A stretch of DNA of 45,311 nucleotides from Vitrella brassicaformis CCMP3155 (lineage: Eukaryota; Protista; Chromerida), in contig CDMY01000598.1 in the NCBI GenBank assembly GCA_001179505.1, positions 1 to 45,311 on the forward strand. The letters are read 5' to 3'. A program made the translations under genes and the position numbers. This document shows, piece by piece, positions 1 to 45,311 of the stretch. Numbering within the stretch: the stretch's first letter is position 1; every line of letters starts with the position of its first letter. The notes under the pieces were generated by a model. The model searched no databases, had not been told where the DNA came from, and was given only the letters and a program-made list of their open reading frames with translations.

Positions 1-455
1 GCTTTCCGCCCTCTGAGCACCAGGAGGGCGGGACAGCCAGCTTTCCGGCTGGCAAGCTGACAGGGAGGCCTGGAAGGCCAGCTTTCCGGCTGGCAAGCTG
101 ACAGGGAGGTCGGGAAAGCCAGCTTTCCGGCTGGCAAGCTGACAGGTAGGTCGGGAAAGCCAGCTTTCCGGCTGGCAAGCTGACAGGGAGGTCGGGAAAG
201 CCAGCTTTCCGGCTGGCAAGCTGACAGGGAGGTCGGGAAAACCAGCTTTCCGGCTGGAAAGCTGGCAGGGAGGCGCGGAAGGCCAGCTTTCCGGGTGGTC
301 TGGCCAGCTTTCCGGCTGGACATCCAGCTTTCTGGCTGGAAAGCTGGCAGGGAGGCCTGGAAAGCTGGCTTTCCGGGTGGTCTGGCCAGCTTTCCGGGTG
401 GCTGGCTGGCTTTCCGCGGGCTTAGCTAGCCTTCTGTGGGCCTAGCTAGCTTTCC
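1..455. repeat. Tandem satellite, ~41-bp unit (ccagctttccggctggcaagctgacagggaggtcgggaaag), decaying into ~20-bp half-units; probably continues upstream of the window
   Basis: ccagctttcc recurs every 41 bp from ~38 to ~283, then every ~20 bp to ~455; the unit contains the inverted repeat ccagctttcc/ggaaagctgg. Confidence 0.95.
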
Positions 456-857
456 CCGCCTCCAGAAACGCGTGAGCGTTAGAGACTCTCGTCCGCAGAC
501 TCCCGTTTGCGTGAAATGAGTATTTCAAATTGGAACAGGTTCTTCTTACAGCGGCTCTCCTGAACGAAATGGGGCATGCCATTATATATCTTTACAATAA
601 ACGGTCGCCACTCTGCCGAATCTGCGGTTTCTAAGCGCTAGGATGGCCACCAGCGCCTCGAAGCAACAAATGCGCCAAACCAACAACCGTACACGCAGAC
701 GAGCCAGGACATCCAGCATGCTGACTGACACCCCTCGTCCCAACAACAGATAAAGATGGCGCACACGGGCAGAGACGCCCATGTGCAGCATGCACCATGA
801 GTGTATAAACAGACAAACGGCAGCCACAACACAGCGATCACGTGATGGCCTGTGAGA

Positions 858-2538
858 TCATTCCCGCTCCGCTCCCCAACCAATGCCCTCACACTCGAGC
901 AGCACCGCCCCCTCCACCCGGCCAACGCCGTCCACAGTGGGGCTCTCTGTGATCTTGAACTTGGCGTCGGTGAGCGTCTCGGCGACCCACATGGCCGTCC
1001 GCGTGTGGAGGGTCAGCGGGCCACACAGAATGCGGGACGTGCCGAGGGCCAGCGACATCGGCATGATCAGCTGGTCCTGCACACACAATGGATACGTGGC
1101 CTTTATCTTTTTACCGCTTGTGTGCCGTTCCGCTTCTTACCTGTGTGTGTTCGTCGACGCATCCATTCTGGCTGAGTTGGTCGATCAGTGAAGCGGCGAC
1201 CTGACGGGCAGTCTCACTGCACACACACACATAGATACACACACATGTGTACCTAGATCACGGTACGCGGCCCATGCATCCCTCAGCTCATCTCACCTGG
1301 GTTGCACGTCCTTCTTTCCCTCTGCATTAGCGAAGTATCTGCAGCCCTCGGTGGTCTCGGCACACACCCACAGCCCGCTGGCGCTGCCCACGGCCACCTG
1401 AGGGTCCAGGTGCACAGTCTCGATGCTCATGTCAACCCGCCGCACAGCCGGGTCGCCCTTCTTTAGCGCCTGGACGAGGGACGCCTTCATGTGGTCGGCG
1501 TTGCTGGGGTTCACCGCCCCCGATGTGTAGGCCAGGCCGCGAATCTGACTGAGGGTGCCTTTGCTGAGCAGAGTGATGGGCTGCAGAGGGCGGGTGGGAG
1601 GGGGGTGTAAGTTGACCGTCACGTGGCCGCCACCCTGATGATGGATTGACATTTGTCGGCTTGGCTGTGTGTGTGTGTTGTGGGTCCGTGTCGTTTTGCT
1701 CACTTTGGGGTAGAAGCCTCTCTTGTGTAGGGTGAGATCGAAGTCAGCACCGAATGAGCGGAGCAGAGGGCGCAACACAATGGTCAGGTAGTCTAGGGGA
1801 GGCGAGAACGACACCTGCACACGACCCACAACACAGACACGAACAAAGCAACAACACGCATCCACCCAGACCCACATGAAGAGTGTGTGTCTCTCTCTGT
1901 TCCACGCTCACGTCCGTGCCGCCCCTGAGGTCGAGCTGCACCTCGGCGCCCAAACACAGACACGGCCACATGACAGCCTGACGACCGACAGGTAGACACA
2001 CAGACAAGGAAGGAGCCAGGGGACGTAGGCAGGCAGACAGGCAAACAAAATGCGCACCGACCTGTATCATAAGAGTGATGCTGCCAGCCGTGCCGGGGTC
2101 AGCGGCATATTTCCCGGCGACGATGGTGTTCGGCCAGAATGTGACCTGGACCGAGCCCACCTGATCGCCCCCAAGCTTCCCATGTGAGATGCGCGACAAG
2201 AGCCTGATCAATCAATACACCCATCATGGCGGTGGATGTGTGGGTCAGTCAGTTTGTCGTGTGTGTGTCGTCTGTCCTGCCCCACGTGCCATGTCACGTG
2301 CCTGATGGACTCAAGGTGCTGATTCGCCAGCCCCGGTTTGGACCTGCCGGCACGGATGTTGAATCTGACATGACGCACACAAGCAAAGCATCCATATACG
2401 GTCATCGTCTGCTTGCATGGCATTTATTGATCCATACACTCTCAGCGGTTTGTTCAGCAGCGCCGCATAAGCGAAGGCGTTGCGCAAGATCTGACCACCG
2501 CCCTCTAGTGTGCTGCCGTCTATCGTCAGCACACTCAT
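858..2538 (-). CDS. RTCA: RNA 3'-terminal phosphate cyclase (multi-exon)
   Basis: Spliced exons give IDGSTLEGGGQILR, IRAGRSKPGLANQH, DPGTAGSITL, LRGGTDV..PPLDY, KRGFYPKGGG and CVDEHTQDQL (catalytic His). ATG at 2538, stop at 858. Confidence 0.93.
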
Positions 2539-2726
2539 ACGCACGGGCGACAACGGCCTGCAATGCACCAGAGCACGCAGATCAGATCAATCACGGGACA
2601 AACAGCTTGTCGTGTACCTTCGAGCCAGGCGATGCACGGTGTTGACTGATGGATAGCTATAGGCGTGAATCCCAGTAGTGAGCAGGCTCCAGAGAAGCAG
2701 AACGCTCAACTTTGGCATCCATCTCC

Positions 2727-2759
2727 TGCGAGCTTAGCTCCCAGGTCAATAAGCTCGCA
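2727..2759. promoter_or_regulatory. Inverted pair of the TGCGAGCTTA element in the RTCA/RPL6 divergent promoter
   Basis: tgcgagctta 2727-2736 and taagctcgca 2750-2759. Confidence 0.6.
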
Positions 2760-2804
2760 CCAGGTCTGGGCGTCACAACGAACACCAACAAGACCACCAC
2801 CGCA

Positions 2805-3365
2805 ATGGCGAAGGCGGGGGCGACAAAGCGAGCAGACAACATCAAGCTGAAAGCCAAGAGGGCGGTGGTGAACCCTCGCAAGCTGACGGCGAGGCCTCCC
2901 AAGCTGCGCAGCTCCATCACCCCCGGCACCATCCTGATCCTGCTGGCGGGCAAGGCGCGCGGCCACCGCTGCGTCTTCCTGAAGCACCTGCCGTCCGGCC
3001 TGCTGATGGTGACTGGCCCTTACTCGGTGAACGGCATCCCGCTGCGGCGCGTCAACCAGCGGTACGTCATCGCCACGAGCACCAAGGTGGACATCGGCAA
3101 GGTGGACGTCAACAAGTTCGACGACACCTACTTCGCCAAACCCAAGGGCAAGCGCGGAGGGGGGTCCAAGAGTGAGGGCGGCATCTTTGCCGAGGAGAAG
3201 GGCGAGGCCAAGGTGGAGATCAGCGACGAGAAGAAGGCCGACCAGATGAAGGTCGATGGCGCCGTCCTGGGCGCGCTGGCCAAGGCGGACGCCGTCCTCA
3301 AGTCGTACCTCAAGACGAGATTCTCCCTCACCAACAACATGAAGCCCCACGAACTCAAGTTCTGA
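2805..3365 (+). CDS. RPL6: 60S ribosomal protein L6 (eL6), intronless CDS
   Basis: LRSSITPGTILILLAG..VFLKHLPSGLLMVTGPYSVNGIPLRRVNQRYVIATSTKVD and C-terminal YLKTRFSLTNNMKPHELKF. First ATG at 2805 (the ORF track starts at an upstream TTG). Confidence 0.97.
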   Translation: MAKAGATKRADNIKLKAKRAVVNPRKLTARPPKLRSSITPGTILILLAGKARGHRCVFLKHLPSGLLMVTGPYSVNGIPLRRVNQRYVIATSTKVDIGKVDVNKFDDTYFAKPKGKRGGGSKSEGGIFAEEKGEAKVEISDEKKADQMKVDGAVLGALAKADAVLKSYLKTRFSLTNNMKPHELKF

Positions 3366-4566
3366 TCGGTGGGGGTGTGGTGTGGCGGATGGGAGTGGGT
3401 GTGTGGTGTGTGGTTTCCGTGGCTGCGTGCTGCCTGCCTGCTTGCCTCGAGCGAACAGGACACTTCATTCGTCGAGTGACTCATACATGGACATGATGCG
3501 CGTTTGCGTCAATGAGGGGTGAACAGATCTGATTATAAAGGGTGATGGTGCTTCCCTGCCTCCCTGACGTGTCCTTGTGTGTCCCCTCACACCCACGAGA
3601 GAATGTAATGTAGGAAACACCTGTCGATGGACGGACGGATGGGTGGGGCACATCATCACGCACGAAGTTCCGCGTCACATCACGCAACCATACCTCATTC
3701 ACACATGCCAGACAAAAGGAGCAGCTAGAACAGCTCGACCTACCTACCTGCCTCAGAAACGGCCAGCCACGCACGCACAATATACCGACATCACAGAGAA
3801 TGAATGCCCCAGCAAACAAAAACCGTCATGTAGGCAGGCGTCATGCAGGTTAGGTCACACACAAAAGCGCTTGCATGACAGCCACAGAATCAGACAGTTA
3901 TGCACCACACCACACCACACCATACCACACCACGTGCGAGAGAGGGCATCGGTCGCTGCGCACTGCACGCAACCAAAATGTGCACGGCAGCATCGCATCA
4001 GCATCAACACCAGCAGCGGAGTCTCAAAAAAGGCCTCCACTGGACGGACGAAAAACGAAGAGGCGTATACACACGTACGATGGATGCATGGCATGAAGGG
4101 TACGATAATACACACACACACACACACGAGGAATGCGATAGATAGATGAATGGATGGGATGGCTGGATGCAATCGATCACTGAATGCCTGCACTGCATGC
4201 CCTCCGCCAGCTGCCATTTGGAACAGAGGCAGAGCTTTCACCAACATGTATCTAAACCTTCCACCGACATGTATGTAAAACGGAGGAACGAATGGTAACC
4301 AAAGTACCATCTCCCTCGCTGCCTCCCTGCCTACCTCCCTGCCTGTCTGTCTGTTGGCGGACATGGCGAGTCCGCCCGTCACTTCCTGCCCGCCTGCCTG
4401 CATTCCTGCATTCCTGCCTCCTGCGATACGCAAAACAGTCAATGGTCGGCCAATCGACAAGCCCTATCTGATGCAGCCGTGCGATCACACGTGCAACAAA
4501 CACCATGAATGCACCAAACACCATCAATTATGTAAGGAGTGCACTGCATATTCACCCGTCAGTGTG

Positions 4567-7500
4567 TCATGAGGACTGCCTTGCAGGCGCCGTGGCGTGT
4601 GTGGCGTGTGTGGCGTGTGTGTGGGTGGACCTGTCCGCCTCTGACGGCTCCCGCGATGCCGCCATAAACGCCCCGCCCAACCCTCGACGGAAGACCATCT
4701 GCGGGCTGGAAGAGATGTTGCTGCGCACATCAGCCGCAGTGGCCCTCTCCCTCTCCCTCTCCCTGTTCCACAGATGCACTGACGGGTTGAGCGAGTTGGC
4801 CCGCTCCCGCTCAGAGAATGACGACATCGGGATGTCCCCGCCAAGATACCCGCCCCTAAACGGCGCTGCGTAAAGCTCCCGAATGGTGCTGCTCTGCCGC
4901 TGGATCTGCTGACGGGGCCGAGGGGGGCCGGTCGATGTGGCGGCCGAGTGCTGCGGGGATGCCTCTGGGTCGACTGCACCGCGCCTCGACGGCGACCCAC
5001 GTGAGCCTCTGGAAAAGGTGGGCGAGGGCGGCTGCAGCGAGTTGCTGGTGGTTGTGGTCCCGGGTGGGCCCCTGCGCCTGTGTGGGGGGACGGGTGGACG
5101 GCCGTTGGTTGCCTGCGATGGGTGCAGGTCTGGTGTGCGGGGTCGCATGTCTTCTGGCGATGAGTCGACGAGTGTGGTGCTGGACGGGGGGAGGGCAGGG
5201 AGGTTCTGCAGCCGACGAGACAGCAGAGAGCTGTCGGTCACATCCACACTACTGCAGGAGAGAGAAAGACAGAGAGGGACAGGGCAAGCAAGGCACAAAC
5301 AGCCAAGAGGGTGTTGTCATGTCATGAGCGACATGATTGTTTGTCTCTGTCTGTCTGTAAGGTGCGTTGCGTTGTTCGTCTGCGCACCTTCTGGCCCTCC
5401 TGAAGAGCAGGCCGCCCCCGCCCCCTCCCTCAGTCCCTCCTGCCCCCTCGTATGCCGCCGTGATGCCCGACTGCACCGCCGCCTCCACAGCCTTGTTGAT
5501 CCTCTCCTCTCGCCCATCAGACGCTTCCCCACCACCACCACCACCACCACCCCCATCTCCGCCCTGCTTGCCGTTGTCGGATGCCTCGTCGCCGTCGTTG
5601 GTCTCCTCGTCGTCCCTTTGGCTGCGCTGGGAGTCGCTCATGGATGCGTGGGGGATGTTGAGGTGCTTCTGAACGGAGAGAAGGGCCTCTGAGAGGTGGC
5701 CGAGGAGCCGCTGCTGGTCGAACTGGAGCATCAGCAGGTGCTTCGAGAGGGCGGGGCCCTTGACGCGGTTCACGCCCTCGACGAAATCCTCGACACGCAG
5801 CTCCTGCACACGTGGGTGATTCATGCATCCATCCATCCATCCATGTGTGTGTGTGTGGTGTGTGTGTGTGTTGCGACTGACCGACCTCGATGTTGTTGGC
5901 GTGCATGATTCTGACGAGGTCCAGTGCGTCGAGCCACGAGATCTGCGCGCGCTTGAGGTCGTCGAGGAACTGCCGTGTCGAGAGGGCCTCGAGCAGCTCC
6001 TCTTTGCTTAGCCAGTGGTTGTTGTCGTGGTCGGCGGCGTGGAAGGCCTCTCTGAGGATGCGCTTGCCCTCGAGCAGCCGCCGCTCCTGCAGCTCCACCT
6101 CGCTCTCCTCCTCGTTGTGCCTGCTCGTGTCATTGACGGCCTCGACGATCACACCGGTCACCAAGTTCAGCAGCGTCACCTGCACACACATGGACGGACG
6201 GATGGGATGTAAAGGTGGATGGATGGATGGGCGTGAAGGCAAGCATACGTTGGTGAAGAGAATGTAGGCGACAAAGAAAATGGCGCTTGCAGGAGCGAAA
6301 TCCATGGTGTGTCTGGCGATCTCGTTCCAGCCCTCCATGGTCATGAGCTGGAACAGGGTGAAGGCCGACCGCAGGATGCTCCCCCACCACTCGTCCATCA
6401 GCTCGTCGCTGCTGTGGATCTGACCGAACAGGCGCGTTGTAAAGGTCGCGCAGATGTCTGCACCGCCACACCACCACCACACACCGCACAAACAGAGAGG
6501 AATCATGGGTGTGGTTTGAGGGGAGGCAGCCTGGGTAATGGATGGCCTGGTGTGTGTTGTGCTGACATTGCGTCATGAGTAGGAAGACGCTGATCCAGAA
6601 GAGCGACCGGAGCGACTTGCCTAACCCCTGCACCAGCAGCCACAGCTCCTTGTACGACCGCAGAATCCGCAGCATACGCAACAACCGCACGAGCCTCAAC
6701 GTCTGCCACACCACACCACACCAAAGCACGCATTCATCCAAGCTCTCTTCTCTCCCGCTCTCCCCACCCCACCGACCCACCCGAAGAGCGAGGAGTGTGT
6801 CCAGTTTGCTCTTGGAGTTCTTTCCATGGTTGCCAAGGAGACTCTCGAAGTAGTCGAGATTGGGGGTGGAGGCGTCAGCGAGGGATGCGCGCGTCTTCTC
6901 CACTGCCACTAGGGTCGCCACGGCGTTCTCCACGATGGACAGCACCACCAGAATGAAGTCCATCGTGTTGAAGAAATCCTGAATAAACCGATGAACAAAC
7001 ACAATGGATGGATGGATGGATGTGGTCTGGGTGTGGCTGACTCTGAAGTATTTGAGTCCCTCGGCTTGTAGGTGCAGGATTTGCTCGATGGTGAAAAGCA
7101 CCACGAACAGCAGCTCGATCGACAGGAATATCGACGCAGTCTGGTCCACACACACACACATATCTCACAAGCTGTGCATCAAATGCATCTGATCAGCCCG
7201 CCCCGCCGACGTACCTGCCAGTTGTCGGCATTCTGATTGAGCTCGATCTCGAGGCCGATGAACACCGCATTGAAGACGATGAGCCACGTAAACAGATTCT
7301 GGGCGCGGGGGGACTGGATCCAACGAACCTGTGATCAGATCAACACACATGTGACATCACAAGTTGCCCCTGCCACTGTTGCCCCTCTCTGTGCTGACCC
7401 TCTTGAGTCGCTTGAAGTTGTCCTGCGAGGCCGCAAACTCGCCGGTCAGGACGTTGTCGCGCGTGATGGCCTGAAGATCAAACTCGTCCATGCGGACCTC

Positions 7501-8094
7501 CACCTGCAGACACACGTACACGACATGAGGGATGAAAGACGAAGCACCACCAACCTTGCCCTGCCCCTGCCCCTCCTATCCTATGTGAATGTGTGTGTGT
7601 GTGGTGTTGGTCACCTTACTTACCTTTCCGCAGCACCAGAGGCAGCTGAGTGCCTTGCGCATCTTGGCCCAGCCCGACTTGTCCTGGCGCCTCCGGTCCA
7701 GCCGGGCCTGGAAGGCGTTCTCAAACAGCGACGTGTGGCCCGTCCGCAGCTTGGACGAGTTGAACGACAAGCTACGCTTCCGCTGCTTGCCGTCACTGCA
7801 GCTGTCCTTGCTGCCCCGCCGCCCCTCATCCTTGCCCTTGCCGGTGCCAGTGGCCTCTCCCTCGTTGTCAGATGGGATGTACTCGTCGGCCCGTTCGACA
7901 GACGAGGATGAGCCCGGTGAGTCGCCATCGTATGGGCAGCACTCATGGCCGCCTGTGGCAGTGGTGTGTGTGGCGTAGGTGGGGAGGGAGAGGGCGGACT
8001 TCTTGCCTTTGTCGGTGTGGCTGTTCAGGAAGGCATCACGGCTGAAGGGCGGGCACGGCCAGCCGCGCAGTGGGAGGCACCGCTTGTCTTGCAT
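4567..8094 (-). CDS. Single-domain (6TM) voltage-gated Na+/Ca2+-type channel with C-terminal EF-hand
   Basis: S1 NLFTWLIVFNAVFIGLE; S2 IELLFVVLFTIEQIL; S3 FNTMDFILV; S4 LRTLRLVRLLRMLRILR; pore FTLFQLMTMEGWNEI; S6 LLNLVTGVIVE; EF loop DHDNNHWLSKEE. Start codon and tail exons are approximate. Confidence 0.88.
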
Positions 8095-8297
8095 ATTGCA
8101 TCTATCGCTTCAGAAGTGTCGTGGTCTGCGTGGCATCCCAAAAAAGGCGGGACGGCCGAGAAGACATGGCTCAGCGGGCGGTGGATCTTCAGAATGCGGA
8201 GATCTCAATTGGCTTTTTGATACAGGCGGTGTGTCGGCAGGCCCACAGACGTTGTCCTCATGCAGCCAAGGACCTTCACGCTGGAGGTCTTCAACCG

Positions 8298-8306
8298 TGC
8301 GAGCTT
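8298..8306 (+). promoter_or_regulatory. TGCGAGCTT element between the channel gene and the divergent orphan gene
   Basis: Exact motif, ~200 bp upstream of the channel ATG. Confidence 0.5.
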
Positions 8307-8600
8307 CGGAGGAGGAGAAAGCGCCACTCTTTTTCCCCCAGAGGAGGGCATTTCTGGTGCTCCTGCGATGGCGGAGACGAAGCCTGTTGAAGCATCCGTT
8401 ATAGCATCAGTTTGATTCATTCATGCACCTTGAGGATGGACGGCGTCACCACTCGGGTCAGAGAAGAGAGGCTCCCTGGGCCAGTGATGTGAATGAAGCA
8501 GAAAGCGTCAAGCAAAGCTTATGATGTGATCCATGGCCGGCATGTTTGTGTGTGGCTTGGCTTTTGCCGTGCGAATTCTCCTCTGCAGACGATAGCGGTG

Positions 8601-10465
8601 ATGCGGGAGCTGCTGCTGCCCCGGGTAGAAGGCTATTGGATGAAGCAGGCTCAGGTATCAGCCAAACAATACACCAACCAACTCGTCCATTCCATGCAGT
8701 GCATCCAAAGCTCATCGGCTGCTTGCGTGTGTGTGTGTGTGGTGTGCAGGTCAACAGCTGCATCGATCAACTCCTGCAGATGGACACCGCAGCTTCGATG
8801 GCACCACTGGTGCGGCAGGCTGCCAAACACACCACACACCACAAAGCCCTCTGTGTGTCTGTCGAGTCTACTTTGCTTGGCGTTGCTCTCGTCGTGTTGA
8901 TTCATTCGTCAGATGGTGGATAAGGTGAGTCGTCAATTTGCTGCTGTGTCCGACCTGCTGGCCGAACTGGCAGAGACCATCAACTCGACCATCGCACTCA
9001 CAAGGCATCGCCGCGCACAGGTGAGTGGGGGAGTGACCACAGGCAGGCACAAACACAAGACCCACACTGATGTGCTGTGCACCTCTTATGTGCGTGTTGT
9101 GTGTATGTCCTTCTGTCTGTGTGTCGTCAGGCCACATCGTTGGACCTGACTGACATCCCTGCCGCGCCCATGAGGGTCCTCATCGCGCAGTCTGACCTCA
9201 CCACCGTCGCCCACCTCAAGTCGACAGCCCGACCCATCAGAAATGCCCTCCGGCCGATCATCCGCCGCTATCGGCTGCGGAAGGCGATCGAGCGGGCGGG
9301 GGTGGGCGGTGTGGTGCAGTTCGACCCTCAGCTGAGCCACGGGGATGTGATGAAGGCCATGTGGGTGGTGGAGGAGGGGGGCGAGGGCGGCTGGGGGGAG
9401 GTGGGCGGCACACTCACTCTCGCCGAGCATTTCGGCTATTGCCAGCTGCCGGTCACTGTGGGTGCTGTAGATCTGCAGACACACGCCACCAAGGCGGTAA
9501 ACACGACAGACAGAAAAGGAAACAATCGAGCAATGGGTGATGAGCCGCTGGATGTGCGTGTTGGCTGTAGGACTTCTTGGCACTGCCCAGAGTCTGTGCG
9601 CAGTGAATGCTCGTCGGTGGCTACGTGGCCTTCCGGCGCCCCAACGGCCGGCAAGACGGCACACTCCAGCTGTTCCGCCACAACAACGAGCTCCGGATCA
9701 TCCGGGAGAACCATCCCAACTTCTTCATCCAACTCAACCCGCCCCTCCCCCATTCTGACCGCCCCTTCCATCCCTTCTCACAGCACCACCCCTTCACCCA
9801 CCACGCCAAGCCGCACGACCCGCCAGTCCGCCACCGCATTACGTGGCACCCATGGTCATTGGGGTGGGAGACGGTTCTCATCACACACGGGCCCGTTGAC
9901 GTATCGGTGAGCTCCATGTTGAAGGAGCTGATGGTGGTTCATCGGTGGCGGGCTGTGGGCGGGTTCACCCAGTCGCCAGCAGTGGTGGTGCGTGGGTGAG
10001 TCGATGGACGGCAGATGTCGTACGCTCTGTGCCAATATGAACGTCTGTGTATGCCAGAGGTGTGCATGGCGTCGGCGGCATACTTGCTCGATCACCGCAC
10101 GCGCCACTCAATGGATGCTCGGATAAGCTGACATTGGAGTGGGCCGATGGGGAGTGTGTACAGGAGCATGTGCTGACTTCATCCAACGACCCATTCATCG
10201 CATGGATTTCCTTCGTCATCCCCCAAGGCAACCAGGACGGTACGCATTCACACTGACAGCACATCCTCATGCTGTCGTGTCGTGTGATCATCCGCTCCTC
10301 TCTTGTCTGCATGCAGTGCGCGTCACCATTTGTACCACCGAGGCGTCAGCAGCAGGTGTCCCTCAGGATGCGCCCTTCGCCCAGCGATTCACTCGGACGG
10401 CCGCCAAGGTGCGCCGCCTCCCCGGATCGATCGATTTCTTCGTGTTCGGTGTCGAGGCGCCATGA
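8601..10465 (+). CDS. Hypothetical protein of a lineage-specific family (C-terminal D-x-F-x-A-x-I ... TTEA motif), multi-exon
   Basis: Coding-like exons bounded by GT-AG (MRELLLPRVEG, ATSLDLTDIPAAPMRVL, HDPPVRHRITW, HVLTSSNDPFIAWISF, VTICTTEASAAG..FVFGVEAP*). The true start may lie further upstream (acceptor at 8588). Confidence 0.7.
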
Positions 10466-11182
10466 TCATGAAGGTGAGAGCCACACGATGGCATGATGAT
10501 GCGCGTGTGTCCTTATGTTCGTCTGTGTTAGTGGATTTGGTGCAGACACGTCGTGGGCCTTGTAGGTGGCGTGCTGGCAGATTCGTGTGCGTATTTTGCT
10601 GACTGTAGTACATGCGGATTCAGCTGTGAACGGCTCGTGCATGCCTGTGCTTTCCATCTCTGTCGCGGATGAATTTCACTCGTATGCACCTGTCGGTCTG
10701 CACACACGCGTCCGCTGATGAGTCCATCCCATTCGGCCGGACGCACCACATGCAGCCAACTTGCACACAGACCATCCCACTAAGAGCCACCCAGGAACTG
10801 CCCCGGTGGCCCTTTGCGAGCGAAGCGGGAAGAAGACTGACGAAAGAGTGCGAAAAGGGAGAAAGGAAGGCGTGATTGAGTGCATTGAGCCCAAGGTTTC
10901 ATTCATATTGATGACCGAAGCAACCACCGACGTCACACACTCGCAAACTGCACACAATGGGGCTGCCTCCACTGCAGATATGCACGCACTCATCATCATC
11001 TACATATTCTGATCTGATCCACTCATTCTTGCCGCTGCGCTGCACCCGCCAGCACGACTGTGCTCCCAACGCGAGCCCGTGGTCATCGCCGGGAGAGCCA
11101 ACTCGTCAAAGCATCTCGTCAAATCAAGAACGCGCCTCACCGCTGCGACTGTGTGGCAGCGTGGCTTGACTTGACAAGACCC

Positions 11183-14082
11183 TTATCCATCCAGCAGGCT
11201 TTGCAGGAGGCCGGCGTGCTCGTCCTGTTCATGCGGCGGCTCCTGCTCCTCTGTCTTCTCGGCCCGCAGGCCCTGCTCATGGGGACGCTCATCGGCCTCT
11301 TCCTCCCCATCTGATAAACACAACAGACAGACACGGAAGCCCCTCACATGACACGCATGTCTGTCTTATTGATCCTAAGTCGGCTGTGTGCTGGCGGGCT
11401 CAGCTCACCGAGTAGGAATTCCAGGCTTCTCGCGTGGCGGTCTTTCTGCCGCTTTTGCTCGTCAAGAGGGACGATGGCACCATGCATCTGCACGGCAGTG
11501 CGGGGCACACAGACGTGACGTGAGTGACGCAGCGAGTGGGGCGGGCGGCTGCCCCGGTGTTGTGTGTGTCACGTACATACCTCTTCGTATGGTGCCCGGG
11601 TGAGCTCCCCCCTGTCACGCTTGAGTGCCTCCTCAATCTGACACAGACAGGCGGGCATACACAGACAGGCGGGGGTCGATGGGCGGCCTGCATGCGCGTC
11701 ATTGGGCCGTGCCGTCCCGTACCTTGTCGGGTGCCCTTCTCTCCTCGACTTTGAATTTGTCTTTGATCTGCTTCTCAGACACCTCGGGGAACATCGACTT
11801 GACCAACATCAGATCCGACCCAAACGTGCGCAGCGCCTCATAAAACCTGAAGGATGGATGGGCGCATCCCATGCATGGAATGGATGGGCCGGTCACAGGC
11901 ACACGGCACGGCACTGCCTGTCTGTCTGCTTCGCCTGCCCTGCCCATGGTAAGTACCTGACCTGTCGGTAGCCTCTTGTGTCCATCTGTGTGCCTTTGTG
12001 TTCTTGTAGGCCTTGTCGAAGGGTTGCACCGACCCCTGCTGCACCTCATACGCCACCCCGCCCTCATACAGCACACACTCCTCCTCAACACCCATATGCC
12101 GACCCGCACCGATCTCCCGCGTCTCCTCGTCTATCACCAACTCGCCGTCCTCACCGATGCGCACCTGGGGGGCCGCGTGGAAGCGAGGGGCGGCGGCGGC
12201 CGCCGAGGACGGCCTGGCCAGAGCCGTGCTCGTGCCGCCGTCTGAATGCCAACACACCGGCACACACACAGAGAGCTGAGATGTGGGTGGGGTGCTAGGT
12301 GTTTCGGTGGGTTGGTAGGTACCGAGCAGCCCCAGGAGTGACTTCATGCCATTGTCGTCGTCTTGTCCGCCGGACATCCCCTCATCGAGCAGCATGGTGT
12401 CTGCAGCGGACATGTCAGGTGGCGGCTTGCGGTGCTGACGAGGGGGGCTGCGGTTGGCCCGCACGATGCCCCAGATGCTGTCAGGGTCTGATGGATGGAT
12501 GGACGCACAGCAACAGCCAAGGGAGAGAGCATTCATCCGTGTGTGTGTCTTGATCTCACTCATTGTCTCTCCGTGGTGCCTTCTTACCGACTGGTTCCCT
12601 TTTGACGCGGGGTTTCTTTCTCTTGGTCTGGGGCGCATCGTCGAGGCCCTTTGTTTGCTTGATTTCCTCCGCCTTGTCCTTGTACGCCTGCCGCTGTTGG
12701 TCGGTGAAGGCCTTCCACTGGCCCGACAGCGACTGCATCACCTGCTTCTGCGTCATGCCCTCGAAACCGCTCCGATTGGCCTTTCGACGCTCCTAAGACA
12801 TCCACACACACACACACACACACACACAAAATACATCTGAGATCCCGCGGCATGTCTTTGTGAATGTGTTCTCACCGCACAGAAGACGATGAATCCCGTG
12901 AGATGCCTCTTGCGCTGCTTCTTGTGAGTCCCAGTGGGGGAGGACATGCCGCCATCCTCACCCCCCCCTGCAGCAGCAGCAGCAGCTCCGCCAGGGTAGT
13001 CGACTGCCGCCGGGTCGTACTCCTCATCGTCCTCGTCCCGCCGCCGCTGCCGCCTCTTCTTCTTGCCGGCCTTTTTGGCAGAGGGTTGTGGTGGTGGGAC
13101 CAGTGGTGGTGGTGGTGGTAGCGGTGGCCACGTGAATTCAGGGGGAATCTCCATCTGCTCGGCCTCCTGCTCCATCCCCTGCTCCTCCTCTTCGGCTTCT
13201 TCCAGGTGAGGGTAGTCACCCGCCATTTCAGCCTCAGCCATCACATCAAGAGGAGGAGGCATGTCCACCCCCGCCCCTGCAGGCCCACCTCTCTTCCGCT
13301 GGGTGGCGCCAGTGCCGGCAGCGGCAGTGCTCCGCCCCCTGGACCGCTTGGACGACCTCGCTGGTCGACTTGGGGGCATCCCGACGTCCTCATCCAGCAC
13401 CGGCAGCCCCCCCACACTCTCACTCAGCGGCACTCCTCCCCCATCCCCGATAGAATGCGCCAGCATAGGCTGCGGCGGACCTCGCTCACGCACGCTCTCA
13501 GCCCTATGTGGCCGTAGCCGCACCTCTGAAGGAGCTGAGCCTCGCCGATTGCTGCCCACCGGAGGGCTCGTCCTCATCGACCGTGTGCCCCGCTGCCCGA
13601 GGCCATCCATCGGCAGCTGGACGTCCATCTGAGGGGACATTGGTGTGAAGTGCCGGTCCGAGAAGGTGGCGAGTCTCCCGGGCTCTGTCCTGTCGGCCAG
13701 ATAGGGGACTCTGGTGAAGGACAGCGCCCTGTCGGGCCTGCTGCGGGTCGGGGGCGGGCGGGGAGGGGTGAGGGACGAAAGATGGACAGGGGGGATGGAT
13801 GAGGAAGAGGATGACGCTGCCACCGCTGGCGCAGCAGCAGTTGCTGCGGCTGCGGATGGTTCTGAAGGAAGATAACACGAGCCGACCACACACGCTGGTA
13901 TTCGCATGCATTGCTCATCTGAACGAATATCCCTACGTACCCGGCGACAGTTGATGCTCAGCCTCGGCTCCGGCCCTGTGATTGCGTTCGCCCCTGTCCT
14001 CGGCAGTGCCATTGAGCTCTCCCTGCGCCTGGAGCAGACTCAGCAGCTCTCCAAGGCCGTCATTGTCGAAATCTGTCATCAT
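11183..14082 (-). CDS. BDP1: TFIIIB B'' subunit (BDP1-like SANT domain), apparently fused with an upstream HMG-box in one multi-exon gene
   Basis: PQVRIGEDGELVIDEE and RWTQEATDR|FYEALRTFGSDLMLVKSMFPEVSEKQIKDKFKVEERRAPDK are BDP1 motifs. KRHLTGFIVFCA|ERRKAN..QVMQSLSGQWKAFTDQQRQAYKDKA is an HMG-box. A phase-1 intron 12587-12488 (gtaaga..catcag) joins them in frame. BDP1 identity is firmer than the fusion. Confidence 0.8.
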
Positions 14083-14166
14083 GACCTGACGCAGAGGACA
14101 GCCTGTCCTTTCTGAAGGCTCTTTTTTCAAAGCCGTTCTTTCTCTTCCCACCCAGCCTCTCGCTCC

Positions 14167-14176
14167 AAGCTCGCAA
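14167..14176 (-). promoter_or_regulatory. TTGCGAGCTT element in the 164-bp interval between HMG-BDP1 and the orphan gene
   Basis: aagctcgcaa on the + strand. Confidence 0.55.
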
Positions 14177-14246
14177 ATTTTGCGGCAGCTGAGTCGTGGT
14201 AAGCTTGGAGTGTTCGAGTGAGTGTAGATCTCGTTGTATCGTCACG

Positions 14247-16296
14247 ATGGCATCGCCGAGCTCTTCCGGGCAAATTACTCATCCAGAGGTGAGAGCAGAA
14301 CAGCACACGACCGCACAGCGCAGAGGTGCACGGCCGGTGTGTCCCGCAGGCGTCTGTCGGTGCAACGTCGTGTCGGTATCGTGTGGGCAGCCGCGTGCTG
14401 ATGGTGTCGGACCAGAGAAGGGACGACAGGTTCCAGTGGGTGGAGGCCGAGGTGTACAAAATGGAGCCGGCCGAGGGCGGGACGCGGGTGTGCATGCGGG
14501 AGGTGGGTGGGATGGATGAGGAGTTTGAGCCGGTCGTGGTGCCACACACGACAGCGCCATTCCAACGACTCGATACTATAGACGCGGTTGGCATGGCACA
14601 CACACAGGCAGGGAGAGAGAGTGGTGCGGCATCACGGTGTACACACATCCCTCCTTGTATGTGTGTGACTGTGTGTCATCCATCAGGGATGCGATGGGTT
14701 CCATTACTTCGGCCACGTTCCCCCGACGCATACATCCCTCTGCAAAGCGTGGATGAGGTAGGCAGGCCTATCATGCAGAGGGAGGGATGGCATAGCTTTT
14801 TTCCACATCCGGGTGTGCAGGTTGATGCGGAGCGTTTCTGTGTGGACCCGAGCATCAAGCCGCGCGATGCCAAGGACCCGCTGTCCTTCCTGTTCCTGCC
14901 GCCATCCTTCATGCCCCCCCTCCCCACCGACGTCATCACCACCACACTTCTCCCCCTGTGTGGCGCGGACGCCCTCGCACTCAAGCTCAAGAGCACCCTC
15001 TGCTGCACCTCAACTTCGGTCGGCGCCGCCATCGGCTCCGCTGCGGTGTCGGCCATCGACAGCATCATCGAGAAGTGCAGCCTCACGGGAGCCATCGGCA
15101 TCGGCTACCTCCTCCGTCGGCACCTGCAGCGGCAGCCGGGTCGGGCGATGGACGTGCGTCGGCCATTCCGACTGATCCGGCTGCACTACCTGATGGTGAC
15201 GGGGGGCGACTGGCGCGGCACCGTGCCGCTGCTGCGGATGGCCAAGAGCTGTGGACGAGTGCAGCGTCTGCCCATCGAGCTGACGGGCGACGACCTGCAC
15301 CACGTGCCCAGCAAGGCCGTCATCGACAGCCGGCCGCCCAGCATCCGCCAGTACAGCCTCTTCAGCCACCGACTGGGCACCTTCATGGATCTGACGCGCA
15401 ATGCCCACGGGCGGGAGGTGCTGGGCGGGCGTGAGGTGAGAGTGCAGACGGTGCCGGTTCGATTCGATGATCGATTCGATGCCGCGGATCCCGCGTGCGG
15501 ACGTAAGAGAGGGGAGGGCACAGCACCACAGGAGAGGCAACTTGACATTGACGGTGTCTGCCGCTGTGTGTGTGTGTCTGCAGACCATCGTGACAAGTTC
15601 GGCAGCTTCCGTGAGTTGGCCATTGAGAGGTATGCAGCGACTGAAATGAGAGAACACAACACAGAAATGTGTCGTGTTGTCTGCCTTTCCGCTCCCTGCT
15701 CTTTCAGGTTGGCATTGCTGTCGTCGCATGTGGTGTCGGAGGCCGAGAATCATCTGTGGCCACTCTGGCGCGTATCGGCCGCTAAGGGGGATCGCATCAG
15801 TGCCCTGATCGACCAGCAGCGTCGTTCGTCGCTCCTGTGGGACTGTCGCACCATCAACTACTACATCGCCGGCCGCTACTACATCGCCGGCCGCGCCTCC
15901 TACCGACTCGTCATACTCTGTGGCGACGAGGAGGGCGATGACTTTGCGGCATACATCTGGATGGCCAGGTACCCTGGTGTGCGGGCATCCATCAAGCTCT
16001 ACACCACCGAGGCGCCCCGGCAGGGCGTCACTGGTCGTGCTGCCTTCCCCCGGGCAGTGGCCATCGCCCGCAACAAGATGGACCGCCCCTCCTTGGAGCT
16101 GCTGCCGGCCATTGGACATCTGACTCAGGTGCACACACGCGACACACATGAGGGGAGGGGAAGCCATGCAATGTCTGTCCACGTCTATTGCCTTTTCTCT
16201 TTCCTCCTTGGTGCGTGTCCGCATCAGACACCTCGCCGTCCCCGAGAGGCCTCGCGAGCTGTCTGTCGACCGCCTGGGAGGGCGGTGATGTCGTGA
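14247..16296 (+). CDS. Hypothetical protein of a lineage-specific family (C-terminal DDFAAYI..LYTTEA), possible N-terminal Tudor/SH3-like barrel
   Basis: 656-codon ORF with internal GT-AG introns; exon 1 MASPSSSGQITHPE (14247-14288) splices to 14350. Confidence 0.72.
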
Positions 16297-18542
16297 GGGG
16301 CGTTGTGAATCGGCCGGCATTGGGGGGCGGGTGGCTGACTTGAATCGACAGATGGGTGAGTGCAGGTGTGTGGCTACTTGTGCAAGGATGCATGGCGTGT
16401 ATTCACTGTTTTCCCAATTCTCGATTGGCCGTCCGTACGAGATGAGTGGCAGTCACACCATCCAATCATTCCAGCCACGGCACACACAACATACACACAC
16501 ACAGACACACAGACAGACAGAGAGGGGAGGGGAGAGGGCAGAGGATAGTATGATTGATACACACATACACCCAGTCAGCAGTGGATTGGGTTATCGCCAT
16601 TGCCGTCCCACCCACCCTTTGAGTGAGCCACCCTGTCATGCACACAGACCAGCCCACCATGCAATTAATGCATGCAGATCTTTGTGTATTGGATGACCAA
16701 CCGTGAGATGGGCTTGGCTCGTACAGAATTGTGGACGTCTATGAGTCAGGAATGGCATGCCATGGATGCTGCTGATGAGTACTCGAGCTGACAGCGTACG
16801 TACGTACGTGCAGGGGCTCGGTGTTTCTGGCTGGGCGAAGATGGGGATTCTCCTCCCACTTGTGCAGTGGAGGTATGGTGGTGTGTACCTATAAGGACTG
16901 ACTGACTGACTGGATCGCTGCCTGCTTTCTCCAATGCTGATCGGTCATTCGAGCGTTTCGTTCATCCATTGGTTCATCTGGCTGGCCACGATTCGCACAC
17001 ACATGTCCACCTACCTAGCTAGCTAGCAGCCTACCTACCTGTCGGTCTGTCCGTCCAACAAAGACCCCACAACACACACTAGAGAGGCATCACACACACA
17101 ACACACCACACACCATACGCAACACACAACACACCGATGCACGAACGATCAGTCAGCGTCACGGGTGTCGCCGCCGCACTTAACGACTAATTCAAATCAC
17201 CCATAAAACATCACATAGCCACCACCAGCACACCCATCAGCTCACAGCACTTCACGTGCACCCCACGCAGCACCAACACACATCTTCGACAGAGAGACAG
17301 ACAGGGAGGGACACACAACACAACGCCCACAGACAGGCAGACAGAACACCCCGGGTGCAGTGCAGCGTTGCTTGGCCGCCGCTCTCTGCTGGCGTGTGTC
17401 TCGCCTTCGACCAATCAAGTCCGTCGTACGCACACATACACGCGTTCACAGAGTTACTGGCACCAACATAGACATACGGATGCACACAAGGAAGGGTGAA
17501 GAAATACGGCGTGACCGCACAGACAGATGTGATGTGGGCTGGCGGGGCTGGCCGGGGAGAGGAGAGTCGTACAAAACATACATCGGCAATGTATGTAATG
17601 TTGTGTGCACAGCTGGGCCGGCTTGGAAGCGTGTAGTAAGACACATAGACACACAGACGTGTAGACAGACGTATGAATCAACCAAAGTAAGTATCCAGCC
17701 AAAGATCGAAAGCATGCAGCCAAAGATTGGGACCAAAGCGCTGCCTTGCCTGTCTGTGTTGTCTGGCGAGAAGATAGACACACACGTACGACACGTAGAC
17801 CGATCCGATAAAGAAAGAGAGAGCACCCTACCCTACAGCTTGCAACAACAGAAGACCGAGAGGGCCCTGCAGTCAGTCAACCAACCTTACACAGACTAGG
17901 AGCACCACGCAGACCACCCCCCCACACCCACCCAGCCCCGGCAAGAGACCCAACCACCGCCAAAACACTACGTAACGAGTCGCTCCTCCACTCGCTCAGT
18001 GTCGTCATGGAAGGCCTGACGGTACATTCAGCCACTGCGTAAAAATACCGAGGGGCTGGCTGGCCTGGCTGATGGCTGGATAGCAGATAGACAGACAAAC
18101 AGAACAGACAGACTGCTTAAGCAGGCAGGCATGCAGGCAGGCGAGGGCGAGAGAGGGAGGAAGGGATACATGGGTACGAAAGACATGCAGAAAGACGGAC
18201 AGACAGACAGACAGACAATAAAGTAGAGTCAGGTAGGGTAGAGAGGAGACAGATGTACGTCTTGGGCGGACTTGACCAACCGTGTGTATTTCCGCCCATC
18301 TATCTGATCCTGCAGGTGAGTGACACTTTAGCCACACCGCCCTTCATCACCGACTCGTGATACCAAAATAGCTGGGTGGGCTCTCTCCCCACAGTACGCA
18401 AACGTGCCCAATGAGCTCACTTCGACCATCACATGAGCCCCTGCAGGGCCCTGCAACCACACAGACAATCACACCCCCTTTTACACATACACAGTCGTCC
18501 CGTGCACTTTCCCCTTCCACGCACCCCTACCTGACCTGGTCA

Positions 18543-19130
18543 TCAAAGCCCCGTGATGGAGGGAATCTGAATCGGCTCCGCCTCGGTATTCATCCTCTCC
18601 CAGCTCAGGGCGGCAAGACGGGGATTCTTGACGCTTCTGGTCTTCTTGTCGACATGCCGGGGAGTCAGCGGCAAAAACGACGACGGAGGAGCGGTCGACT
18701 TGGAGCCGTTGCTGACGGACGACGGCATGGGGACGGGCTTCATGAGCGAGCGGAGATGGAGCGGCGAGTCACCCTCGCTCTGCGTCTTGCCCAGGTCGAT
18801 GCTGCTGCTGTTAGAGGGAGAAGCCGGCTGCAGCGGACACAAAAACAGGCAGACACACGGTAAGCATTGTGTTAATTGCATCGTGGGTGGCTCTGTCTAT
18901 CGCTCGTAGTTTTTAGTGTACTTATGTACCTGCGGAACGGGATGGCTCTCGATGACAACGTCGACCTTGCCGGGCCAGTCGTGCGCATCGTCCTCGCCCT
19001 CGTGGCTGAGCTCCGACGTCAAATTCAGCACATCCGTGGCGTCGCCAAAGGCACTCTCCCACTCGTCCACCAGATGCACTGGCCTCTCACAGCAGACACT
19101 CTTCATCCCTTCACAGCTGCAATCGGGCAT
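18543..19130 (-). CDS. Small two-exon hypothetical protein (acidic, Ser/Pro-rich)
   Basis: MPDCSCEGMKSVCCERPVHLVDEWESAFGD..HPVPQ|gtacat..ctgcag|PASPSNSSS..SITGL* joins in phase 0; promoter 8-mer lies 60 bp upstream. No recognisable domain. Confidence 0.4.
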
Positions 19131-19189
19131 GCCGGCCCCACGCTGCTGCACCACCAAATGACGAACCGAGCGCGGGAAGATCTGCAGAC

Positions 19190-19199
19190 TAAGCTCGCA
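19190..19199 (-). promoter_or_regulatory. TGCGAGCTTA element upstream of the AP2 gene and the small hypothetical gene
   Basis: taagctcgca on the + strand. Confidence 0.5.
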
Positions 19200-19536
19200 C
19201 TTAGGGAAATCGTGAAACCGCTCTCTCAAGAGCTCCGTTCAAATGATGCTTGCGGAGTCTGTGAGAGAGAGCTACTGTTGAATGAGCAGCTCAGCAGCAA
19301 AAGGCACAACCGACAAGAAAAAGGTACCGCAGGAAACGAGAAGGACCCTCGCCTCACTCATCGCCTCCCTGTACCCCGTGTGTGTTCAGACAGGCCACTA
19401 AGGCATCGCTCGAATCGTGTGGACGCAGCAACGGTTCTCAGCCTCTTCGAGCCGACACTCGAGTGAAAGCCGGGCACCACCCATCATCACTGCCTCCGCC
19501 CTGCTCAGCAAGGACAACAGAGCCCCCCAATCCTCG

Positions 19537-22500
19537 ATGGACGAGCTCGGCCCTGCCGACCTGAGCGCATATGTTGAGGAGCGGCTGCAGAACTACGAGC
19601 TGACAGCCGATAATGGTCGGGATGGCATCAACTGGAAGCCAGGGCTCCCTGGCTTCGAGCTCGATGGCGTGCGGCTGTCCAATGACCGCGATGTGGTCAC
19701 CCCGCAGCCCCTGAAGCTGACTGTTCTGACCAAGATCGGCATCGACAGGGCGCTGGAGCAGGCTGCCAAGGTCCGTGACAAGGTCGTCAGCCTGCAGGAG
19801 AGAATCGACGAGGGTGAGGAGCTCTCTGAAAGCGCCGTCCGGAGCGTGGTCGACAAGGCCAGCAAGAAGGCCGCAGACAGGATGTCGTCTGCCCCCCCTC
19901 CTCCTCCTCCTCCTCTTCCTCCTGCTTCTGCTGCTGCCGCTGCTGCTGCCAAGCCGGCGGTCGTCGAGGAGCCAAAACAAGTCGAGGAGAAGGAACAGGA
20001 TGAGGCAGCAGCAGCAGCGGCAGCAGCGGCAGCTGTTGAGCCCACCAAGACCAAACGTGGCCGCCATCCCAAGGCCCCCCTCTCCCGCTCGGCCGCTTGT
20101 GCGGCTGACTGCCTTGGGGGCCTGACCAAGGACGCGCAAGGCATCATGTGGCTCGACGGTCTCCATCGTTTTGAGGTGTGGCGCCTCAGCCCCGACACCA
20201 AGCAGCTCGTCTGCGAAGGCATCTTCCCAGCTGCAGACAAGACCGACCAGGCCATCGGCATCGCCGCGAGCGACGCCGTCGTATGTCGCGATGCTGCCTT
20301 CTACGGCATCGGTGAGCCGCTGCGGGGCGAGACAATGCATGACACGGCCGGTGAGGCGAGTGAGACGAATGGGGATATCGATGAGCTTGCGGAGGGCCTC
20401 TGCACCGCCACCAAGAGCCAGCTCTTGACAGCCTTTCCGCGTGACGAGAACATGCATGGGACACTGACAATCCGGTGGGACAAGCCCAAGAGGGGAAAGA
20501 GGGGCTTCATGGTCCTGCGGATGGCCAAGGTGCAGTCTGAGCAGCAGCCCCCTGAAGAGAGCACACCAGGCGCAGTAAAAAAGCAGACCAAGAGCAGAAT
20601 GTTTTCCCCAGCCAACGAGGGCGTCTCTGGTCTGCTGGAGGCCTTCGACGAGGCCGTGGCTTTCTATGGCGAGCTGCATGCGACCTGGGCCGAGGGCAAA
20701 GCGGCCGCGCCAGAAAAGAAGGACCAGCAGGGAGACAAGGAGGCGGAGGAGGAGGAGGAAGGCAAGAAAGAGAAGGCCAAGAAGAAACCCCAAGCGGAGC
20801 CTGCTGCTGCTGCTGCGGCTGTGGTCGCGGTCGTTCCCAAGAAGAAGCCGGAGCCCTCTTCTCAATACCAGCAGATCGTGTGGATGCCGCGGGAGCAGCG
20901 CTGGGAGGTGTGGTTGCTCGACCAGCAGGGCCAGGCGGCACTCGGCGGCATGTTCCCGGCAGCACAGGCCGGCGAGGCGGGCGACCCCGACAAGGCACCC
21001 GATGCGGCAGTGGAGCGACGCGACCACCTCCGCAACCTGCTGCAGACGACAGACAAGGAAGAGGGAGACAGCGGTGAGGAGCACCAGCAGCAAGGAGAAG
21101 GAGATGAAGACCTCATTCCTATGATCCTGCCCGATGAGCTTGGGGATAAGGCGCACGCGACCGAGCGGGCCACCAACATGATCAAGGCGATCCTGGGCAC
21201 CGGCAAGGATGGCCGCAGGGGCGGCGATCATGTGCAGGTGCGGTGGAGCTCCCGTGGCGCCGGATTCATCGTCGTCTGGCAGGGCCCTCTGCCCAAGAAG
21301 CCGAAGCTGCATCTGCTGGAAGATGAGAAGATGGACGAGGGAGACGAGATGGTCAACAGCTCACAGTCACAGGGCTCACCTGCTGACCCTTCTGCTGCCG
21401 GAAAGGCGGGCCCGTTACGCGACGAGCGCCACTTCTTCTTCCCCGTTCGGGATTTCACCCACTCGTCCCTTCTGGCGGCCCTCGACCACGCGCTTGAGGT
21501 GCGTGCCCTGCTGCTTGGCGGCGAGACGGACCACCGCTGGCCGCAGAAGGCCGTTAAGAAGGAGCCGAAGGAAGAGGCCGGCGACACGTCAGCAGCACCG
21601 GCATCAGCCCCTCATGCCAACAAGACCAATCCGCAGGCCTCCAAGGCCCTCCGTGAGGCGAGCCTGCCCTCCGCCCTCGGCAATGAAGGCGGCATCACGT
21701 GGATTGACGCTCTCGGTCGGTATGAGGTGTGGGTGTGGAGTCGGGAAAACGGGGCGCGTTTCGTGGACGCATTCCCGCCCCACGCGCGCAGTGCCAATGG
21801 TTACCAGGCAGCCGCAGCTCTGGCGCTCAAGTGTCGGGACAAGGCCGTCGGGCTGCTGGACGGGGAAATGGACAAATCCCCGATGCAGGTCAGTCATTGG
21901 TGCATGGACGTCGACACGATGCGTGCTGTACCCTCATGCCGTATTCCTCGTCTCTCTGTGCAGGCACAGACGTCGGCAGCCGCTGCTGCTGCCGCTGCTG
22001 CTGACCAGTCTGCCGACCGTGTGGAGACGATGAGTGGTGCCGTCCTGCAGCAGCGTGGCCACGGCGTGCTCAAGGCCATTTTGACGCTCGTGCGTCGGCA
22101 TGAGGCCTCCCCGCCCGCATCGCCCAAGAGCCCTCAAGCCAAGCCACAGCCAGACGAGGAGGTGGCGATCTCGTGGGACCGGGACCAGGAGGCCGTCAAG
22201 GTGTGGGCAAAGAAGGGCCGCCACAGGGGAAGCAAGGGCTTCAACAGGATCTTCTCGTACTGCGTGCTGGAGCGGAGCTTAGAAGAACTGGAGACCGTCT
22301 TCACTGAGGCTTTCGAGATGCGGGCGGACCTGAGGGGCCTCGACTCGCGTGACCTTGAATTCAAGAAGAAGAGCAAGGGTGCGGGCGAGCATCCGGAGAA
22401 GACACCTGAGGAGGGCAGGCAGCGGCCGGAGGTCGACATGGCCGACCTGGAGGCCTTTTGTGCGAGGATGCAGGAGAAGATGGATTGGGAGACCGCGGCA

Positions 22501-22923
22501 GAGTCAGCCAGCAGTCCCGGCAAGCGGAAGCGTGACGACGCTGAGGCTGAGGGCGAGGCAGACGCAGACGACGACGAGGACGGCAGAGAGAGAGCCGCCC
22601 CCAAGAAGCACAAAGCCGACAAGAAGCACAAAGCCGACAAGAATGAGGGGGAGGGGGCTGACGATAATGCGCAGGAGATTCTCAACCTCCTCGAGCAGCA
22701 GACCGCCAACGAGACACGCTCGCCACCCAGCAAGCCACACAAGAAGCGCCAGCGGGCGGACGAGGACAGCAACGTGCCAGCCGGGCTCAATGGGCCGGCA
22801 CGAGCGGACTCCCCACCACGGAAGAAGACGAAGTCGGCACCGGCCGCAGCAGCAGCTGCTGCTGGTGCTGCTGCTGCGCATGATGAGGGAGACGAGAAGA
22901 TGCTCAACGGGGCGGACGAGTGA
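19537..22923 (+). CDS. ApiAP2-type transcription factor with about seven degenerate AP2-like domains
   Basis: Repeated G-I-x-W...R(F/W/Y)EVW...F...A..A...RD blocks, separated by low-complexity linkers; probable in-frame intron ~21889-21963 (gtcagt..gtgcag). Confidence 0.72.
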   Translation: MDELGPADLSAYVEERLQNYELTADNGRDGINWKPGLPGFELDGVRLSNDRDVVTPQPLKLTVLTKIGIDRALEQAAKVRDKVVSLQERIDEGEELSESAVRSVVDKASKKAADRMSSAPPPPPPPLPPASAAAAAAAKPAVVEEPKQVEEKEQDEAAAAAAAAAAVEPTKTKRGRHPKAPLSRSAACAADCLGGLTKDAQGIMWLDGLHRFEVWRLSPDTKQLVCEGIFPAADKTDQAIGIAASDAVVCRDAAFYGIGEPLRGETMHDTAGEASETNGDIDELAEGLCTATKSQLLTAFPRDENMHGTLTIRWDKPKRGKRGFMVLRMAKVQSEQQPPEESTPGAVKKQTKSRMFSPANEGVSGLLEAFDEAVAFYGELHATWAEGKAAAPEKKDQQGDKEAEEEEEGKKEKAKKKPQAEPAAAAAAVVAVVPKKKPEPSSQYQQIVWMPREQRWEVWLLDQQGQAALGGMFPAAQAGEAGDPDKAPDAAVERRDHLRNLLQTTDKEEGDSGEEHQQQGEGDEDLIPMILPDELGDKAHATERATNMIKAILGTGKDGRRGGDHVQVRWSSRGAGFIVVWQGPLPKKPKLHLLEDEKMDEGDEMVNSSQSQGSPADPSAAGKAGPLRDERHFFFPVRDFTHSSLLAALDHALEVRALLLGGETDHRWPQKAVKKEPKEEAGDTSAAPASAPHANKTNPQASKALREASLPSALGNEGGITWIDALGRYEVWVWSRENGARFVDAFPPHARSANGYQAAAALALKCRDKAVGLLDGEMDKSPMQVSHWCMDVDTMRAVPSCRIPRLSVQAQTSAAAAAAAAADQSADRVETMSGAVLQQRGHGVLKAILTLVRRHEASPPASPKSPQAKPQPDEEVAISWDRDQEAVKVWAKKGRHRGSKGFNRIFSYCVLERSLEELETVFTEAFEMRADLRGLDSRDLEFKKKSKGAGEHPEKTPEEGRQRPEVDMADLEAFCARMQEKMDWETAAESASSPGKRKRDDAEAEGEADADDDEDGRERAAPKKHKADKKHKADKNEGEGADDNAQEILNLLEQQTANETRSPPSKPHKKRQRADEDSNVPAGLNGPARADSPPRKKTKSAPAAAAAAAGAAAAHDEGDEKMLNGADE

Positions 22924-23515
22924 ATAAGGGCACCGAGGGAGAGGGGGAGAGGGTTTGCTTGCTTGCCACGCGTGACTGCTGGATGAGTGAGTGAGTCAAA
23001 GAATGAGGGAGCATGGCTCAGACGGTACGGGATGCGTTGGATCGCGATTGCTTGGCTGTGGGTGGGTGGGTGGGTAGCTGCTTGGTTGTGTGTGTTTCGG
23101 TCTGTTCGTTCGTATGTGTTTGTGTCTGCATTCATTCATTCCATGTGGGGTTTAAGGCGTGTGTACGTACCTGGTGGTGACCGATGGGTGGGCTGTGGAC
23201 TGACTGAGAGACAATATCACTCGTTCATTCATTCATTCATTCGTCAGTCAAAGATTCTGTCACTCCATCCACGTGCAGTCAATCACAGTCAGAGTGACTG
23301 ACGTCTTTTCTATGTACACACCGGGAGTGAAAGCGGACACACCTTCCCCGCCCGCTCCTCTACAGCTCATGGACTTCAGTGCACCTTCCCCACTGTGGCA
23401 TCAGCAACTAGCCAGCAGTCGCTGATAGCACAGCAGCCGAGCCGCACATGAAGCCGATGGGTGTTAACGCTTTGTCATCACAACACACATGCTACATGTA
23501 CATAGCGTACGTACA

Positions 23516-25588
23516 TCACTGGCTGTGTCGGCTTTCGTTGCGCAGCAGTGACTTGGACGGGGCGTAGTGGTACAAGGACAGCAGCTGCTGACACTGACAA
23601 GACGACCTGACATACAACAAAAGGACAACAGCACACATACGTCGTGTCAATACCTGCCCGGCGGACGTAATTGTCTGTCTAACCTGCACACGGGGCAGCT
23701 CGGGTTTGAAGAGGCCCTGCATTCACGAACAGGCACAAACAAACACAGCTACAACCCATGACGCCCACCTCTACCCATGCCTCCCCCGGTCACCAGCTGG
23801 CGATGCAGTCCCAGCAGAAGACGTGTCCGCACGCAGTGGCCGTCGGGTCGCGACACACACCCAGGCAAAACAGACACGTCGCCGGCACGATGTCGGGCAC
23901 GTCAGACGGGCCCAGCTTCATCCTCAAAAGGGGAGCCGTGCCGCCCTCCTCACGGCCATCGTCATCTACACAAACACACACTAATCGGTCGATCGGATCA
24001 GGCACCATAAATCATGAAGACGCACCTTTTGCCGCCTCTGCTGCAGCTGCAGCTGCAGCTGCGGCTGCACCTCTCTCGCCCTCTCTCTTGTCGCCATTTC
24101 CCCCCCTCCACTCACACAAGGCCTCGATGCGCGTGGCAAGGGCTGGGTGCATCCGCCTGGCCGCCGCCCACACGCCCTTGCTGCCCCTGTAGAGGCCCAC
24201 CAGGCCCTGTGCGATAAGGATCACACCCAGCAGCACTTGAGGGGTGCGGGGCCGGCGGGCAGATGAGAGGAACAGATAGCGGATGGACACAAACCTGAAA
24301 GAGGAGCGACAACTAGGGAAACAGAGTCTGTCGGCCTCCGGATTGTCTGTGCGTACCGTTTGTCGACATGCAGGAAGTGCCCTCTCAGGAAGAACCAGCC
24401 AAGGTGGAGGCGCCATACATCTGGCAAACGGGCAAGCAACACATCACCACGGAAGGCGTAGACAGTGCTGTCTGGGTTTTGTCTTGTGCGGCGCCGTACT
24501 TGGCAGCACAGCATCGTTGATCTCGGCTAGCAGGTGATGCCACCGCGACAGGCGCCGCCGCCGACGCGTCAACCTGACACACACAGACATCAAGGCCCCA
24601 GGCAGACACCAACGAATGACATGAATGGCGAGGACGGAGATAGGCTGGCGTGCCGTGAATCAATCCCTGCATGCATGCGTGTGTCCCACGGTTTGCGTGT
24701 CAGTCAGGGATAACTGATGATTCTAACCACCTGCCCATCTGCATGGGCGGTCATTAGGTGTCCTAAGAATGTCTCATCACCGCAAACCTCCTCCCTCTGT
24801 CTGGACTCCCTCACTGTCTCTGCCTGCCCCCCCCCCCNNNNNNNNNNNNNNNNNNNNNNNNNNNNNNNNNNNNNNNNNNNNNNNNNNNNNNNNNNNNNNN
24901 NNNNNNNNNNNNNNNNNNNNNNNNNNNNNNNNNNNNNNNNNNNNNNNNNNNNNNNNNNNNNNNNNNNNNNNNNNNNNNNNNNNNNNNNNNNNNNNNNNNN
25001 NNNNNNNNNNNNNNNNNNNNNNNNNNNNNNNNNNNNNNNNNNNNNNNNNNNNNNNNNNNNNNNNNNNNNNNNNNNNNNNNNNNNNNNNNNNNNNNNNNNN
25101 NNNNNNNNNNNNNNNNNNNNNNNNNNNNNNNNNNNNNCCCCCCCCCCCCCCAGTGTCCCTTCCTTACCCAATCATTTTGCCGAGCAGGTACACAGGCACG
25201 AACCGCAGCAACACGCCCACCAGCCGCCGTCGGCTCGACGCAGACTCCTTCGAATCACTGCTGACCTGCACCACACGTGCCCCCCATCCATCCATCAGAT
25301 CCCGGCCATCCAAGTTCTCTCATCTTTGTTTGTCACCTGCATCAGGTCGCAGTATTCCTCCCCCAGTGTGCGCGACGCCATGACGGCCGTCGCAACGAAG
25401 TAGAGCATGTCGCCAACGAGCACCAACTCCCTCTTCCATCGTGACGTCCACCGATAACCCGCAGCGGCCTCAGCCACGGCCAGGAGTCGCTCGCGCAGGA
25501 TGCGGCTGTAGTGTTCGTCTTTCTGGCTTGCCCGGATGATGTCGGCTTGGCCGGCGAAGGGCGCGCCGGAGGAAGATACAGAAGCCAT
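23516..25588 (-). CDS. PEX10: Peroxisomal RING E3 ligase peroxin 10 (interrupted by an assembly gap)
   Basis: N-terminal [28 protein letters not shown]; C-terminal C3HC4 [32 protein letters not shown]|[11 protein letters not shown]. Confidence 0.92.
24838..25137. other. Assembly gap, 300 N, flanked by poly-C, inside PEX10
   Basis: N run in the sequence. Confidence 0.99.
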
Positions 25589-25700
25589 CCGTACGAAGTC
25601 AAGTCAGGACTCATGAAACGACACCGAAATGGGCGGATCTTGAGGAGGCTTTCCAACACTCCGGCACGACAGTGGCTCTGACGATTTTGAGCAGTCTGAG

Positions 25701-25726
25701 TTTGCGAGCCATCATCTTGCGAGCTT
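25701..25726 (+). promoter_or_regulatory. Direct pair TTGCGAGCC / TTGCGAGCTT in the PEX10/XPA divergent promoter
   Basis: tttgcgagcc 25701-25710; tgcgagctt 25718-25726. Confidence 0.55.
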
Positions 25727-25866
25727 GAAACTCAAATGAGGCAGATGCCAGACAGCTGTTGAGGAAATGATGTGTCGGCCCGCAGATGGATAACCTCGGC
25801 TATAGCCTAATTGGTTTCTCAACAACCGCCATCCCACCAGGCCTGTAGCGAGTCGACAGATCCGCA

Positions 25867-27280
25867 ATGACAAACGAAAGCGGCGGCTGCGAACCCAGCT
25901 ATGACTGGTTGCCCTCGTCTGACCCGCATCCATCGCATCAAGACGCCCAGCCCGCAGCAGCGGCAGCAGCAGCCATGCCATCTGCGGCTGCCTTTTCGTC
26001 CTCCCGCCCTCCCCCCATGAAGGTGACTTCGTTGACTCCCCAGCTGCCAAAGTGCCAGCATTGCGGTCTGGACCAGAACCTGGACAAGCCGCTGGCCACG
26101 GTGGGTGTGTATGTGTGCTTCCCGTGCTTCATGAGGCGCAAGGAGTCGGAATATCGGCGGATATCGCAGGTACGTATGGGAAACAAGGGAGGGGGCGATC
26201 TGTTTGTTGGTCGTGGGACTGACTGTGTGCCATGGATGGATGGATGGATGCATGGATGCATGTGAATGCAGGCGAATGCGTGCAAGAAGTTTGGTCTGAC
26301 TGCGGCAGACATCACGTCCAACCAGGAGGGCCTCGCGGTGCTGATCAAGCCCAATCCTCACGGATACGGCAACGAGATGAGGCTCTACTTCGAATTCCAG
26401 GCATGCTAACCCACCAACATCCCCCCCNNNNNNNNNNNNNNNNNNNNNNNNNNNNNNNNNNNNNNNNNNNNNNNNNNNNNNNNNNNNNNNNNNNNNNNNN
26501 NNNNNNNNNNNNNNNNNNNNNNNNNNNNNNNNNNNNNNNNNNNNNNNNNNNNNNNNNNNNNNNNNNNNNNNNNNNNNNNNNNNNNNNNNNNNNNNNNNNN
26601 NNNNNNNNNNNNNNNNNNNNNNNNNNNNNNNNNNNNNNNNNNNNNNNNNNNNNNNNNNNNNNNNNNNNNNNNNNNNNNNNNNNNNNNNNNNNNNNNNNNN
26701 NNNNNNNNNNNNNNNNNNNNNNNNNNNCACACACACACACACGAACCACCCATCTATTCATCCACCTATCATCATTCGCCTGTCCGTCTGCCAGATGCGT
26801 GAGTTGGCTGTCAAGAAGTACGGGAGCGTCGATGCGATGGAGGTGGCTCTCGAGGCCAAGAAGGACAAGCAGATCGCCGCCCTGCAGAGGGATGCCGGTG
26901 CCAAAAGGGGCAGGAAGGCCTCGGCCGAGGGGGCGGGTGAGGGCGGGGAGGGCATTGGTGCCTTGCTGGACAGTATGGGGGTGTCGCAGGAAGACAAGAA
27001 GAGAAAAGCCAAGGCGCCCAAAAAAGGTGTGTGAACAAACACTGAACGGACGGCAGCGAGAGGGAGACTTCATGTCAACATGTCGTGCCCCTTTGGTTGT
27101 GTGTGTGTGAACCCAGGTGCCAAGAAGGCTCGCAAGGCCGACGATAAGCGTTCGGCCGCCCCCCCTGCCCCCCTACACGAGCACAAGTATGGCCCCGACC
27201 TGCCTGTGGAGGGGCAGGAGAACCACTTCTACAAGGAGTGCGTCGAGTGCGGCCACCGTGTGGAATGGGACGAGATTTAG
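25867..27280 (+). CDS. XPA: Nucleotide-excision-repair protein XPA/Rad14
   Basis: Zn finger CQHC..VCFPC; LIKPNPHGYGNEMRLYFEFQ; AVKKYGSVDAME; C-terminal HEHKYG..YKECVECGHRVEWDEI*. Confidence 0.92.
26428..26727. other. Assembly gap, 300 N, inside an XPA intron
   Basis: N run in the sequence. Confidence 0.99.
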
Positions 27281-27706
27281 ATGACAGACAAGACAGGCGC
27301 ACACATAGACGGCCGTCGGGGCCATCTGGTGTGACGGAATGGCCTGTTTCATGTGTGAATTAGGGGCGTCTGTCTGATGGATGAGGGGGAGGGAGGTGCT
27401 TTATTTGTCTGTCTGTCTGTCTGTCTGCCCGTGTGTACTCCCTTGAGGAATCCTTCCTGGTTTGTTTGTGTGCGTGGGCTGGGGTGGGGTACATATTCAT
27501 GATTGGTGTACAGAGAAGAAGGATCAGACCCTCCCTCTATCGCTACCTCTTGTTGGTTGGCATGCTGTCATATTACACACGCATTTCTCTTCTCTCTCTA
27601 AAACACCCATCCATCTGGTCTGCACCTCCCTGCCTGTGCGCCCACCAATAGATGTGCGCATGTGCGCATGGGAAGGTGGCAGGTGGGGTCGATGGGGATG
27701 AGAGAT

Positions 27707-27838
27707 GGTGTCTGACGTGTAGATGAAGAAAGACACATGCCCGTTTTCATATTCAAGAGCATGCATCGTGATCTGTCTGTCCCCCAGGCGAAATGCCACG
27801 AACCGGAAACCGTCGTAGTCACAGAAAACATATCGTTT
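27707..27838 (-). other. Possible exon or relic of a third member of the TTEA-motif orphan family
   Basis: KRYVFCDYDGFRFVAF..HVSFFIYTSDT resembles YRLVILCGDEEGDDFAAYI..ASIKLYTTEA at ~15900-16015; a minus-strand intron-like stretch lies at ~27570-27625. Confidence 0.25.
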
Positions 27839-28651
27839 CGGTTTGCGTCCCCGCCCGCCCGCCCACGCCACCTTCCCATGTGCACATGCGTCGATGAGCA
27901 ACAATATTGGGGGGTGACAAGGAGGAAGGAGACACGAGAAATGGACGCACGCACGCACGACAGCATCACACCTACATCCATCAGTCACATTGGCCCCCCG
28001 CAGAAAACACAGGAAACAAATCTCAGTCAGTGGAGAGGCGGCTCGTCTATTGTGACCACGATAGGCACATTGCCACATCCACCACCGGTGCGTGAATCGA
28101 GCGACCTTGGCCATGTTGACGCAGCCAACGTCCTTCGGATATATCGAGGACGTCAGTTCCATCAACAACAGCCCTGACACTCGACGCAAGCACGGCAGGT
28201 ACCGAATCACGGTCCACAAACCACCCACCAGCAAAGCTCTCGATCACCTCCCCCAGCCCACATACACAGCAATGAAACTTGCAGCTCTTCACGAGTCGCT
28301 GCACTCTCTCACAATTAAGCACGGGCCCGCCAACGACTGACGCTCACGCACTCGATCACTTGTTTACTCCCCTGGGCCTCATACATCCACATAACACACA
28401 CAAATACAGAGCGGCTCTGTACTGTGTGCGAAGGGGCCGTCCCTCTCGCACCCTCAGCGCAACAGCAGAACAGTGAGTGTGGATCGGATCGTTGGCAGCT
28501 TGGATGGATTACAGGCTCTCTCGGTCGGTCAATCGATCGACCCATGGAGACACACAGCCAGCTGGATCGACATCGAACCAAAAATGGCCGCTTCGGTATC
28601 CCCCTTCCCTCTCTCCCTCTGAGTGTCTGTAACTGTGTGTGCGTCTGAAGC

Positions 28652-30296
28652 TCAGAGGTTGATGGTAGTGTAGTGGTGGCCCCCCAGTGAGGGCGGCTTG
28701 ACGCCCGTGACCAGCGGGGGGTTCCTGCTGAGGTCCTGGCCCTTCGGCACTGGCTTGGCCATGCCCTTGTCGATGAACGACTGGCACGTGTCGCGCAATG
28801 TCTCCTCAACGGGGCGCAACTCCACGCCAAGCAGATCCCTCATCCTGAGTGCCATTCCACGCACATCCACATCTCAGTTTCTTTGGACTTTTCGGGTCTG
28901 TTTTCTCAGTGTTCTAATCTTGCTGACTTCGAGTTGTCGAGGAAGGGAGTTGGCTCCTGGTACTGCGGCGGGTCGGGCTTGCCCAGCTCGATGTCGGGGA
29001 ACATCTCCTGCATCTTAGACATCACCCAGGAGGGTGGGACTGACATACACACACGCAACACACACACAGCACAGGACACGGGACTCAGTAAGTGAATCCT
29101 TCCGTGGCTCCCTCACATTTGTGTGCGTGTGAGACGATGATGCGTTCGTTGCTGACGCCGGTCAGCTCCGCAGCCTTGATGTGCGCCACGGCCAGGTCAC
29201 GGTTGTCGATGATCGGGAAATCTATGTCAACAATGCCTGGGGGGAACCACACACACCAACAACGGGCGGGCACTAAGTGTCTGTCTGTACTCCTTCCTGT
29301 GTGTGTGTCGGTCTCTGTATGTGGCACCTCCTTCGAGCATGGCCTTGATGTACATCCATGGCATCTTCCAGCTGCCGTCGGGGCTCGCAGGCAGAGGCGG
29401 GCTCAGCTCGTGCGTCGGACACAGCACCACCATCGGGATCTTGTGCTCCTCCACTGACGCCCACGCCGCCCTCTCAGCACACACCTACACACCAAAGATA
29501 CGCATCACGCTCGTCGCACGACAGACACACCCACCACACACACACACACACACGCTCACCTTGACATAGAGGAAAGGCCGATGGTCCTTGGTGGAGGTGC
29601 TGTTCCAGTCCTCCTCATTGAAGACCGCCCTCCCGCCCCCGGGCACCTCCCCGTCAGCAAAGCCGCAGATGCAGGCGAAGCTGGACGTGATGATGACCTT
29701 CTTGACTTGGCCCTTGTGTTTGGCGACCGAGTCGAACAGGTGTTTGGTGCCGAGTGTGGCCACGTCGGGGCTGTGGTAGGGGTGGTCGCTGGGGAAGGAC
29801 GTGTGGAACACGTATTCGCAGCCCTCAACCACCTTGTCGAAGGCACCTGGTGCAAAGGAGTAATAAGAGAGAGAGAGGGAGAGAGAGAGAGGTGTGTGTG
29901 TGTGTGTGTGGCGGTGGGTGTACCTGGTTCGATGAACTCTGCCTCAAGGAGCTCGAGCTGTCCGTTGAACTGTGTCTGCATCTCAATCAGGTGCTGCGTC
30001 TTGGCCAAGTTCTGGCAGTCCCGAACCGTCGTCCGCACGTGGCATCCTGCACAGCACACCACAGCACAACGCACACATAGACAGACACACACATCAGTCA
30101 CACAAAACACACAGAAGCAGAGCAGAGAGCCAATCACGGCTGCCTTGCCTGTGTGCCCCAGTGGCGGCGCACCTATTTACCCGCCCGCCCGCCCGCCCGC
30201 CCGCCCACCTTTCTCGAGTAGTGTCTTGATGAGCTCTGAGGCGAAAAAGTTGGTGCCCGACGTGACGCACACCGTCTTGCCGTCGATGCACTGCAT
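28652..30296 (-). CDS. NAD-dependent epimerase/dehydratase family protein (cinnamoyl-CoA reductase/DFR-like) with atypical catalytic motifs
   Basis: KTVCVTSGTNFFASELIKTLL, GCHVRTTVRD, GAFDKVVEGCEYVFHT, KKVIITSSFA, FNEEDW, K|VCAERAAW, IIDNRDLAVAHIKAAE. Confidence 0.88.
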
Positions 30297-30387
30297 GGCT
30301 CCCAACGATAATCGACGACAAAGGAGAAATTCTGGTGCTTCGCGCCAGCCGTCGAATTCTTGGAGTTCAGGGTTTAGGGTTAGCATC

Positions 30388-30411
30388 TGCGAGCTTAGCT
30401 CCTAAGCTCGC
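30388..30411. promoter_or_regulatory. Inverted pair GCGAGCTTA-gctcc-TAAGCTCGC in the epimerase/eIF2-gamma divergent promoter
   Basis: tgcgagctta 30388-30397 and taagctcgc 30403-30411. Confidence 0.6.
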
Positions 30412-30581
30412 GTTTTCATGAAGCATTCGTGGAAGCAGCACACACATCAGTTTGATCTTTGCTTGAACAAATCGGAGTTGATCTACGCCGCTTGTTTCTC
30501 GTCGCAATATTCTCTGCTTGACACAGCTGACTGGGCCTGCTGAGTGACTCAGAGGCATCTATCTGTCATCAGACATCAGCC

Positions 30582-33237
30582 ATGTCGCAGGATCACTTGA
30601 TGAAGCAGGTGAGGTCTCGCTGCGTAGGCGTGTGTGTGCAAGAGAATGCGCGTTGGCACACCTGCTCTCTGTGTGTGTGTGTGTGTCAGGACCTGGATGC
30701 CCTGGACGTGGGGCAGCTCAACCCCCTCACGCCAGAGGTCATCAGCAGACAGGCCACCATCAACATTGGTACGCACTCACGCACACACCAGCCATACGCA
30801 CGACAGACATGATGAGTGCACTACTCCCTGTGCGTGTGTGTCTCAGGAACCATCGGCCACGTGGCGCACGGCAAGTCGACCGTGGTGCGGGCGATATCGG
30901 GCATCCAGACGGTGCGGTTCAAGTCGGAGAAGGAGAGAAACATCACCATCAAGCTCGGGTGAGTGAGTGTGTGTTCACAACCGACACGCAGTGGGCAGGG
31001 AGAGGGAGGGGAGGACACCTCACCTGCGTGTGGTGTGTGTATGCTTGTCTGTCTGTCGATCGATAAGGTATGCGAATGCGAAGCTGTACAAGTGCGAGGA
31101 TGACGAGTGCGAAGCACCCCAGGCCTACGTGTCCTTCGGCAGCGACAAAGAAGACACGCCCATAAGTCCCTGCTGCAAGAAGCCTCTCACATTGAAGAGG
31201 TCCTCACCCCACACCCACCCCTCAACACACGCCCGACGGACGGACGGACGGATGGATGGATGTCGTCCTGCAGGCACGTGTCGTTTGTGGACTGCCCCGG
31301 TCACGATATTCTGATGGCGACGATGCTCAACGGCGCTGCGGTCATGGACGCGGCTTTGCTGCTGGTGGCCGGCAACGAGAAGTGTCCGCAGCCGCAGACC
31401 TCTGAGCACCTGGCGGCCGTCGAGATCATGAGACTCAAACACATCATCATCCTGCAGGTAAGATGCGATGCGGCCTGTGCGGTTGAGGCCGGGCGGGCGG
31501 CATGTGTGTGCGTGTTGGTGTGGTTGTTGTTGTGTGTGGTTAGAACAAGGTTGAGTTGATCCAGGAGGCGCAGGCGACTCAGCAGTATGACGACATCAAG
31601 GCGTTCGTCTCGGGCACGGCTGCCGATGCGGCCCCAATCGTCCCGGTGTGTATGCCGCCACACTCTTAATTAACCCAACACAACCCAAAGACCACAGCCA
31701 TTGTCCATCCATCCATCTCTGTGTGTGTGCACGTGTGTGTGCTAACTATAGATATCGGCGGTGTTGAAGTACAACATCGATGCAGTGGTGGAGTACCTGT
31801 GCACCCAGATCCCGGTGCCCGTCAGGGACTTCACCTCCAAGCCACAGATGATCGTCATACGGTCGTTTGACGTCAACAAGGTGAGTGAGCTTCTGGACTG
31901 ACAGAGACACAGACACAGACAGCGGCCGGCTGGTGTCACGCTCATGTGTGTGGTGTGTGAAAACAGCCTGGTGAGGACGTTGAGAACCTCAAGGGCGGGG
32001 TGGCGGGCGGGTCGATCCTCAAGGGAGTTCTGAGGGTAAACAGACACACACACACACACACACATATACACGAACAGACAGCAGCCAGCGCGTGTTGTGC
32101 ATTTTTGCGTCAGGTGGGTGACGAGATAGAGGTGCGTCCGGGCGTGGTCACCAAGGCCGCCGACGGCAAACACACGTGCAAACCCATCAGATCACGGTGC
32201 GTGTGTATGCAGGCCAGGCAGCTGTGCACAACACAAACCACCCAAACACCACACCTATCTCTCTCCGGTGCGTGTGTGTACGCGTGCAGTATCCTCTCCC
32301 TTCACGCCGAGAACAACGACCTGCAGTACGCCGTCCCAGGCGGCCTCATCGGTACATACGTAACCATAGCTAGGCAAGGCAAGCTAGCCACCAAGGCATC
32401 CCTCCCTCCATCCATCCACACACTCTGTGTGTGTGTCAGGTGTGGGCACCCTGATCGACCCCACCTTGACCCGTTCCGACCGTCTGGTGGGTCAGGTGCT
32501 GGGCCACCCCGGCTTCCTCCCCGAAGTCTACATCGAGATCGAGATCACATTCTACCTGCTGCGAAGGCTGCTTGGCGTCAAGACGGAGGGGCAGGAGAAG
32601 GCCGGCAAGGTCAGTGGGGTGGGGGGGTGGGCGGTGGAGTGCTGGGATGAATGAATGAGTGGAAGGGCATGACAAACGAGGGATGTTTCTGCCCTGCCGC
32701 GTGTGTAGTATGCCTGTGTGTCTGTGTGTGTGTGCAGGTATCCAAGTTGAAGAAGGGCGAGTTTCTGATGGTCAACATTGGGTCGACGTCGTCGGGCGGC
32801 AGGGTCACCGGCATCAAGGGGGTGAGTAGGGCAGCGAGCCAGCCACACGCCCATATGCCGATCCTGCCTACCCACCCACAACACACGGCCTGCATGGATG
32901 AGGTGGATGAGTGGTCTTGTGTGTGTGTGTCCATCTGTCTGACATGAATAATGTGTTGCAGGAGTCGGCCAAGGTTGAGTTGACCCAGCCGGTGTGCACA
33001 CAAGTGGGCGACAAGATAGCCCTCAGCAGGAGAGTCGAGAAACACTGGAGGTACGTACCTACATCAGACACACACACGGTGCACATGTAACAGTAGCACA
33101 TGGGCAGCCATCACTGTCTGCCCGTCTGCCTGCCTTCCCGTCTGTCTGTCTGTGTGTGTGTGTGTGTGTGCAGGTTGATTGGCTGGGGTCAGATTATCAA
33201 GGGCCGCACGCTACCGATGCCAGACGAAGAGGGCTGA
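30582..33237 (+). CDS. EIF2S3: Translation initiation factor 2 gamma subunit (about 15 exons)
   Basis: [10 protein letters not shown]|[20 protein letters not shown]|[43 protein letters not shown]|[11 protein letters not shown]|LIGWG. Confidence 0.98.
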
Positions 33238-33475
33238 AGGAAGGGATGGATGGGTGCATTGAATGCATTGCATGGGGGGGATGGATGGATGTCTTGACCG
33301 ACCGACCGGGAGTGTTCGTGTATGTGAGACCTACGTTGTGTTGCATTATTGATTGATTTTTGAAGCTGCTTTGCATCAAGCAATGACATGCTCTCATTGA
33401 TAAGACGGTGCCTGCCTTCATTGCGCATGCACCACACTTTTTCACCAAAGGACCATCGCACCTCTCTGCAGGTTT

Positions 33476-33485
33476 GAGCTCGCAA
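33476..33485 (-). promoter_or_regulatory. TTGCGAGCTC element ~27 bp upstream of the VPS45 ATG
   Basis: gagctcgcaa on the + strand. Confidence 0.5.
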
Positions 33486-33511
33486 ACAGAGGGAGGCAGG
33501 TCTGAACAACC

Positions 33512-35680
33512 ATGGCGCTGTCCATAGTGACATGCATCCAGGAGTACATCCGCTCGATGATCGAGCGCGTCGGCGGCATGAAGGTCCTGCTGCTCGACGG
33601 CGAGACCACCGGCATCGTCAGCATGGTCTTCTCCCAGTCGCAGATCCTCGAGCGAGAGGTCTTCCTGGTGGAGCGACTCGACGCCGAAAACAAGGAGAAG
33701 ATGCGCCACCTCAACGCCGTGTGCTTCTTCCGCCCGACAGCCGACAACTTCCTCCGACTCGCCAAGGAGCTCAAGGCGCCGAGCTACGCCGAGTACCACC
33801 TGTTCTTCTCCAACGTAGCGCCGCATTCGCAGCTGGAGCGGCTGGCGAGGTGCGATGAGTACGACAGCGTGCAGCAGGTGCACGAGTACTTCGCCGACCT
33901 CTACGCCATCAACCACGACCTCTTCTCGCTCAACCTGGCGGGCACCGTGGGCCTCACACAGGACCCGACGGCCTGGACCAACTTCGAGGAGGCCGTCTTC
34001 GAGCGCACCGTCGAGGGCATCTTCGCCGCGCTGCTGGCGCTGCGCAGGCGGCCATTGGTGCGGTACCTGAAGCCGTCTGAGCTGTGCAGGAGGGTGGCGA
34101 CCAAGCTGCAGCAGCGGATGACCGAGGATCACTCATTGTTCGACAGCATGGGGGTGGGGCTCAGGGCAGGTGAGGATACACACACACAACACACAGAGAG
34201 AGGCCCTTTTGGTATGGGCGGATGGGTGGTGGATGTGTGTGTGCAGGTGGTGCGGGTGACTATTCGGCTGGCGGCGGCGGGTGTGTGTTGCTGCTGGTGG
34301 ATAGGAGGGAGGACCCCGTGACGCCCCTCCTCAACCAGTGGACCTACCAGGTATGCACGTTCACACATGCAACGCTTCCCTCATCCATCCATGTGTGTGT
34401 GTGTGTGTGTCCCTCATTCCGTCAGGCGATGTTGCACGAGTTGATAGGGATCGAGAACAACCGTGTGGACATGCGCAAGGCGCCGGGCATCGCTGAGGAC
34501 CTCAAGGAGATCGTCATGAGCCCTGCACAAGACAACTTCCTGGAACAGGTGACTGTGTCAGCGACGCAGACAGTGGGAGGGAGGAGAGCGCATCCAGGCA
34601 CCCGTGTATGCCTGGCCTGGCTGTGTGTGTGTGTTGTGTTGTGTTGTGTGAATCTCAGAATTTGAGTTCCAACTTCGGCGACCTCGGTGTGGCGATCAAG
34701 CGATATGTGGAGGCGTACCAGCAGCAGGTAGGTGTGCCTGTCACCACACCATGCATGTGTGTGTCCATCCCTCCCTCATCCGTGTGTTGTGTGTTGTGTG
34801 ATGTGTGTTGTGTGTTGCGTCTTATGCAGACTCAGAACACCGCCAAGATCGAGTCGATAGAGGACATGCAGCGGTTCGTCGACCAGTTCCCCGAGTTCAG
34901 AAAACTTTCAGGTAGGTAGGTAGGCAGGGGACTTTCTCCAGCCAAACAACGAACACATCCATTCGTGTGCATCATGATGCGCCATCCATCCGTCGACTCA
35001 TGCAGGCAACGTGTCCAAGCATGTGGCCGTCGTGCACGAGCTGTCCCGGCTCGTCGAGACCAACGACCTGCTGGACGTCTCGTGCCTAGAACAGGTAGGT
35101 CGGTATGCCGTGCTGCTGATGTGGCTGGGGTCTACCACAGAGAAATGCATTGTGTGTTCCTGTGCTGTGTGTTGGTGTAGGATTTGGCGTGCACCAACAA
35201 CAGGAATGAGCACTGCAAGGCGGTGCTGGACCGGCTCCGCAGCCCAGACACGCGCAACATGGAGAGGCTGCGGCTGGTCCTCCTCTACGCCCTCAGGTGA
35301 ATGGACGCGAGCACAGAGAGAGAGTGTGTGTGTGTGGGCATTGTGTGTGTGTGTGTGTGTGTGTAGGTATGAGAATGACACGTACATCGGTCAGCTCAAG
35401 GAAGAGCTCAAGAAGGCCGGCATAGAGGAGGAACAGGTGATCCCCCAATGCACCCAAGTAGCCAGCATCTCACTCATCCTCTGTGTGTCCCTTCCTTCAC
35501 ATATAAGTGCAGGTGGCGTTGGTTGACGCGTTGCTGGCTCATGCGGGCTCCCACGTGAGGAGCGGCGATCTGTTCCAAAACAAGAACTTCCTCGCCGTCG
35601 CGAAGAGCAGCATACAGAGGGGATTCAAGGTCAACAGACCGTCTGGCGGGGGAGGGGTGACACTGCGAGATGAACTCATG

Positions 35681-35712
<32 letters not shown>

Positions 35713-36362
35713 TGTGTCAGGGTGTGCCCAATGTGTACACGCAGCACAAATCGCTTCTCGCCACCACACTGGAGCTGCTACTCAAAGGTCGGCCACACAT
35801 ACACATCCCCACAGATCCATCCATCCATCCATCCATGTCTTCCTTTGTGTGTGCATGGCTGCAGGCAAGCTCAAGGAGACGCAGTACCCCTTCGTGCCCA
35901 CCACCCACTCCACAGCCAGCGGCGCCGCTTCACGAGACAAACCCTCAGAGGTACTTGGAGGCACCTCACCTCGCCCCCTCCACACCAATAGTGCCTGATG
36001 GATGGATGGATGGCGTGGCGTGTGTGTCATGGATGCGGCAGGTGATAGTCTTCGTTGTGGGCGGTGCGACCTTCGAGGAGGCGCGTGACGTGGCCCACCT
36101 CAACGCACAGGGGGGCTGCCGTATCATTCTCGGCGGCACCACCGTACACAACACCAAATCGTTCCTCGCAGACATTTCCCAGCTGGTGAGAGAGCCAACG
36201 ACACCCATCATCGCGTGTAGTCGAATGACACTGTGTGTTTGGGTGTGTGGTCAGGTGCGCGGGAGGAGGGTGTCTACGAGCCTTGACTTTGGCGGGGCTT
36301 CATCGTCATCGTCCTCTGCTGCTGCTGCCAGCGGGCCTCTGGGGGCGGGGGCGCTCGTGTAG
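33512..36362 (+). CDS. VPS45: Sec1/Munc18-family protein VPS45
   Basis: [77 protein letters not shown]|[38 protein letters not shown]. Confidence 0.96.
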
Positions 36363-37330
36363 TCGTGTAGATAGTTGATGGCAGTGGCAAGCCCCCAGAC
36401 AGACAGACAGACAGACAGACAGACATAGATGGGAACACTTCCGTGAGGATGGTAGAGGTAGGTAGACGGGGCGAGCGACTGGCCGCCGACTCATTTGTTT
36501 GTTTTGCTGCGTGCCTGCGTGCTGATTGAATGATCGCTGAGTGTCCGTATGTTGTGGAAGCCCATTGATCGGTCATTCATCACAAATACAACCAACGCGT
36601 GGCAGGTCTCTGTCGTCCACACACGATTCATCTGCGGCACACACCGCACTGCACCCGTCGACATTATATATACACACAGGCCACTTTATATATACACAAC
36701 ACGGTGGGTGGGGGTGGGAAAAGGAATCTCCTCGAGTGTGCAGCAGCCAGCCAGTCAGCCAATCCATCCATCCATCCGCCGGCCAGCCAGCTGCCAGTGA
36801 GTTGAGTCATCAGGCGGGCCGGGCAGGAGGTAGTCAGACGGACAAACCCCTCTGTCATGGCTGATGCGCCCCTCCGTCCCCTGATCAACACCTAGGGAAG
36901 AGGACGACAACACAACACACACAAACGCTGTGGATGGGCTGGCTGGCAAGCTGTTTGTCCACTCAGCGCGGTCTGCTGATCCTGTCCAGGGGCTGAGGAG
37001 GGTGCGGCAGCACCGAACGCGTCGTCATCTGCCGGGCAACATAACAATTTTGAACATGAATGAGTAACTCAGAATGGGCACGCGAGATGCGTCACTTTCA
37101 TGCTGCTCACCGTAGTCCCCGATTGGCGAGAGGCCTCGGTCCTGGGCTGTGGCACTGCCCGCGCTGTAGAAAGATGCACAGATCCATCCATCCATTCCTT
37201 TCCATTCCACGCCACTGAACACGCCTGCCTCTGCAAATAACTTGATGAGTCCATCCTGATCACCAACCGCGCGACTAAGGTCCCTCAACAGCAGCAGCGG
37301 TTTCAGGTAGCACCCTAGGCACAGGAAAAT

Positions 37331-37339
37331 TTGCGAGCT
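37331..37339 (+). promoter_or_regulatory. TTGCGAGCT element marking a probable promoter upstream of the exon-cassette array
   Basis: Exact motif in a pyrimidine-rich intergenic stretch; a + strand donor (cag|gtaagt) follows at ~37727. Confidence 0.4.
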
Positions 37340-38805
37340 GGCACTGCCTGCACCGCTACCCTATCTTCTCTCCACGCGACAAGAGGATGAGGCGAGATTT
37401 CGCGACGCGACGACGCGACGCGACGAGACGAAAACTGGAATAATTTCTCGCGTTCTTCACAATTTTCGTCCGGTTCGGCTTTCCATCCCTGTTTCGCCCA
37501 CAGATCCTTCACTCTTTCCTCTTTTCGCCTGGTAATCGGCTTATATCGTCGGCCGCGTCCCCCTCCACCCCTCCCAATTCGTCCGGTTGTCATTCGCCAC
37601 TTCCTCACTGAATCGCTGGTGAGCCCTCAGTTGCCTGGCGCCTGTCTGCCGGGCGGAGCTGCCTGGCGCCTGTCTGCTGTGACCAGGGTGTGCGGGCGCC
37701 TTCTGCCATCAAGAAGCCCTCCATCAGGTAAGTACCTGAGTGTGTGGCCCCGTATGTCATGTCTTTTTGCTGTGAAGATGTGTGGTGCATGGGTGGTGTG
37801 TAAGGATGAATACTCGATCCTTCCCGCACTGTGCGGTGCTCACTTGCCTCCCTTTGTCATGTTCAGGTGCAGAAAAATGATACTTTCCTGATTCTTTCCA
37901 TGGCCGTCTCCTTCTCTCGACGCACTTCTCAACAGAGTGTAAGTGCTTTGAATGAGTGTGAATGAGCGTGTCTTCACGTAAACGTCAAGCCTACTTCTGC
38001 ACTTCAGAAATGCAGTCTCTCCTTTGCAGAATGTGCACGTGCAGGGGAAAAAAGAAGAGAAAAGAAAACCAGCCTGTCTTCTTCGGTTCCACAGGTCACA
38101 CGCGAGCAAACAATCGATTTCTAAATTTCAGACCGAGGGCGTTCCTGACGACAGCTGATGGAAGTTTCCTCAGGCACAAACACGTCCTAAGAAAAGGTTT
38201 GCCCTGCTGTCTGTTATGTGTCTCCTGTCCCCTGTCCCTTTGGCCGCTTCGGCGGCCACCAAAAGCACTGCCAGGGGTCCATCACATCAGCCAAGGGGCT
38301 GCTTCTCGAGATGCCTGCTTCCCGAGTGCAGATCTTTCAAGGCAATGAAGACAAAGGAAGGTAATCCACACAATGGATTGATCACTATATATATACATCG
38401 GATTATTTCCTCCCTAACAGCGCGAATGGCAACGGCATTCCATTTGACCGCACGAAGAAGGAGGCAACTCGGCTGAGAAGCCAGCTCGGCCGACAAGTCA
38501 TCGGGTACAACTGTGTGTGATGCGGTGTGTGGTGCGCTGTGTTCAGGCCGCGGTGGTCGATATGATGACATGTACAACAGTCATGACATGTACAACAGTC
38601 ATAACAGTCATGTGCAGGAGTACAAAGAACTCAAGCACACCCAATTGAGCACACCCGTATATACGGCACACCTTCTCATCTGTCTGTCTGGGTGCGTTTG
38701 TATGGTGTCCCGGGTGCAGAAGAAGTTGTTTGAGATGATTGCTCGAGGCCAAGATAGCTGAGATTAAGGAGGTGGGGAGGATATCCGCAGACACAGAGAG
38801 AGAGA

Positions 38806-41800
38806 TGGCAGACATAGCCACAGCAGATCCCCTGGAGAGGGCCTGGCGTCAGGAGGCCGAGAAGCAGCGGCAGATAGTGGAGGGTAAGTGTGTATGTGGC
38901 AGTGAGGGAGTCAGACGTTGCACCCTTGCAACAAAGGCGGGAGGGAGAAGTGTTTCGTGGGTGACGGAACGTGGCCATGATGTGTGTCTGTGTCGCAGAG
39001 TTTGACAGTTATGAGAGGGAGGACCCCACTGGGCGCGTCGTGAGGAGGGAATGGCTGAGGCTGTATGAGGAGCGGGAGCATACGAGAGGTGAGGACCAAC
39101 AACAGCGTCGCCCCCATTGCCTGCCTGCCTGCATCGTGCCGCGCTGTATACTGTCTGTGTGGCGTGCAGAGAGCTGCTACATTTGGCGGACATGCACAAG
39201 GTGGCCGTGGAGGGCATCAAGAATCTGCTAAAGTCAAACAAGAATATGGCAGAGACGGCGCGGGCGAACCAGGTGGGCACATACATGTCAGCGGACTCCT
39301 ATACGGCACGCCTTCTCTCATCTGTCTGTCTGTCTGTCTGGGTGTGTGTGTGTGGTGTCCTGCGAGCAGAAGAAGCTGCTCGATATCCTCAGCGGCCTCA
39401 AAGCCAAGATACGGGAGTTGGAACAGCAGCAGGTCGGCCTCAAAGCCAAGATACGGGAGTTGGAACAGCGGCAGGTACGTTCACCTACTTGTGGCCAGAC
39501 AGTTAGACCCACACAGAGAAACAGACACACACACTCTTTCGTTGTTTGTATGTTTGTTTGTGTCCACCCAGTCGCCCAGCAGCAGCAGCAGCAGCACCGC
39601 CTCCCCGCCCCCCTCTCCGCGGCAGTGAGGGGAGTGAGTGACGTTGCACACTCGCAAGAGAGGCGGGAGGGAGGGAGGAGCTCTGCTCTGTGTGTGAGGG
39701 AACGTGGCCATGATGGTATGCGCTGTCTGTGTATGCTGCAGAGATAAGGAAATACGACGACGTGGCCCTCATCAAGCTCTACGAGGACAGGAAGTATCTA
39801 TCTGGTGAGGACACAACACCAGTATCGGACCCATTGCCTGCCTGCCTCCCTGCCTGCGTCCATACGTGTCGCATTGTCCTGTCTGTGTGGCGTGCAGAGC
39901 GGTGCAACACGCTGAGGGACCTGCACAACGGGGCTGTGGACGGCATCTGCAATCTGCTCAAGAGCAAGAAGTCTATATGTGAGAGGGCCAACGCCAACCA
40001 GGTGGGTACATATGTGGCGACACAGCCCTATACGGCACANNNNNNNNNNNNNNNNNNNNNNNNNNNNNNNNNNNNNNNNNNNNNNNNNNNNNNNNNNNNN
40101 NNNNNNNNNNNNNNNNNNNNNNNNNNNNNNNNNNNNNNNNNNNNNNNNNNNNNNNNNNNNNNNNNNNNNNNNNNNNNNNNNNNNNNNNNNNNNNNNNNNN
40201 NNNNNNNNNNNNNNNNNNNNNNNNNNNNNNNNNNNNNNNNNNNNNNNNNNNNNNNNNNNNNNNNNNNNNNNNNNNNNNNNNNNNNNNNNNNNNNNNNNNN
40301 NNNNNNNNNNNNNNNNNNNNNNNNNNNNNNNNNNNNNNNCGGCCTCAAAGCCAAGATACGGGAGTTGGAACAGCGGCAGGTACGTTCACCTACTTGTGGC
40401 CAGACAGTCAGACCCACACAGAGAAACAGACACACACACTCTTTCGTTGTTTGTATGTTTGTTTGTGTCCACCCAGTCGCCCAGCAGCAGCAGCAGCAGC
40501 ACCGCCTCACCGCCCCCCTCACCGTGACTCAGCGAGGACAGGAAGTGGGGAATCCATCCATTCGCCTACTCACCTATCCGCCCGTGTGTGTTTGTGTTGT
40601 CAGAACCGTCCGGATTCTCGTCCGCCGTGCACAGTAGTGTGTAAGTGCTTCAACACGTTCGCCACATGTGTGCAGGCAGCTTGCGTACGTGGATGTGTGT
40701 GCGTGTGGGGGGCTGTGCAGTGAACACATTGGGCTGCCCAACTTCCCCACCGAGGACGACATCGAAGTCATCGTCACCAAACTCATAGAGAGTCCGTCCG
40801 CACACGCATACGGACACACAGCCCATATGGATGGCCTCTATCTTTTGCGTGTGTGTGTGTCTTTGTATGCGTCTACGTGTCTGTCAGTCGGCGACATCAG
40901 ACGGACGGCATCCGTCTGGAGAGAGCGTAGCCGCCACAAACTCGAACAAACCTTCCAGAGCCTCCCAAAACTGCCGGACTCATACACACTCAGCAAAAAC
41001 GGTCGGTACACACAAACCGCCACACACAGAGAGACCGGATGGACACACGTCGATGTGTGTGTGTGTGTGTGTCACAGAGTTCGTGTCGAAATCATCTGAC
41101 ATCGAAATCGTCCCCAAGCTGTGCGCCCTACTCAAATACTGGCGTGTGGCGTTGAATGTCTGGGTGCGTGTGTGCCGACACATTGACGCATCCCCAACCT
41201 ACAGACGCGTGTGTCTGTGTAGGTTGGCCCGATCCAGAAGCTCGAGGAGGAAAACCCCATAGGAATGCAGCTCAAAGAAGACCAGTACACACATAAACAC
41301 ACCTGCATGCACCCACAACGTGTGTGTACGTGTGTGTGTGTGTGTGTGTGTCGCCAGGTACAGCTCAAGCGAGGGCATGCCCATTTCCGTGTTAAACGGT
41401 GTGTGCGGGAGCAAGAAGCAGGTATCCCTAGTCATCCCTAGTCATACCTGATGCATCCGTGCCCCTGCATACCGCTCTCTCCACCTTTCTGTGTGTGCGC
41501 CAGGCGGTTGCCGTCTTGACTTACTGGTGGGATGAAGACCTCCAGACACTTCTCAACATGATCGTCGCGTTGGTCGAGGTCAGCGAACGAAAACGGTCTT
41601 CGGGGTCACGGCGACTGAATACACACTTACACACGAGAGGGCCTCATACCCATATGCTGAATGGTAAGTGTGTATGCGGCGGTGCGGGAGCCAGACGTTG
41701 CACACCTGCCAAGATAGGCGGGAGGGAGGAGTTCTGTTCTGTGGGTGACGGAACGTGGCCATGATGTGTGTGTGTTTCGTAGAATTTGGCAGTTATGAGA

Positions 41801-44800
41801 GGGAGGACCCCACTGGGCTCGTCGTGAGCAGGGAATGGCTGAGGCTGTATGAGGAGCGGGAGCATACGAGAGGTGAGGACCAACAACAGCGTCGCCCCCA
41901 TTGCCTGCCTGCCTGCATCGTGCCGCGCTGTATACTGTCTGTGTGGCGTGCAGAGAGCTGCTACATTTGGCAGGACATGCACAAGGGGGCGGTGGAGGGC
42001 ATCAAGAATCTGCTGAAGTCAAACAAGAATATGGCAGAGACGGCGCGGGCGAACCAGGTGGGCACATACATGTCAGCGGACTTCTATACGGTACACCTTG
42101 TCATCTGTCTGTCTGGGTGCGTGTGTATGGTGTCCTGAGTGCAGAAGAAGCTGCTCGATATCATCAGTGGCCTGAAGGCCAAGCTACGGGAGTTGGAGCA
42201 GCAGGTACGTTCATCTACTTGTGCCCACAGCCAGACACACACAGAGAAAGAGACACACACTCTTTCAATGTTTGTTTGTGCGTCCCCAGTCGACAGTCAC
42301 CGAGTGGCACCACCACCGCTCCCTCCCCGCCCCTCCCCTCTAGCGAGAAGGCCGACCTGCAGATGCGGGAGCCCAGGGGCCGTGAGGAGAAGATAGGATG
42401 TCGTTTGTCGCTGGCCTTGAGAGGGCCTGTACCTAACAGTTCGTGAAAAGGCGCCAGCTGCTGAATGGTGAGCTTGTGTGTGGAGGTCACTGACGCTGCA
42501 CACTTGCAAGAGAGGCCAGCGAAGAACATGGGAGCGTTTTGTGTGGAACCGAACGTGGCCATGATGGTATGCGCCGTGTGTGTGCATGTTGCAGAGCTAA
42601 GGGGGTACGACGACGAGCAGCTCCTCACCCCATACGAGGAAAGACAATTCTTTGGGGGTGAGGACCAAACGACACTTAGTCTATTCCCTACCGACTGCCT
42701 GCCATACAAGCTGAGCTGTGTGCTGTCTGTGTGGCGTGCAGGGCGGTGCAACGAGCTCCACGACCTGCACAACGGGGCGGTGGAGGGGGTCTGCAGCCTG
42801 TTGGAGAGCAGGAAGGGGCTGCTGGAGACGGCCAAGTCCAATGAGGTGGGTGTATGCACACACGTCGGCGGACTCCCATGCGGCACACCTTGTCATCTGT
42901 CTGTCTGGGTGCGTGTGTATGGTGTCCTGAGTGCAGAAGAAGCTCCTCGATGAGATAGACGGCCTAGAGGCCAAAATAAAGGAGCTCGAGCAGGAGCAGG
43001 TACGTACGTCTATCTACTTGTGGGCAGACAGCCAGACCCACACAGAGAAGGAACGTGGCCATGATGGTATGCGCTGTTTGTATGTTGCAGAGCTGAGTGG
43101 ATGGGCGGTCTCGCCATCAACATCGCTGGCTACATTGTATATTCTGTTGTCTCTTGTGTGGAATGCGTTGCGACTGCACTCACACACACACAAGGAGATG
43201 GCGACGACAGCCACAGCAGATGGCCTTGGGATGGCCTGGCGCCGGAAGGCCGAGAAGAGGCGGCAGATACTGGAGGGTAAGTGTGTATGCGGCAGTGAGG
43301 GAGTCAGGCAGACGTTGCGCACCTGCAAGAACGGCGGGAGGGACGAGTTCTGTTCTGTAGGCGACGGAGTGTGGCCATGATGTGTGTGTCGCAGAGTTCG
43401 AAAGTCACAGGAGGAAAGACGAGGCTGAGCAAGACGATTGGCGAGTGCTGCGGAGGGAATGGCTGAGGCTGTATGAGGAGCGGGAGCATACGAGAGGTGA
43501 GGACCAACAACAGCGTCGCCCCCATTGCCTGCCTGCCTGCATCGTGCCGCGCTGTATACTGTCTGTGTGGCGTGCAGAGAGCTGCTACATTTGGCAGGAC
43601 ATGCACAAGGGGGCGGTGGAGGGCATCAAGAATCTGCTAAAGTCAAACAAGAATATGGCAGAGACGGCGCGGGCGAACCAGGTGGGCACATACATGTCAG
43701 CGGACTCCTACACGGCACGCCTTCTCTCATCTGTCTGTCTGTCTGTCTGGGTGTGTGTGTGTGGTGTCCTGCGAGCAGAAGAAGNNNNNNNNNNNNNNNN
43801 NNNNNNNNNNNNNNNNNNNNNNNNNNNNNNNNNNNNNNNNNNNNNNNNNNNNNNNNNNNNNNNNNNNNNNNNNNNNNNNNNNNNNNNNNNNNNNNNNNNN
43901 NNNNNNNNNNNNNNNNNNNNNNNNNNNNNNNNNNNNNNNNNNNNNNNNNNNNNNNNNNNNNNNNNNNNNNNNNNNNNNNNNNNNNNNNNNNNNNNNNNNN
44001 NNNNNNNNNNNNNNNNNNNNNNNNNNNNNNNNNNNNNNNNNNNNNNNNNNNNNNNNNNNNNNNNNNNNNNNNNNNNNNNNNNNNAGAGAAACAGACACAC
44101 ACACTCTTTCGTTGTTTGTATGTTTGTTTGTGTCCACCCAGTCGCCCAGCAGCAGCAGCAGCAGCACCGCCTCCCCGCCCCCCTCTCCGCGGCAGTGAGG
44201 GGAGTGAGTGACGTTGCACACTCGCAAGAGAGGCGGGAGGGAGGGAGGAGCTCTGCTCTGTGTGTGAGGGAACGTGGCCATGATGGTATGCGCTGTCTGT
44301 GTATGCTGCAGAGATAAGGAAATACGACGACGTGGCCCTCATCAAGCTCTACGAGGACAGGAAGTATCTATCTGGTGAGGACACAACACCAGTATCGGAC
44401 CCATTGCCTGCCTGCCTCCCTGCCTGCGTCCATACGTGTCGCATTGTCCTGTCTGTGTGGCGTGCAGAGCGGTGCAACACGCTGAGGGACCTGCACAACG
44501 GGGCTGTGGACGGCATCTGCAATCTGCTCAAGAGCAAGAAGTCTATATGTGAGAGGGCCAACGCCAACCAGGTGGGTACATATGTGGCGACACAGCCCTA
44601 TACGGCACACCTTCTCATCTGTCTGTCTGTCTGGGTGTGTTTGTATGGTGTGGTGTGGTGAGTGCAGAGAAAGCTGCTGGAGAGGATTGACGGCCTGGAG
44701 GCCAAAATAAAGGAGCTCGAGTGGCAGGTACGTCTATCTACTTGTGCGCAGACAGCCAGACCCACACAGAGAAACAGGCAGACACACTCTTTCGTTGTTT

Positions 44801-45311
44801 GTTTGTGTCCACCCAGTTGCCAGCAGCACCACCTCCCCGCCCGCCTCCCCGCCCCCCGTCCAAGAGCAGCCCCACCGCCAGAGAGAACGAACTCGATGAA
44901 CGGGAGAAAGACGCGTGTACGCATCCACACACGCAGAGAGAATGTGAGTGCTTTGCAGAATGAGCATTTCTCTCCCTCTCTGTCTGTGTCAGGTGTCAAG
45001 GAGTTGAAGGCCCAGGAGAGGGCTGATTGTCCACCAATATCGCTGCCCACATTTTATATTCTGCCGTCTCTTGTCTGGAGTGTACCATCCCGCCCCTCCC
45101 CAGCGGCCCCGACCTTCTCAGACAGGTGCGTACGCCAGAGACACAGACGAACACCACAGGCTGAGACCAAACAGGTCACAAACACACACACGGAAGCCCC
45201 CATTCATTGCGTTGCTAACTAATGTCGCTCTTCAGCTGGAGCAGTTGAACCGTGCCCTCCGCGAGGAACTACAGAAGGCCCGCAGCGAGACCAATAAGGT
45301 AGACACACACT
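38806..45311 (+). CDS. Large coiled-coil repeat gene (or gene/pseudogene array) made of tandemly duplicated 3-4-exon cassettes; incomplete at the 3' end
   Basis: Six copies of exon A (..LYEER/LYEDR..G), exon B (E-x-C..D(L/M)H.GAV.G(I/V)..LL.S.K...E.A..N(Q/E)) and exon C (KKLL..I.GL.AKI.ELEQ) with conserved introns. Junctions between cassettes are unresolved and one copy has an indel. Confidence 0.6.
40040..40339. other. Assembly gap, 300 N, inside the exon-cassette array
   Basis: N run in the sequence. Confidence 0.99.
43785..44084. other. Assembly gap, 300 N, inside the exon-cassette array (about 139 bp in the paralogous copy)
   Basis: N run; flanks match 39375 and 39515. Confidence 0.97.

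What the first reader, a model, noticed from the sequence alone, without database searches (positions are those of the whole stretch)
11183..14082. Probable HMG-box + BDP1 (TFIIIB B'') fusion protein
The ORF track shows the HMG-box ORF ending at 12556 and the BDP1 part starting separately. However, only ~140 bp separate them, and that stretch looks like an intron (acacac..atccatccatcag). A canonical donor G|gtaaga at 12587 and acceptor catcag| at 12488 join KREPV to DPDSIWG in frame. Established: BDP1 normally carries a SANT domain without an HMG-box, and yeast HMG-box proteins Nhp6A/B assist Pol III transcription of SNR6. Inference: a Rosetta-stone fusion that builds the DNA-bending helper into TFIIIB.
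Basis: partly seen in the sequence, partly recalled or inferred. Interest (0 to 1): 0.75.

Follow-up and report, generated by a model that had tools for sequence, protein, structure and literature searches.

The report
HMG-box fused to TFIIIB subunit BDP1
In the alga Vitrella brassicaformis, one spliced gene makes a single protein joining a DNA-bending HMG box to BDP1, a core RNA polymerase III start factor; dinoflagellates and malaria-type parasites show the same pairing, but in Toxoplasma the two halves are reported as separate proteins.

Summary
Window 14082-11183 (minus strand) is one 9-exon gene. The proposed intron (12587-12488, GT..AG, 100 nt) is removed in intron-less contigs from four public runs in three studies. 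One 2662-nt contig covers the whole mRNA with all eight introns gone. Each exon translation matches the public 721-aa Vitrella brassicaformis protein P0001.

- **Domains:** P0001 passes Pfam's cut-offs for HMG_box (residues 365-422) and Myb_DNA-bind_7, the BDP1 extended SANT domain (579-643).
- **BDP1 identity:** its best solved relatives are human and yeast BDP1. It is the only such locus found in the genome.
- **Not unique:** at least 18 other BDP1 cluster representatives also pass both Pfam cut-offs. They come from dinoflagellate transcriptomes, Plasmodium "HMGB3" and the Besnoitia gene model. None of 36 long BDP1s across a starred tree split does.
- **Prior work:** a 2025 preprint shows the Toxoplasma locus yields two proteins, with the HMG half (TgHMGB3) co-purifying with SWI/SNF.

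So the fusion is real here. The "built-in Nhp6-like helper" reading is only one of two live functional readings. This is a new variant of a known kind, of moderate interest. The scan had not noted this locus on other DNA.

The parts
13941..14082 (-). Exon 1: ATG at 14082, residues 1-47 plus one base; contigs show 5' UTR up to about 14135-14147
12876..13861 (-). Exon 2: residues 48-376. Long Pro/Ala/Ser/Arg-rich low-complexity region with no Pfam family of its own; its last 12 codons (12911-12876) encode the start of the HMG box
12588..12792 (-). Exon 3: residues 377-444 plus one base. Rest of the HMG box (to residue 422, i.e. 12792-12655) and a basic tail KRKKPRVKREPV
   Evidence: HMG_box 24.8 bits on this exon alone; 34.8 bits on the whole protein; pLDDT 95-98, three helices
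12488..12587 (-).
   Evidence: skipped in contigs of X1, X2, X6, X7
12323..12487 (-). Exon 4: residues 445-500, including the LLGLL motif conserved as DDLLGxL in related BDP1s
11962..12241 (-). Exon 5: residues 500-593. BDP1 beta-strand segment (PQVRIGEDGELVIDEE), aromatic linker, and start of the SANT domain (from 12005)
11723..11846 (-). Exon 6: residues 593-634, core of the SANT domain (Myb_DNA-bind_7)
   Evidence: (51.6 bits on this exon alone)
11581..11637 (-). Exon 7: residues 635-653, helix following the SANT domain (end of the Pfam match at residue 643, base 11611)
11409..11487 (-). Exon 8: residues 654-680, including the HGxI motif conserved in related BDP1s
11183..11310 (-). Exon 9: acidic tail, C-terminal LLQSLLDG motif, TAA stop at 11185-11183
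10740..11182 (-). 3' UTR as covered by transcript contigs (ends at 10740 in X7, about 10889-10891 in X1 and X6)

Best explanation
Window 14082-11183 (minus strand) is a single 9-exon gene of Vitrella brassicaformis. Its one spliced mRNA encodes a 721-residue protein, the only BDP1 (TFIIIB B'') orthologue found in this genome. About 100 residues upstream of the BDP1 core it carries one HMGB-type HMG box. The BDP1 core consists of a beta-strand segment, an aromatic linker that lies in the DNA minor groove, an extended SANT domain and a following helix.

Shown: the gene structure, the in-frame splice, the identity of both domains, the single BDP1 locus, and the occurrence of the same HMG-then-BDP1 order in dinoflagellate transcripts and apicomplexan gene models but not in other BDP1s.

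Inferred: the BDP1 core docks on Brf1-TBP-DNA as in yeast and human. The tethered HMG box adds sequence-non-specific DNA binding and bending next to the TFIIIB-promoter complex, as free Nhp6 does in yeast. It may also, or instead, serve as the contact point for chromatin remodellers. The linkage most likely dates to the common ancestor of dinoflagellates, chromerids and apicomplexans, with later separation in Toxoplasma or loss in Cryptosporidium, Theileria and gregarines.

My odds: one mRNA and one ORF, 0.95; a true BDP1 orthologue, 0.9; the HMG box acts in Pol III initiation, about 0.45.
For: Splicing: the junction 12588|12487 and all other junctions appear in contigs from 4 runs in 3 studies. 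One contig covers the whole mRNA. There are no mismatches in the CDS.

Model: exon translations equal P0001.

Domains: HMG_box 34.8 bits (cut-off 25.4); Myb_DNA-bind_7 74.3 bits (cut-off 31).

BDP1 identity: the best solved relatives are human BDP1 245-361 (8.8e-14) and yeast Bdp1 357-474 (3.1e-11), against 0.36 for CoREST SANT domains. The human stretch lies inside the 'extended SANT domain' 241-396 that suffices for TFIIIB binding (PMC5526994).

Structure: the AlphaFold model gives pLDDT above 90 for both domains. The top Foldseek hits are Bdp1 chains of Pol III initiation complexes, followed by HMG boxes.

Genome: one PF15963 locus and one Brf1 locus. No close paralogue of the HMG box exists.

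Lineage: HMG_box plus Myb_DNA-bind_7 both pass Pfam cut-offs in Besnoitia, two Plasmodium species, Polykrikos and Biecheleria (dinoflagellates) and 12 unnamed or Symbiodinium-cluster transcript-like contigs. All 22 HMG-bearing BDP1s lie on one side of a 97% SH-aLRT split. That label needs only 4 changes on the tree, against a mean of 18.6 when shuffled. 0 of 36 long BDP1s on the other side carry an HMG box.

Box type: Thr sits where sequence-specific SRY/SOX boxes have Asn, as in HMGB and Nhp6 (alignment). Nhp6's role in TFIIIB placement is from PMC11346459.
Against: There are no protein-level data, so processing into two polypeptides cannot be excluded. Contigs drop rare isoforms and cannot map transcript starts or ends. 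An additional BDP1-only transcript from an internal start (first ATG at 12413) is therefore not excluded.

In Toxoplasma the annotated fusion is two transcripts and two proteins, and only the HMG part binds the SWI/SNF complex. PfHMGB3 was pulled down together with a SWIB-domain protein. Both point to a chromatin-remodeller role for the HMG part.

By sequence, the Vitrella box is no closer to the other BDP1-linked boxes than other Vitrella HMG boxes are (pairwise E only about 1e-3). Common origin of the HMG modules therefore rests on shared architecture alone.

Human BDP1 R334, shown to matter for U6 transcription, aligns with Glu here.
Confidence: 0.62

Rival explanations
1. Same fused protein, but the HMG module is the counterpart of apicomplexan HMGB3, a DNA-binding subunit or partner of SWI/SNF remodellers. 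Its job would be chromatin remodelling, either independent of Pol III or recruiting remodellers to Pol III genes, rather than Nhp6-like bending inside TFIIIB.
For: The HMG-then-BDP1 order is shared with the Toxoplasma, Neospora, Besnoitia and Plasmodium loci. TgHMGB3 peptides co-purify with TgSWI3, while the BDP1 part does not (bioRxiv 10.1101/2025.07.16.665172). The authors list TgHMGB3 as a possible substrate-recognition subunit. PfHMGB3 was enriched with a SWIB/MDM2 protein and bromodomain proteins in DNA pull-downs (PMC5899830).
Against: Orthology of the HMG boxes is not shown by sequence. Vitrella has one box and the apicomplexans two. In Vitrella the box sits only about 100 residues from the BDP1 core on the same chain, so any remodeller contact would be dragged to TFIIIB sites. 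There are no interaction data for Vitrella.
Confidence: 0.28
2. Two genes as in Toxoplasma: an HMG-box gene ending at the stop at 12556 and a short BDP1 gene starting at 12413. The spliced junction would then be a minor read-through product.
For: There is the Toxoplasma precedent. An in-frame stop follows 10 codons into the unspliced intron, and an ATG lies at 12413. Cryptosporidium BDP1s are only 255-286 aa, so a short BDP1 is viable. Some P. falciparum strain annotations list a separate 310-aa 'transcription factor TFIIIB'.
Against: The junction appears in all four runs from three studies. Contigs run unbranched through it for up to 2.6 kb, and no contig retaining the intron appears among the pieces listed (25 further pieces were not shown). 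The gap is a 100-nt canonical GT..AG intron in the correct phase, leaving no room for a terminator plus promoter. The dinoflagellate fused ORFs come from transcriptome assemblies.
Confidence: 0.06
3. The fusion arose independently in Vitrella (convergence with dinoflagellates and apicomplexans), or the C-terminal domain is a generic SANT chromatin protein rather than BDP1.
For: The HMG boxes show no subfamily signal. Box number and spacer length differ strongly between lineages. Several apicomplexan lineages lack the box.
Against: Three or more independent N-terminal HMG acquisitions in sister lineages, against none in 36 outgroup BDP1s, is unparsimonious. The non-BDP1 reading is contradicted by a PF15963 score of 74 bits, by BDP1-only top hits in solved structures that include the beta-strand and linker segments, and by the single genomic locus.
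Confidence: 0.1

Closest known systems
BDP1 / TFIIIB B'' (yeast Bdp1, human BDP1)
   Same: It has the beta-strand segment, the aromatic linker, the extended SANT domain and the following helix. These align to human 245-361 and yeast 357-474. The fold matches Bdp1 chains in Pol III initiation complexes. It is single-copy in the genome.
   Different: It carries an HMG box about 100 residues upstream of the core. It lacks the VKMxDLC-type upstream motif seen in the outgroup consensus and has an LLGLL motif there instead. It has a short acidic C-terminal tail ending in LLQSLLDG. Human R334 is Glu here.
Apicomplexan 'HMGB3' / TGME49_203950 locus (PfHMGB3, TgHMGB3 + TgBDP1)
   Same: HMG box(es) lie upstream of a BDP1-type SANT domain on the same strand in the same gene model. 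The BDP1 cores group on the same side of the tree.
   Different: The apicomplexan models have two boxes and about 760-1500 residues between box and core, against one box and about 100 residues here. In Toxoplasma the locus is reported to give two transcripts and two proteins. In Vitrella the two parts are joined by a verified in-frame splice.
Dinoflagellate HMG-BDP1 proteins (Polykrikos kofoidii, Biecheleria cincta, Symbiodinium cluster, unnamed marine contigs)
   Same: They are single ORFs of about 640-1170 aa from transcriptome assemblies, with HMG box(es) N-terminal to the BDP1 core. They share the DDLLGxL, beta-hairpin, HGKID and C-terminal LxALFD motifs.
   Different: They usually show two to four HMG-like stretches. 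BDP1 core identity to Vitrella is only about 36-42%. They have not been described in any paper I could find.
Nhp6A/B (yeast HMGB proteins acting at Pol III genes)
   Same: It is a single HMGB-type box (Nhp6A hit at 3.8e-5). Nhp6 has a documented role in TFIIIB/TFIIIC placement and start-site fidelity at SNR6 and tRNA genes (PMC11346459).
   Different: Nhp6 is a free 93-aa protein that also loads FACT. Here the box is covalently tethered to a TFIIIB subunit. A functional equivalence has not been tested.
SMARCE1/BAF57-type HMG subunit of SWI/SNF
   Same: It is an HMG-box protein associated with a SWI3-containing remodeller, as reported for TgHMGB3.
   Different: No sequence-specific relationship was tested or shown here. 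That subunit is not linked to BDP1 in animals or fungi.

Membership tests
BDP1 (TFIIIB B'') | Extended SANT domain (Pfam Myb_DNA-bind_7) above the curated cut-off | tested here: met
   74.3 bits against a cut-off of 31, residues 579-643. Exon 6 alone gives 51.6 bits. The six-frame genome hit gives 55.2 bits.
BDP1 (TFIIIB B'') | Beta-strand segment and aromatic linker N-terminal of the SANT domain, as in human residues 245-302 | tested here: met
   The phmmer alignment to 5n9g_C, 9fso_T and 8ity_W covers PQVRIGEDGELVIDEE and QPFDKAYKNTKAHRW. Two short strands are predicted at model residues 187-197. The segment is conserved across relatives. Its definition is taken from PMC5526994.
BDP1 (TFIIIB B'') | Best relatives among solved structures are BDP1, not other SANT proteins | tested here: met
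   Sequence search: BDP1 at 9e-14 to 2e-10, against MYB21 at 0.068 and CoREST at 0.36 or weaker. Foldseek ranks 1-5 are Bdp1 chains.
BDP1 (TFIIIB B'') | Sole orthologue in the genome, with its partner Brf1 present | tested here: met
   One PF15963 locus and one PF07741 (BRF1) locus in the 72.7-Mb assembly. The six-frame exon-wise search gives lower bounds only.
BDP1 (TFIIIB B'') | Binds Brf1-TBP-DNA and is required for Pol III initiation | not testable with these tools
   This needs biochemistry or ChIP.
HMG-box (HMGB type) | Pfam HMG_box above the cut-off and a three-helix L-shaped fold | tested here: met
   34.8 bits against a cut-off of 25.4, residues 365-422. Helices at model residues 31-42, 52-65 and 68-84 have pLDDT 95-98. 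Foldseek hits HMGB2, HMGB3, SOX and Nhp6A boxes. Thr sits at the position that is Asn in SRY/SOX.
HMG-box (HMGB type) | Binds and bends DNA | not testable with these tools
   This needs EMSA, FRET or circularisation assays.
Single-polypeptide HMG-BDP1 fusion | Both domains in one reading frame of one mature mRNA | tested here: met
   The in-frame junction 12588|12487 is seen in 4 runs from 3 studies, and a full-length spliced contig exists. Phase was checked.
Single-polypeptide HMG-BDP1 fusion | One protein product in the cell | not testable with these tools
   No proteomic data were available. The Toxoplasma counterpart is two proteins.
Apicomplexan HMGB3 (SWI/SNF-associated) | HMG module orthologous to TgHMGB3/PfHMGB3 boxes | tested here: inconclusive
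   Position upstream of BDP1 is shared. However, pairwise E is only about 1e-3. Apicomplexan boxes find nothing in G000. A subfamily HMM does not single out this box among ten Vitrella HMG loci.
Apicomplexan HMGB3 (SWI/SNF-associated) | Co-purifies with SWI3/BRG1-type remodeller | not testable with these tools
   This is known only for Toxoplasma.

The most novel reading that the evidence does not exclude
An HMG-box-bearing BDP1 is the ancestral state for all Myzozoa (dinoflagellates, chromerids, apicomplexans). On this reading, a large eukaryotic lineage ran Pol III initiation with a TFIIIB whose B'' subunit carries its own HMGB module. The SWI/SNF-associated 'HMGB3' of Toxoplasma would be the product of a later gene fission of that protein, and the protein named HMGB3 in Plasmodium would be its BDP1. 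The fused forms in Vitrella and dinoflagellates would then point to an otherwise unknown physical link between TFIIIB and SWI/SNF-type remodelling.
Probability: 0.35. Interest if true: 0.7.

Novelty: new variant of a known kind. Interest (0 to 1): 0.55.

Why it matters
BDP1 is the Pol III-specific TFIIIB subunit that locks the factor on DNA and is needed for promoter opening. Outside this lineage it has no HMG box, and HMG help at Pol III genes comes from a free protein (Nhp6 in yeast).

A verified covalent HMG-BDP1 protein in a free-living relative of apicomplexans, shared with dinoflagellates, does three things:
- It gives an evolutionary frame for the puzzling apicomplexan locus annotated as 'HMGB3' or 'myb-like / HMG box protein'. 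A 2025 preprint split that locus into two proteins in Toxoplasma.
- It raises the testable question of whether Plasmodium HMGB3 is a fused BDP1 or two proteins.
- It offers a natural 'Rosetta-stone' hint that an HMGB module, possibly the SWI/SNF-linked one, works together with TFIIIB.

It is not a new kind of system. Both domains are ordinary, and the domain pair is already visible in public annotations.

Tried and rejected
**Searches that gave nothing**
- Word-index protein searches with the BDP1 part of P0001 found only the query itself. A 28-sequence alignment added one gregarine and one fungal protein. Named orthologues from Chromera, colpodellids, perkinsids or ciliates could therefore not be obtained. 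This says nothing about their architecture.
- The look-up of encoding contigs has no record for P0001.
- The ESM Atlas neighbours were BDP1-only or HMG-only clusters. No cluster had both families, but only clusters of 50 or more members are searched.

**Tests of HMG-box orthology, all inconclusive**
- Apicomplexan HMG boxes used as queries against G000 found nothing.
- An HMM of BDP1-linked boxes built without Vitrella scored the window's box at 23.9 bits. Other Vitrella HMG loci scored 25.9, 25.3 and 23.5 bits.
- The N-terminal 360 residues share nothing with the Neospora or dinoflagellate proteins apart from the box.

**Other**
- I looked for the dinoflagellate spliced leader on contig L005, which encodes P0018. 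None was found, and the contig may not reach the 5' end.
- The bacterial promoter/terminator scan of the upstream region is irrelevant for a eukaryote and found nothing.
- 'BDP1' in most apicomplexan papers means bromodomain protein 1, not TFIIIB B''.
- Rejected: a non-BDP1 SANT protein; recent duplication or assembly chimera as the source of the HMG box, since the genome has no close paralogue and transcripts are colinear with the assembly.

Exons were searched one by one by reference. All whole-protein work used the public record P0001, which each exon translation matches. No complex prediction was run.
Full report
**1. The observation**

Reading the minus strand of 14400-10900 gives a coherent nine-exon model:
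- exon 1: 14082-13941
- exon 2: 13861-12876
- exon 3: 12792-12588
- exon 4: 12487-12323
- exon 5: 12241-11962
- exon 6: 11846-11723
- exon 7: 11637-11581
- exon 8: 11487-11409
- exon 9: 11310-11183

All eight introns are 79-115 nt with GT..AG ends, and the phases fit. If it is not removed, the HMG-box frame stops at 12556 after GKKAPRRDNE. If it is removed...KRKKPRVKREPV continues in frame as DPDSIWGIVRAN....

**2. RNA evidence**

One search for public runs listed eight holders. I laid four of them, from three studies, on 10600-14700. All four contain contigs that skip exactly 12488-12587. Six further introns are skipped in the joints table. The seventh, the (TG)n-containing intron 2, was dropped from that table as a repeat but is visibly skipped in the contig pieces table.

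X7 record 10 is a 2662-nt contig running from 10740 to 14135 with every intron removed. X6 record 8 (2001 nt) runs from 10889 to 13542 across the junction. There are no other letters or gaps within the gene. The runs are not labelled as RNA, but contigs that lack eight canonical introns can only derive from cDNA.

Contigs cannot show transcript ends or rare isoforms. An additional internal-start or intron-retaining minor form is therefore not excluded.

**3. The protein**

Exon 3 alone hits HMG_box and HMG_box_2, and exon 6 alone hits Myb_DNA-bind_7 at 8e-14.

A word search with the 419-aa open frame that contains exon 2 returned the public record P0001. This is a 721-aa protein of Vitrella brassicaformis CCMP3155, named 'HMG box domain-containing protein' in UniRef, with precomputed PF00505 and PF15963 domains. 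Every exon translation is found in P0001 in order, so the public model equals the RNA-supported one. All whole-protein analyses use P0001.

Pfam on P0001 gives HMG_box at residues 365-422 (34.8 bits, cut-off 25.4) and Myb_DNA-bind_7 at 579-643 (74.3 bits, cut-off 31). The first 360 residues are low-complexity with no family hit.

**4. Is it BDP1?**

- Against all solved structures, residues 522-668 match human BDP1 (5n9g_C, 8.8e-14; residues 245-361 in the longer chains 9fso_T and 8ity_W) and yeast Bdp1 357-474 (3.1e-11). Other SANT proteins score 0.068 or worse.
- The matched human stretch lies within the 'extended SANT domain' 241-396, which suffices for binding Brf2-TBP-DNA. It includes the beta-strand segment and the aromatic 'Bdp1 linker' that lies in the minor groove (PMC5526994).
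- An AlphaFold model of residues 340-721, built with 26 relatives, gives pLDDT 91-98 for the SANT domain and 95-98 for the three-helix HMG box, with disordered linkers.
- Its best Foldseek matches are Bdp1 chains in yeast and human Pol III initiation complexes, then HMG boxes.
- The 72.7-Mb, 1064-contig assembly has a single PF15963 locus, this one, and a single Brf1 locus.
- The HMG box has no close paralogue in the genome. Its best solved relatives are HMGB1 box B, HMGB3, SOX5 and Nhp6A. It has Thr where sequence-specific boxes have Asn.

**5. How widespread is the architecture?**

An exhaustive HMMER search with residues 500-680 found 2281 relatives, and the best 150 cluster representatives were returned.

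A local HMM of HMG boxes flagged about two dozen of the 150 as carrying one or more boxes upstream of the BDP1 core. Pfam confirmed both families above cut-off in all 17 that I submitted.

Source names:
- Besnoitia besnoiti (2415 aa).
- Neospora caninum (2488 aa, named 'myb-like DNA-binding / high mobility group box domain-containing protein'). For this one, the boxes are supported by the local HMM and its product name only, because I did not scan it with Pfam.
- Plasmodium coatneyi (1769 aa).
- P. malariae (2677 aa, named 'high mobility group protein B3').
- The dinoflagellates Polykrikos kofoidii and Biecheleria cincta (Trinity transcripts).
- A cluster that includes a Symbiodinium fragment.
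- Many 2-3 kb Logan or JGI contigs almost filled by the ORF.

Lineages without a box: Cryptosporidium BDP1s are 255-286 aa with no box. Theileria BDP1s (691-1072 aa) and a complete gregarine ORF (Ancora, 533 aa) also lack one.

On a tree of the BDP1 core, all 22 HMG-bearing rows fall on one side of a starred split (97% SH-aLRT). That side also holds Cryptosporidium, gregarines and Theileria. The dinoflagellate clade (95%) has 18 HMG-bearing rows and none that is long and lacks a box. The HMG label needs 4 changes, against a mean of 18.6 when shuffled (0 of 500 shuffles as low). On the other side, 0 of 36 proteins with at least 250 residues upstream of the core have an HMG box by Pfam.

The relatives share further motifs with Vitrella:
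- DDLLGxL before the beta-hairpin (KSLLGLL in Vitrella);
- HGKID after the SANT helix;
- a terminal LxALFD (LLQSLLDG in Vitrella).

**6. What is already known**

- PfHMGB3 is drawn with two HMG boxes plus a SANT domain in PMC9732239. It is listed as a chromatin-binding factor in PMC2821373.
- The decisive prior work is bioRxiv 10.1101/2025.07.16.665172. TGME49_203950 is called a homologue of BDP1 and of Plasmodium HMGB3. The authors note that BDP1 is not normally associated with HMG domains. They show by peptide mapping, RNA-seq coverage, cDNA PCR and double tagging that the Toxoplasma locus gives two transcripts and two proteins. Only TgHMGB3 (N-terminal) co-purifies with TgSWI3, while TgBDP1 (C-terminal) does not.
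- PfHMGB3 was enriched together with a SWIB-domain protein in DNA pull-downs (PMC5899830).
- I found no paper on the fused form in Vitrella or dinoflagellates, or on the lineage-wide pattern.

**7. Interpretation**

The gene, the splice, the two domains and BDP1 orthology are well supported. The fusion differs from the Toxoplasma case because the two halves are separated by one short phase-correct intron and about 100 residues, not about 850 residues.

What the HMG box does is inference, and two readings remain.
- *Nhp6-like role.* A tethered box binds and bends DNA next to TFIIIB. In yeast, Nhp6 improves TFIIIB placement and start-site fidelity (PMC11346459).
- *HMGB3-like role.* The box provides a link to SWI/SNF-type remodellers, as the Toxoplasma data suggest.

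These are not mutually exclusive.

Orthology of the HMG modules across lineages could not be shown by sequence. It rests on the shared and otherwise unseen domain order. I judge an ancestral linkage, with later fission or loss, as more likely than repeated convergence. Data from Chromera, colpodellids, perkinsids and ciliates were out of reach.

**8. Verdict**

The locus is an HMG-bearing variant of the known BDP1 family. The variant is already visible in automated annotation and partly discussed for apicomplexans. Here it is shown to be a genuine single mRNA in Vitrella, and the same single-ORF arrangement is seen in dinoflagellate transcriptome assemblies. Interest is moderate (0.55).

Noticed in passing
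window 12242-12322 (minus strand, intron 4): This 81-nt intron is a multiple of three with no in-frame stop. The 266-aa ORF 11838..12638 reads straight through it. Retention would insert 27 residues between the LLGLL motif and the BDP1 beta-strand segment without breaking the frame. All contigs laid had it spliced out.
   Followed up: partly
window about 12803-12830 (intron 2): A (TG)n microsatellite lies inside the intron that splits the HMG box after FCA|ERR. The read tool skipped it as a repeat, so this junction is visible only in the contig pieces table.
   Followed up: no
window 14371-14495: Transcript contigs over the upstream neighbouring region differ from the assembly at 14412 (C>G), 14414 (A>G) and 14429 (G>A) in three runs. 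This may be an allele, a paralogue or an assembly error.
   Followed up: no
window 10740-10891: The 3' ends of the transcript contigs differ: 10740 in X7 against 10889-10891 in X1 and X6. This may reflect alternative polyadenylation or overlap with a downstream transcript. Contigs cannot decide.
   Followed up: no
P0001 residues 10-18, 493-500, 713-720 (window about 14055-14029, 12343-12323 plus 12241-12240, 11209-11186): Three short LLxxLL-type motifs occur (GELLSLLQ, KSLLGLL, LLQSLLDG). The second and third are conserved in dinoflagellate and apicomplexan BDP1s as DDLLGxL and a terminal LxALFD. The outgroup BDP1 consensus shows a VKMxDLC motif at the upstream position instead. They may be lineage-specific docking motifs.
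   Followed up: partly
P0163 (P. falciparum RAJ116) versus P0024/P0050 (other Plasmodium): Different Plasmodium annotations treat the locus differently. Some give one protein of 1769-2677 aa with two HMG boxes plus the BDP1 SANT domain. Some P. falciparum strain records list a separate 310-aa 'transcription factor TFIIIB'. Whether Plasmodium HMGB3 is fused or split appears unresolved.
   Followed up: partly
PMC9732239 draws a similar HMG-plus-histone-fold (CBFD_NFYB_HMF) arrangement for PfHMGB4, though with a single HMG box. Both unusual Plasmodium HMGB architectures (HMGB3 and HMGB4) therefore seem to predate parasitism.
   Followed up: no
G000 HMG_box six-frame search: The window's own HMG box was not among the nine genome-wide PF00505 hits, because intron 2 splits it. 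Exon-wise family counts in this intron-rich genome are clear underestimates.
   Followed up: yes
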